DNA of 61,443 nt, the filler included. It is 9 parts of 9 records of this genome, joined end to end, with 100 filler letters (N's around TTAATTAATTAA, not from the genome) between each part and the next. Parts side by side here need not be neighbours in the genome. Positions count along the whole stretch, not along the records: positions 29,869 to 35,399 come from SRR31147125_91639; 8 more parts are not named here. One strand, given 5' to 3'. Below, piece after piece: positions 1 through 61,443 of this stretch. The first letter of the stretch is position 1; each line of letters begins with the position of its first letter. The notes beneath the pieces were generated by a model. It worked only from the letters and a program-made list of their open reading frames with translations, was not told where the DNA came from and did no database searches. Position numbers and translations under genes: made by a program.

Positions 1-3000
1 ATGCCTTATATTTTCAACACCTATGCCGGTGGATGGGCCTGCAGCTCCGGGTTCAATCCATGTTCCTGTATTGGATATGGTCAATTTAAGCCTGCCGGGT
101 TTGGATAATTCTGCACGGATTCCCACGTCAAGGCGATCCGGGCTGGTTAGCTGGCCGTATTTTACGGCGTTTTCCACCAGGGGATGAATGATCAAGGCGG
201 GAATTTCAATCTCCCCTGCCCCGGGTTCAATCTCAATGGAGACCTTAAGGTAGTCGTTAAAGCGCATCTCCTCCATCACAAGGTAGTGACGGACGATCTC
301 CATCTCCCGGTTGACGGTCTGGCTGAGTACCGCCTCCCTGGAGAGGGCCAGGCGGCAGAATTCGGCCAGATGGGAAACCATCCGGCGGGCCGCCTCTCCG
401 TCTGCGGCAATGGCGCCGCGGATTGATGAAAGGGCATTAAAAAGAAAATGGGGGTTCAGCTGGTAACGAAGCATCTCAATCCTTGCCTTTTCCTCCTGAA
501 ATTTGGCCCTCTCTTTTTGCTGTTTCTGCTCTTCAAGCTCCCTTTGGAGCCTTTGATTATCCAAAACGGTTTCATAGGCCTTTTTCAGGCTCAGGTGGCA
601 GTTGACCCTGGCTATAAGTTCATCCCGTGAAAAGGGCTTTGACAGATAATCGTTGGCCCCGGCCCTATATCCTTCCTTCAGGTCCGCCACCCGGTTTTTT
701 GCAGTGAGCATGATAACAGGCAGTTCCGAAGGGGTAAATTTTTTGCGGAGCCGGCGGCAGACCTCGTAGCCGGTCATTTTCGGCATCATGATATCCAGGA
801 GAAGAACCTGGGGCTTTTGGCCGGATTCAATCCGCTTTAATGCCTCTATGCCGTCCGGCGCAGTACCAAAAGAGATGTTTTCAAGACAAAGATAATTTGC
901 CACCACCTGGAGATTGACCGGGTCGTCGTCCACCACAAGGACCTGGCAGGATGCGGGGCCTGACTGACCCATGTCTGAAATGGCGGGCCGCTCATATCCC
1001 GGGAAAACCATATGATTTTCACAAAGGCCATCGGGTTTTTGGGAAACTTGGGCAAAATTGGTTGTATCCCCGGGGCTCACCGGCATGGTGAAAAAATGTT
1101 GAGCCTTTACCGAAGGTTGATTCCACGCGGATGCGGCCGCCATGAAGTTCCACAAGGTGCCTGGTAATGGAAAGGCCCAGGCCTGTTCCCTGAAACTGCC
1201 GTGAGGGTCCTGAATCCGCCTGTTCAAAGGCGCAAAAGACTTTTTCAAACTGATCCTTGCGGATGCCGATGCCGGTGTCCGACACCCATATCTCCACCAT
1301 ATCCCCTTTTTGCTCTGCCCCCACCCGAACTTCCCCCTGGTCCGTAAATTTGACGGCATTGCCGATCAGGTTATAAAGGATCTGCTGGAGCCTGTTCTCA
1401 TCCCCCAGCACATGGGGAATATTTTCAGGAATGGTTTGGGTAAGCTTCAGGGCCTTGGTGCCCGCCATGGTCCCTATGACATACAGCACCCCGTTGACCA
1501 GGGTCTTTATATCCACCGGCTTTTTGACAAGCGTGATGTCCCTGTTTTTAAGTTTTGAAAAATCCATGATCTCGTCCACCAGCCCGGCCAGGCGTTTGGC
1601 GCTTGATAATATCATGGACAGGTTGGCAACCGCCTTTTGGGGCACCCTGCCTGCCGCCCCGGCAATCAGGGATTCTGCAATACCCATAATCCCGTGCAGG
1701 GGGGTGCGAAGTTCATGGGAGGTGTTGGCCAGAAACGCATCCTTGACCTGGTCCATGCGGCGCAGGGCGATATTCTTTTGCTCAAGTTCCATGGAGAGCC
1801 TGTTGACCTTTTGAAAGGCGTCGGCAAAGCGGGAGGATAATAAAAATGATTGGGAAAAAACCAGGCAGAAGACCCCGAAGGGCACACACTTTACGGCGTA
1901 AAAGATGCGGTTGACAATGAGAATGTCAATCACTGCGGTGCATCCGAATACGGCAATTCCGGTTAAAAGAATCCGGGCGCCCTTTTGCCTCTGCCTGAGC
2001 GCTGCTGCCAGAATAATCAGTATAAACCCGATGTTCAAAAGAATGATTACCTGGGCGGGCATCACCAGATGGCTGGATATGCGGGCGGGAACCAGAAGGG
2101 TGATCAGACTTAAGGCCGCCCAGGTGCCGATGAACAGGTATTGGACGGCAATTGATTTTTGCAGGTTGAAAACAGAGGTGACAAATAACAATAATACCGG
2201 CAGGGGGATCATCATGGAAAGCAGTTCCACCTTGTACAACAACTCCCATGACCCATTGGGAAATACCAGGGTAAAATAGTAATTGCCTGTCACCATGACC
2301 CTTGCGGCAATGACCAGGGTGAAGGCGGCAAAGTAGAGGGTGGAAGGGTCCTCTCTGCGCAGATAATAGAGGCAAGAATGATAGAGCCCCATGATCAAGA
2401 GGCTGCCGAACAAAAGCAGGTCAAAGATAAATTGCAGGTTGTGCAGGGATTTGATTTGAGAGGCCGTCCCCAGACGGATGGGGCTCCAGGCACCGCCGTT
2501 TTTATGGTTGAAGTTAGCAACCTGGAGAACCATGTCCAGGACAGGACCTTTTTCAAAAAAAGAAACCTCCTGGAGCAGATACTGGGGGACTGCGGCCTCA
2601 GGACTTTTGCCCACAACCCCGTTGCGGGCGACGAGTTTGCCGTTTATCCAGAGGGCATAGGCTGAGGATTGGTTAAGGATGCGCACACCCATTGGACTTT
2701 CATCCGGGGTGATTTTCACTTTCAACCGGAATGTGGCAAAGCCGTCACCGGAAAGGGCACTTCCATGGGGCCCGCTTTGGTTCCAGCACCCCGGCACAGA
2801 GAAATAAATCATTGGAGAAGCGGGGTCGGCAGCTGAAAAATCTTCAGGAAAAAGGAGCTGCCCCCAATAGAATGCCCACTCCCCGTTCAGATTCAGGCTG
2901 CCGTCCTGGCTGAGGTCCCATGATCTTAAGTCTAAAACGCCCTTTAAGGCCACAGGCGCCTCACGGGTATTCCGAGCACATCCTGTCAGTACCATGAGAG

Positions 3001-3031
3001 CAAGTAAAAATAGAAAAGAGAACCGTTTCAT
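1..3031 (-). CDS. Hybrid sensor kinase: 7TM-DISM sensor + HisKA/HATPase + REC + LytS-type His_kinase/HATPase; frameshift at ~1091-1096; runs off window start
   Basis: ORF 1019-3163 has a lipobox-like N-terminus (MKRFSFLFLLALMVLTGC, ATG at 3031), several TM helices, ANTSHELRTPL, NLIGNAVKFT and GTGLGL. After the A6 run at 1091-1096, another frame continues TMPV...VLVVDDDPVN...LLDIMMP...KPF (REC), then YQLNPHFLFNAL...PLVENAVKYG...GIGVENI to position 1 with no stop. Confidence 0.88.
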
Positions 3032-3257
3032 TTCCAACCCAGGAGCCATTGAATCTTTTAAGTGCCGCAGATGAAGATATAGATTAATTTCCAATGTTTG
3101 TAAAAAAAAATCTGAAAGCGCCCTTTTGGGCATCGAGTAAAAATAACTGGCCGCCTTTCCCACTGCCGTTTATCACAAATTTCCTGCCGCCTGTCACAAA
3201 TCCGTTGATTTGCAGCCCATCCAAATATAAATGGGGAGCAAAAGGAGGAAATAAGTC

Positions 3258-3944
3258 ATGATCAAAAGATTTTTAGCAGGAACGGCAATCGTGGTTTTTC
3301 TTTTCGGCATGGCCGGCCCGGCAGATGCCGCATTAACCAAAATCGGGGTGGCGGAATATGACAAGGGTCCGTATTACGCCATGATTTATGATGACACCCT
3401 GGATCTTGTCTGGCTTGACTACACCAGCCCTTCAGACACCTGGCAGGACCAGGATAGATGGGCAAAAGGCCTTGGCAATGTGTTGACCTATTATTGGTTT
3501 TCCGGCTACGAAAATTTTGAGTGGACAGAAGATAACTGGCGTCTGCCAAGCGCCGGAGAGAGTCCTCAAGAGGGTTACAATCAAACCGGATCGGATATGG
3601 GGCATCTCTATTATAATGGGCTGGGGCTAAAAACTTATCCAGATCGGGGATATACACCGGTAACAGATGCTGAATTAAACCAGACTGAATTCAACAATTT
3701 AAGTGCGGGCCGGTACTGGTCCGGTACGAAGCAAGCTGGTGATCCGTACGATGCCTGGTTCTTCGGCATGGACGAAGGCTACCAGGTCGAAGAGGACATC
3801 TTATTGGACTGCTTCGGGTTAGCCGTTCGCAAGGGACAAATTTCAACGGTGCCAGTGCCCGGAGCAATCTGGCTGCTCGGTTCCGGACTGGCGGGCCTGA
3901 CTCTTCTCAGGCGGAAAAAAAGATATTTTCAAGCCCCATTTTAA
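3258..3944 (+). CDS. Secreted VPLPA/PEP-CTERM-sorted protein with DUF1566 (Lcl-like) domain
   Basis: AGGAGG RBS, signal peptide, WRLPS and YWSGT...AWFF motifs, C-terminal VPVPGAIWLLGSGLAGLTLLRRKK. Confidence 0.8.
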   Translation: MIKRFLAGTAIVVFLFGMAGPADAALTKIGVAEYDKGPYYAMIYDDTLDLVWLDYTSPSDTWQDQDRWAKGLGNVLTYYWFSGYENFEWTEDNWRLPSAGESPQEGYNQTGSDMGHLYYNGLGLKTYPDRGYTPVTDAELNQTEFNNLSAGRYWSGTKQAGDPYDAWFFGMDEGYQVEEDILLDCFGLAVRKGQISTVPVPGAIWLLGSGLAGLTLLRRKKRYFQAPF

Positions 3945-4138
3945 CGGCCATACCGGTGTCGGCAGGGCGCCGTCCGGTGGTCAAACGGTGAATATACCTA
4001 TATCCCGGAAAATTTCCGGAACGATCATAATATCTACTGCCAGGTCAACACATCAACGTCCCAAAATGACGTCAACATTCTTGAGGAAGGCAACAGCATC
4101 TTTGCCGGTCCTGCCATGGTGATGCCCTTCTCCCCCCC

Positions 4139-4331
4139 GATCCCGTCATTGACACTTGGTTCACCATTGTGGCGGAGTGTCTTCTTCAGCCGGATTCTCC
4201 GGCCATTGATGGGGGCAGGGATCTTTCTTCAGGGAGCCCTGGTCGGGCATATCCCCTCAGTGGATTTGACCGGTGAACATATCCGGGCCATGGCTGCCAG
4301 GTTCGGCAGTTGCGAAGAAAACCAGGGATGA
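4139..4331 (+). pseudogene. Degraded fragment resembling a choice-of-anchor Q / beta-helix protein C-terminus
   Basis: One frame reads DPV...LLQPDSPAIDGG; the adjacent frame reads DLTGEHIR...GSCE. Confidence 0.35.
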
Positions 4332-4375
4332 AAATAGTGAGGTGCCGAAATTTCTTTTTTACCTGAAAAACTGTC

Positions 4376-4404
4376 TTGACAGCCAAATCAAGTGTCATTA
4401 GGTT
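4376..4404 (+). promoter_or_regulatory. Putative sigma70 promoter for the AraC gene
   Basis: TTGACA (4376-4381), 17 nt, TAGGTT (4399-4404); followed by the TTAATC-N5-GATTAA palindrome at 4403-4419. Confidence 0.45.
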
Positions 4405-4445
4405 AATCTTTTTGATTAATAAAGAATTCTTAATTCATAACGGCC

Positions 4446-5352
4446 ATGAACCAGAGGACACAAATACCTGATTTCCATCCCTCCCGACTACCGGCATACT
4501 TTGGCTCAAAACAGGAAACTATTTTCTTACGGCCGGGGATAACACTCATCACAGAGTGATTTTTGTCTGACAGAACAGGTAAATTTTGACTTTTGCTCCA
4601 GCCGGGACGTCTGCGAGTTTGCCTTTCTCCTTTCCGGAAAATTCAACCACCGCTTCTGCGGTCTGGGAGAAGATGTGAATATGCCCCCCTCTCAGCGGCC
4701 CTCTGGCTGACCCCTGGGCTTGAAGGCCGACACGACTGTTTTCCGGATTCACCGATCTCTTTTGTATGTGTAAGGATTCACCGTTCCCTGCTCTCCGAGA
4801 TTGCAGGGGACTTCCTGGTTCAGGCCCCTGAAGATTTCCGCCTTATCCTTGAAAACAAGGAAGACCGGCTCTATTACCGGTTTTCCAGAATGACCATTCC
4901 CATGGAGTCGGCAGTGCGCCAGGTCTTTCAATGCCCCTACCAGGGCACCATGAAAAAACTATTTCTTGAAGCCAAGGCCCTGGAATTGATATCCCATCTC
5001 ATGGCCTTTCATTTCAGCGGGCAGGATACGTCCCAGGCCCTTAAGGACAAAAAAGAGATCGAGCGCGCCCGGGACATCCTTGTGGCCCATATGGAAAAGC
5101 CCCTGCCCCTTTCTAAGCTTGCCCAAGCTGCGGGAATCAGCGAAACCCGCCTGACCCGGGGGTTCCGCAAGGTTTACGGCGACTCGGTCTTCGGATATTT
5201 ACGCCGCCTCCGCCTTGAAAAGGCACGCATGCTCCTGGAATCAGGGGATATGACCATTACGGACGTCGCCTTTGCCGTGGGGTTTTCCAGCCCGAGCCAT
5301 TTTACCCGCTCTTTTTCAGCCCGCTTTGGTTTGACGCCCAGGGCCTTTTTTC
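4446..5352 (+). CDS. AraC-family transcriptional regulator (PchR-like); N-terminal part frameshifted, truncated by gap
   Basis: ATG at 4446 with frame changes near 4550 and 4700; LEAKALEL, then LAQAAGISETRLTRGFRKVYG...VGFSSPSHFTRSFSARFGLTP double HTH. Confidence 0.85.
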
Positions 5353-5452
5353 NNNNNNNNNNNNNNNNNNNNNNNNNNNNNNNNNNNNNNNNNNNNTTAA
5401 TTAATTAANNNNNNNNNNNNNNNNNNNNNNNNNNNNNNNNNNNNNNNNNNNN
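5353..5452. other. Artificial contig linker
   Basis: N44-TTAATTAATTAA-N44, with stops in all six frames. Confidence 0.99.
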
Positions 5453-5549
5453 AGCAGACTTCTTTCAGCAGCCCCCGAAGGACTCCTTTCAAAAGAAAGA
5501 AAGCCAGGACCACCAGTATGCAGATATCAACCAGTCCCAATGTCGTCAC
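5453..5549 (-). CDS. cvpA: CvpA family (colicin V production) protein, 5' fragment
   Basis: GTG start with GGAG RBS; MTTLGLVDICILVVLAFFLLKGVLRGLLKEVC; lies downstream of yqeY; not in the ORF track. Confidence 0.75.
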
Positions 5550-5564
5550 CAACTCCGACAGGGA

Positions 5565-6008
5565 TCAGGACAGTTGTTCACGAACGATCTGATTGACAGC
5601 TTTACCGTCTGCAGCCCCTTTAGTCCGTGCCATGACCTGAGGCATCACTTTGCCCATATCCTTCATCGACGAAGCGCCAACCGCGGCAATCACCTCGGTG
5701 ACGATAACGCGCAGCTCATCCTCTCCCAGTTGTGCCGGCAGATACTGCTGCAGGACCTCAAGTTCGGCCTCTTCTTTGGCTGCCAGCTCAGGGCGCTCGT
5801 TTTCGCTGTACATCTGGGCGGCCTCACGGCGTTGCTTCACCAGGGTTCCGATCACGCTGATAACAGCGTCATCATCAAGCTCCTGCCCCTTTTCAATCTC
5901 TTTATTTTTTATCGCGCTACGGAGCTGACGGATCGTGCTGAGGCGCTCTGACTGCTTCGCCTTCATCGCTTCCTTCATGTCCTGTGTCAGCTGATCTTTT
6001 AAGCTCAT
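5565..6008 (-). CDS. yqeY: GatB/YqeY domain protein
   Basis: MSLKDQLTQDMKEAMKAK...YLPAQL...KDMGKVM...GAADGK. Confidence 0.93.
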   Translation of the reverse strand: MSLKDQLTQDMKEAMKAKQSERLSTIRQLRSAIKNKEIEKGQELDDDAVISVIGTLVKQRREAAQMYSENERPELAAKEEAELEVLQQYLPAQLGEDELRVIVTEVIAAVGASSMKDMGKVMPQVMARTKGAADGKAVNQIVREQLS

Positions 6009-6236
6009 GATATCCCCTTCCGGGCGCTGGTCGTCATACAAACGCAAAGAGGGTGCCTGGAGATTTCCGGCACCCACAAGGACGATACACGAACAGAACA
6101 AAAGCTATCTGTCCGGATCAGAACAATTTAAACGAATTTGGCAGTATATTTATTCCACCCCCTGAAATCAAGAGAATCTTTGCCCTTGCGAGGATATTTT
6201 CCGTTTAAAATCGTCGCGTCCGACTGTCTCAGAAAA

Positions 6237-6264
6237 TTGACAGCGCCCATATCAACGTTAAGCT
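6237..6264 (+). promoter_or_regulatory. Putative sigma70 promoter upstream of nfeD
   Basis: TTGACA-16nt-TAAGCT, ending 6 nt before the ATG at 6271. Confidence 0.4.
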
Positions 6265-6270
6265 AAAAGG

Positions 6271-7596
6271 ATGAGAGATATCTTCTGGCTAACATCCGCA
6301 GCAGTTGTGATTGTCATAATGGCTCTCTCCCCGAGCTTCGGATCATCACGCACCGTACGTCAACTCGACATTGCAACATCGATCAACCCTGTCTCTGCGT
6401 CCTTCATCAGAGAACAGATTACCGCAGCCAACACCCTCGGTGACGCCGCCCTCCTGATCCAGCTCGACACCCCCGGCGGGCTCGACAGCGCCATGCGCGA
6501 TGTGATCCAGGGGATCCTGAACTCTCAGATCCCGATTATTGTCCACGTCGGGCCACAGGGCGCACGGGCAGCTTCTGCTGGGGCTTTGATCACCCTGGCC
6601 GCCGATTTTGCCTCTATGGCCCCCGGAACAAACATCGGGGCCGCCCACCCTGTATCCATCAGCCCCGGAAACCAGCCGGACAACACGATGATGAAGAAGG
6701 TCGAAAACGATGCGGCCGCCTACGCCCGAAGCCTGGCTCAGAAGCGTGGCCGCAACGCCGACTGGGCGGAAGAGATCGTCCGGGAAAGCATATCGTCATC
6801 AGCCGAAGATGCCATTTCCCTGTCGGTTATCGACCTGATTGCCGACAGCCCTCGTGATCTGCTCGACAAGTTGGACGGATACAAATACATCCGCAATGGA
6901 AAGGCTATCGTCTTTGCCACCTCCGACTTAAGCCTCAACCCGATTGACATGCATTGGCGTCAGAAAATCCTCAACGCCCTGAGCAACCCGAACATCGCCT
7001 ACCTGCTGATGATGCTTGGGATTATCGGTATTTTCTTTGAGATCTCTCAGCCGGGCGTCGTCTTTCCCGGAGCGATTGGAGCCCTCTCAATTCTTCTCGC
7101 CCTGTTTGCATTTTCATCCCTTCCGGTCAATTACATCGGCGTTCTTCTGATTCTGCTCGCCTTCGTTCTCTTTATTCTGGAAGTGAAAGTTATTTCTTTC
7201 GGCATGCTCTCTGTCGGCGGAGTCATTGCCATGGGCCTCGGATCGCTGATGCTGATCGACAGCAGCGAACCCTATCTGCAGATTTCCAAAGCTGTCATTG
7301 CGGCAACCGTCCTCACCTGTTCCGGCTTTATCCTGCTTGCGCTTTCAATGGTTGTCAAAACCCAGCGCCAGCCCACCACCTCCGGCCGCGAGGGAATGGT
7401 CGGTGACATTGGGGAAGTCATCGAGGAGTTGAACCTAAATGGGAAAGTGTTCGTCCACGGAGAATACTGGCAGGCATACTCCGATCATCCGATCCCATCC
7501 GGTTCAGATATCAGGGTTATTGAACTCCTCGACGGACTCAAACTGAAAGTGGAAAAAGTTGAGGAAAAAACGCCTGACACGCGAAAGGAGAATTAA
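6271..7596 (+). CDS. nfeD: NfeD long-form membrane-bound serine protease (ClpP-like + TM + OB fold)
   Basis: LDTPGG, ARAASAG, PGTNIGAAHPV, GKVFVHGEYW. Confidence 0.93.
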   Translation: MRDIFWLTSAAVVIVIMALSPSFGSSRTVRQLDIATSINPVSASFIREQITAANTLGDAALLIQLDTPGGLDSAMRDVIQGILNSQIPIIVHVGPQGARAASAGALITLAADFASMAPGTNIGAAHPVSISPGNQPDNTMMKKVENDAAAYARSLAQKRGRNADWAEEIVRESISSSAEDAISLSVIDLIADSPRDLLDKLDGYKYIRNGKAIVFATSDLSLNPIDMHWRQKILNALSNPNIAYLLMMLGIIGIFFEISQPGVVFPGAIGALSILLALFAFSSLPVNYIGVLLILLAFVLFILEVKVISFGMLSVGGVIAMGLGSLMLIDSSEPYLQISKAVIAATVLTCSGFILLALSMVVKTQRQPTTSGREGMVGDIGEVIEELNLNGKVFVHGEYWQAYSDHPIPSGSDIRVIELLDGLKLKVEKVEEKTPDTRKEN

Positions 7597-8364
7597 ATGT
7601 TTGGACTGGGATTCAGCATATTCTGGATCATCGCGCTTGTTCTGATTCTTGCCATCGTCGCCTCTGCGGTCCGCATTCTTTTGGAATACGAACGTGGTGT
7701 TGTTTTCCGCCTCGGGCGCTATTCCAGCGTCAAGGGGCCAGGGCTGAAATTCATCATTCCGATTATCGACCAGATGAAAAAGGTCAACTTGAGAACCGTG
7801 GCCATGGACGTCCCCCCTCAGGACATTATCACCCGCGACAACGTGTCAATGAAAGTGAACGCCGTTCTCTATTTCCGTGTTGTCTTTCCGGAGAAAGCCT
7901 TGATCGAAGTCGATAATTACCTTTACGCAACCAGTCAATTGGCACAGACCTCCCTGCGCAGCGTCCTGGGTCAGGTTGAACTGGACGACCTGCTGGCACA
8001 ACGCGACAAGATCAACCATAACCTGCAGGAGATTCTTGATCGTCAGACGGATCCATGGGGCGTCAAAATTTCAAACGTCGAGATCAAACATGTCGATCTT
8101 CCATCTGAAATGCAAAGGGCCATGGCGCGACAAGCCGAGGCTGAAAGAGAGCGGCGCGCCAAAGTCATACATGCTGATGGCGAATATGAAGCGTCAAAAA
8201 CCCTGGCCAACGCCGCTGAGCAGATCTCATCGCAGTCGGGAGCTCTACAGCTGAGATTCCTGCAGACGATGACCGAGATCGCGACAGAGAAAAACTCGAC
8301 CATCCTGTTTCCCATGCCGCTCGATCTGCTGAAACCTTTCCTGAAAGAAAACAGCGACAAATAA
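7597..8364 (+). CDS. Slipin / stomatin-like SPFH protein
   Basis: [37 protein letters not shown]; abuts nfeD. Confidence 0.93.
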
Positions 8365-8367
8365 CAC

Positions 8368-8402
8368 AAAAAAGGGCCCCGAAATGGGGCCCTGTCTGTT
8401 TT
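8368..8402. terminator. Bidirectional intrinsic terminator
   Basis: AGGGCCCC-gaaat-GGGGCCCT hairpin with an A-tract on the left, between convergent genes. Confidence 0.8.
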
Positions 8403-8420
8403 ACATAGAGGAATCAGATT

Positions 8421-9485
8421 CTATTGAGGGATGGTTCCCTGCACACCATCAATGAAGAAATTCATGCTCAACAGCTCCTTATCAGAAAAAGACTTTCCTT
8501 CTTCCAGAACAACCTTGCCATCCTGGCCCTTGATCGGGCCGGAGAATATCCTCATTTTGTGATTAACAATTGCCTGTTTCTTCTCCGCGACCAGGTCACG
8601 GATCTTCTGCGGCACTTTATCGCTGATCGGCGCCAGCTTTACGATATCGGTCTCCATACCCCACCAGATCTCTTCCGACTTCCAGGTTCCCTCGTGAACC
8701 TCGGTTGCGATCTGCTTGTAGAGAACGCCCCAGTTCCAGATCGGTGCGGTCAAAAAGGCTTTGGGTGCAAACTGACTCATATCGGAATCATTACCGACCG
8801 CATAGGCACCACGCGCTTCGGCTGCCTGCAGAGTCGCCGGGGTATCCTGATGCATCGACAGAACGTCCGCACCAACATCCAGCAGAGAATCAGCCGCGCT
8901 TCTCTCCAGGCCCGGATCGAACCAGGTCTGGGTCCAGACGACCTTAACCTCGACATCCGGATTCACTTCATGAACGCCAAGAGTAAACGCATTGATCCCG
9001 CGAATAACTTCAGGGATCGGGTAAGCGGCAACATAGCCGATGATGTTTGATTTCGTCATCGCACCGGCAACGATCCCGGACAGGTATTTGCCCTGATAGA
9101 AGCGACCGAAGTAATTCCCCATATTCTCAGACAGTTTATAGCCTGAGCAATGCTCAAAGACGACGTCCTTGAAGCGCTTTGAAACTTCCAGCGTCGGGTC
9201 CATAAACCCGAAACTTGTCGTGAAAATCAGATTATGCCCTTTGTTGGCCAGGCCCATGATAACGCGTGTCGCGTCGGCCCCTTCCGGAACCGATTCGATA
9301 TAGGTGCTCTTTTTGACAAACGGCAGAGTCTCCATCTCAACCCGGCCCTGATCATGAGCAAAGGTCCAGCCACCATCACCAACAGGTCCGACATAAACAA
9401 ACGCAGCTTTAATATCCTTGGCGAACGCGGCAGTCGACACACACAAACTGATGGCGATCACCAGAAAAACGACAATTCTCTTCAT
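8421..9485 (-). CDS. BMP-family ABC substrate-binding protein (purine/nucleoside type)
   Basis: FVYVGPVGDGGWTFAHDQG, IFTTSFGF, IPEVIRGINAFTLG. Confidence 0.9.
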   Translation of the reverse strand: MKRIVVFLVIAISLCVSTAAFAKDIKAAFVYVGPVGDGGWTFAHDQGRVEMETLPFVKKSTYIESVPEGADATRVIMGLANKGHNLIFTTSFGFMDPTLEVSKRFKDVVFEHCSGYKLSENMGNYFGRFYQGKYLSGIVAGAMTKSNIIGYVAAYPIPEVIRGINAFTLGVHEVNPDVEVKVVWTQTWFDPGLERSAADSLLDVGADVLSMHQDTPATLQAAEARGAYAVGNDSDMSQFAPKAFLTAPIWNWGVLYKQIATEVHEGTWKSEEIWWGMETDIVKLAPISDKVPQKIRDLVAEKKQAIVNHKMRIFSGPIKGQDGKVVLEEGKSFSDKELLSMNFFIDGVQGTIPQ

Positions 9486-9544
9486 TACAGCTTCCTCCTG
9501 AATGGATAATCAACCGACGATCAAGTAAACATGCACATAAGAGT

Positions 9545-9895
9545 CTATTCGTATTGAACAGGAACGGCACAAATAAATTTCAAATCCTGCGAATCGGACG
9601 TATTCCGATACTGATGTTTCTCGTTCGGCTCGACGAAACCGAAATCACCCGCCTTGACCGGATGTTGATTTCCATCGACATCAACCAGAACACCTTCCCC
9701 CTGAATGACATAGTTCAGATGTTCCGACTCATGCACGTGATAAGGGGTATTCCCACCCGGCTCCACAGTAAAAACACGAAAGGAAAAATTCGGCGCACCG
9801 TCTTCCTTGCCGACCGGAACCTGCTTGGCAACGCCGACGGCACCTTCCATCTGCATCGGCATTGATGGCAACTGATCTAATGAAGCAACTTTCAT
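9545..9895 (-). CDS. Cupin domain protein
   Basis: PGGNTPYHVHESEH...PNEKHQYRN. Confidence 0.88.
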   Translation of the reverse strand: MKVASLDQLPSMPMQMEGAVGVAKQVPVGKEDGAPNFSFRVFTVEPGGNTPYHVHESEHLNYVIQGEGVLVDVDGNQHPVKAGDFGFVEPNEKHQYRNTSDSQDLKFICAVPVQYE

Positions 9896-10085
9896 AGGTA
9901 TCTCCTGTCTTTTATTGATGTTCTGTTCAGGCTAACAGAAAGCGAAAAGTGCAACAATCCCATTTCAAAAGAATCGACGACCATGGCTTGTTCTCAATTA
10001 AGATTTTATGATAAATTGCTGAAGATTTATCACTGCCAGCTTTTAATCCCACATAGGCAAGCACTTAAACCAAGGAGGAGAATCG

Positions 10086-11159
10086 ATGAATCCTGCCGCT
10101 CTGATTCCCACACCTGATGCCATCCCTGTGCCCTGGGGTTGGTTCTACATCCTGCTGATGTTGACATTCCTGCTCCATCTACTGGTCATGAATGCCATGC
10201 TCGGGGGTGGCATTATCGCCCTGATCAGTACGCTTAAAGGGGGCGAACAGAACATTCTGCTCAGTAAGGAATTCAGTTACAAATGGCCCTATACGATTGC
10301 ATTCGCAGTCAATATGGGGGTCGCCCCGCTGCTTTTTGTTCAGGTCATCTACGGCCAGTTCATCTACAGCAGCTCGATCCTGATGGCGGTCTGGTGGTTC
10401 TCTATTTTTGTCACACTGATTATTGCCTATTACAGTGCCTACATTTACGATTTCAAATTTGACAGTCTGGGCGGACTAAAAGTGTTTCTGATTGAAATTT
10501 CGGTCGGGATCCTGCTGATCATCGCTTTCTTCTTTACCAACAACATGACATTGATGCTGCAACCGGACAAATGGACCGCTTTCTTCAGCAACAGTGGCGG
10601 AACGATGCTGAACTTATCGGATCCAACGGTCATTCCACGTTACCTCCACTTTGTCGTTGGGGCTGTTGCTGTTGCTGGTCTTTATCTGGCCCTGATCGGC
10701 CACTTCAATTTCAACAAGAGCAAAGTCAACAAAGAAGCTCTGATTGAAAAAGGAATGAACTATTTCACCGTCGCAACCGGCATCCAGATTGTCATGGGGA
10801 TCTGGTTCCTGGTCAGCTTACCCAAAGATGTCATGATGCTGTTCATGGGACGGAGCGGATACGGCACCATCATGCTGCTGCTTGGCATTGCCCTCGCGTT
10901 CGTAGCACTCTATCTCGGCTACAAACAGCGGGTTGTTCAGACATCAGTTGTTGCGCTGGTTCTGTTAATCGACATGATCTTCATGCGGGATCTGGTGCGA
11001 GTTGCCTATCTGAAGCCTTACTTTCAGATGTCAGACCTGGTTGTGAAACCTGAGTATTCGCCTCTGATTTTCTTCCTGGTTGTCTTCGTTGCCGGCCTTG
11101 CCATGATTGCCTACATGCTGAAACTTGCCTTTGGTTGCCGTAAGGAGGTGACGAAATGA
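10086..11159 (+). CDS. Polytopic membrane protein, CydA/CydA'-like partner subunit
   Basis: About 9 hydrophobic helices; TFLLHLL, NMGVAPLLF, RYLHF; overlaps the next gene (ATGA). Confidence 0.6.
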   Translation: MNPAALIPTPDAIPVPWGWFYILLMLTFLLHLLVMNAMLGGGIIALISTLKGGEQNILLSKEFSYKWPYTIAFAVNMGVAPLLFVQVIYGQFIYSSSILMAVWWFSIFVTLIIAYYSAYIYDFKFDSLGGLKVFLIEISVGILLIIAFFFTNNMTLMLQPDKWTAFFSNSGGTMLNLSDPTVIPRYLHFVVGAVAVAGLYLALIGHFNFNKSKVNKEALIEKGMNYFTVATGIQIVMGIWFLVSLPKDVMMLFMGRSGYGTIMLLLGIALAFVALYLGYKQRVVQTSVVALVLLIDMIFMRDLVRVAYLKPYFQMSDLVVKPEYSPLIFFLVVFVAGLAMIAYMLKLAFGCRKEVTK

Positions 11160-12496
11160 ATTATCCGGTCTGGGATCTGACAACTTTTGGAGGCGGCTTT
11201 CTCATTGCCCTGGTCGCTGTTGTTCACGTTCTGGTGTCTCATTTCGCCGTCGGTGGAGGGGCCTTCCTTGTCCTATTAGAAAAAAAGGCCTACAAAGACG
11301 AAGACGCCGGATTGCTCGATTACGTCAAAAAACACAGCAAATTCTTCCTGCTGTTGACCATGGTCTTCGGCGGACTGACCGGTGTCGGTATCTGGTGGAC
11401 AATTGCTCTGCTGAACCCCGCTGCAACGTCCTCCCTGATTCACATTTTTGTCTTCGGCTGGGCCGCTGAATGGGTCTTCTTTGTCGGTGAAATTGTCGCC
11501 CTGTTCATCTATTTCTACACCTTTGGAAAGATGGACCGCAAAAACCACATGATCGTTGGTTGGCTCTATTTTTTCTGTGCCTGGATGTCTCTGTTTCTGA
11601 TCAACGGAATCATCGACTTTATGCTGACTCCAGGAGCCTGGATCGAAAATCAGAATTTCTGGTCCGGCTTTTTCAATCCGACCTTTTGGCCATCACTGGT
11701 CTTCAGAACAGGGCTGTCCCTGGTTCTGTGCGGTGTCTTCGGTTTTGTCACAGCTGCATTCCTTAAAAACGACAAGCTGCGCAACAAGATCATGGTCACC
11801 TGTGCTGCCTGGGTTGCGATTCCCTTCGTCCTGATGCTGGCTGGCGGCTGGTGGTACATTGAAGCCCTGCCGGAAGCTCAGAAGTTTATGATCTTCGAAA
11901 AGTCACCGGAAATGGGAGCTTACGTCACGGCTCTGGGCTGGTTGATGCCAGTCCTCTTCATTGTCTCAATGGTCATGGCCCTGCGCCTGCCACAGAGCTT
12001 CCAAAAGGGGTTCTGCTTCGCTGTTGTCGGCATCGCCCTACTCTACTTCGGCGCTTTCGAGTTTACCCGTGAGGGTGGACGTCGCCCCTACATTATTTAT
12101 GACCTGATGTACTCCAATCAGGTTTATGTCGATGACGTCCCCAAAATCCAGAAGGACGGGTTCCTCGCCTCTTCCAAATGGATTCCCTATAAAGAAGTCA
12201 CCGACGACAACCTGCTCGATGTCGGTCACGACCTGTTTGTCTACCAGTGTACCGCCTGTCATTCCGTTGGTGGTCCTCTGAACAATATTAGACCTCTCGT
12301 CGAAAAGTATGACAGCGTCTTCGGCATGGATGCCAAACTGGACGGTTTGGGTAAATTGAACGGCTACATGCCGCATTTCTTTGGCAATCGCGAAGAGCGT
12401 TGGGCACTGGCCAACTACATTGTCCATGGGCCCGACCTGCGGATCGTGAAGGAGATTACCCCGCAAAATGTCGCTCAAAAATCATCTGCGCACTGA
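11156..12496 (+). CDS. Cytochrome bd subunit I (CydA)-like protein with C-terminal c-type heme
   Basis: HVLVSHFAVGG, LTGVGIW, WAAEW, FMLTPG, NPTFWP, REGGRRPY (like E-GRQPW), CTACH. Confidence 0.75.
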   Translation: MNYPVWDLTTFGGGFLIALVAVVHVLVSHFAVGGGAFLVLLEKKAYKDEDAGLLDYVKKHSKFFLLLTMVFGGLTGVGIWWTIALLNPAATSSLIHIFVFGWAAEWVFFVGEIVALFIYFYTFGKMDRKNHMIVGWLYFFCAWMSLFLINGIIDFMLTPGAWIENQNFWSGFFNPTFWPSLVFRTGLSLVLCGVFGFVTAAFLKNDKLRNKIMVTCAAWVAIPFVLMLAGGWWYIEALPEAQKFMIFEKSPEMGAYVTALGWLMPVLFIVSMVMALRLPQSFQKGFCFAVVGIALLYFGAFEFTREGGRRPYIIYDLMYSNQVYVDDVPKIQKDGFLASSKWIPYKEVTDDNLLDVGHDLFVYQCTACHSVGGPLNNIRPLVEKYDSVFGMDAKLDGLGKLNGYMPHFFGNREERWALANYIVHGPDLRIVKEITPQNVAQKSSAH

Positions 12497-12508
12497 TTGG
12501 AGAATATA

Positions 12509-13925
12509 ATGATGCTGAGAGGAAAAGTTAAAGCTGGAGGCGTTGCCGTTCTGATCATGATGTGTGCAACGCTGTTCATATTGACAACAACTGCTTCCGC
12601 TGACGGCCACGCCACACCAGAGCCGCAGAAAATAACCAGCCTCGACGAGATGGATGGCTTGAACATGGGCAACCCGGTTGTTGAGGCCAAAGAAGTGCCC
12701 ATCATGATTCCGAAGTTCGATAAAGAAACGGACGAATACGTTCTTCTGGCATGGAACAATCTTGGAATGCACTGCATTTCCGACAGCGATCCCTACTGGA
12801 TTCTGCTGCCACCGGCAAACGATCTCTTCGCCCAACTGGTCAAACGGGGTGACTCTCCAGAGATCATCACTGAGGGAGTCGAACTCTCCTATGCGGTTGA
12901 AGAAGGGTTCGAGTATCCGGAAAATCACGTCCGTTTCTGGGAGTTCGCCGACAAGCTGCTCGGTGCCAACCTTGCCCCGGGTGTCGGTGTCGGAGGCCTG
13001 AAAGTCAATGGCGTCATGCACCTCGAAGAAGATCACCAAGCTTTTGGAGCGCCATTTATTCCAGTGGTTCCCTATCCGGAAGATGGCAGCTACAACGCCT
13101 ATCCGATCTTCACCATCACCGCCAAAGACAAAGAGACCGGTGAAGTCCTGGCAACCACAAAAACGGTCGCCCCGACATCAACCGAAATGGGGTGTAAAAA
13201 CTGTCACGGCGGTGGCTGGCGCGTTGCCGGTGTCGCTGGTTTTACCGATGACACCAGCCTCGATGTTCTCGCGGCTCACGACAAGAATAGCGGCACCAAC
13301 CTGGTCGAAAAGGCCAAAAATGGTGAGCCGATGTTGTGCCAGTCCTGTCATGCCGACCCGGTTCTCGGAACCAAAGGCGATCCGGAACTGCTTAACTTCC
13401 CGGCCGCTATCCATGGCTGGCATGCCAATTTCCTGACTGATCGTGAAGGGATGCAAGCCTGTGTTGCCTGCCACCCGTCCCGTCCGGAAGGCCCGACCCA
13501 GTGCTTCCGCAGCCATCACTCAGAGTTCATGGACTGCACCAACTGTCACGGCACCATGGAAGACCATTCTTTGAGCCTGCTGAAAAAAGAACATGAAGCG
13601 GGTAAAAAAGGTGCCGCCCGGCTGATGGCAAACCTGAAGCCACGCAATGTAGAAAGCCTTGAAGAGATCAACGCGCGGACACCGTGGATCAACCAGCCGG
13701 ACTGCCTCAACTGTCACGAAGACTTCCAGATGGGGATGACAACCGATGCGTTCAACACCTGGACATCTGGACCGGAAGAACTGTACCGCAACCGTCACGA
13801 CATGATGGGCGCGATGATGTGTGAAGCCTGTCACGGCAGCACCCACGCTGTTTACCCGGCCACACTCAACAAGCTCGGCAGTAAGCGAGACATCATTCAA
13901 CCGCTGCAGTATCAGGGGAATGATC
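12509..13925 (+). CDS. Periplasmic multiheme cytochrome c (at least 6 CxxCH), 3' truncated
   Basis: Signal/TM segment; AWNNLGMHC; CKNCH, CQSCH, CVACH, CTNCH, CLNCH, CEACH. Confidence 0.9.
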
Positions 13926-14025
13926 NNNNNNNNNNNNNNNNNNNNNNNNNNNNNNNNNNNNNNNNNNNNTTAATTAATTAANNNNNNNNNNNNNNNNNNN
14001 NNNNNNNNNNNNNNNNNNNNNNNNN
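13926..14025. other. Artificial contig linker
   Basis: N44-TTAATTAATTAA-N44. Confidence 0.99.
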
Positions 14026-14436
14026 CACGTCATTGGTGATCCGGGACATGAGCACCCCGGTTTTCTCTTTATGGAAAAAGGATATGGGAAGATCGATGAT
14101 TCGATCATAAAGATTGTTACGAAACTCTTTAATGATCTGTTCCCCCACGTAGTTCATCCAGTATTGCTGACCATAAACGGCACCCCCTTTAAGGAAAAAA
14201 ATGAGGATCGCCGCCGCAGGGATGATCAAAAGACCGGTTCGATCCCGATTCACGAAAATATCATCCAGCATGGGCTTGACAAGATAGGCGGAAGCCGCCG
14301 TAGTGGCCGCAACCACCATCATACAAAGCATGGCAAAAAGAAGTTTCTTCCAATGCCGACCGATCACGCTCAACAGCTCACGCTCCCGCCGTCCATCAAT
14401 ATTAAAAACTTGTTTGATCGTTTTTTTGATCATCAC
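14026..14436 (-). CDS. msbA: Lipid A export ABC transporter MsbA, 5' fragment
   Basis: YLVKPMLDDIF, LPISFFHKEKTGVLMSRITNDV; divergent from waaA. Confidence 0.8.
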
Positions 14437-14573
14437 CAGTGTCTTTTGCTTTTTACTTCAACCGATTACACTCCCCTTTCAAAAGGTGCAAATTGAAAAA
14501 ATCTTGATTTAGATAAGGGGCTTAACGCAAGAAGTATTGTCAATATTTCAAAAATATGAGACCATACTTCAAT

Positions 14574-16137
14574 ATGAAACAGAGTACAATACTAATTTTA
14601 TTTTTAAAATTCTATCGCTTATTATGGACGGTTGCCCTACCTTTCTTGCGTCGAAACCATCGACTTCGACAAGGTCTTGCCCAACGTCTTTCATGCTCCC
14701 ACCTTCATCAAAGCGACATCTGGATCCAAGGGGCTTCTGCCGGAGAATCATACCTTTCTGCAGCACTACTCAAACATTTTTCTGAAACGTCTGTCAATGG
14801 GCCCAAACACCAACCAAACTCGCTTAAAGATACGCGAATATATACCAAACCCCGGAAGCCGAGAATAGTCCTGCTGACAACGACCACATCCCAGGGAATG
14901 GGCATCTTAAAAAGGTGATTGACCAAACCCATGGTATTTGCAAAACCGAAACAGGAACAAGTGATCAAAGTGGCAAAATAACTGTTCAAGCATCCTGGTT
15001 TCCGTTTGATATTCCGGAACTTATGGATGAAGCACTTTCCCGGGTGAACCCCAAATGTATTGTTCTTCTGGAGACGGAGCTCTGGCCCGGCCTTCTTGCG
15101 GCTGCCCGGAAAAAGACGATTCCGGTAATACTTATCAATGGCCGACTTTCCGAAAAGAGCTTTCGAAACTATATGCTCACCAAAAAGCTCTGGAGAAGCA
15201 TCGCTCCGGAAACCGTCATGAGTACCAGTACCAGAGATGCGGAGCGTTTCAGGAAACTTTTCCCACGAAGTGCTGTTGAGAAGATGTCCAATATCAAGTT
15301 TGATTTATTGACGGAGTTACATTCAATTTCAGACTCAGATTCAAAATCCAAATTAAATGTGCCGTCTCAAAACGATACGCATCTACAGACCCGTGCGCTC
15401 CAAGATTCTCGATTTTTTTGGAAGTCTGAAACAGATGCCCCCCCCCCCCCCTGTCCCATTTCAATTTTTGCCTCTATCCGTAAAGAAGAGGAAAGGGATA
15501 TTCTCCATATTCTCCCACAGCTTTTGAAAAAATATCCGAAACAGGTCATTTTGATTTTTCCAAGACACATGCATCGAATCGATGCCTGGAAAAAAAATCT
15601 TTCCGCACTGACGGAAAAACAACACCACGGCAAAGCCCCTTCCTCGTCAAACACTTATCAACGTGCAACACCATCCGGCTCTACTTTCTCCACTTACCCA
15701 ACGACAACAACGTCCTTACCGACGCAATGGCAACTCAGATCTCAACTTTCTCCGCCACTATGCCCATCACCCGGTACAATCATTTTATGGGATACCTTTG
15801 GTGAACTGAAAAGAGCTTATGAAGCCGCGAATGTCGCATTTGTAGGGGGAGTTTGAAACCCCTTGGAGGGCATAATTACATCGAACCACTCATTGCAGGT
15901 ACCCCAACAGTGACAGGCCCCTTTCTCAATGATTTCAACTGGGTGGGCGACGAGCTATTTAACCGGGGCGTTGTCAAGAAAGCGACAGACAAAAACGACG
16001 CAATGTATCAAATAATACACTACCTGACGCACCCAGTCGATCGCCGAATTGTCATTAATAGAACATCAACAACTCTCAATGCAAAACAGGGAGGCGCAGA
16101 AACTGCCTGTCGAATGATTCAATCATATCTCAACTAA
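14574..16137 (+). CDS. waaA: Kdo transferase WaaA/KdtA; split by frameshifts at ~14909-14913 and ~15845-15849
   Basis: IWIQGASAGE, TTTTSQG, PFD, LETELWP, INGRLS, NIKFD, PRH, DTFGEL, FVGG-(SL)-KPLGGHNYIEP across three ORFs. Confidence 0.88.
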
Positions 16138-16170
16138 CGTGGGAATTCCCACCCCAATGAACGGAACGCC

Positions 16171-17381
16171 ATGAACACTCCAGACCAGCCCCGAAAAAGG
16201 GTTATCAGAAAAAAGCCGGGGAGCACCAACGCTATGCATCCGGTTTTAAATACCAGAAAGATCACCGATACTTTGCCCAGATCTCAGATCATCTTCGAAA
16301 TGAAGGCGTCAAAGAGCTTAACGCCCTGGGGGCGACCAACATCGAGTCCACCCACAGCGGTATCCATTTCAATGCGGAGAAGGCTGTCATGTATAAAATA
16401 AATTACATGACACGGCTCGCGTCGCGAGTGCTTGCTCCCATTGACTCCTTTCCCTGCCCGGATAGCGACACTCTTTACAAGCATGGAAAAAAGATCAAGT
16501 GGGCAAACCTCATGACCCTGAAAAAGACCTTTTCCATATTTACCAATGTCTCGGACAGCCAAATCGATCACTCTCAGTTCGCCGGACTTCGCCTCAAAGA
16601 CGCCATTGTCGACTATTTCCGAGAAAGAACCGGCAAGCGGCCCAATGTAGATACCCTGAACCCGGATATCATCATCAATCTCCATATCCGAAACGATACT
16701 GCCGACATCAGCATTGATGCATCCGGAGGAGCACTGCATCGACGGGGATACCGCGAAGAAACCATTGCTGCGCCTATGCAGGAAACCGTTGCCGCTGCCA
16801 TCATCAAGCTGTCCGGATGGGATGGTTCCTGCCCGATATATGACCCCATGTGCGGCTCCGGCACATTGCTGTGTGAAGCTCTCATGCATCATTGCCATAT
16901 TCCAGCCGGAATGTTTCGAGAAAAATTTGGTTTCATGCTTCTTCCGGATTACAACCCGGATCTATGGGAGCAGGTCAAAAAAGAGGCCAATTCCAAGATT
17001 AAAGAACTCGCGCCGGGGCTAATCAACGGCAGTGACATCTCTGAAGAGTCGATCAATGCAGCCAAAACCAACCTCATGGGGATGCATCACGGCAACCGGG
17101 TCAGTGTGAAACAGATGGACTTCCATGATATTCCGTCCATCAAAGACAGCATCATTGTAGCCAACCCGCCATATGGAATCCGAATCGGGAAAAATCTGAA
17201 TCTCAAACAATTTCATAAAGATTTGGGTGACTTTCTCAAACAGAAATGCAAAGGCTCCCAAGCGTATATTTACTTTGGTGATCCGGACTTTATCAAATTC
17301 ATGGGACTCAAAGCCTCATGGAAAACACCCATTAAAGCAGGTGGATTGGATGGGAGGCTGGCCAAGTATGAGCTCTATTGA
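16171..17381 (+). CDS. THUMP-domain rRNA methyltransferase (RlmL/YpsC-like); frameshift near 5' end
   Basis: ALHRRGYR, APMQETVAA, DPMCGSGT, NPPYG. The frame of ORF 16389-17381 extends upstream to about 16175 without a start codon. Confidence 0.88.
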
Positions 17382-18467
17382 TACAGATACCGCCTCTTCT
17401 GGGTTACTTGCCGGCCAACGGCTAATGGTGGGATTTGAAGGCACCTCCCTGAATGATGAGTTAAAATATCTCATTGGGGAGCTGAAGGTCGGTGGAATCA
17501 TTTTGTTTGCATGCAATATCGAATCTGCCTCCCAGGTGAAGTCACTGTGCCGTTCCGCACAAGATTATGCGCAATCATTAAATCTTCCCCCTTTGATTAT
17601 CGCTGTGGATCAAGAAGGGGGGTTGTGGCTCGCCTCAAAGCTCCGGACTTTACTACTTTTCCCGGCAACCCTCACATTCAAGACCATGAAGCCGCGGCGC
17701 ATTTTGCAAAAGTTACAGCCCAAGAACTCAGTCAAGTTCATATCAACATGGATTATGCACCGGTGGTGGATTGCACACCTGCAAGTCATGAGATGCCCGA
17801 CGGGTTTAAAAGTATCATGGTCAGCCGCATGTTTCCCGGCCCCCCTAAAAAGGTTGGCGCACTTGGGGCAACAGTGATCGAAACGCTTCAACAACAAGGG
17901 ATCATGGCGGTGGCCAAGCATTTTCCCGGCATTGGAAGAACCACACTGGACTCTCACCTGGAGCTCCCAATTTTGGATGCTGAGCCGGATCTCTTAAAGG
18001 CAACGGACTTGGTTCCTTTTCAGGCAGCCATCAAGGCCGATGTGTCCGGAATCATGCTCTCCCACATTCTCTATTCAAAACTGGACGATCAGTGGCCGCC
18101 AAGTCTTTCATACAAGATTGCCAAAACGCTGCTAAGGGATCAAATGGGGTATCAAGGGGTAATCATGACCGATGACCTGGACATGAAAGCCATCAAGCAT
18201 GACATAGAAACAAGCATTAAGCAGATTTTAATTGCTGAAGTGGATATGGCTCTGATTTGCCATAAAGGACCGGATATCGAAGCTGCCTATCGGGAAATCC
18301 ATCACTTGATTACAAATGATAATGTACTGATGAAAAAAGCTGTGACGGCTTATGGAAGAATTGATGCGCTAAAACGAAAGTATCTCTATAAATCAGGACG
18401 AATGCCGACTAAGAAAAAAGGCATGACCTCCCCTTCTCATGTTAAGCTCTTCTGCTTGAATCATTGA
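17368..18467 (+). CDS. nagZ: Beta-N-acetylhexosaminidase (GH3) NagZ; frameshift in G-run at ~17617-17622
   Basis: GQRLMVGF, GGIILF, AVDQEGG|VVARL, KHFPGIG...DSH, MTDDLDM. Confidence 0.9.
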
Positions 18468-18486
18468 TGAAGAGAGCCACAGCCCG

Positions 18487-19605
18487 TCAGATTCGAGTAC
18501 GAGAAAAGACATCATGATCCAGTTGGCATAGTCTGCCATCTTGGATCATCCGGTATCCCCTTGCAGCGATCATGGCGGCATTGTCTCCACAAAGGGAAAG
18601 GGGTGGGGTGTGAAGTTTTAGCTTTGCAACATCTTTGGCACGTTTTCTATCATAATTCGAGCTGGGTGATGATATCAAAGAAAGCAGATGGCGTCTCAAA
18701 GCGCCATTGGCAGCCACTCCGCCCCCGATAGCGATATGTTTCGCCCCTTTCTCCAAAGCCCCGTGAATCAGTTTATGCGAAAGGACTTCCACAACAGAAC
18801 CTTGGAAAGATGCGGCGATGTTTGCCTTGACTTGCTCATGACTATCGCAACGATCACCACTTTTCCCAATACGAACAGACTCATCTTGTCCGGTAGCGCC
18901 GGCAGCGTTCGCCGATGCCGGCTGTGCCCGATTGTCATGGATATAACGGGCAACGGCAGATTTCAGTCCACTAAAGCTGAAATCATAGCCTTTTTTATCA
19001 AGAAACGGTTTGGGAAACGGAATGGCTTTCGCATCCCCTTTTTCCGCCAAGCGCTCAATCACCGCGCCTCCCGGATACCCTAAGCCCAACATTTTAGCGA
19101 CCTTATCAAACGCCTCTCCGGCTGCGTCATCCCTGGTTTGCCCCATCAACTCGAAATCATTGTATGAAGAGACATGATAAAGATTGGTATGCCCTCCGGA
19201 AGCCAGAAGAATGACAAACGGAAATGGAGGGGGATCTTCGGTCAACAAAACGGAATAAATATGGCCTTCAAGGTGATTGACTCCTGTCCATGGAATTTTC
19301 CTGGCCCAGGCAAATGCTTTGGCAAATGAAAATCCAACCAGCAGCGCACCGATCAATCCCGGCCCTCGGGTGACGGCGACGCCGTCAATGTCATCCATGG
19401 AGATGGCGGCAGCCTCAACCGCTTCCGTCACCACAGGTAAAATCGACTCAATATGCATCCTGGAGGCAAGCTCCGGTACCACCCCGCCATATTTATGATG
19501 AATATCCACCTGGGATGAGACAACCGATGATAGAATGCGCGTACCGTTTTCAACGATGGCGGCGGCGGTTTCATCACATGAAGATTCAATACCCAATATT
19601 TTCAT
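18487..19605 (-). CDS. tsaD: tRNA N6-threonylcarbamoyladenosine synthesis protein TsaD
   Basis: ILGIESSCDET, GGVVPELASR, NHLEGH, SGGHT, DDAAGEAFDK, DNAAMIA. Confidence 0.96.
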   Translation of the reverse strand: MKILGIESSCDETAAAIVENGTRILSSVVSSQVDIHHKYGGVVPELASRMHIESILPVVTEAVEAAAISMDDIDGVAVTRGPGLIGALLVGFSFAKAFAWARKIPWTGVNHLEGHIYSVLLTEDPPPFPFVILLASGGHTNLYHVSSYNDFELMGQTRDDAAGEAFDKVAKMLGLGYPGGAVIERLAEKGDAKAIPFPKPFLDKKGYDFSFSGLKSAVARYIHDNRAQPASANAAGATGQDESVRIGKSGDRCDSHEQVKANIAASFQGSVVEVLSHKLIHGALEKGAKHIAIGGGVAANGALRRHLLSLISSPSSNYDRKRAKDVAKLKLHTPPLSLCGDNAAMIAARGYRMIQDGRLCQLDHDVFSRTRI

Positions 19606-19707
19606 GATCTACCCTTCCACATCCTATCCAGCCACCGCAAATACGAAAAAACAAATCAAGTGCGAGAGCTTCAGCGAATCATTTAAACGCCTTTTCACCG
19701 CAGTATC

Positions 19708-20754
19708 TTACACCCACTCTACCTGGGATTCCGTATCGATTTCTCTTGCAAGAACCTCTCCGATTAAATACGCTTTTTCACCCATGGCAGCCAGGCGATC
19801 CATTAGATCCTGAGAGATTTCCTCGGGCACGACCACAATCATACCGATTCCATTATTGAAGGTACGATGCATTTCATGATCCGATACCCCACCGGCTTCC
19901 TGGAGGAACTTGAACACAGTAGGGAATTCCCAGGCGGACTTGTCGATCTTGACCTTACACGCATCCGGAATCACCCGGATCACATTCTCATCGATTCCAC
20001 CGCCGGTCACATGGACAAGGCCGTGAATGGGCAAATCCCTGATCAATCCAAGGACCGTTTCCGTATATATCTGAGTGGGTGTAATTAACTCTTCACCCAG
20101 GGTTTTCCCCAGATCCGGAATATGAGTCTCCACATCGTATCCGCACTTTTCAAAGCAAATTTTGCGGACCAAAGAAAACCCATTACTGTGAACACCACTG
20201 GAAGCAAGTCCAATCAAACGGTGGCCGTGTCGAATTTCGGACCCGTCAATGATTTTACTGTTATCCACAATCCCCACGGAAAATCCGGAAAGGTCATACT
20301 CCCCATCCCGATAGAGCCCCGGCATCTCAGCCGTTTCTCCGCCGATCAATGCACATTGAGATTCACTGCATCCCCTGGCAACCCCTTCGATGATCCGGGC
20401 TGCAACCTCATTATCCAATTTTCCCATGGCCAGGTAATCGAGAAAAAACAGAGGTTTTGCACCTTGAACAATAATGTCGTTGACGCACATGGCCACAAGG
20501 TCGATCCCGATGGTGTTGTGTCTGTCCATTGCAAATGCGATTTTCAACTTTGTCCCCACACCATCGGTGGAGCTGACCAGCACAGGATTGGAGTAATGAG
20601 ACAAGTTGAGAGAAAAAAGGCCGCCAAACCCGCCGATTTCACCCATAACGCCGGTTCTCGGGGTTGTTTTAGCAATCTTTTTGATCTGTTTGACAAGATC
20701 ATTGGCCTTGTCAATATCCACCCCGGCATCGGCATATGTCAATGATTCACCCAT
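19708..20754 (-). CDS. purM: Phosphoribosylformylglycinamidine cyclo-ligase
   Basis: TYADAGVDI, TDGVGTK, GGETAEMPG, SSGVHSNG; GAGGAG RBS before ATG 20754. Confidence 0.97.
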   Translation of the reverse strand: MGESLTYADAGVDIDKANDLVKQIKKIAKTTPRTGVMGEIGGFGGLFSLNLSHYSNPVLVSSTDGVGTKLKIAFAMDRHNTIGIDLVAMCVNDIIVQGAKPLFFLDYLAMGKLDNEVAARIIEGVARGCSESQCALIGGETAEMPGLYRDGEYDLSGFSVGIVDNSKIIDGSEIRHGHRLIGLASSGVHSNGFSLVRKICFEKCGYDVETHIPDLGKTLGEELITPTQIYTETVLGLIRDLPIHGLVHVTGGGIDENVIRVIPDACKVKIDKSAWEFPTVFKFLQEAGGVSDHEMHRTFNNGIGMIVVVPEEISQDLMDRLAAMGEKAYLIGEVLAREIDTESQVEWV

Positions 20755-20979
20755 TCGTGACTCCTCTTTATTCGGTACAAAAAACATCCATTTAGCGCTC
20801 AAAAATTAAATAAAAAAGATTAGTCCCATTCCCCTTAAAAGTCAAAAGCTTTTTGACATAATCGAAGGGGTATTGTATTTAATCCGAAAACAATGAAACT
20901 GCAATGGGTTTGAAACGCTTGACAATCATCACTGATATACAAAATTAGTTCTCGGTCAATCCGAGGGAAGTAGTTGCTT

Positions 20980-22284
20980 ATGAAAGAGATCAATATCGGC
21001 ATATTGGGATGCGGCGTTGTCGGAACCGGTGTGGCAAAGCTGCTCATGGAAAAAGCGGAGCTGCTCGAGTCGAGAATCGGTGTTCCCCTCAACCTGAAAT
21101 ATGTAGCCGACCTGGATACGGAGACTGATCGGGGAATCACCTTTGAGGAAGGCGTATTTATCACCGATGCCAATGGGGTGTTGGATGATCCCGATATCAA
21201 TATTGTTGTGGAGTTGATCGGCGGGAAAGGTGTTGCCAAAGAGTTGACGTTGAAAGCGTTGAAAAACGGTAAAAATGTAGTCACGGCCAACAAAGCACTC
21301 ATTGCCTCATTCGGCAATATTATTGTGGAGACCGCGCAGAAAAACGGAGTGGACTTTGCGTTTGAGGCCAGTGTCGGCGGATGCATGCCGGCCATTAAAA
21401 GTGTTCGGGAATCCCTTGTTGCCAACCGCGTCGATGCCATGACCGGTATTCTTAACGGTACTTGCAACTACATTCTCACCAAGATTACCCGTGAAGGCTG
21501 CACCTTTGATGCCGCCCTCAAAGAAGCCCAGGAAAAAGGTTATGCAGAAGCAGATCCCTTTTTAGATGTAGAAGGACATGATTCCGCCCATAAGCTGGCT
21601 ATCCTCACATCCCTGGCTTACGGCATGGAAATCGACCTGAATGCCATCCACGTTGAGGGCATCAGCAGCATTACGCCCTTGGACATTGCGTATGCCAATG
21701 AGTTCGGCTATACCATCAAGCTGCTTGCCATCAGTAAAAACAACTCGGATACCGTTGAAGCTCGGGTGCATCCCACCATGATTCCGGCAAAGAATCCTCT
21801 ATGTTATGTGGAGGGCTCCATGAACGCCATTACCATTGACGGCGATGCCACCGGTCAAACCATGCTTTACGGTGCCGGAGCCGGTATGATGCCCACGGCC
21901 AGCGCCGTACTCAGTGATATTGCCGATATCGCCAGAAACATCATGACCGGAAGTAAACAGCGGGTCCCTATCCTGGGAAGCCCGGAAGGAAATATCAAAC
22001 GGATTCCCATTCTCCCCATCACGGAGATCAGTACATCCTATTATATTCGGCTGGCGGCTGCGGATCATCCCGGAGTCCTTTCAAAAATCTCCGGCATTCT
22101 CGGCACCCACGACATCAGCATCCAGTCTGTCCATCAAAAGGGACGAGAATCTCAAGGGACGGTCCCCGTTGTGATGATTACCCATCGGGCCAAGGAAAAA
22201 GAGGTGCAGCAGGCCCTCCGGGAAATTTCCGAGCTGGAGGCCATCACCGAGACACCCATGGCCATTCGAATAGAAGATAAGTAG
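20980..22284 (+). CDS. hom: Homoserine dehydrogenase with ACT domain
   Basis: GCGVVG, VVTANK, FEASVGG, GILNGT, GYAEADP, GAGAG, DHPGVL. Confidence 0.96.
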   Translation: MKEINIGILGCGVVGTGVAKLLMEKAELLESRIGVPLNLKYVADLDTETDRGITFEEGVFITDANGVLDDPDINIVVELIGGKGVAKELTLKALKNGKNVVTANKALIASFGNIIVETAQKNGVDFAFEASVGGCMPAIKSVRESLVANRVDAMTGILNGTCNYILTKITREGCTFDAALKEAQEKGYAEADPFLDVEGHDSAHKLAILTSLAYGMEIDLNAIHVEGISSITPLDIAYANEFGYTIKLLAISKNNSDTVEARVHPTMIPAKNPLCYVEGSMNAITIDGDATGQTMLYGAGAGMMPTASAVLSDIADIARNIMTGSKQRVPILGSPEGNIKRIPILPITEISTSYYIRLAAADHPGVLSKISGILGTHDISIQSVHQKGRESQGTVPVVMITHRAKEKEVQQALREISELEAITETPMAIRIEDK

Positions 22285-22302
22285 ACCTCACAGGAAAAAA
22301 TA

Positions 22303-22908
22303 ATGAAACTAATATGTTGCGATCTTGAAGGCGTTTGGATTCCGGAAATCTGGATCAATGTCGCTCAAAAGACAGGTATTGAAGAGTTGAAGCTGACCAC
22401 AAGAGAGATCAGCGATTATGATGTTCTGATGACAAAAAGGCTCTCTGTTTTGGATGAACACGGCCTGACGCTGAAAGACATCACCGACGTTATCGCCACC
22501 ATGGACCCGTTGGAGGGAGCCGTGGAGACCTTGGATTGGATTCGAGAGCAGTCCCAGATCATCATCCTCTCCGACACATTTGAAGAATTTGCCAGACCAT
22601 TGATGAAAAAGCTCAAATTTCCGGCACTTCTCTGTCACAGCCTGGAGATCGATGCTTCCGGGAAAATAGCAAACTATCGATTGCGGCAAGCCAGTCAGAA
22701 AAAACATGCCGTCAACGCATTCAAAGGGCTCAACTATCACACCATTGCCTTTGGGGATTCTTATAATGATACCGCCATGCTCAAAGAGGCCCATGAGGGG
22801 TTCTTTTTCCGTCCCCCGGATAATGTGGTGAAAGAATTCCCTCAGTTCGACGTTACCCGCACCTATGGTGAGTTAAAAGAGAAACTGAGCACATTCTTGG
22901 CTGACTAA
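22303..22908 (+). CDS. thrH: Phosphoserine phosphatase / homoserine phosphotransferase ThrH
   Basis: DLEGVWIPEIW, ILSDTF, GDSYNDTAML. Confidence 0.93.
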   Translation: MKLICCDLEGVWIPEIWINVAQKTGIEELKLTTREISDYDVLMTKRLSVLDEHGLTLKDITDVIATMDPLEGAVETLDWIREQSQIIILSDTFEEFARPLMKKLKFPALLCHSLEIDASGKIANYRLRQASQKKHAVNAFKGLNYHTIAFGDSYNDTAMLKEAHEGFFFRPPDNVVKEFPQFDVTRTYGELKEKLSTFLAD

Positions 22909-23007
22909 ACCAAGCCCCCGCCAACCCAATTCACCCAATACCAGCCATGGCAGGCCACCTGGCACAACATAAAGATAAAAACTCACAACGCATTGACCGT
23001 GAGATAT

Positions 23008-23107
23008 NNNNNNNNNNNNNNNNNNNNNNNNNNNNNNNNNNNNNNNNNNNNTTAATTAATTAANNNNNNNNNNNNNNNNNNNNNNNNNNNNNNNNNNNNN
23101 NNNNNNN
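23008..23107. other. Artificial contig linker
   Basis: N44-TTAATTAATTAA-N44. Confidence 0.99.
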
Positions 23108-23241
23108 GATGCGCTTTCATAATCGCGTGCCGTGTCGACGTCGGCCATATCGAGGATATCCTCGATGGTCTCAAGAATATCCGCCTCGTCATCCACCGCC
23201 AGAATGCGTTTGCCAATTAGGTGGGAGTGATCAGCTGCCAT
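23108..23241 (-). CDS. Response regulator receiver protein, 5' fragment
   Basis: KRILAVDDEADIL. Confidence 0.8.
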
Positions 23242-23339
23242 GGGTGGTTTTCCTTTCCTCTACCGTGAGCGTATCATAAGGATAAAATTTGTCGTAAAAT
23301 GCCGATATCGGGCCAACTGGCCAATTGGGGGGGCACGAT

Positions 23340-24155
23340 CTAGGCCTGGAACGTCATGGGCAACGACAAACAAAAAATCGCGCCCGGACCAGGGTTGTTG
23401 CGGACCGTTATATCCCCTCCCAGATGGCGCGCCAGGGTGCGCGCCCCGGCCAGTCCAAGGCCGTGACCGGGCCTGGACAATGTCGCGCCGCCCCCACCGC
23501 CCCCAAGTCGCGTGTAGCGCTCGAAGATCAGTTCCCGATGTTTCCGGTCGATTCCCGGGCCGTCGTCGATGACTTCGACCACCAGCTGCTCGTCCCGGCA
23601 GTGCACACCAATTTCAAGGCGCCGCGAGCGATGCTGCAGGGCATTTTTTATCAGGTTGCCCACGATCTGCCGAAATTTTGCCTCATCCTGGCACAATTGG
23701 AGTTCACCGACACCGGCTGAAAGGCTGAGGCCAATACCGTTACGGTTCAGGACAGCCGTTCGATCCGCATCCGATTCAGCGGTTTGAAGGGTTTCCCAGA
23801 GGTCGCTGCCGGTCGCTTCCAGCGCCTCCATGATCACGCCGTTTAAAGCCGCCACGGGATCGAATCGCTGGCAATGAAAACATCCGGCATCGGATCGTCC
23901 AACCTCCAGGAGGTCGCCAATCAGGCAGCGCGCCTTTTGGGAACTTTTCAGGGCCCGCTTGAGGGCCTTGGCCTGACGCTGCGTCAATGAACCGTATTTA
24001 TCCTGTTTTTCAAGGAGCATGCGAACAGCGGTTTCGGTTACCGCCATCGGATCTTTAAGTTCATGGATCAGAAATTCGACATCCAATCTGCCGAAAAAAT
24101 CGTCGGTGGCTGATATATATGCCGGATTGGTTCTTTTCTTTGATGGTTTGGTCAT
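23340..24155 (-). CDS. Cytoplasmic sensor histidine kinase (HisKA/HATPase)
   Basis: LIHELKDP, NLIKNA, DDGPGI, GHGLGL; start placed at 24155 to avoid overlapping the upstream kinase. Confidence 0.85.
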   Translation of the reverse strand: MTKPSKKRTNPAYISATDDFFGRLDVEFLIHELKDPMAVTETAVRMLLEKQDKYGSLTQRQAKALKRALKSSQKARCLIGDLLEVGRSDAGCFHCQRFDPVAALNGVIMEALEATGSDLWETLQTAESDADRTAVLNRNGIGLSLSAGVGELQLCQDEAKFRQIVGNLIKNALQHRSRRLEIGVHCRDEQLVVEVIDDGPGIDRKHRELIFERYTRLGGGGGGATLSRPGHGLGLAGARTLARHLGGDITVRNNPGPGAIFCLSLPMTFQA

Positions 24156-24180
24156 GGGTATCACGTGCACTGAACTTGGA

Positions 24181-26216
24181 TCATTTATGTTGGCTTTTAT
24201 CGTCGTTCTCTCGATCGGCAGCCCTGAACCGAATCCTGATGGTCGTGCCGCCCGATGCATAACAATCCGCCGGTTCACTGCAGTACTGGCAGCGCTGAAT
24301 GTCTCCCGGACACAGGTCGCTGTCCGTGGGAATGTAGCGGCAGCGGGTGGAACGCATTTTCGTTTCAAACCGGTAGCGTTCGGCAAAAACGGTGATGCGC
24401 AGCAAGTCGACCCCCTTGCCACCGGCATTGAAATCGTAGGGGGAGCGGGAAGCGTAGTCCGCAGTATCTCCGGGCGCAAAATAATGGTTGAAAATCAGCT
24501 GCTGCTTCTCCGCCGTGATTCCCACGCCGGTATCGCGCACCTCAAGCTCGGGCCCCGCTTCCCCGCTGCCCACCGCCACCGTCACACGCCCCTTGTCCGG
24601 GGTGTTTTCGATGGCATTTTTTAGCAGCGCCTCCAGGATTTTTTCCATCACGGCCACGGGAATCAGCACCGGCGCCACCGGCTGCAAGCGGGTCTCCAGC
24701 CGAATTCGCCGATGGGCAAAACCCGGCCGCAGGGTGTCCAGGTGCACCTTAAGCAGCCGAGTCAAAACAACCGTCGAACAAGGATCGTCGACCCTGCCGA
24801 ACTCCCTGTCGATAGTCCGCTGAATGACCGCCAGACTGCGGTTGATATCGGGCACCGCCTCAAACAGGGAAACAAGCATATCGCGGCTGGCGGCCAGCAA
24901 AAAAGAGAGGATACCGTGGGCTCGATAATGCTGTCCCCGAAGCATGTCACTAATTTCGTACTGCATGTCCAGCAGGCGGTTGAGATTGCGATGCATGCGC
25001 TCCATGACCCGGTCAATCGCCTTGTCCCACCCGCTGGCGAAGCGTTTTCGAGCAGTCCCAAAGAGGCGGAAAGCACCGCTAACGGCGTCTTGAGTTCATG
25101 GGAAAGGTGGTTGATCACCTGTTCCTTGGCCTGATCGAGCCGGCGCACATTCTCAAAGGACGCTTGGAGGGCCTGGTTGATGCGTGCATTTTCAATGGGC
25201 AGGGCCACCACGTTGGCCACGGCACTCAGCAGATCCACATCTGCCTCGTCGAACACCCCTTCCTGTTTGTTGACGGCGCATAAAACACCGATCACCCGCT
25301 CCTGGTGGCGAAGCGGCACATCCAATATGTTCTGGTGCTGATAGCTGGCGTCCGTGTCGACCTGTTCGTAAAAATACTGGCTGGTTGCCGTATCATGCAC
25401 AATCAAGGGTTTTCCGGTTTGATAGACGCGGCCGGCAACCCCCTTGTCCACGGGAAAACGGACCTCCTGCATGCGGGTACCCGTCGTGCCGTCCATGTAG
25501 GAGGCCGCCGGGATGTAGAACTCGCCCCTGGATTCATCGACGAGCAGAACCGTTGCGCCGTCGGCCTTGATCAGCTCCTGAACCTTGCGCGTGATGTAAG
25601 CCAGCATGGGATCCAACTGCCGGAAGCGATGCAGGGCCCGGGCAATTTGAAACAATGCTTGGTTGGTCTGTTCGGCGCGTTTACGCGCCGTGATGTCTCT
25701 TAGAATGATGACCTGTCCGGCGGGCCGGCCGTGGTCATCGAAAAATACCGCCCCGTCCACCTTGACGTCCAGAATCCGGCCATCCTTGGTGAGTCGCCGG
25801 GACTCGTAACCGTGAAGTACTTTTTCGGTAAACAGCTGTTTCACACCGGCCCGCGTGGGCGACATCTCGCTATCGGGGATAAAGGGGATACGGCGACCGT
25901 CGAGTTCGTCCAAGGTCCAACCGAAAACCTTTTCAAAAGCGGGGTTGAGGTAGGATACCGTGCTGTCCAGGTTGCCGACGAATACCGGTTCGGGAAGAAA
26001 TTCCAGGAACGCCCGGTGGCGCTGCTCGGCCTGGATGCGGGCCTGGTAACGTTCGATGGCGCATTCCGGTGGCGCCTCCGCGTTGTGAGGGTCGGCAGCG
26101 GTCTCGTTCACATCCCGGGCCGGCCCCTGGAAACCGTCTTTTCCCTTCGAATCGTCGCCGCCAAGGGTATTGGCGAACTCTTTGCTGGACGCACGATCGG
26201 CCCTGGACATAGGCAT
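24181..26216 (-). CDS. PAS-GAF histidine kinase; frameshift at 25045-25048
   Basis: PAS (NPAFEKVFGW...RDITARK), GAF (GVAGRV...AVNK...FD), SHELKTPL; continues in the 24181-25005 frame (KNAIENT, DTGVGI, GKGVDL). Confidence 0.88.
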
Positions 26217-26295
26217 CAGTCACTCTATCGGCAGCCGGTGGATAGTGTTCAACCAGAAACAGGAAAACGGATGGTCACTAAACGGCGACCTCGGC

Positions 26296-26325
26296 TTGAC
26301 ATTTTATCATAAGTATTGCTACTTT
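26296..26325 (+). promoter_or_regulatory. Putative sigma70 promoter
   Basis: TTGACA at 26296-26301; TG-C-TACTTT extended -10. Confidence 0.35.
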
Positions 26326-26384
26326 TATCAGGATATTATTAGAAATTGAAAGGATTGTGTCAAGACTTATCAAAAGGAGCTGCC

Positions 26385-26729
26385 ATGAAGCTTGGAATCC
26401 TATGGACGGTTCTTTGCCTGGGGTGGGTCCTGCCCGCCACCTCGGCAGCGCTGACCACGGAAGAAATCCTGCTGCTAAAACAAAACGGGGTTTCCGAGAC
26501 AACCATCCAGATGATGCTGCAAAGCGAAATAGAGGCCCGGCGCCAGAGCGCAAAAGACAATCAGATGGGAGTCAAAACCATCATCCGCTCCAATGGTCAG
26601 CCGGCGATCGTCTATTCCACGGGCAGTGACGATCATGACCGACACAGAGCCGAGGAGCGCCTGAAGGAGGAGAGGGCCTGGGAGATGCTGCGCCACATCA
26701 TCGTGGACACACGGGAATCGGGAGATTGA
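26385..26729 (+). CDS. Small secreted hypothetical protein
   Basis: AAGGAG RBS, signal peptide, LTTEEILLLKQNGVSETTI. Confidence 0.7.
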   Translation: MKLGILWTVLCLGWVLPATSAALTTEEILLLKQNGVSETTIQMMLQSEIEARRQSAKDNQMGVKTIIRSNGQPAIVYSTGSDDHDRHRAEERLKEERAWEMLRHIIVDTRESGD

Positions 26730-26964
26730 GAGGAAAGGCGATGGGCAGTAGGCCACCATGCTGAACACTGCGACGATGATGATTCAACGCGATCTACCCG
26801 GAGGGTCGGCAATATGGACCGCCGTCCAAACCATTTGTCCAGGGTGGATCACGCTCCCCTCCGCATGCTCGCCCATGGCAAAGACTTAATTGCAATTTTC
26901 GTAAAATTACGGCAATAAGGGAATAATTATACCTTAGTACCGTCACGGAAATAGCGTAAAATAC

Positions 26965-28059
26965 ATGAGAAACCCATTTTCCTTCACAGCGGTCGTGGAC
27001 GATCCCGCGTTTTGTAACCGTGAGGCCGAACAAACCGAGCTGCTTCGCCTCATCGAATCATCCCAAAACGTGCTGCTGTACTCGCACCGCCGATTTGGCA
27101 AGACCTCGCTTATCCTGAAAGTTTTTAAACAGCTTGAAGGGATCACGCCCATTTACATCGATCTGTACGGAACAACCAGCATTCAGGATTTCATCAGAGC
27201 TGCGCTAACCGGTATCGGTGCCGCAGAATCAAAGCCCACCCGCCTGATGAAGCTGATTCGTGAGACGATCACCAGCTTCACGGCGTCCTTCAGCCTGGAT
27301 CCGGTAACAGGCCTGCCCACGGTGTCGCCGCAACTGGCGCCTGACATGAAAGAGGCGCCCCTGGCGGACGTTTTCCGACTGGCCCGGGCAGTATCCAACC
27401 AGAAGAAAATGGTCATTGCTTTTGACGAGTTTCAGGAGGTCGGCCGGTATGGCGGTGACAGTTTCGAAAAACAGCTGCGCAAGCATATCCAGCAACACCA
27501 AAAGGTCGCCTACATCTTCTCGGGAAGCCAGAAGCACTTGGTCATGGAAATGTTCAACAATTCGAAACGGGCATTTTACCGGCAGGCCGCGAGCTTTCCT
27601 TTGGAAAAGATTCCTGCCGATGCCTATGTGGAGTGGCTTGAAGATCTCTACGGTATGGATAACCGAACCATCGACCCCACGATGCTTTTTCATGTGGTCC
27701 ACCGTTGTGACAGGCATCCGGCCTACATCCAGGAATTCTTTAATCACTTGTGGGATCAAGGGGAGGTATCTATCGGCAGGATCGACCAGGTGGAGCGCCG
27801 GATCATCCGGTCCCGCATGGCCGAATTCACCTATGCCTGGGATTCATTGACCCTGAATCAGCGCCGGGCGTTGAAGTTGATTGCCGCCACTGGTGGAAAA
27901 TCTATTTATTCCGTAAGCAACCTGGCCAAATTTGGGTTTAAGACGCCATCTCAAGCCACGACGGCGATCGAAAAACTAATCGAAAGGGAATTCGTGGTCA
28001 AGAACGGCGTCTATCATATCCAAGACCCAATTTTCAAGAGATGGCTAATCCTCCAATAA
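26965..28059 (+). CDS. Archaeal-ATPase-family (ATPase_2-like) P-loop protein with C-terminal winged helix
   Basis: NPF...FCNREAE, Walker A SHRRFGKTS, Walker B IAFDEFQ, FSGS, DPIFKRW. Confidence 0.85.
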   Translation: MRNPFSFTAVVDDPAFCNREAEQTELLRLIESSQNVLLYSHRRFGKTSLILKVFKQLEGITPIYIDLYGTTSIQDFIRAALTGIGAAESKPTRLMKLIRETITSFTASFSLDPVTGLPTVSPQLAPDMKEAPLADVFRLARAVSNQKKMVIAFDEFQEVGRYGGDSFEKQLRKHIQQHQKVAYIFSGSQKHLVMEMFNNSKRAFYRQAASFPLEKIPADAYVEWLEDLYGMDNRTIDPTMLFHVVHRCDRHPAYIQEFFNHLWDQGEVSIGRIDQVERRIIRSRMAEFTYAWDSLTLNQRRALKLIAATGGKSIYSVSNLAKFGFKTPSQATTAIEKLIEREFVVKNGVYHIQDPIFKRWLILQ

Positions 28060-28532
28060 GATGGGTGATGTTAACAATGCTGGAGGCTAACAATGGAAAG
28101 GTTGTTTTGTGTTTCCGAATACGAGAACAGACGATTGTCTATGTTGTAAAATAGTTTGGTTTTGTATCACCTGTTGAACCGATATAATTTTTGCAAGGCT
28201 TTTAGTCATAGTTCGTTGTGAACCTCAATTAGAACGCCGTCGTTGTGGGCTCGGTCAAACAGCGAGGCGATGCTATCAAGGCCCGCCATTTCATAATAAG
28301 GAAAAAGTGTAGGCGCCAATATCCAGTGATTTTTTGCATAATGATAGAGACGCTAAACGTTAAATCGTCAATTTTCCACGCATTTTTATGGCAATTAAGA
28401 ATTATTCTGAATTGAATTCAGAATTTTGCCAATTGTGGGCTTTGCCGATAAAACGTATTTTAGCTTAAATCATTATTGAAATTCATCTGCTGTAGAATAC
28501 GAGCATTACCTTAAAAACGATGAGTGGATTAA

Positions 28533-28874
28533 ATGCCCGACATGGCAGCGCAAAAAACAATTAAACGGTTTTTCCTGAACCATCCTGGTGAGACGGCAAT
28601 TACTTGCCGACCATACGGTAGCAATAGTGCGTTGCCGATATCGGACGGCGTCATGCGTAGTTTTTCAAGTGATGGATTGTATATCGAAACACCCAATAAA
28701 TATAAATCAGGAACCATTCTTATTGTTCGGGTTGACCGATATCCATCTTTGCCAACCGCCTTGGCTAAATCAGAGCACCCTCGATCCATTTGCCTCGCTG
28801 AAGTTAAATGGCAACGAGAGTTGGTTGTTGAAAATGGAATTCGCTTTGGCATGGGGCTTCAATATCTCTATTGA
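28533..28874 (+). CDS. PilZ-like domain protein
   Basis: KRF, SFSSDGLYIE, AEVKW...FGMGLQY. Confidence 0.6.
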   Translation: MPDMAAQKTIKRFFLNHPGETAITCRPYGSNSALPISDGVMRSFSSDGLYIETPNKYKSGTILIVRVDRYPSLPTALAKSEHPRSICLAEVKWQRELVVENGIRFGMGLQYLY

Positions 28875-29003
28875 TTCTTTGGTTCCCCAATCAGGACACG
28901 CTCGTCTTTTTCGTTTGTTAGTGGGGCATGCCTGTCAGACTGAATCTAAGCCTCTACAAATGAATATATGAAAACAATCGATGAGATCTCGAGGTGATCA
29001 AAG

Positions 29004-29402
29004 ATGTCGCCCAATCCGCAAATCAACAGCATCCCTGCAAAGTCCATCTTAATCGTTGAAGACAACAACATGTTGCTTGAATTACTCACCAAAGGTTTTG
29101 AAATGTTCGGCATGGATGTATTCACGGCGGATAACGGTCTCGATGGATGGCATCTTTTCAAAAGCGATCACATAGATGTTGTCCTGACCGATATTTGCAT
29201 GCCAGGGATAGATGGGATCGAACTTTCTCGACGGATACGGAAGGCGTCACCAAATACCACGATTGCCTTGATGACCGGTGCAGAACCCTGTACGGCCAGA
29301 AAGCTTTTAGCAGATGGCATAGTAAATCACCTGTTCCTCAAGCCCTTCCCTTTAAATTCTGTCTGTAAATCTTTAGCTTCCGAAACAGAGAAGGCCGGAT
29401 AA
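29004..29402 (+). CDS. Stand-alone response regulator receiver
   Basis: ILIVEDN, LTDICMPGIDG, MTG, KPF. Confidence 0.88.
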   Translation: MSPNPQINSIPAKSILIVEDNNMLLELLTKGFEMFGMDVFTADNGLDGWHLFKSDHIDVVLTDICMPGIDGIELSRRIRKASPNTTIALMTGAEPCTARKLLADGIVNHLFLKPFPLNSVCKSLASETEKAG

Positions 29403-29435
29403 TTTGCCACACCAACTGCTGTATTCATAGCTCGG

Positions 29436-29477
29436 CATTTAGGCCGCCACCCGCTGCAGGGGGTGGCGGCCTAAATG
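29436..29477. terminator. 17-bp perfect GC-rich hairpin between convergent units
   Basis: CATTTAGGCCGCCACCC-8nt-GGGTGGCGGCCTAAATG. Confidence 0.6.
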
Positions 29478-29647
29478 GCATCGGAGTATTTCTTCCCGAT
29501 GCTCTATGCCTTAGCAATCGGTTCACCAAGGCTCCAACACGCAGTATCTGGCTGCGAAAGGATAATTGGTTTTGCCTTTTTAAAATCCAACTTACCATCT
29601 TTCAGATATCTCTCTTCTGTGTATGTGCCAAAGATCTCGCCGATGAA
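29471..29647 (-). pseudogene. Flavin reductase/flavoredoxin C-terminal remnant with internal stop
   Basis: FIGEIFGTYTEERYLKDGKLDFKKAKPIILSQPD...WSLGEPIAKA*SIGKK; TAG at 29504-29506 where Trp is expected. Confidence 0.6.
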
Positions 29648-29768
29648 TGCAACCCGCCCGTTGTTCATTGACCTCAGTATAGCGGCAACCTGAGGTGAGG
29701 CAAATGAAGTACCAGTCGTCAGGCTCGGCCGGTGACTGTTTCGCAGACCGGTCAGTGGAATACGCTAC

Positions 29769-29868
29769 NNNNNNNNNNNNNNNNNNNNNNNNNNNNNNNN
29801 NNNNNNNNNNNNTTAATTAATTAANNNNNNNNNNNNNNNNNNNNNNNNNNNNNNNNNNNNNNNNNNNN
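29769..29868. other. Artificial contig linker
   Basis: N44-TTAATTAATTAA-N44. Confidence 0.99.
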
Positions 29869-29898
29869 CTGGTTCTGGTTCTGGTTCTGGTTCTGGTT
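29869..29898. repeat. (CTGGTT)5 microsatellite at contig end
   Basis: Five exact hexamer copies. Confidence 0.95.
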
Positions 29899-29940
29899 AT
29901 GTAACGAAGAGTCAGAAACCATCCTCCTCCTCCTTTCCTC

Positions 29941-32900
29941 TCAACATACGATGCCTTGAACAAGGGTATCACCCACTCGTCTTAAAACCTCTAGCATCTC
30001 TTTCTACGAACGTGATGGTAAGAAAGGCACAAGAGGATCGATCTCACACACCTGGGTTTTGTTGTGACCATCTTCCAGAGGTGATGAGTTCCCAGAAGTG
30101 TTCTTCTGTCGCTTTTTGCATCGCTTCTTCTGTAATCGTCGTTTCCTTCGTCGACACAAACACAAAGTTATCTTTCCAAGACAACAGAGAAGGATGGCTG
30201 CGGGGACTGCAACGACAAGGGAAGTAGAAAGAAAGGCTCCCTGCAGCACACATGGGGTCACGATAAGAGCAGGCGACAATAAGTGGATAGATGAGCTACC
30301 ATGAACGTAGGTTCCGTATCGTGAAGACCCGTGTAGTTATTCCCTTGTACTTGACTTCCACACCACACGAATTCTTCTTCAAGATAACTGATGTCTTGTT
30401 CGGGGTCCGTTGCCCATCCTTCCTCACACACACACCTACCAGAGCAGAGTGGATCAATTCTCACCTCCATCACCATCATCACGTACTGTAAGTCCTCTTG
30501 ACTCATTGTTCCATGCCCCGAGCAGTTTTTCTGTATCCAACAAATCACGTACAGCGGTTTCTCACATTCGACCCGCACACACCAATGACTCCTTCCAGGT
30601 ATCAACAACATCAGAAGAAACACCCGTTGTGTTTTCACGATCCGCATCTCCACACGTAGAACACGTGGGTTCAATGATGGGAGGAGGGAAGTTGAAGGGG
30701 AGGCGTCCGTGCGACACTCATTTAGCTGATCGTCATACCAAGTCTGCCATTACACAAAAGGTGAAAAACGGAAGGATGATTTGACCCAAACATACTCCTT
30801 CGGAACAGACGGGCACTCCTTCGCACATACCCCTAGCAGCCTGCAGTGCAAGAATAAGCGATACATCACTCAGTCATCCAGCGCACATTGTAGATGCTCT
30901 TCTCGCCCGCGTATTTCGTGAAACAGTTGGCATTATCTCCCCTGCACACCTTACTCTCCGAGTCATACCACTGGTACCGATGGTGGTGAGGGGGAAGGAG
31001 CGGTCGTGGGTTAATGAATCCATCACACCTGATCTTTTGTGCATGGAGGTTGGCAAAATCGTTGGCTACCTCGAATCACAACCGTATTGGGGGGATCACA
31101 TGTCGGATTCTCCCCTAATGCGTACACGTAGGTCAGTGTGGCTGGGACGAGTTTCTTCGCTACAACGGTACCATTGATCTCCGATTCTCCCGGTCCCCCT
31201 TGGTACGTTTCAGGTGTTGTATCAAAGTCTGTACGAATCGATGCATCAATTTTTCCGTGTTGCTTCACATCAAAGAGACAGAATCCGGTTCTATCCAAGA
31301 AATTCTTGCACATTCTCGTGTGAGTGGGTGTGAAGGCACTACCCACCCCGACACCCTGTGCACCGTGGACTTGATTGAGAAGTAGAACCGTTTCGTACTC
31401 AGGATCGAAACCGAATTCGAGACAGGAGGTGAGATGTACAAACTCTGAAAGGGGGCTGTGTGGGTCACACTCAACAACAAGAAACGTTTCGTACTGAGCA
31501 GTCATATGAACTACTTGTTTTGTCTTGCAAACAGCATGACGTGGGTTCAACGGTGAAGATCCCCGTGAAGTTTCCAACATTGGCTACATCAACATCTGCA
31601 TCGCCGTCTTACAATCCGAGACTGCTGTGTACGCTTCACCCAATTCGCACAGAGTACTCCTTCTGTAGTGTCTGGGACCAAGGGAAGGATACCGGAATCC
31701 TGGCATTGCACTGGGTGAGAAGTCTGGAATCGGTCGTAATTCATGAATAAACGAACAAGCACATGTGGGATCCCGAAGATCTTCATGATACGGAAGTACG
31801 AAGCGTCCAGTTCCAAGATACACGAGCTAATTCTCTGTTTCCAATTTGAGAGGAGAGAAATTCGTTTGAGAGAGAGGTGCTGGGAGTACCTTGTTGGGGC
31901 CCACGTGTGATTCACTTCCGTCTTCGTTTTCACAACGAATCACCTGCCGCACACACTCCATTATGGTAGACTCATGCATACATAGGCATACCTGACGTTC
32001 CCAGCTAATGCTACTCGATTCTGGTGCGATATAGCAACGTCCAATGCCCGGTTGTTCCCTTCTTAATAATTCACACCATGTTGATGCAAGTGTGTTGCCT
32101 CGAAACTCGGAGAACTGATCCCAGCTGTGTAAGGTGTCAAGGAATGCATAACTGCCGATTCCATTTCTCATAGTAGTAAGATACGGACTCCCGCCATCCA
32201 CTCGGATGTATGTGCCATACGGCACCTGACAGTACGTAACTGATGGTGCATTGGTGTCAGAAAGAGGATCCATCACACTTCACCCTCGCAACACACGAGA
32301 AAGGAACATGTCCTCTGTGATCCCAATCTTCATGATTCCCGGGCCTACCTCCTCGGCGGGTACGAGAAATCCTTCATCCTCTTCCACTCCTTGCTGCACA
32401 GCAACGTAGTTCGCATCTTATATATCATGAGAACTTGTTTGATGCCTTGATACGTTCGTTACACACCTACACCCAAACGCCATTCTTCCGTGGATGTTTG
32501 CATTGTCAAGTACGCCTGGAAATGATTGGGAAATCTCTTCTCCCCTCCAGCTGCAAAGTACTTACCGTCATCCCTGGAAGGGATGCCTCGTGTACAATGT
32601 CGTTCAGGGCCACATCACGAACGGTAGATCCCTGTACCGCCGTCACAACCAGATCGAACTGTACAAGTGGGGGAGTGTCGCAACGATTGGCACCGTGTTG
32701 TTTCTCACATGCCTTACCTTTGCAGTCATCTTCCAGATCGAATGCAGATCGTAGATTGTCTCATTGTGTCGTAGTTGACGCCATTCTTTCATTCTACCAC
32801 TCCGCAAGTCAGATGAAACACACAGACACATAGCAACGAACCCGGTGTGAGGGTTCAAACAACATACAGCATCCGCGGGGCACAGATGCTGGTACACGCT

Positions 32901-33474
32901 GTGAAATAGTTTGCATTTCAGACAAGGCAGACAAGGATCCAAGAAGATGCACTACGTACGCGGTCACCGATTCGTAGGCATTCTGTACCGTCCCCTCGTA
33001 ATGAAGGGAAACTTCTGTGTTGAGCAGTGGTGTAAAACGGTTCAACGACCGTATTCGTACCGGCATACCCCAGCGTGGATTCTCTGTGGTCACTGAGATG
33101 ATCAAGTCCTCTTCAGGGGCCCACACACCACCATCCTCGTCTGTGAGTAGGGAATCTGCGAGTTTCTTCTCAATTCCAGTTGTTGCTGTTTTCCTTTCGC
33201 TCACCTGCAGAGATGCGTGTGACGAGGGCCCAGTTATCTGCTTCGGTATTCTGAAAGAACCATGCCATTAACCTGGGGGTGCATTGGTCGTCGGGGCTAC
33301 CAAAGAGGTGGATAGAGTGAGGCTGGAGGGTGGTTGACCGAATACGCACTCCTCTCACCTCCCCGATAAGTCACACGCTTCCACGTTTGCCACAAAGACG
33401 AGTGTGGTCGTAGGAACGAATCGGCATGCAAGAAGAAGAAGAAGAAGAAGGAGCACGCGAAAGGATATCCACAT
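29941..33474 (-). CDS. HAP2: Multi-exon eukaryotic gene: divergent HAP2/GCS1-like class II fusogen (fusexin)
   Basis: Manual splicing of GT-AG introns (e.g. 33297-33358, 33156-33204, 33015-33068, 32899-32959) gives, in HAP2 order: signal peptide; VEACDLSGSPDDQCTPRL; IISVTTENPRWEVSLHYEGTVQNAYE; TGFVAMCLC..DLR; LRHNETIYDLHSI; KIGITEDMF (KIG at 32322-32330); YCQVPYG; ILELDASYF; DVDVANVGNFTGIFTV; FCLFDVK..DFDTT; EGF-like CSGHG..CVCEEGW; TM LVVAVPAAILLCCL; basic tail; stop at 29941-29943. Confidence 0.72.
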
Positions 33475-33639
33475 CCTTGACAAACCCCACGGGCGAGAAT
33501 TCAAAAAGAGAGAGAAAGAGGAAGAGAGGGAGAGAGAAAGGCGCCTAGGACTATTCTGTGGATGATGGAGTGTATTAGCGGTAAGTTGTCGGTCGTTGTC
33601 CGGTGGGATCAACCAACCAATCACAGGGAATGGTTTCGT

Positions 33640-35399
33640 TTATTCTCGAATGGCATTTGATTCCACGAGAGCGAAGGTGATAAGCGTGCCGGTTGCTGCA
33701 CCAATCTGTACGGGTGCGGAATGAGTCCTTGTGGTACAGAATGGGTCCTTTCATCGTTCACCTGGTTAAAAAGTCCCACCCAACGCGACACTTGTTGTGG
33801 CTCTGGCAAGATTCGGGCCACTTGGTATACCATCGTATTCACATAGCCGAAGGTGAACGTGAACAAAAAGTTAACTGTGCCACAGAAGACATGAGCGCGT
33901 CCATACCCCACACAACACTCCAGCTTGCACTACACACGGGGTACAACCACCCAGCCATGCGATCCCAGTGGACACTTTCGTCCCCCAAAACTCAGAAAAA
34001 CCAAGGATACCCACAAGGAACACTAGGTCTGGTGTCAACTCAGACTCATTTCCCTGAGAGTCATACCAGTGGGATCATAAAAGGCGCGAGCCGTCTTACG
34101 CGAAGTGCTTCGATCCCTGTGATCAATCGTCCAATTCCCTCGCCAATCATTCCCATCACTCCTGCCCACAGAAGGAGTGTATCCCCCCGTGGGTATGGTT
34201 TCACGGCATAAGGAATCAGGCCTGTCATGCCATAGTTGAGTGAGGCGCACAAGAACTGGAGTGGAAAGAGTGAAGGCTGTTCTGAAAAGGGGCTGTACGC
34301 GCGCGGATATTGCCAATAAGGAGTACAGACCATCGACGCTTTCCATGAAGAATGTCTCGACACAAGGATGGTTTCTCGTCCTGTGCAACCCACGACACCA
34401 ATAAAGGAACGCAGAAACAACAACCCCACGACGAACCGTGCTGCCAACATTCACAAGAAGAGGATCATCGTCCTTTAGGATCGAAATGGGAGTAAGGATA
34501 TCCCAGCCAAGAGACACAACACCCATCCTACCTCCGGGCGTGCATCCAAGACCGTAGGGGGTGGGGGTGTTTGTGGAGTATGTACTCGAAGGATCAGGGC
34601 CGACAGGAATCCCAATGCAGTCAAACAGGCAATAGGAAGGAAAAAAAGGGTAACAGAGAAACGGGGATGAGCGCCAGCGTTTTGGGCAAGCGCCAGAAAT
34701 TGAGAGATGAGTCCGTTCCATCCTACACCGTGCGCGTTATGTCCGTCCCAACACTTTTCAGTGTTATCCAACGACGCACCCATCCCGGATGAGACAGCCG
34801 CTGTGATTGAGGAGGGAAACGCCGCCACGAACGGGAACAAGGTCGTTGTACTCATACAGCCCACAGCACCCGATGCGAATGTAAGAAGGATCAAGATCAC
34901 ACTGGAACACGATCAGGAAGATCTTGACGTTACTCCCCTGCTGTGTACCTTCGTTGTGATCTGTGAATCGTAACAGTGGAGTTCCAGAAGAGTCCTAGGA
35001 AGATTGCGATGAAGGGTGCGGGGAACAGGGTTGCTGCCACAAACGATCCCGGAGCGGCGTAGCGGTGGAGCCCCAAGACCACAAAACACAACGGGAAGAC
35101 ATTTGCGGCCTGAACACTCAGTGCCAAGATAGAAGCGATGCCACAGCCCTCCGGCAGACGTTCCACAAAGACAGGAATTTCCGCGAACGTTGCTGTGATG
35201 AGAAGCCACGGAGTCAATCCCACAAGAACAAACATGGCGAGTTCCCATCGTTTTCCACGCGGTCTGTGTGCATGTCAGGTGGACCATTTAAAGTCTTTTT
35301 CACACACTTGTTTCGGTGTAGAAGCGGTGTATCCACATCTGGAACATGAGGAGGTGGAGGGGTGGCAGCGGTGGTGGTGGTGGTGATGGTGGTGATGGT
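33640..35399 (-). CDS. Multi-exon eukaryotic gene: SLC52/RFT-like riboflavin transporter (5' truncated)
   Basis: GLTPWLLITATFAEIPVFVERLPEG, GCMSTTTLFPF, GMGWNGLISQFLALAQ, PYAVKPY, FGYVNT, NQIGAATG; introns 35264-35307, 34902-34948, 34723-34779, 33706-33761 and others. Confidence 0.8.
35371..35399. repeat. TGG/TGA trinucleotide microsatellite at contig end
   Basis: gtggtggtggtggtgatggtggtgatggt. Confidence 0.85.
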
Positions 35400-35499
35400 N
35401 NNNNNNNNNNNNNNNNNNNNNNNNNNNNNNNNNNNNNNNNNNNTTAATTAATTAANNNNNNNNNNNNNNNNNNNNNNNNNNNNNNNNNNNNNNNNNNNN
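35400..35499. other. Artificial contig linker
   Basis: N44-TTAATTAATTAA-N44. Confidence 0.99.
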
Positions 35500-37162
35500 A
35501 CATCGCCTCTGCAACGTCCGGAAGGAAAACATGTGTCGGCGCACCTGCCCCCACAAGCACAGCGTTCGTTCTAAACCCAAATGTGAAGAAGGCTTCACCA
35601 TCCTCTTGCTTTTCTTCCCAGCTCTGCGACACCACAACGTCCAGCCTGTCTTTCTGCTCTTTTTTAGCAAGCTGCGGATATTTGTCGCCTAGCAATACAT
35701 TTATGATATTGTCATACATCTTATGCTTTATAAGACCGTACACCTTATCACCGAACTGACTAAGCCCCTCTTCATCGTCCGAATATCCATACATACAGCT
35801 TATAAAGTACCTTGCCGCCAATACCGACGCTTCCCTGTCATACCTCTCGAAGTCGCCTTTTATGTGCATTATATCAGTCGGCGTTAAGCCGCAGCGCATA
35901 ACATAACCTTCGCTCTCCAGCCGCTCGCTGTTAAAGCAATACACGTCCGTGCGCACAGCCATGACGGCATCTTCGAGTATCATCGGCCCTTCTTTCAGCG
36001 CCTCAATAAGTCTTAGTTCGGTTTCAGTATATCTGGCCGAATTCTTAGGCTCTCTTACCAGATACAAAAACTCATGCAGCGGATAGGAATGCTTTCTTTC
36101 TTTTAACAGCAGCAGTTTTAAATCGTCCTTTATCTTCGGCCACTTCGAAGCCGCAACGCACATCGGCTCGGCACGGCGTGTACCGATATCAACAGCGCCG
36201 TCTTTCAAACGTATTACGCTGTCGCCCCCAAGGGCAACCGTCTGCATGAACACTCCCTTAACCTGCGTGCGCCATCCGCCTATGCTTATACCGCTATTGG
36301 TCATAGAAGGAGCGCCGTCCCTAATAATGGATATATCAGTCGTTGTCCCGCCCATATCCACAATAATGCAGTCCTGCTCGCTCACAAGCCCACGTGCCCC
36401 AAGAACGCTTGCTGCTGGGCCGCTGTGAATCGTCTCCACCGGTCTTCTTTTAGACAGCTTATCCGTCATAAGGCTGCCGTCGCTTCTCACTATCATTGCA
36501 GGTGCTGTTATTCCCCTCTGACTCAGCGCTTCTGCCACCGCTTTTAAGAACTCCTGTATTACCGGAAGCAGCCTTGCGTTAAGAAGGGCTGTAGCTCCCC
36601 TCTCCATAACGTTTAGCTCTCTTACTATATCGCTTGCACACACCACAGGTACATCGTATTTTAAAAGCTGCTGCTTCGCCTGTTTCTCTCCTGCTGCGCC
36701 GTTCTTTGCCGAGTCGACCTCGGCAATGCTCAGTGCATCTGCGTCGCTCAACCACTCATCAGCCTCTTCAAGCGCCTTGTCTATTTGCTCCGCAGCCTCT
36801 TTCTCACTAAGCGCCTCTTTATCTATGTCAATACACAGTATATCTTCTTTCCTAAGCCCGTACATCTCGTCAGACCCTATCCAGTCGAGCAGCCTCTCCG
36901 AAGCTCCTATCAGCACCAGCTTTGCTCTTCCGCCTTTGCCCTCAACGCAGGCGTTAGTAGCAAGCGTCGTCGAAAGCGCAACAATCTTCGCCTTCTTTAT
37001 ATACTCCTCCGGCAGCGAGTCTATAGCTTCCCCTATGCCCGTGGTCAGGTTCTCCTTCGTTGTCAGCGCTTTTCCTTTTGCAAGCACACTGCCTGCTTCA
37101 AAGTCGTATGCTACCGCATCTGTATATGTTCCGCCTGTGTCTATTCCTATGCCTATCTTCAT
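35500..37162 (-). CDS. Hydantoinase/oxoprolinase family protein, 3' truncated
   Basis: GIDTGGTYTD, LSTTLATNA, SGPAAS, VDMGGTTTD, LGGDS, TPTD. Confidence 0.9.
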
Positions 37163-37237
37163 AATCTCTTTCTTTCTGTATATTGTCTATGTGCCTAAAC
37201 ATCATAATTATATACAGTAATAAGGCAATAATCCAGT

Positions 37238-37263
37238 ATAAAAAAACAGAGCGCATAGCCCTG
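37238..37263 (-). terminator. Intrinsic terminator downstream of the DUF2691-like gene
   Basis: Minus strand CAGGGC-tatgc-GCTCTG followed by a T-tract. Confidence 0.55.
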
Positions 37264-37305
37264 ACGTATTTACAAATATTGCCTCGTATTTGTATCAATA
37301 ATTTC

Positions 37306-37764
37306 TCACCATACTGACATACGTGTTCGGCAATCATTTTCGTCTTTTATAAATTCAATATCACTAAATCCATTTCGCTCAGCATTATATTTTATCAGCT
37401 CAATAATTTTACTACTTTTAGCGTAAACATCAACATATATACAATCCCAAATTAATATAATAAACTCGCAACAGCTTTTTTCAAAATCCTCATAACTTTT
37501 AATTTCAGTACTAGCTATTCCTATTGGGTAAGCCTGAATATTAATAAAACGAGGCATATAAGGTTTTCTTTCTATCTCTTTTTTAAAGGCTTCACCTTCA
37601 AATCTTTTGTCTTTAAATAAGAAACCGTAACCTTCTTTCATACTTATAAAAACTTCATCTTCTGATATGCTCCAAGAATATAGTCCAAATTCTATACCAT
37701 TTAGTATTTTTGAAATAACTTTATCATACAGATTTGGTATCTTAAAAGTAATTCCTCTGACCAT
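37306..37764 (-). CDS. DUF2691-like protein (low GC)
   Basis: MVRGITFKIPNLY...FINIQAYP...YEDF..S.CE...D..YVDVYAK...ENDCRT. Confidence 0.65.
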   Translation of the reverse strand: MVRGITFKIPNLYDKVISKILNGIEFGLYSWSISEDEVFISMKEGYGFLFKDKRFEGEAFKKEIERKPYMPRFINIQAYPIGIASTEIKSYEDFEKSCCEFIILIWDCIYVDVYAKSSKIIELIKYNAERNGFSDIEFIKDENDCRTRMSVW

Positions 37765-37804
37765 TATTCAGCACCTCACGATGTCCATTATACCATCAAT
37801 TTAC

Positions 37805-37832
37805 AAAAAAAGACAGAGCTTTTCAGCCCTGC
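37805..37832 (-). terminator. Intrinsic terminator downstream of glyA
   Basis: Minus strand GGCAGGGC-tgaaaa-GCTCTGTC followed by T7. Confidence 0.7.
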
Positions 37833-37848
37833 CTTCGTTCGTCTAACT

Positions 37849-39087
37849 CTATTTATACAGCGGATTTGCCTTGCACAGCTCAAGCACCTGTGTCTTTACT
37901 CTCTCAACTGCCTCCTCGCCGTTTTTGATTATGTCGGCGATAAGCTGACCTATAACGGTCATATCCGCTTCTTTCATGCCTCTTGTTGTCACAGCCGGCG
38001 TGCCTATCCTTATGCCGCTCGTTACGAACGGGCTTCTTGTTTCATTAGGTATCGTGTTCTTGTTTACTGTTATGTTAGCAAGCCCCAATGTTGCTTCAAG
38101 CTCTTTACCCGTTATGCCGTTGTCTGTTAGGTCAACAAGCATCAGGTGGTTGTCTGTGCCGCCGGATACCAGCCTTATGCCCTGCTCAGTAAGGCTGCTT
38201 GCAAGCGCCTGTGCGTTCTTTATAATCTGGCTCTGGTACGCTTTGAACTCAGGTGCCATCGCTTCTTTAAAGCTAACTGCCTTTGCTGCTATAACGTGCA
38301 TAAGCGGTCCGCCCTGCGTTCCCGGGAATATTGCTTTGTTAACAGCTTTGCCATACTCTTCTTTGCACAGTATCATACCGCCCCTTGGACCTCTCAGCGT
38401 CTTGTGTGTGGTTGTTGTTACAAAGTCCGCATACGGTACCGGGCTCTCGTGTTCCCCTGCCGCAACGAGTCCTGCGATGTGCGCCATATCTACCATCAGG
38501 TATGCGCCGACTTTGTCTGCAACTTCTCTGAACTTGGCAAAATCAAGCTTTCTCGGGTAAGCGCTTGCTCCTGCTACAATCATCTTCGGCTTATGCTCCA
38601 GCGCAAGTTCCCTTAAAACGTCGTAGTCTATAGTCTCTGTCTCGCTGTTCACGCCGTACGGTACTATGTTGAAATACTTACCGGATATGTTAACAGGGCT
38701 GCCGTGTGTTAAGTGTCCGCCGTGCGCAAGGCTCATTCCAAGTATAGTATCACCCGGCTCCAGCATCGCAAAATAAACAGCTGTGTTCGCCTGCGCTCCT
38801 GAATGCGGCTGAACGTTTGCAAACTCCGCTCCGAAAAGCTCCTTAGCTCTCTCTATAGCCAAAGTTTCAGCAACATCTACGAACTCGCATCCGCCGTAGT
38901 ATCGCTTGCCCGGATAACCTTCGGCATATTTGTTAGTAAGGTGAGAACCCATAGCGTTCATGACTGCTTCCGACACAAAGTTTTCAGAAGCTATAAGCTC
39001 TATCCCCGTTTCCTGACGGTCAAGCTCGTCCATCATCGCCTTATAAATCTGCTCATCCGTTTCTTTAACCTTTGTAAAATCAAGCAT
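37849..39087 (-). CDS. glyA: Serine hydroxymethyltransferase
   Basis: [45 protein letters not shown]. Confidence 0.98.
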
Positions 39088-39135
39088 ATTAAAACTCCTA
39101 TCCTACCGGTAAAGACCGGTTTGTGATCTATAAAA

Positions 39136-39819
39136 TCAAAGCGCTAAGTAAGCCTTTTTTGCTGCACTCTGTTCTGCGCTCTTTTTGCTCTTGCCTTCTC
39201 CCTTAGATATCTCTTCGCCGTCCACAATTAGCCTAATAAAAAAAGTCTTGTCGTGCGGCGGTCCCTGTTCGTCATAAACCTCGTATAATATATCCGTTGT
39301 GCCCTGTTTATGATAATGCTCCTGGAGCCTTGTTTTATAATCAAAAAATCCGCCGCCGGATAGCACAGAATCTAAACTGTCCTCCAGAAGCCTTTGAACA
39401 AGCGCCTTTGCGCTTAAAAACCCTCCATCCAAATAAACGGCGCCTATAAGCGCTTCCACAACATCGGACAGTATAGACGGCTTTTGGGCACCGCCGGAGT
39501 TTTCTTCACCCCGGCCAAGCTCTATATAATCGCTTAAATTTAGTTTTCTTGCTATTCTTGCAAGTGCGCTTTCGTTAACGAGAGCCGCCCTTGTTTTTGT
39601 AAGCTGCCCCTCGCTGAATTCAGGGTGTTCATTAAACAAAAGCTCACTTACAGTAAGCTCCAACACAGCATCTCCTAAAAATTCAAGGCGTTCGTAGCTC
39701 TCTCCAATGTCTGCGGAAGAGTGTACAAACGCCAGCGAACGAAGCTTTTCATCAGCAAAATAATAGCCGATATTTTCTTGCAAACCAGCAAAATCTTTTT
39801 TTACCATAACTGTTAGCAC
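39136..39819 (-). CDS. rnc: Ribonuclease III
   Basis: ERLEFLGDAVL, EALIGAVYLDGG, dsRBD (DYKTRLQE...GKSKKSAEQSAA). Confidence 0.96.
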   Translation of the reverse strand: MLTVMVKKDFAGLQENIGYYFADEKLRSLAFVHSSADIGESYERLEFLGDAVLELTVSELLFNEHPEFSEGQLTKTRAALVNESALARIARKLNLSDYIELGRGEENSGGAQKPSILSDVVEALIGAVYLDGGFLSAKALVQRLLEDSLDSVLSGGGFFDYKTRLQEHYHKQGTTDILYEVYDEQGPPHDKTFFIRLIVDGEEISKGEGKSKKSAEQSAAKKAYLAL

Positions 39820-39841
39820 TGCTGTTTCAATTCAAGCAATG

Positions 39842-40078
39842 CTAAAATCCACCAACATTCTTTTCGATGTAGCTGACCACGTCTTTGACTGTTGTAACCT
39901 TTGGCAGCTCTTCGTCCGGAATATCCATGTCAAACTCCTGCTCTAAATCCATGATAAGCTCGACGATTGCAAGAGAATCTGCTTTAAGATCTTCGACAAG
40001 ATCGGATTCCATCGTGATACTTTCTTCATCAATCTCCAGTTGGTCTGATAAAATCTTTCTTACCTTTTCAAAAACCAT
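39842..40078 (-). CDS. acpP: Acyl carrier protein
   Basis: DLKADSL, acidic 78-aa protein, plsX-acpP-rnc gene order. Confidence 0.93.
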
Positions 40079-40096
40079 AAGTTACCTCCTAAAATT

Positions 40097-40722
40097 CTAG
40101 TCTTCTATTTTTATTTTAGAAATTTCATTTCTAATTACGTTTATAATATCGCCCTTGACTATGCCTGCAACCTGCCTAAGCGCACTGCTTATAGCCCTAG
40201 CGTCACTGGAACCGTGTGCTTTTACGACAGCTCCGTCTATACCAAGCAGCAGCGCTCCGCCGTACTCCTTATAGTCAAGGCTCTTTTTAAAGTTTCTGAA
40301 CGCAGGCATGGCGATAGCTGCGCCAAGCTTTGTTCTAATAGAGCTGTTAAGCTCTCCTTTAAGCAAATGCATAAGCGCACTTGCAAGCCCTTCCATAAAC
40401 TTCATTATAACATTGCCGGTAAACCCGTCACACACTATAACGTCATATTCTCCTGACACAAGATCCCTGCCTTCTGCATTCCCGGCGAAATTAACAGGCA
40501 TTTTTTTAATAAGCTTATACGCAGCTTTTGTTAGCTCGTTGCCCTTTTCCTCTTCTGCACCGTTGTTAACAAGCCCTACTCTAGGGTTTTCTATGCCCTC
40601 TACTTTCTGCATATAAATGCTTCCCATCAGCGCAAACTGCGCAAGATACGAGGGTCTGCACTCAGAATTAGCGCCGCCGTCAAGCAGCAGCACTTTTCCA
40701 GTAACGGAAGGAAGTAAAGGAG
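40097..40722 (-). CDS. plsX: Phosphate acyltransferase PlsX, 5' truncated
   Basis: LLDGGAN, NNGAEEEKG, CDGFTGN, GGALLLG, KAHGSS. Confidence 0.95.
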
Positions 40723-40822
40723 NNNNNNNNNNNNNNNNNNNNNNNNNNNNNNNNNNNNNNNNNNNNTTAATTAATTAANNNNNNNNNNNNNNNNNNNNNN
40801 NNNNNNNNNNNNNNNNNNNNNN
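40723..40822. other. Artificial contig linker
   Basis: N44-TTAATTAATTAA-N44. Confidence 0.99.
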
Positions 40823-41997
40823 CCTTCCATAGATAAATCCCGCTGCATGCCCCAGGTGTTGTAATAAAAAGACGGTTTTCTGGAAGCAGGATGTTCGCAG
40901 ATGCGGTTGAACAGATAATCCCGGATGATTTCTTTTCCTTTGTCCAGTCCACCCTGGTGATAGAATGCCGATGCGGTCCACACGGTTTCATAAGGACGTT
41001 TTAAGGTTATTGTTTCCCCTTCCAGATACCCGCCTTTTAAGATATCAACAGACACATCAAGATGATTGTTATTCAAAATCTGAGAGATACCGATAAAAGG
41101 TACATCCTGGTTTTGTTCTTCAAGATTAAAAGTTCCTTTCACGCCCTGCTGGCCATCTGTTGTAAATCTTGAAACAGGAGCTTCTTTGGATGGAGAGACT
41201 GGAGTCGGAGACTCGTATTGATCAGGAGAAGCATGTTCGTACGCTGTGATCCAGTTCAAATCTGCTCCGGAAAGGATATTTAACGGGCCTTTTAAGGTGA
41301 GTTTTTGATCATTTTCGAGATTAAATACATTTAATTTCGGATGATACATATGACAATTTGCCAGATTGCTATCTGTCCTGCGGGTAAATGATCTATCATC
41401 ATAGGTAGCGTTTTGATCATATTCAATGAGTTCCTGTGCCCAGCTTGCGATTCTAATTTCTGTGGTTTGTAAAGGTGTTTTGGTATTAAGACTGTATTGC
41501 GGAAATTTAAAATGCAGTTTATCTTTTAGTTTATTTAGCGGATACTCTTTATTGTCAGATGCCTGTAATACCAGCTTCTCCCTGAAAAGGGTTGTACCGG
41601 GAAAAAGTTGTTGATAAATGATAATTTCAAGACCATTGACCGGTGCTTTTCCACCAACCAGAACAAGTTTTACTTCCTCTCCACCATTTTTCATTTCACG
41701 AATATGGTGACTTTTATATTGCCAGAATTCATCCAGTGCTGACACTAATTTTTCATTTACTACAAATTCAAAAAATGGCAAATCTGAATGTGTGCTTAAT
41801 AGTTCTTTCTGTTGTTCGTTGGAAAAGATGGAGGAAACAAGAATTTTTCCCGGTTTGTTCGTGGAAACAGTAATCACTTTCTTTATGGTTTCGTTTTCAA
41901 GGATCAGATTGTTGGACTGAAAACGGATTTCTGCCCGGACATTTACGCCTGATAATAAGATAAAAAACAGTACATAAAATTTTTTCACGTTCATCAC
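40823..41997 (-). CDS. Secreted glycoside hydrolase, alpha-galactosidase/GH36-like, 3' truncated
   Basis: Signal peptide, long beta-rich N-terminus, then KPSFYYNTWGMQ at the expected start of the barrel. Confidence 0.5.
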
Positions 41998-42274
41998 TTT
42001 TTTTCCTTTTAAACGTATGGTGTTATTTCGTCGTAGAGGATATAAAGAATTTGTTGCATTTACAGAAAAAACAAAAGGTATCGTACTTGCTGCCGAATTT
42101 TCTGTGCCTCTGGATTGTTCCTCTAATTCGTATAAATAAACAAATCATTTATCAAAAAATAAAGATAAAAAAATTTCTTGCTTTTGAAACTTTCAAACCA
42201 TACTTTCGTACGATAATAGTAAGAAAAGAAAGAAAACGTAAGTTTAAGAATAAAACGTTTGGAGTTGCAGTAAA

Positions 42275-42865
42275 ATGGGAGAGGTGGAAAATCCAAAAAA
42301 ACAGCAGATTCTTGTTACAGCCAGGTCTCTTTTTTGGAAATTTGGCATAAAGCGCGTTTCTGTTGAAGAAATTTGTCGCGAGGCCCGGGTCAGCAAGATG
42401 ACCTTTTACAAGTATTTTAATAACAAGATCGATCTGGCCAAAAACATTTTTGAAAATATGACGTTCAGGTCTATGGCAAAATATAAAAATATTATGAACC
42501 AGGACATCGCTTTTGCTGAAAAAGTGAGAAAAACAATCCAGCTCAAGATGGAGCAGAGTGATGCGTTAAGTCAAGAATTTTTTGCCGATTTTTATAAAAA
42601 TGGCGATCCTGAGTTAAAGACATTTTTAAATAAAAAAATTGAGGAGAGTCTCCAAATTGTCACAAGGGATTATATCGAAGCACAGAAAAAGGGTGACATC
42701 CGGTCAGATGTAAAGCCGGAATTTATACTCTATTTTCTCCACCATATGATAGCCATGGCCAAAGATGAACAATTGGAGCGTATCTACAACTCACCCCAGG
42801 AGATGATAATGGAGCTAACTAACTTTTTCTTTTACGGAATTTTGCCGAGGGGAAATAATCATTAG
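42275..42865 (+). CDS. TetR/AcrR family regulator
   Basis: ARSLFWKFGIKRVSVEEICREARVSKMTFYKYFNNK. Confidence 0.92.
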   Translation: MGEVENPKKQQILVTARSLFWKFGIKRVSVEEICREARVSKMTFYKYFNNKIDLAKNIFENMTFRSMAKYKNIMNQDIAFAEKVRKTIQLKMEQSDALSQEFFADFYKNGDPELKTFLNKKIEESLQIVTRDYIEAQKKGDIRSDVKPEFILYFLHHMIAMAKDEQLERIYNSPQEMIMELTNFFFYGILPRGNNH

Positions 42866-42874
42866 GGGGTAATC

Positions 42875-44022
42875 ATGTTTAGGGTAAAAAAAACAGTGAT
42901 CGTAGTCATGTGCGTTTTTCTAAACGCTGAAATTATTTTATCTCAAACCATTGGACTACAGGGACAATTATCCGGTTGGGCCAGTATAAATTCGGATCAA
43001 TCCTATGAAACCCAATTAGGTGTTCGATATATCCCGGCTCTTTCTTACAATAAAAAAATATCTGATGTCTATACCCTGGATGTAGAATTGTCCGTGAATT
43101 CCTATGGAACTGATTTGATCAGGGCGCATAATGACATGGATACAAATGGTAAAATCAAACCTTACCGGATGTGGTTGAGATTCTCCTCGTCTCAGTTTGA
43201 AATACGAGCCGGTCTGCAAAAAATTAATTTTGGTTCCGCTTCTATCCTGCGACCGCTGATGTGGTTTGATCGCATTGATTCAAGAGATCCATTGCAACTA
43301 ACCGATGGTGTGTATGGTCTATTGGGACGATATTATTTTCTCAATAATGCCAATATCTGGCTATGGGGGCTTTATGGAAATGACGACACAAAAGGCTGGG
43401 AAGTGATACCCTCGCAAAAGAAAAAATCGAATATGGCGGCCGGGTACAGGTGCCGTTTTTTACCGGTGAAGTGGCCATCACTTTTCATAAAAGGCAGGCA
43501 GATCCCAATAATGGTATCATCGGTCAGATACCCCTGAAATTAGATGCCATTCCTGAAAACCGTTACGGTTTTGACACAAAACTGGATGTAGGTGTGGGAG
43601 TCTGGTTCGAAGGGGTGCTTGTCCACCGGGATATAGATATTCCATTGGTAAAGTACCAGCGCCTGCTTAATGTTGGAGTGGATTATACTTTTAATCTCGG
43701 TAATGGACTAAATGCGCTGACAGAATATCTCATTCTGGAGACATCCGATAAAGCATTTGGCAATGGAGAAGGTTTTTCTTTTTCAGCATTATCATTGAAT
43801 TATCCTCTGAATCTGTTAGACACAATGACCGGCATGATTTATTATGATTGGGATAATAAAAACTGGTACCGGATTATCAATGTTCAGAGAACCCTGGATC
43901 AATGGAGTTTTTACCTGCTTGGTTTCTGGAATCCGGACCAGTTTCAGATTTATCAGAACACAACAGACAGAAATCTATTTGCAGGCAAAGGATTTCAAAT
44001 AATGGTGGTTTTCAACCATTAA
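42875..44022 (+). CDS. Putative outer-membrane beta-barrel protein; frameshift in A-run at ~43422-43427
   Basis: Signal peptide, AGLQKINFG, D.RDP; the second frame continues IEYGGRVQ; C-terminal QIMVVFNH. Confidence 0.65.
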
Positions 44023-44139
44023 AATTTGAAATATATTGATAAAAAATATGAGTTCCTGGAGGAACTTGTAACTCAATGCCTGATAAGGTAAACATAATCA
44101 GAAAATTGAAAATGTGGTAATGTCACCTGGAGGACATAA

Positions 44140-44856
44140 ATGGACAACTCAAAAATCATAACAACGGAAAAACTGGTCAAGCGATTTCCAGCTGGTGGGA
44201 ATTATTTTACAGCCCTGAATGGTATTGATCTCGAATTTTTCAAAGGAGAATTTGCCGGTGTCGTTGGACCAAGCGGTTCAGGGAAAACAACCCTGCTAAA
44301 CATTATTGGTTCACTGGATTCTCCTTCTGAAGGAAATGCCGTTGTTTTGGGGCACTCCATTGGCGAATTGAGTCATAAACAAGCAGCCCAACTGCGTAAT
44401 GAGCACCTTGGCTTTATATTTCAGACGTTTAATTTATTGCCAGTCTACAGTGTATTTGAAAATGTCGAATTTCCGCTTTTATTACTCAAAATGTCAGCGC
44501 CTGAACGCAAAAAGGCTGTCCTGGATGCTATTGAATGGGTTGGGCTTTCTGAAAAAATAAAATCCAGGCCAGCCCAGTTATCCGGTGGCGAGTGTCAACG
44601 CGTGGCCATTGCCCGGGCCATGGTCAAAAAACCCAAAATCGTTTTCGCTGACGAGCCGACAGCAAACCTGGATGCGGCCAATTCGCACAATATTTTGCAA
44701 ACAATGGAAAATCTGAACAGGGAACTGAAAACGACCTTTATCTTTGCTACCCACGACGAAAAGGTTATCCAGTATCTGCACCGAAAAATTTCTCTGGAAG
44801 ATGGCAAGGTGGTAAAAGATGAAATCATGAAACAAACAGTTCAAGGAGAAATTTAA
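44140..44856 (+). CDS. ABC transporter ATP-binding protein (LolD/MacB-like)
   Basis: GPSGSGKT, LSGGECQR, FADEPTANLD, ATHD. Confidence 0.93.
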   Translation: MDNSKIITTEKLVKRFPAGGNYFTALNGIDLEFFKGEFAGVVGPSGSGKTTLLNIIGSLDSPSEGNAVVLGHSIGELSHKQAAQLRNEHLGFIFQTFNLLPVYSVFENVEFPLLLLKMSAPERKKAVLDAIEWVGLSEKIKSRPAQLSGGECQRVAIARAMVKKPKIVFADEPTANLDAANSHNILQTMENLNRELKTTFIFATHDEKVIQYLHRKISLEDGKVVKDEIMKQTVQGEI

Positions 44857-46026
44857 ATGATTGCCTTAAAATTAGCATATCGCAATCTCGTCGGTGCCGG
44901 TTTGCGGACATGGTTGAATGTTATCGTACTTTCCTTCTCCTATGTCGTGATCATCTGGCACAGTGGACTTTTGGAGGGCTGGAACAGGCAGGCGCGTCGG
45001 GATATGATCAATTGGGAAATAGGTGGCGGACAATACTGGCAAAAAAATTATGATCCTTATGATCCGTTTACCATCGCAGACAGCCATGATATTTTGCCGA
45101 AGAATATCCGGTATGGTGTAATTGCCGGTCAATTGACACCTATTTTGATCTCACAGGCAACAATCTATCCTGATGGCCGCATGTTAAGTGTTTTAATGAA
45201 AGGAATAGATCCGGAACAAAAAATATTAGAGATGCCGGCCTCAAAGCTTAGAACCGATATAGAGGAAATCCCGATTATGATCGGCACCCGCATGGCGAAA
45301 AATATCAAACTAAATATCGACGATTACGTGACCGTTCGCTGGAGGGATGCTAACGGAGCCTTTGACGCAGCTGAAGCAAAAATTGTGCATATCTTTAAAA
45401 CAAATGTACCTGTTTTGGATATTAGCCAAATCTGGGTGCCCCTTGAAAAACTCAGGAGTATGCTGCAAATGCCTGAGGAAGCGACCATCGTCGTAAGTGA
45501 AAAAAACACATCCTTTGAATCGGTTCCCGGCTGGAATTTTAAAGATCATGATTATTTACTGGCCGATATGGATCAAATTATAGAGCGTAAAAAGGTCGGT
45601 GGCTCCTTTTTGTATATAATACTTTTACTGTTAGCCATGTTGGCTATTTTTGACACGCAGGTTCTTTCTATTTTTCGCCGACAACGAGAAATCGGTACGG
45701 ATATGGCATTAGGGATGACACGCGGGCAGGTGATTCGGCTTTTTACCATTGAAGGCGCCATGCATGCGATTCTTGCGGCTATTATGGCTGCACTTTATGG
45801 TATTCCGCTTCTATCCCATCAGGCAATAAAAGGATTCAGCATGCCACAGGGATCAGATGACTATGGACTGGCCATTGCGGATAAAATTTTCCCGGTTTAT
45901 AGCTTTAAACTGATCCTGGGAACCATATTAATCGTGCTGATAACGGCGACAATTGTTAGTTTTTTACCAACAAGAAGGATAGCCAAAATGAAACCAACAG
46001 ACGCCATAAGGGGGAAAATACAATGA
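44857..46026 (+). CDS. FtsX-like (LolC/E) ABC permease
   Basis: LAYRNL, RQREIG..ALG, P.RRIAKMKPTDAIR. Confidence 0.88.
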   Translation: MIALKLAYRNLVGAGLRTWLNVIVLSFSYVVIIWHSGLLEGWNRQARRDMINWEIGGGQYWQKNYDPYDPFTIADSHDILPKNIRYGVIAGQLTPILISQATIYPDGRMLSVLMKGIDPEQKILEMPASKLRTDIEEIPIMIGTRMAKNIKLNIDDYVTVRWRDANGAFDAAEAKIVHIFKTNVPVLDISQIWVPLEKLRSMLQMPEEATIVVSEKNTSFESVPGWNFKDHDYLLADMDQIIERKKVGGSFLYIILLLLAMLAIFDTQVLSIFRRQREIGTDMALGMTRGQVIRLFTIEGAMHAILAAIMAALYGIPLLSHQAIKGFSMPQGSDDYGLAIADKIFPVYSFKLILGTILIVLITATIVSFLPTRRIAKMKPTDAIRGKIQ

Positions 46027-47297
46027 TACGATTTCTGTTAAAGGGATTGGCGCGTGATCATCACCGAAGCTTATTTCCCATCCTGGTTGTTACTCTTGGT
46101 GTCGCATTGACTGTATTAATGCAATGTTGGATAACCGGGATGCTGGGTGAACTTGTCGACAATAATGCCACGTTTTTAACCGGGCATGTCAAAGTTATGA
46201 GTCGGGCCTATGCTGAAAATGTGGATCAAATGCCCAATGATCTGGCCCTAACGGGTGTCGACGATCTGATAAATAATCTGGAGACCGAATTCCCGGACAT
46301 GACCTGGGTCAAACGCATCCGATTTGCCGGGCTTTTGGATGTTCCTGACGAGTTTGGAGAAACAAAAGTTCAAGGGCCAGCTGTTGGCTGGGCCGTGGAT
46401 TTATTGTCAGAACAGAGTGAGGAAATAAAAAGATTAAACATAAAAGAATCCCTGATACGCGGACGGCTACCCCATAAGGCCGGAGAAATTCTCATCAGTG
46501 ACGAATTAGCCACAAAATTTGGTATTGAGCCGGGAGGCATTGTGACTCTTTTGGGCTCAACCATGTATGGCGGCATGGTCATGCAAAATTATACCATATC
46601 TGGCACCATCTTGTTTGGAATAGGTGTTATGGACCGCGGCGCTATGATCATGGATGTTACAGATGCTCAACTGGCGCTGGATATGGAAGATGCTACTGGC
46701 GAAGTCCTGGGATATTTTAAAACCACCTTATATCATGATGAAAAGGCAGATCAGATTGCAAGCCAATTCAACGCGCACTATTCGGATTCAAATGACGAGT
46801 TTTCTCCCATCATGCTAAAACTTAAAGATCAGAATGAACTGGCAGGTATGTTGGATTATATGGAAAGCATGAAAATGCTTTTTATTTCATTATTTGTCCT
46901 TGCCATGTCCATTGTTTTGTGGAACGCCGGGCTTATTGGTGGATTACGGCGCTATGGTGAGGTGGGCCTGAGACTGGCAATCGGAGAGCATAAGGGCCAG
47001 GTTTACAGATCTATGATTTATGAATCCATTTTAATCGGCTTCTTTGGATCAGTTTTCGGTACGGTTATTGGCTTAGCTTTCGCCTATTATTTGCAGGTCA
47101 AAGGTATTAATATCGGTGCTTTTATGAAAAACGCCACCATGATGTTGCCCAATATTTATCGTGCTCATATTACACCGGATGCTTACTATATCGGATTTTT
47201 ACCCGGACTTTTTTCAACTGTACTGGGCACCGTGTTATCCGGGATCGGCATTTACAGAAGAAAAACCGCACAATTATTTAAGGAGTTAGAAGCATGA
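46023..47297 (+). CDS. FtsX-like (LolC/E) ABC permease
   Basis: One TM, large periplasmic domain, three TMs; RRYGEVGLRLAIG. Confidence 0.85.
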   Translation: MIRFLLKGLARDHHRSLFPILVVTLGVALTVLMQCWITGMLGELVDNNATFLTGHVKVMSRAYAENVDQMPNDLALTGVDDLINNLETEFPDMTWVKRIRFAGLLDVPDEFGETKVQGPAVGWAVDLLSEQSEEIKRLNIKESLIRGRLPHKAGEILISDELATKFGIEPGGIVTLLGSTMYGGMVMQNYTISGTILFGIGVMDRGAMIMDVTDAQLALDMEDATGEVLGYFKTTLYHDEKADQIASQFNAHYSDSNDEFSPIMLKLKDQNELAGMLDYMESMKMLFISLFVLAMSIVLWNAGLIGGLRRYGEVGLRLAIGEHKGQVYRSMIYESILIGFFGSVFGTVIGLAFAYYLQVKGINIGAFMKNATMMLPNIYRAHITPDAYYIGFLPGLFSTVLGTVLSGIGIYRRKTAQLFKELEA

Positions 47298-48025
47298 GAT
47301 TCCTGGCCATTTTACTTTTAATCACTTCATCACTTTACGCTCAAAATCCTTCAGGTGAAGAGATTTTACAAAAAATAGATGAAAATCTGTCATCACGTAA
47401 TCGCATATTCACATCAAAAATGGTGATTCATGGTCGGCGGGGCAGCCGGACAATTGCATCCAAATCCTGGGCAGAAGGGGATGCCAAAGCCTTTACAGAA
47501 TACCTGGCACCGGCACGGGAAAAGGGCGTCAAAATGCTCAAACTGGAAGATAAATTATGGATGTACTCACCAGGTACTGACAGGACTATCCAGATTTCCG
47601 GGCATATGTTGCGGCAATCGGTAATGGGCTCAGATCTGTCCTATGAAGATATGATGGAGGATTCTAAATTAGCAGATCATTACCTGGCACACGTCATTAA
47701 TAACGAATCTATAAATGATCGACCATGTTGGGTGGTGGAGCTGACTGCAAAAACATCGGATGTGGCCTATTTTTCACGAAAAATTTGGGTGGACCAGGAA
47801 CGATACATCCCCTTAAAAGAAGAATTGTACGCCAAAAGCGGTAAAATGCTGAAAAGAACAGATCTCTACGATGTGGCCAATGTCCAGGGACGCTGGTTTC
47901 CACGCCGGATTCTGTTCAAGGATGTACTGAAAAAAGGCAAAGGCACGGAATTTATTGTCGAAACTATTCAATTTGATGTGATCATACCGGATCATGTTTT
48001 TTCAAAGGCGGTGTTGAGGAAATAG
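47294..48025 (+). CDS. LolA-like outer membrane lipoprotein-sorting protein
   Basis: Signal peptide, APAREKGVKML, LWMYSP, MGSDLSYED, KIWVD. Confidence 0.85.
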   Translation: MRFLAILLLITSSLYAQNPSGEEILQKIDENLSSRNRIFTSKMVIHGRRGSRTIASKSWAEGDAKAFTEYLAPAREKGVKMLKLEDKLWMYSPGTDRTIQISGHMLRQSVMGSDLSYEDMMEDSKLADHYLAHVINNESINDRPCWVVELTAKTSDVAYFSRKIWVDQERYIPLKEELYAKSGKMLKRTDLYDVANVQGRWFPRRILFKDVLKKGKGTEFIVETIQFDVIIPDHVFSKAVLRK

Positions 48026-48041
48026 GGTATAACTTATAAAT

Positions 48042-48067
48042 TAACAAGGGGCTTAAGCCCCTTGTTA
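48042..48067. repeat. 26-bp perfect palindrome (REP-like element or terminator)
   Basis: TAACAAGGGGCTTAAGCCCCTTGTTA. Confidence 0.7.
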
Positions 48068-48641
48068 GTTCTTTGTTGATGTAGCACAACTTTTCATCCA
48101 CAATTAAGTATTTGACATATTTTTAAAAATTTCCCGGGACTTCCAATTAACCAGAACCTCTGCTCACCACATTATCCAACACCTATCAGCCAATTCCTGC
48201 CACACATTTAATTAAAATAATTTTTTTATGATTCATGCGTGACGTGTTAAAACGGGTTATGAGTTTTTTGTTCATTTTATTAATAACAAAAAAACATTTT
48301 AATCATCGACATTAAAGAGAATTGTTTTAAAAAAGTGTGTATTACAATTCCCTGTTCAATTAAAGTGTCCCATTTATGCATCAAAATCAACATTTTCAAT
48401 TTTTTCATTGTTTGTGTGGCATAAACGCCACTGTAGTCAATGATATAATCATAATAATATCAACAAATTAGAAACATGCTAAAAATTCACTCATTTCATA
48501 CAGCATAGCTTGCATGGTATATTTATTGCGATAGTATATTCAGATCAATAGTTTCTGATTTCAATGATAACTACAAATTACAAAATAATAGAATAAAATC
48601 GTCCAAACAAATATTTACCTTCACTCAGAGGAGAAGCAATA

Positions 48642-48935
48642 GTGCGAAAATTAAAAAGTATCACCTTTTTTGCATCGATGTGGATGGTTATTGCGTGCGG
48701 AACAGTATGGGCGCAAGAACGAGTCGAGTTTAAAAAAGATAAAATTGAAGCCAAGGTTGGCGAGTCAAAAAAAGTAGATGCTGTCTACTATAACGAGTCT
48801 GGTAAAAAAGTAAAGGTAAACTTTACCTGGCGCGTGGAACCATCAACACTGGGTACGATCGACAATACAGGTCGGTTCAGGGCTGCCGCTGCAGGAAATG
48901 GCACCATCTATGCGCAGTATGGAGAACAGACTGGT
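48642..48935 (+). CDS. Secreted protein with bacterial Ig-like domain, 5' fragment
   Basis: GAGGAG RBS, signal peptide, FTWRVEPSTLGTIDNTGRFRA...GTIYA. Confidence 0.6.
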
Positions 48936-49035
48936 NNNNNNNNNNNNNNNNNNNNNNNNNNNNNNNNNNNNNNNNNNNNTTAATTAATTAANNNNNNNNN
49001 NNNNNNNNNNNNNNNNNNNNNNNNNNNNNNNNNNN
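48936..49035. other. Artificial contig linker
   Basis: N44-TTAATTAATTAA-N44. Confidence 0.99.
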
Positions 49036-49528
49036 GAAAATACTCGTATACCCTTCCCACCACATCCTCCTGGGGGTTGGCCATGGTATCGATATTGGAA
49101 ATGGAATCGATCAGGGCGGACAACTTGCTGGGATCCAGGCCCAGCCGTGAAAAATAATTGTCCGGCAGGGCGCCTTTAAGGGAGGTATTGTTTTTCTCCA
49201 CGGTATGCAGGGCCGTATCCACCTTGACGGCGATGTCATCCTGCTTGGCCTGGCTTTGAATAAAGCTCCAGCGAGCGGTTTCTGGCAGAAAAAATACATT
49301 TTTCATGGTGTAAAATTCCACCATGTCAACGTAAGTTTCATTGCCCTCGTCTATGAGTTCTTTGCGTCGCAGTTCAAACTTGTCACTGACAAATTTTAAA
49401 AATATCAGGCTCAGCACCACATGCTTGTATTCCGAGGATTCCACGGTTCCCCTAAGCTTGTTGGCGGTATCCCACAGGGTTTCTTCAAAGCTTTTCTTAT
49501 CTTTCTTAACGGCTTTCTTCTTAGCCAT
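49036..49528 (-). CDS. hsdM: Type I restriction-modification methyltransferase HsdM, 5' fragment
   Basis: LWDTANKLRG, EYKHVVLSLIFLKFVSD, FFLPETARW, DVVGRVYEYF. Confidence 0.93.
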
Positions 49529-49639
49529 ATCTATATTCGTTTCCTTTTTATTCATTCTGCTTTTGGCCGGCCGGATTTATCAGGCGGCTGCTACAAACTG
49601 GGGTATCAGTATTTCCAGCGCCTGTAAAGCCTATATCCT

Positions 49640-50770
49640 TTACACGCTTTTAAGACTGTTAATGAGCCCTTGGGTGTGGGTCAGGCAGTCATGCATGCGC
49701 CACACCTCCCAGCCATGGGTTTCAGCAATAGAGGCGGCATGCTCGGATATCACAATGCAAATGCGCTTGCCCGGCCAGCCGAGTTCAAGCTGGGCCTGGG
49801 CATTCCCCCTGGTGTCGGTCAGCTCAAAACCGATTTCCGGCAGGTTGACCCTGCTTCTTTCAAGGATATTGATGACACCAAACAGGGCGGGATCTGCCAA
49901 TGCATAGACGTCTTTCCATAGGGTGATGGAATTAATGCCCTGAATTCTCCTGATTTGAGTAAGCCGGACCGTGTCATCCCGGGAGATAAACAGATGGGTA
50001 TGGCAGGGCTGCTTTCTGTGGCAGTCCAGGCAGAGCGGCCTTAAATTTTGGTGCCGGTTGTCATGCTTAACCCCGTTGACATGGTGGACCTGAAGAAACT
50101 TTTTGTTTTCACTCAGGTCCACACCGCACTCCTGGCAGATATACCGGCTTTCCTCTTTGATTTTTTGGGAAACAACAGGCCAGTCTTCTGTATAGTTAGA
50201 ATTTTTAACATCAGCCACGCCTGAAGGGGTGTGTTTAAAAAAAGAGCTGTATTTATCAAAGAAATCCCCAAGGTCAAAGGCGTTGAATATGCCTGATTTA
50301 TTCCCGTGCCGATATCCCTGGTAATTCAGATGGGTAAGGCATAGTTTGCATACTTTCAGCTCTGTAACACCTTCAAGGGGTTTGTTTGTTACCCAGTCCT
50401 GGCCGGATATGGAAAACTTCCCCGTTAGATCGTTGGTCACAACATAACGGTCAAATCGGCCTTTTTTTCTCATTTCTTCAAGCTTGCTGCAATTAGCAAT
50501 ATGATACTTATTCCCCTGGCTTCCATCACCCAGTGCCTTACCGACCCACCTACTATGATCTTTTATATACAGCAGGACCTGCCTGCCTTCATAGCCTGCC
50601 AGGCCGGTTTTAAAATCAATCTGGTCAAGACTTAACTCATGCCCTTCCTTAAGGGCCTTATCAATTGGGTCTATAGCTCGAACCCTATTGCCAAGGGAAA
50701 AATCGATTTCTTCGGCGCCCATTTTTTTTACAGCCAGCCACAGTGAGGAGAGATCAACGTTGAGTTTCAT
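49640..50770 (-). CDS. zorE: Zorya type II effector ZorE (HNH nuclease)
   Basis: CQECG...LQVHHVNGVKHDN...NLRPLCLDCH; abuts zorB. Confidence 0.82.
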   Translation of the reverse strand: MKLNVDLSSLWLAVKKMGAEEIDFSLGNRVRAIDPIDKALKEGHELSLDQIDFKTGLAGYEGRQVLLYIKDHSRWVGKALGDGSQGNKYHIANCSKLEEMRKKGRFDRYVVTNDLTGKFSISGQDWVTNKPLEGVTELKVCKLCLTHLNYQGYRHGNKSGIFNAFDLGDFFDKYSSFFKHTPSGVADVKNSNYTEDWPVVSQKIKEESRYICQECGVDLSENKKFLQVHHVNGVKHDNRHQNLRPLCLDCHRKQPCHTHLFISRDDTVRLTQIRRIQGINSITLWKDVYALADPALFGVINILERSRVNLPEIGFELTDTRGNAQAQLELGWPGKRICIVISEHAASIAETHGWEVWRMHDCLTHTQGLINSLKSV

Positions 50771-51490
50771 TTATCCCGCCTCTATAATTTTCCTGATTTG
50801 AATATCCGCGTTGGTAATGACACGGAAAGAGACCCGGCGGGACTTCTGCTTGTTTTCGGTGCCGTCCGCATTTAGCTTTAAGCGGGATGATGACAGCCCC
50901 ACAGCGGCAAATGATGATTTTATCCAGGACTTTTGCTCATCATGCAGTACCGGTAAAAAATAGGCATAGTTCAAGACACTCAATGTCCTGTCCTGGGACA
51001 GCATCATGTTTTGGAAATATGCGTTGTGCAAGTCTTTTTCCATCCCCCATTCGGAAGAGGTGTGGCCTTCAATCCTGATCTCGTCAATACTGGCCTTGTA
51101 TTGCTCCAGAACGTCAAGGTACCGGGGGATGAAATCAGTCAGAATCGTCTTGAACTCCTCTTTTAGCGAACTTTTTCCAGAATCGAACAGCACTTCAGGT
51201 GAGTTAAACTGGAACGCCAGGCTTTCCTTGTCAATGGATGCCTGCCACTGCTCAAGATCATCCTTGAATTCCAGATTAAGGGCATCAAAAATGGCCACCT
51301 GATTTTCCTGGTAAGCCACGGCCACATCTTTTATTTTATCCCGTTCGATTGTGGTATGGCGCATATAGGCGATGGCAATAAACAAGAATACCATCATCAA
51401 TCCGGCCATAAGGTCCGAAACCGTCAGCCAGTGATCTCCGTCATTTGTGTCATTTACCCTGGAGGGCATTGTGCTCTGTCCAAATTCCAT
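50771..51490 (-). CDS. zorB: Zorya ZorB (MotB/OmpA-like)
   Basis: TM WLTVSDLMAGLM with the conserved Asp; IEGHTS, LSQDR, SRRVSF. Confidence 0.88.
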   Translation of the reverse strand: MEFGQSTMPSRVNDTNDGDHWLTVSDLMAGLMMVFLFIAIAYMRHTTIERDKIKDVAVAYQENQVAIFDALNLEFKDDLEQWQASIDKESLAFQFNSPEVLFDSGKSSLKEEFKTILTDFIPRYLDVLEQYKASIDEIRIEGHTSSEWGMEKDLHNAYFQNMMLSQDRTLSVLNYAYFLPVLHDEQKSWIKSSFAAVGLSSSRLKLNADGTENKQKSRRVSFRVITNADIQIRKIIEAG

Positions 51491-51493
51491 CTG

Positions 51494-53257
51494 TTAATGC
51501 CTTGTTATTCTTTCCATTCGGGAAACCAGCTCTGAATAGTCCTGGACAAACTGGTTGCTGATTTGAGCCAGGGCTCTTCCCATCTCACTCATCACCCGGT
51601 TAATTTCCTGCTGCATGCTTTGATCTACCATGGCAAGCTGTTTTTCAACCGCTTCACCGGTTTTGCCGACTTGATTTTGAAGTTCCCTGTCAATACTTGA
51701 AAAGGTCTTGTGCATCTGCTGTGTTTGAGCAGCAAATACACTGTCCAAAGAAGACTCCAGCCGTCTTTGCATCTCCTCTATGGTTTTGACAACATGATCC
51801 CGGGCCGAGGAGGTATCCTTTTCAAGGACCTGGTTGGCTTGGACAAAATTCTGGGTCATGGCCTGGGAGTTTTCCACAAGGTTGTGAAGCATTTCCCGGA
51901 CATGGCGGTTGAGATCATCCACTGTATCTTTAAAATGATTTTTTATGACTTCGGATTGTTCTGTAAGATGGTTAGCGGTTTCCTGCAGGCCTTCATTGGA
52001 GCGATGCATGTTAGTGGAAAACGATTCGGCACTTTCAGACAGTTTAATCCCTATGGTATCAACACCGTCCTTGGTATTGGAGACGAATTTATCCAGCAGA
52101 TCCGATGATGCGCTAACGTGATTCTGGATATATTTATCTGATTCAACAAGCAAGGCCTGGTAGTGCTGGCTGGCGGTCTCTACGGAGCCTGCTATTTCCT
52201 TGACGGTTTCATCAATTTGTTTTCGGATCTCGGGAACCGCCTCAACAGCTCTGTCCCGGATATCCTTAAAGGCTTCCAAATGCTTTTCAAGCTCGGAGAG
52301 TTGGTTCTGGTTGACCTCAATGATCTGTTTAAGATCGTTCATGGTCTGGGGTATGGCTTTTGACTCAGCACTGATGGTTGAGATAGAGGCTTCGGTAGCT
52401 GAAATCAACATCACCCCCTGTTTATACTGTTCCGTCATGTCGGCCATCTGAACCTTATAGTTTTCCTGCCAGACGATCAGTTCTTTTACCGCTTCGTTGA
52501 GCTGTTTAAAATTATCTCCAAACTGTTCGGTCAAATTATTATTAAAATCGGATATAACTTTTTTCAGGGCTTCGATAACCGCCTCAGTTGCGGAATTGGC
52601 CATCATATCTGCAAAATCCTGAAGTTTCAGCCAAAGTTTATCTGAAAACTTTTTAAAATCTTCGATCCGGCCGGACAGGTGTCCTTCTATTTTTTTAAAG
52701 CTTTCACCTGCCTCCTTCTGGGAATTCTGTAAAATTCTGAAATTATCCGTACTATCACTTCTTAAAAGCTTGATCTGGCCCAGCATAGAGCCGTCGCTTT
52801 CTTCTCCGATCACGGAAACCAGTTTGTTCAAAGAATCATTTTGTCGATTGATGGCTTCAAGCATATCCTCAACCGTTGCGGATTCAACAACCTTTGCTTC
52901 ATTTTTCGAAGATAAAATGCCTGTTGCCTGAACAATCTTAAAAATAATGGATGACAATATCCCGAACAGGCTGGTCACAAAAGCAGTTTTAAGGCCAAAG
53001 AGAAGCCCCTCAATACTCCCGTCAATATTGGATGAGTCAAACCCCAAAAGTCCGATGACGATGCCTGTAAACGTCCCGAAAATTCCAAGGGAGGTCAGCA
53101 AAGCAGGGGCATAGGAAACAAACTGGTTTTTCGGGTCGTTTTTTCGAAGACAAATCAGCCCATAAGCAAATGCCAGAAAGATTGCAATGCAGACTCCTTC
53201 TGATATTTGTGCTGATGATATATTCCGTAATAATTTTTCTATATTTGCCGCAATCAT
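51494..53257 (-). CDS. zorA: Zorya ZorA (MotA/TolQ-like TMs + long helical tail)
   Basis: LTSLGIFGTFTGI, GLKTAFVTSL, then more than 450 aa of coiled-coil-like tail (DFNNNLTEQFGDNFKQLNEAV). Confidence 0.88.
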   Translation of the reverse strand: MIAANIEKLLRNISSAQISEGVCIAIFLAFAYGLICLRKNDPKNQFVSYAPALLTSLGIFGTFTGIVIGLLGFDSSNIDGSIEGLLFGLKTAFVTSLFGILSSIIFKIVQATGILSSKNEAKVVESATVEDMLEAINRQNDSLNKLVSVIGEESDGSMLGQIKLLRSDSTDNFRILQNSQKEAGESFKKIEGHLSGRIEDFKKFSDKLWLKLQDFADMMANSATEAVIEALKKVISDFNNNLTEQFGDNFKQLNEAVKELIVWQENYKVQMADMTEQYKQGVMLISATEASISTISAESKAIPQTMNDLKQIIEVNQNQLSELEKHLEAFKDIRDRAVEAVPEIRKQIDETVKEIAGSVETASQHYQALLVESDKYIQNHVSASSDLLDKFVSNTKDGVDTIGIKLSESAESFSTNMHRSNEGLQETANHLTEQSEVIKNHFKDTVDDLNRHVREMLHNLVENSQAMTQNFVQANQVLEKDTSSARDHVVKTIEEMQRRLESSLDSVFAAQTQQMHKTFSSIDRELQNQVGKTGEAVEKQLAMVDQSMQQEINRVMSEMGRALAQISNQFVQDYSELVSRMERITRH

Positions 53258-53652
53258 GATACTACTAAATTAATCCTTTCAATTAGTAATCTATAGTCAA
53301 GCCTGTGTGAATAACATTCTTTCATCTCCCTGTAAATCAGAGAAAACCCCTAGTTGGATATTTTTTTATAAAATTCAGCTCCTTCAGGAATCAAAGAGAA
53401 CCGATTATACGCCAATAAAAGCGGCTTTATTTGCAAGGATCAAAGTAGAATAAGCTGGCTTGTCTATTTATTTTCAAGGAATGAATTTCTGTGTCTCTCT
53501 GGATTCAACAGTATTATTTACCACCCGCATTCTTTAGGCTTGCCTGTTGAAAAAATCGCTGCTTTGTCATAATAAGGTAGAAAAAATATGAAAATTGTGC
53601 GTCTATTTCTTGATAGTTGAATTTGGCAGGTAGCTGATAATCGGAGGATGAT

Positions 53653-55398
53653 ATGGTAAAGCTCAATGAGTCGATGCTCATCAATATTCTAAAAAGTCAT
53701 GCGCCCATAAAAGCAATTCGTATATGTTCGATGATCAGGAAGGAGTACGGAGATATTAGTAAGAGTGATATTAACTCGTTGCTTTATACGATGGCTCAAA
53801 GAGGGGTTGTTTATAAAAATGATAAATATGAGTGGTCTACTGGGAAAAATCCCTGTGGTCAGACTTGCAAAACTGAACCCGTCACGGTATCCAATGGCCT
53901 AAGCAAAAAGACCTCTCCTGGAAAGATTACCCTGGTTGATGCTGTAATCGAAACACCTCTCATGAACGAACGGCTTGAATTCTCAGACGCTCAGAAGAAA
54001 GTGGTTGAGTTGACCCTTGATGAGAATCTTTTGATACGCGGACAGGCAGGAAGCGGCAAGACAACTGTGTTGGCCGCAAGGGCTGGAAAGTCTCTATCAC
54101 TTGCAAGCAGGGGATCTATGTTGTTTCTCACGTACAATGCTGCCCTCTGTAAATACGTTACAAAACTGTTTAAACAGAAGTCAATTGCACAAAACATTAC
54201 GGTGTCAACTTACCATGACTGGGCTATTAAAATGGCAACCGCAATGGGATACCAATACGGTGAATGGTTGCAGCAGAGAGATCGAACAGAGCAGATAAAA
54301 ACGATTCTTAGTAAGTCGAAACAGTTTAAAGGCGATCACAGACTATATGACCCCAAAGATCCAGACATTGTGGCATGGTGGAACGATGAAATTAGTTGGA
54401 TATTTGGTCAGGGCATAACAGAGTTTGACGAATACAAGCTTGTCGAGCGGACCGGTCGGGGAATTGCAATCAGGGTCTCACTTATTGATAGGGAATATGT
54501 CTGGCACGTATACTCTGAGTATGTAGCTTGGCTTAAAGAACACAACAAGGAAGATTACGATAATGTCGCAGGGATTATCAAGCAGGCAATAAAGCAATAT
54601 GACAATACTGTGCCTGAGCCTCTGAGATACGACCATGTATTCATTGATGAGGTCCAGGATTTTGACAAAAATTGGTTGGCCATGGTTGCACCATTTGCCC
54701 GGATCTCACTGTCCATGGCCGGTGACATCGCTCAAAAAATATACAAAAGGACTTTTACCTGGAAATCAGTCGGCATCAAAATACAGGCCCATCGATCAGT
54801 CCCACTTAAAGGATCTTTCAGAACGACCAAACAAATCATGAGGGTGGCATCAAGAGTGATCGAAGGCTGTCAAATGCAGTCAGATGAAGAGTTCGTGAAT
54901 CCCATCATGCCGGACAGAAACGGTCAACCAATTATCAGGTTAAAACGAAAAGGTATTAAGCAGGCTTATGATGAGGGGTACAAGTATGTCTCTAAAAAGT
55001 TTAAACGGATAAGAACGTCCACCGTTGCCATAGCCCTGCCTTTCGCAAGACAGGTCTACCCTGCATACAATCAGCTTGATGGTTTAGGGCTAACAGTAAA
55101 GAAGGCAAAAGGCGGTGCTTTAGGCCGCGTCTCATCTGGTGTTGTCGTTACAAATTACCACCAGCTTAAAGGACTTGAGTTTGATCATGTCGTTCTTTTC
55201 GGTTTAGATGACAAGACTTTTCCGGATAAGTATCTGGACAGGGTGTTAGCTGATGATATCAAAGAAGAGGAGCAACCCCTTCGCAAGCTGCTGTATGTCG
55301 CAATGACCCGTGCAAAAAAAACTTTGACCATCGTAGGTGGTGAGCCATTCTGTCGGTTTTTTGATGATATATCTGACGATCTTTTTGAGGATATTTAA
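53653..55398 (+). CDS. SF1 UvrD-like helicase with N-terminal Z-alpha-like winged helix
   Basis: GQAGSGKT, LTYN, IDEVQD, GDIAQKIY, SFRT, KGLEFD, LYVAMTRA; N-terminal KSDINSLLY...W; GGAGG RBS. Confidence 0.88.
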   Translation: MVKLNESMLINILKSHAPIKAIRICSMIRKEYGDISKSDINSLLYTMAQRGVVYKNDKYEWSTGKNPCGQTCKTEPVTVSNGLSKKTSPGKITLVDAVIETPLMNERLEFSDAQKKVVELTLDENLLIRGQAGSGKTTVLAARAGKSLSLASRGSMLFLTYNAALCKYVTKLFKQKSIAQNITVSTYHDWAIKMATAMGYQYGEWLQQRDRTEQIKTILSKSKQFKGDHRLYDPKDPDIVAWWNDEISWIFGQGITEFDEYKLVERTGRGIAIRVSLIDREYVWHVYSEYVAWLKEHNKEDYDNVAGIIKQAIKQYDNTVPEPLRYDHVFIDEVQDFDKNWLAMVAPFARISLSMAGDIAQKIYKRTFTWKSVGIKIQAHRSVPLKGSFRTTKQIMRVASRVIEGCQMQSDEEFVNPIMPDRNGQPIIRLKRKGIKQAYDEGYKYVSKKFKRIRTSTVAIALPFARQVYPAYNQLDGLGLTVKKAKGGALGRVSSGVVVTNYHQLKGLEFDHVVLFGLDDKTFPDKYLDRVLADDIKEEEQPLRKLLYVAMTRAKKTLTIVGGEPFCRFFDDISDDLFEDI

Positions 55399-55732
55399 AT
55401 TGATGCTCCTATAGAAAGTCTGATTTCGGCAATTTCTCAATCGTAATGTGCTGAAATTACAAATAGCTATATTACCATTTCCGACTTTTCGCTATCCAAA
55501 AAAACAGCAATGATGGTATACGCTCTGTGGTTCTGCTGTTTTTATACAACCTGACCTCTCTGGAGGTAATCCCCTCTTTTTTCAGGTGAAATAGAACATG
55601 TCACCACTTCATTCATTGAATCCATCCAACATCCAGTGAAATAGTGATTTAGCGGGTCCTTTGAGGGCTTGAAAATCATACGGTACGCTGGACCCCAGAG
55701 TCTGAACAACCACGGTGCTGGAATAAGCTCTG

Positions 55733-55832
55733 NNNNNNNNNNNNNNNNNNNNNNNNNNNNNNNNNNNNNNNNNNNNTTAATTAATTAANNNNNNNNNNNN
55801 NNNNNNNNNNNNNNNNNNNNNNNNNNNNNNNN
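55733..55832. other. Artificial contig linker
   Basis: N44-TTAATTAATTAA-N44. Confidence 0.99.
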
Positions 55833-56151
55833 GCTGCGGAGAACTTATGACTGACGAGTTTCTAATATAAACCCATTTTCAAAAGAGACTCATACAAAAC
55901 CGATCTGCCCCAAAAAGCAAGCTGAAGGCACGCACGGTTTCTCCAGCCGGCGCCACCCGACTCACCTTTTCTGAAAATCGGATCGATTCGGTATTGGCCG
56001 GCTTTGGTGTGAAACGTTGACTAACAAACCGAGATCGGATAGGATTCCACCATGAAATCAACAATTCACCAATCATATTTAAAACATGTAAGCTCAGACA
56101 GCCTTTTGGGTAATCAACAAAATCCATATCTGTCTTACACGCGGGAGGCGT

Positions 56152-57330
56152 ATGACGGATTCGGAGAAGACTTCAGGGCAGGACCAATTCAAACAAGTTA
56201 TTGAAGGTATTTTTCAAGATAAGATATATGGCAGTATTCTGAATGGATCCATTCTTACTATGCTATCGGATGTGATGACATTTTCCCATGATATCATCAA
56301 TACCCTTGAAAAAGATGGAAAAACAGCACCGGTAGCATGCAAAAACGGATGCAGCTACTGCTGCTATTCCCACATCGCAGTCACCCCGGTTGAAGCGTTG
56401 TTGATTTCTTCTTTTATCGAGGCTCATTTCAAGAAGAGGGAACAGTCCGATTTAAAGGAAAAAATCAAATATGTTCACACCCTCACACAAAACAAATCCA
56501 TTGAAGAGAAGTTTAAACTAAAAGAGAAGACACCTTGCATCTTTTTGGAGAATGGCTCATGCAGCATCCACCCGGTTCGGCCTTTCATCTGCAGAGCGTG
56601 GAACTCTCTTGACAGCGATACCTGCAAATCGGCATTTCATTCAGATACCGTGAATACGGAGATCGAGACATCCCCAGCCGGGAACTATGTATTTGGGTCG
56701 GCACGGGCAATGCTTGTGGATATTTGCGACCAGCTGAATATTCAGTCACGCCCCATGGATCTGCCCCATGCCATCTCCAGATGCCTGGATACGGCAGATC
56801 CCATGGCGCACTGGCTGGCCGGTCACCGGATCTTTGAATCGGATGAAGCGTTAAAAACAGTTGACGATGACCTCGCCCACTTCTCTCCGGATCAAGAGAC
56901 GGCAGGTTCATCGGAATCTTCCGAGAAACCGATCAGAGAAGTGGATTACGTCAATTACTTTTACGAGAAATACAAAGGACGAATCGCACTCAGTGTCGGG
57001 TATGACCAAAATTTTTCAGAGATCTTTCCGTTCATATTTCAAGATCCCCATGGTGCTCCCATCGGGATCGTTGCCATGGGGGTGATGGGCAACGGTGATA
57101 AAAGAGTTCATATCTATCATGTGGGATCATTCATCCTTCAAAAAGGTGACGGAAGTTTGATTTTGAAAGAGCTTTGTAGAAAGGCGGACTGCTTTGATAT
57201 TCAGCTAAGCGTCAGCCCGGTATTCATGACCAACGGTAGAGACCGCAGTACCGACCCCACATGGCTGCCGCACTGGTATGAACGATTCAACTTTAAAGGA
57301 AATCCTGAATTACTGCGCCCCCCCGCGTAA
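56152..57330 (+). CDS. YkgJ/FliB-like cysteine-cluster protein with C-terminal GNAT-like domain
   Basis: CKNGCSYCC, CIFLENGSCSIHPVRPFICR; C-terminal QKGDGSLILKELC...WYERFNF. Confidence 0.75.
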   Translation: MTDSEKTSGQDQFKQVIEGIFQDKIYGSILNGSILTMLSDVMTFSHDIINTLEKDGKTAPVACKNGCSYCCYSHIAVTPVEALLISSFIEAHFKKREQSDLKEKIKYVHTLTQNKSIEEKFKLKEKTPCIFLENGSCSIHPVRPFICRAWNSLDSDTCKSAFHSDTVNTEIETSPAGNYVFGSARAMLVDICDQLNIQSRPMDLPHAISRCLDTADPMAHWLAGHRIFESDEALKTVDDDLAHFSPDQETAGSSESSEKPIREVDYVNYFYEKYKGRIALSVGYDQNFSEIFPFIFQDPHGAPIGIVAMGVMGNGDKRVHIYHVGSFILQKGDGSLILKELCRKADCFDIQLSVSPVFMTNGRDRSTDPTWLPHWYERFNFKGNPELLRPPA

Positions 57331-57780
57331 GCCCATGAGAGATTTCCCAATAGAAATCGAAAAATTGATCGATCTGCGGAATGGCAGGTTCACTGAGCCG
57401 AAACCAAATTAAGAGGAATCGATGAAAATATTAATCGCTATGGATTCATTATTTGAAGGTAGTGTCATCTAATGAATTTTGAACTGAACGATTTCGCACA
57501 CATTAGTTCCGCACCTCGGAATGTATTAACTACGGCGTTCATGGCAGCTGAAGGTCACCATGAACGCGATGCTGATTTCGCCAAGTCCCACGTATTGACA
57601 TTCAAAACAGTTCGAACCATTATAGCTGTAAATCAAAAAAATTGAGTGAGTGATCACCTGATTGATTTCAGGTATTCGCTCAAAACCGAATTAAACTGAA
57701 CTGAACGTTCCCAGAAAAAGAGATGGGAGGGGGCCTGTATTGAACGGAACGGATTCCACAGATACGAGTTTGGACAAGAA

Positions 57781-58599
57781 TCATTTTTTCTTCATTTTTT
57801 CCTTAACATAGGGAGGCAGCACATCGTTTGAAATATTATTTTCTCCATAATATCTTTTCATTATCTCATAATAAGTTCCGTTTTCCAAAATGGTATCAAA
57901 CCCATTTTGGAACCGTGATATCAAAGCGGTCTCGTCTTTGTGAAAAAAAACACCGACAGGTGCAGCCAGCAGAGGCTTTCTGATGGCTGCAAAATCATTC
58001 ACAGAGTCCGGAAAAAGATCTCTGATGACGGCCCATCCGGCAATCTCCGCTGCGATTGCAAAATCAATACGATCCGCGTTTAATTTTTTAAAATTCAGCT
58101 CCGATTCAGCGACCCATTCAATATTGAGTTTTGCCTGTTCCACAATTGGAGTGGTCGCACTCCCGCGTGTATTCCCGATCACATATTTTTGCAGTTCGCT
58201 CAGATTTTCGTAAAAGATACCCTCCGGAAATCTTTTCTTTTTATAAAAAAACAGAACATTAACATTTAAAAATTCAACCGACTCCACAAGATGCCCCTTT
58301 TGTTCTTTTTCAAACCATTTAATACTACCCATGCCCCCCGGGCATTTCTTATTAATGATAGTCCAGACGGATCTTGCCGCGGGTATAAGATAAAACGATA
58401 CATCTGCATCTACCACTTTAAATACCTCGGTCGTCAGATCCCTAACAATTCCGTATCCCATTCCGGGTATCGATTTTGAGTGAAACAGCGGCGAGTATTC
58501 GATATAAGAGATTTTAATTTTTTCAGATGCTAAGATTTCTGTGCAAAAGATAAGGAATGCACACATAAGCACACAGATAATTAATTTAACATGTCTCAT
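57781..58599 (-). CDS. Family 3 periplasmic solute-binding protein
   Basis: Signal peptide, EYSPL, GIVRDL, KKLNADRID, FQNGFDTILENGTYYEIMKRY. Confidence 0.8.
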   Translation of the reverse strand: MRHVKLIICVLMCAFLIFCTEILASEKIKISYIEYSPLFHSKSIPGMGYGIVRDLTTEVFKVVDADVSFYLIPAARSVWTIINKKCPGGMGSIKWFEKEQKGHLVESVEFLNVNVLFFYKKKRFPEGIFYENLSELQKYVIGNTRGSATTPIVEQAKLNIEWVAESELNFKKLNADRIDFAIAAEIAGWAVIRDLFPDSVNDFAAIRKPLLAAPVGVFFHKDETALISRFQNGFDTILENGTYYEIMKRYYGENNISNDVLPPYVKEKMKKK

Positions 58600-59115
58600 A
58601 GCACCTCTTTTTGATAACCATTTGATATTTTGCCAAATGTACGCCATTCCTATTGCGCGCCTTACCCAAATATCTGTTTAAAACGATTTTTTAATATCAA
58701 AAAGTGGACTACATGACCCCAAAATAATATATCGAATGTCTCAAATCATATAGAACCACCATGATTTTCCAACGATAAACTCCGGGATTCCGGTGGGATA
58801 TTATCCCTCAAATCAGCGATATATTCTGAAAGGAAAACAGAATGAGAACGCTTACGAAGACTCAGTTTGTTCAGACTCTAGCCGATATTCATGTGGTGAG
58901 TTATGTGTGAAGGCTCGGAATTGTTTGCTTTCTTGAGCTCACATTATTTCACGCTGGTTCAAATTATACGCCACTTATTTTTCCATCGCACAAAAGGATC
59001 CTCCATGCTTCCCCAACAAACGATCATTTTTATTGAGTATTTATAATATTTAGCCTGCATTCATGTATTTTGCAATGCCTTTATCTGATCAACAGCACAA
59101 TTGGATGAGTAGATT

Positions 59116-59294
59116 ATGATTCAAAATTTTCCCATTGCTTTTCAAAAGCGTTCCGAAATTTGTTATTGTTGGTCCTTATCCTTTTTGCAGGAACGCTTTG
59201 GGTACATGAGAAAAAAATCACCGTAGTCACTGAAGAGTGGGCTCATTTAAATTATACAGAGAACGGTGGATTAAAAGGGTTTTATTTACAATAA
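59116..59294 (+). pseudogene. Remnant 5' end of a second family 3 solute-binding protein
   Basis: LLLLVLILFAGTLW..KITVVTEEWAHLNYTENGGLKGF then a stop; out of frame with the ATG at 59116. Confidence 0.55.
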
Positions 59295-59570
59295 AAATGC
59301 AACATCCTGATTCATAATCAAAACGCTTTGTCAAAACCATGAAACGCAGCTCAAAATCTTACAAGTAATACATTATTCTTTTTCAGTCCAAAAATATAGA
59401 GGTTACCGGTTTTTGAAAAATATTCTCATCAGGGTTATCAAGTCATTACAATATAGATACATTTTGGTATATTTTTTGCAATAAAACAGTATTTTTAACA
59501 AAACGCCATCAATAATCCAAGAAATCGTATCTTTTATGGATCGATTTTTTATTTCCCACAGCAAAATCAA

Positions 59571-60769
59571 ATGAAAAAGGAAAAAATGATGTTATTAAAT
59601 GAATGTGGTGCTCGGTTGAATCATCGAACACTTCGCCATCTTGCAATTATTACTATTTCTATTTTGTTTATTGCAATGACCTCTAATTACGCATTGGCAC
59701 TTTTTCCAGGTGAAGAGATCCGTGAAGGGGGCGGATATCCTGCATTGGTCAAATTTATTAAAGGGAATCCAGAGAAGCCGCTCATTGTTTTTATTCCGGG
59801 AGCTCATCATAGTGCCCGTATCGCCTATGGCGGGCATTCCGGAGGACGATCAGAAGATTTTCTAGCCCACTGGCTGGTAGAAAAAGGCTACAACTTTCTG
59901 GGTATCTCATACCCCATTGAGATGAAAAATTCCGTCATTGACGGAACCTACCCGGAATTTACCGTACGGGCATGGGGCCTGCAGGCCGCGCAGATTGCTA
60001 AAGCCATCATCAAAGAGAACAGTTTAAGCAACCGGATTATCGTGCTGGGCTGGAGCATGGGAGGAAAAATAGTTCAATCGGTCAATGAAGGCGCGCAAAA
60101 AGAGGGCCTTGATCTTGATTTTTATATCTCCGTAACAGCCACCCCCCCTGTAACCGGCATTATCAGCATGACCAAAACCCTTGAAATGGCGGCAAGCGGC
60201 AATGCCGACCGCACAAAAGATCTCAGCCGCTGGTACGGTCAGGTTAAAGCCAACAGCGCACAGAACCAAGGCCGAACCATCATACCGGAAGATTTCTATA
60301 TGAATAATTACGTCGGACAGATTTCTGTCAATCAGCAAGGGTATGGATTGCGTTACCGAGATGGAAAATTTATTCGGGATCACTGGGAAGATATGGAAGA
60401 CTTTAAACCCTATGCGTTTGCCGATTTTCCGCTGGTCGCAATGCTGATTCCAAACACGCCCGGTGATTCCCGGCATGCGCTTACGGACCAGGGATCATGG
60501 GGGTTGTTTATTGTCAACAAGATCTATCATGATTATGTCAGGAAAAATAAAGTCGATCTTAAAACGATGGCCCCTGCAGACTGGCGCGGACTGGTTAATA
60601 CGGTGCGAAATGCACCGCAGTTGCTGACGGAGGAAGTCAACGGCAATCACTTTTTTTCGTCGGTGAATCAGGGGCGCGTGAGGCTGCTCAATCCATATGG
60701 AATCTTGAACTCAGGGCCCATGCCTTGAAAAAACAACTGAATACACTGCTTGGTATAAAGATTAAGTAG
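59571..60769 (+). CDS. Secreted alpha/beta hydrolase; frameshift in T7 run at 60651-60657
   Basis: VFIPG, GWSMG nucleophile elbow, GNHFF; the alternate frame continues FVGESGAREAA to TAG at 60769. Confidence 0.75.
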
Positions 60770-60960
60770 AAGTGTTTTCAAGGGCAACCAAATTGATAAA
60801 GAGAGCACCCTGCCAATCAAATGGCGACAACAGCCAATGCACCAGAAACTTGTGCGGTCTGCATCATAGGGAAAATCCTTATTATAATCGATCCCTCTCT
60901 TTGAAGATTTTTTCTTGAAAACCCCATGTGTGTAAAGAAATGAGAAAGTGGAGGAACAGT

Positions 60961-61443
60961 ATGCGTTCAATCAAGAAAAGCAACATGCACCCATTTTTTA
61001 CCATTGTTACCTGCAGCATGATGATCGTACTAGCTCACTGCAATGTTACGTTCGCCGAAAACGGACAGGTTTTGTTTGATCAGGTCGGTAAATCAGATCA
61101 CGTTTCTTGGGATCCGCTTTACTCGGTCTATCTGCCTGTCGGATACGATGCTGGAGAACGGAAATATCCAATTATATATCTGTTGCCAGGGGGGCCGGTC
61201 AGACTCATAATGACTGGTTTGTTCGTGGCGGCGCGGCGGAGACTCTGGACCGGATGATTGAGGCAAGGGAGATCCCGCCCGTGGTGGTGGTCAGCCCTGA
61301 TCCGCGTCGGACCAATAAGCCTAAATTCAACACCTACTATCTGGACGACAGTGACGGCAGCGAAAAGTGGGAAACCATGTTCTTTGAGGATTTCGTACCT
61401 GCTGTCGAGAAGCGTTTCAGGGTTCTCGACAGTGAAAAGTTTA
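60961..61443 (+). CDS. Putative esterase (Fes/XynZ-like), frameshift ~61188-61195, runs off window end
   Basis: YSVYLPVGY..KYPIIYLL, then GAGQTHNDW...IPPVVVVSPD...WETMFFEDFVPAVEKRF. Confidence 0.8.

Follow-up and report, generated by a model that had tools for sequence, protein, structure and literature searches.

Among the known systems closest to the locus studied here is HAP2/GCS1 (PF10699), a class II fusogen characterised by gamete-specific expression, fusion activity and a fold of three beta-rich domains with a trimeric hairpin. As far as the parts of PMC5332557 drawn on here go, the HAP2 ectodomain carries 16 conserved cysteines in a signature distribution, and the HAP2 signature C.KIGV....F..Q...C......CL..Q (ij loop) contains disulfides and a strictly conserved Gln. 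In the same parts of that source, Chlamydomonas HAP2 has a conserved Glu in strand b (E126) and a basic residue in the cd loop (R185), followed by C190. The product of the candidate gene described below resembles HAP2 in being a single-pass type I protein that begins with a signal peptide, in having a Cys-rich ectodomain whose length before the stem is comparable, and in the Cys cluster and basic tail that follow the transmembrane (TM) helix, although this topology and tail are common to many unrelated proteins. It also has the string KIG[IV]....F and a stretch similar to the opening and closing strands of HAP2 domain III. Unlike HAP2, it carries about 250 additional Cys-rich, EGF-like residues after the domain-III-like part and ahead of the TM helix, and does not reproduce the conserved Cys framework. 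A second point of comparison are type I surface proteins with EGF modules, with which the candidate shares a membrane-proximal C.GHG..C.C..GW, an extracellular region rich in Cys and the presence of just one TM helix; in contrast to these, its EGF matches are sub-threshold and the remaining ectodomain fits no family. We consider it probable that an unsampled microbial eukaryote carries here a genuine nuclear gene, rich in introns, for a lineage-specific Cys-rich type I surface glycoprotein whose most likely role is adhesion or recognition; the protein cannot be demonstrated to be a HAP2/GCS1 fusogen.

The window, the whole stretch of 61,443 nucleotides that was analysed, consists of nine contigs joined by spacers at eight places (N..TTAATTAATTAA..N). 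Only the contig at 29869-35399 is eukaryote-like: it holds short ORFs only, GT-AG introns and a eukaryote-specific SLC52 gene, and the remaining eight contigs hold long uninterrupted bacterial-type ORFs. The original prediction had placed protist DNA alongside bacteria, and indeed a small eukaryotic contig is mixed among bacterial ones in this window. Bacterial bins thus contain eukaryotic contigs, and the genes on such contigs escape prokaryotic gene callers.

The neighbouring gene, an SLC52-type riboflavin transporter (33650-35300, minus strand), was identified by its match to PF06237, with an E-value of 4.9e-11 and 42.7 bits for the fragment 34930-35274 (gathering score used as cut-off, 27.9) and 18.6 bits for a second fragment. 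Contigs of the sequencing run X2 skip its introns at 34381-34436, 34473-34531, 34723-34779 and 35264-35307. The skips measure 56, 59, 57 and 44 nt and are all GT..AG on the minus strand, which directly demonstrates eukaryotic splicing on contig 29869-35399. The X2 contigs do not cover 30054-34308, including the candidate gene, so that the four joints concern the SLC52 gene only.

The candidate gene lies on the minus strand at 30004-33474 and was delimited by dynamic-programming models and a splice-path test against shuffled sequences. It starts with an ATG at 33474 and, in the simplest model, stops with a TAG at 30006-30004; an alternative last intron (30051-30004) shifts the stop to 29941. 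Under a rule that limits donors to GTNNG, acceptors to [ACT]AG and intron length to 40-105 nt, the minus strand has a path free of stops from 33474 to 30100, with 12 introns. No such path was found on the opposite strand or in any of 100 dinucleotide shuffles, whose median reach was 258 nt. When the requirement for G at position +5 was dropped, the real strand needed 11 introns, and a path existed in 70 of 100 shuffles, each needing 14-22 introns. The reading that there is no gene here, and that ORFs and splice sites arose by chance, can appeal to the fact that single ORFs of 150-186 codons are no longer than mononucleotide shuffling of the contig can produce (longest ORF 142 codons on average and 217 at most). 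It is however contradicted by the absence of the spliced path from all 100 shuffles and by the neighbouring SLC52 gene being spliced likewise, and we regard it as scarcely credible.

After splicing, the candidate product comprises about 845-885 aa. Its two most hydrophobic windows are a poly-Leu signal peptide (residues 2-20, KD19 2.24) and a TM helix (residues 791-809 of model B, KD19 2.39), the latter followed by a tail of the form CC..C.C RRRKRR..KKRCKKRQK. Of its 41 Cys, about 34 fall in the ectodomain, which also includes an EGF-like module. The region 30004-33474 is therefore confirmed as the gene of a spliced type I membrane protein; the earlier proposal that removal of short GT-AG introns yields such a protein is upheld by the path test, the hydropathy profile and the tail.

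Exon 1 (33359-33474) carries the start codon and the poly-Leu signal peptide, as read from translation and hydropathy, and contributes the first Cys of a C-x9-C pair whose second Cys lies in exon 2. Intron 1 (33297-33358, 62 nt, GTGAGA..TAG) is the sole join that keeps the frame and is present in every model. Intron 2 (33141-33204, 64 nt, GTGAGC..CAG) has an alternative in-frame acceptor at 33156 (49 nt). It is followed by intron 3 (32899-32959, 61 nt, GTACGT..CAG), by introns 4 (32659-32717, 59 nt, GTAAGG..CAG) and 5 (32516-32565, 50 nt, GTAAGT..CAG), both assigned from a model together with reading of the sequence, and by intron 6 (32394-32470, 77 nt, GTAGGT..CAG), for which 32466-32417 with an AAG acceptor is an alternative. 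Intron 7 (32240-32296, 57 nt, in frame, GTGTGT..CAG) stands between KIGITEDMFLS and (L)TYCQVPYG and was chosen because no other GTNNG donor fits the frame downstream. Introns 2, 3, 6 and 7 come from the models, and all features listed are on the minus strand. Towards the 3' end, an EGF-like module of the form C.GHG..C.CEEGW.. (30300-30530) is interrupted by an intron at 30486-30436 (51 nt, GTACGT..TAG). The fragment 30258-30749 matches EGF_Teneurin weakly, with E 0.0026 and 18.2 bits where the cut-off is 24.3, and reaches 11.1 bits against EGF_2, whose cut-off is 22.1. The last exon (30004-30240) encodes the TM helix, the juxtamembrane Cys cluster, the polybasic tail and the stop.

Between these parts, the stretch 31991-31445 is ambiguous, three frames being open in turn. 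Between the anchors 32018 and 31442 the GTNNG rule allows 360 paths, of which 270 contain ILELDA and none contains VANVGNFTGIFTV; without the +5 G rule, VANVGNFTGIFTV is found on 688 of 5794 paths. Because the motif blocks lie in different frames and so many paths are legal, the gene model is not unique. Codon-usage scoring gave an inter-frame contrast too weak to settle the frames, and models minimising intron count or intron length were replaced, since they merged clear introns. Reading TAG as a sense codon was prompted by frame 0, which is open over 32279-31026 except for two TAGs; it was rejected because this 418-codon frame is within the shuffle range (maximum 449) and because exons in the same frame explain the stretch. 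The longest ORF, 186 codons from stop to stop (31026-31583), contains FDTT and ends in a Cys-rich stretch (..TCDPPNTVVIRGSQRFCQPPC).

The repeated frame changes over 31991-31445 without clear introns, together with the weak codon-usage contrast, would also fit a decaying or mis-assembled copy, that is, a pseudogene or a sequence with several indel errors from which no single intact protein is made. In line with this, one additional G follows base 30685 in a contig of run X1 (depth 4) and changes the frame such that ..NECRTDASPSTS continues into PPPIIEPTCSTCGDADRENTTGVSSDVVDTWKESL. This is, however, the single difference in the eight listed X1 pieces (about 1.8 kb). Start codon, signal peptide, TM helix and stop are all intact, and the complete stop-free path with 12 ordinary introns never occurs in shuffles. 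We therefore judge a decayed or mis-assembled copy to be quite improbable.

For an intact surface glycoprotein, the architecture suggests the following course. The chain would enter the ER via the poly-Leu signal peptide, and its ectodomain, about 765 aa long and carrying about 34 Cys as well as 7 N-x-S/T sequons, would form disulfide-braced modules, possibly including a beta-sandwich-like stretch as well as the membrane-proximal EGF-like module. One TM helix would anchor the protein, with the juxtamembrane Cys cluster (palmitoylation candidates) and the polybasic tail predicted at the inner leaflet. The function, and all of the domain make-up apart from the EGF-like module, are inferred; cell-surface adhesion or recognition would be the most likely role.

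The candidate has no detectable relatives in the searches made. A full HMMER scan of 1.84 billion representatives with the 186-aa ORF gave only two matches, to an insect-allergen repeat protein and a PKD-repeat protein, which were rejected as repeat artefacts because each repeat matched at about 24 bits (E about 0.01). Three word-seeded searches yielded no relatives, none of the 80 pattern stretches matched in a metagenome scan was confirmed as a related locus, and the ESM Atlas returned no usable match. An AF2 model of the longest exon alone had a pLDDT of 34.7 and was unusable.

Membership in the HAP2 family was assessed against PF10699.14, a 515-position ectodomain model with a gathering score of 27.4 bits, and against a reference set of 119 metagenome loci fetched by the HAP2 signature motif. 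All ten reference HAP2 ORFs tested match PF10699 at 309-409 bits. The proposed Pfam HAP2 check of the candidate came out negative: no PF10699 match at E<=10 was obtained from 20 stop-to-stop fragments and three read-throughs (X at stops), an input that consisted of unspliced sequence. The neighbouring SLC52 gene, by contrast, was picked up exon by exon with Pfam. Five PDB sequence searches retrieved no HAP2 chain. Six spliced models of the candidate were built, and the five scored against a HAP2 HMM made here reached 5.2-5.7 bits, mostly from the TM helix and tail; held-out HAP2 ORFs reached 230-443 bits with this HMM (8/8). None of the profile-level tests that could be run on these sequences thus showed HAP2 identity.

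Position-wise comparison gave a similar picture. In the best profile-global alignment, 4-6 of the 16 conserved Cys columns carry Cys in the candidate, compared with a shuffle mean of 6.6-6.8, and 119-143 of 150 residue shuffles reach the candidate's count; over all 43 conserved columns, 13-17 are matched (shuffle mean 14.6). The part corresponding to domains I and II (D1/D2), the best conserved of HAP2, scores 19.7 bits in a profile-to-DNA alignment, which 42 of 200 shuffles reach, and its best match is in the wrong place; true HAP2 loci score 105-227 bits (12/12). Profile-global protein alignment of the splice path given in the original prediction stands at z=3.7 against residue shuffles (1/300 reach it) and z=2.3-3.0 against block shuffles (0-5/250), and models A and F reach z=3.7-4.1 against residue shuffles. 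The parsimonious model, in contrast, has a z of only 1.5 against block shuffles, and hmmalign left the candidate unaligned.

It had been claimed that at least eight HAP2 blocks match in order. Several of the underlying strings are present on the minus strand, namely LHYEGTVQNAYE (33006-32971), KIGITEDMF (32330-32304), CQVPYG (32231-32214), ILELDA (31819-31802), VANVGNFTGIFTV (31587-31549) and FDTT (31226-31215), although they are spread over three different frames, and the literal patterns LR...Y...I, V.N.G...F.V, C...F.TT and L.Y...V..YE have no match as written. Weak similarities to a HAP2 consensus built here do stand in HAP2 order, running from C-x9-C after the signal peptide through LR.NE..Y.L..I, FLVP and KIGI....F to LELDAS, G.L.V.V.N.G..T..F.V..T.C and FDTT.ET. 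The suggested Glu-Arg salt-bridge candidates, NAYE and SSDLRSG, are likewise in the right order. No Cys follows the Arg, neither R nor K occurs in the interval that separates the CC pair from the following Cys pair, and the alignment in this region is not significant. Of the HAP2 signature, which KIGITEDMF had been taken to match, only KIGI....F is kept. Ile replaces the Cys before K, Gln is missing at F+3, a single Cys follows (F+6 after splicing), GTYI stands where HAP2 has GSCL, and N-Q is absent, so that the Cys, Q and CL..Q of the signature are all missing. Comparison of this region with the HAP2 alignment (hhalign) gave P=0.66, and a second site, NGIGSYAF, rivals KIGITEDMF for the position of the KIG motif. 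Motif matching over three reading frames can thus yield a family assignment that looks convincing yet is statistically weak.

The sole HAP2-like signal that stands out is a domain-III-like stretch, which in profile-to-DNA alignment lies above every null. A chain over profile columns 401-545 scores 28.1 bits there, against 16.2+-1.6 bits in 200 dinucleotide shuffles (reached by 0/200, and by 0/300 in another set; null range 16-19 bits). The score was also reached by none of 60 real strand-windows, and the maximum among 70 real strand-windows was 27.4, in a window probably holding true HAP2 exons. Domain III of true HAP2 loci scores 52-80 bits (12/12), so that the candidate attains about half of this or less. 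The open-frame stretch DGDADVDVANVGNFTGIFTV (31549-31608, minus strand) is the block that comes closest to the opening strands of HAP2 domain III; it scores 20.4 bits in the profile-to-DNA alignment, and a 45-aa fragment aligns to these strands with P=0.0017 (hhalign). Moreover, EGVL|YVDVANVG aligns in register across a predicted 55-nt GTGCGA..CAG intron.

These domain III observations, the collinear weak blocks, the z values of models A and F and the compatible type I topology with its Cys/basic tail argue for a class II fusogen of HAP2/GCS1 type, strongly diverged and belonging to an unsampled protist lineage. Such a protein would have kept the order of signal peptide, domains I/II, Ig-like domain III, stem, TM helix and Cys/basic tail, while losing most canonical disulfides and the PF10699 signature and gaining a Cys-rich, EGF-bearing stem. 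Against this stand the lack of PF10699 matches, the null-level D1/D2 and Cys-column scores, the incomplete signature with its competing NGIGSYAF site, and the low block-shuffle z of the parsimonious model. The domain III signal is itself sensitive to assumptions: the 28.1-bit score depends on the frame of 31549-31608, a stretch found on none of the 360 GTNNG paths, so that the block can be read only with an unusual donor or a postulated 1-nt assembly error. When gap penalties are made stricter, the chain drops to 23.5 bits, which one of 70 real strand-windows reaches. In addition, the best hhalign match of the 31026-31583 ORF to HAP2 is non-collinear (P=0.0091) and fits the domain-III residues equally well or better. 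Taken together, we regard a divergent HAP2 as unlikely. The suggestion of cryptic sex in the original prediction hangs on this reading: if it were true, the gene would mark sex or cell fusion in an uncultured protist lineage, add to the sequence space known for eukaryotic fusexins and show how far class II fusogens can drift from their family signature.

Two further observations concern the ectodomain and the reference data. If the 48-nt in-frame candidate intron at 31991-31944 is retained, RCYIAPESSSISWERQVCLC..ECVRQVIRC aligns with follistatin at E 0.037, although this value is borderline, one Kazal Cys is absent and there is no Pfam Kazal match. As a by-product, the analysis yields a usable collection of real metagenomic HAP2 loci, and the profile-to-DNA test separates true intron-split HAP2 genes, at 119-302 bits, from a background of about 16-21 bits.

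The candidate locus is a gene. On the minus strand of a 5531-bp contig (29869-35399) that carries short ORFs only, the coding sequence begins at an ATG at 33474 with a poly-Leu signal peptide, and the open frame is restored by removal of clear introns at 33358-33297, 33204-33141, 32959-32899, 32717-32659, 32565-32516, 32470-32394 and 32296-32240; the product ends in a TM helix, a Cys cluster and a polybasic tail, all from the last exon (30240-30004). Signal peptide and TM helix are the top two hydrophobic 19-residue windows of the predicted product, which contains 41 Cys and 7 N-x-S/T sequons. Single ORFs alone are not significant: mononucleotide shuffles have a longest ORF of 142 codons on average.

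Splicing on this contig is directly supported by the neighboring SLC52-type riboflavin transporter gene (33650-35300, minus strand; PF06237, E 4.9e-11), located ~170 nt upstream of the candidate gene. Only two public runs (X1 and X2), both from one sample, contain parts of the contig. X2 contigs skip stretches of 56, 59, 57, and 44 nt within the SLC52 gene, which on the minus strand read GTTCGT..CAG, GTAGGA..AAG, GTGCGT..TAG, and GTGTGT..CAG, one of them thus with an AAG acceptor. X2 is labelled 'DNA?', yet behaves RNA-like over this gene. X2 coverage stops short of the candidate gene, whose introns are predicted. Because all four X2-supported introns and the clear introns of the candidate gene have a G at +5, we searched for stop-free paths from 33474 to 30100 using GTNNG donors, [ACT]AG acceptors, and introns of 40-105 nt. 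The real strand has such a path with 12 introns, and none was found on the opposite strand or in 100 dinucleotide shuffles. When the +5 G rule was dropped, the real strand needed 11 introns, and a path appeared in 70/100 shuffles, each requiring 14-22. Together with the signal peptide and TM helix, the 12-intron path upholds the original prediction of a spliced gene for a type I membrane protein.

The path is less certain at two places. From 32018 to 31442, open stretches alternate among three frames and 360 GTNNG paths are legal; codon usage is too flat for a choice of frame. In addition, an X1 contig has one extra G behind 30685, within a G run, that shifts the candidate's frame, so the window contig has at least one frame-changing difference; with this G, ..NECRTDASPSTS continues into the more protein-like PPPIIEPTCSTCGDADRENTTG... 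The stretch 31991-31944 on the minus strand is a candidate intron of 48 nt (GTATGC..CAG), in frame and free of stops; when it is retained in the coding sequence, the Cys are spaced in a manner weakly similar to a follistatin/Kazal module (E 0.037).

The product had been proposed to be a divergent member of the HAP2/GCS1 gamete fusogens. For comparison, a degenerate DNA pattern for a HAP2 signature motif was used to collect at least 119 metagenome loci, 80 of the 119 listed with the extended C..CL..Q motif and 21 with intronless ORFs of 578-846 aa. This one pattern recovered a large number of true HAP2 genes in public metagenomes; plant-type loci rich in introns and several protist lineages are among those listed. 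Since every locus was retrieved via the canonical motif, the set represents canonical HAP2 only. Sixteen non-redundant ORFs from it were used to build an alignment and an HMM of 640 columns. The Pfam HAP2-GCS1 profile (PF10699) matched all ten reference ORFs tested (309-409 bits). In a 2017 description, the HAP2-GCS1 domain is a roughly 50-residue segment (PMC5332557); the PF10699.14 model, with 515 positions, now spans the whole ectodomain, which makes negative exon-wise scans far more telling.

Neither 20 stop-to-stop fragments of the candidate nor three read-throughs with X at stops matched PF10699 at E<=10; one of the read-throughs covers 464 residues from the KIG region through the end of the longest ORF. 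PDB sequence searches with five queries did not find a HAP2 chain, the top match being follistatin (E 0.037). With filters off, five spliced models scored 5.2-5.7 bits on our HAP2 HMM, 4.0 of them from the TM helix and tail, compared to 230-443 bits for 8/8 held-out HAP2 ORFs; 5.7 bits was reached by 1/2000 shuffles. Alignment to HAP2 with hhalign yielded short matches only (P 0.04-0.26), the best one non-collinear, and P=0.66 for the KIG region. A 45-aa open-frame fragment matched the first domain III strands (P=0.0017, probability 15%), which fails correction because it is one of 116 ORF fragments on both strands of the region. The longest exon folded alone with a pLDDT of 34.7.

To allow for introns and frames, the HAP2 profile was aligned to DNA by a scheme of codon matches, gaps, and GT..AG jumps, using parameters set before results were seen. 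All 11 intron-split HAP2 loci from outside the HMM scored 119-302 bits on their gene strand, against 15.6-21.5 bits on the opposite one. The candidate gene reached 28.1 bits, a value attained by 0/300 dinucleotide shuffles (18.6 +- 2.0, maximum 27.9), 0/38 real flank strand-windows (19.3 +- 2.3, maximum 25.4), and 0/22 bacterial strand-windows (18.8 +- 1.8, maximum 22.7). This score derives entirely from domain III and stem columns, for which shuffles averaged 16.2+-1.6 and 0/200 reached 28.1. For the domain I/II columns, the candidate scored 19.7 bits, equalled by 42/200 shuffles, and its best match sits in the EGF-like region, the wrong place; true HAP2 loci (12/12) gave 105-227 bits for domains I/II and 52-80 bits for domain III. 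In a wider set of 70 real strand-windows, domain III scores peaked at 27.4; the window concerned follows a plant-type HAP2 locus downstream on its gene strand and itself probably contains true HAP2 exons, which likewise explains one whole-profile value of 63.7. Under harsher penalties, the candidate dropped to 23.5 bits, reached by 1/70 windows for domain III and 3/70 for the whole profile.

At the protein level, collinearity with HAP2 over the whole ectodomain depended on the splice path. Against residue shuffles, z was 3.7 (1/300) for the path of the original prediction, 4.1 (0/300) for a model with a postulated 1-nt error, 2.7 (4/300) for the parsimonious path, and 2.0 (10/300) for the frame-0 path. 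Against block shuffles, which preserve local features, the first three gave 2.3-3.0, 2.6-3.1, and 1.5-1.6, respectively. Columns 31-400 alone gave z=2.4-2.9 against residue shuffles and 1.1-1.8 against block shuffles. The best alignment matched 13-17 of the 43 columns conserved in at least 15/16 HAP2 sequences (shuffle mean 14.6) and 4-6 of the 16 conserved Cys columns (shuffle mean 6.7), and two candidate sites, MKIGITEDMF and RNGIGSYAF, contest the signature columns. The HAP2-like blocks originally listed are present as strings, but four of the patterns fail when taken literally, and the frame choice behind them is circular because three frames were picked by likeness to HAP2. The domain III block VANVGNFTGIFTV lies on 0/360 GTNNG paths; it can be entered from upstream via a normal 55-nt intron, and leaving it takes either a donor that lacks +5 G or a 1-nt error within an A4 run.

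Tested by profile, signature element, and Cys framework, the product thus does not show HAP2/GCS1 membership, and the proposal of cryptic sex found no independent support. The general order and a faint likeness to domain III leave the divergent-fusogen reading alive, as an unlikely one judged from sequence. Most likely, the gene encodes a surface protein that is lineage-specific, rich in Cys and EGF-bearing, with no detectable relatives.

A likeness to the HAP2 domain II motif TCGW..I..SQGFCC.C is seen in ..ENPTCDPPNTVVIRGSQRFCQPPC (31080-31026, minus strand), out of order after the domain-III-like part. This non-collinear part of HAP2 is the best hhalign match of a 186-aa ORF (P=0.0091), and the likeness illustrates how noisy such short matches are.

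Eight N..TTAATTAATTAA..N spacers divide the window (1-61443) into nine contigs, which are not one genome stretch. Eight of the nine carry bacterial-type long uninterrupted ORFs, and their G+C spreads from ~0.38 to 0.57, so the bin is probably mixed, besides being contaminated by a eukaryote. Sharing a bin with bacteria carries no information on an association with them. At the end of the candidate contig lies a (CTGGTT)n microsatellite (29869-29898) with very high summed depths of 136 and 1764 in the two runs; other organisms or repeats probably share it.
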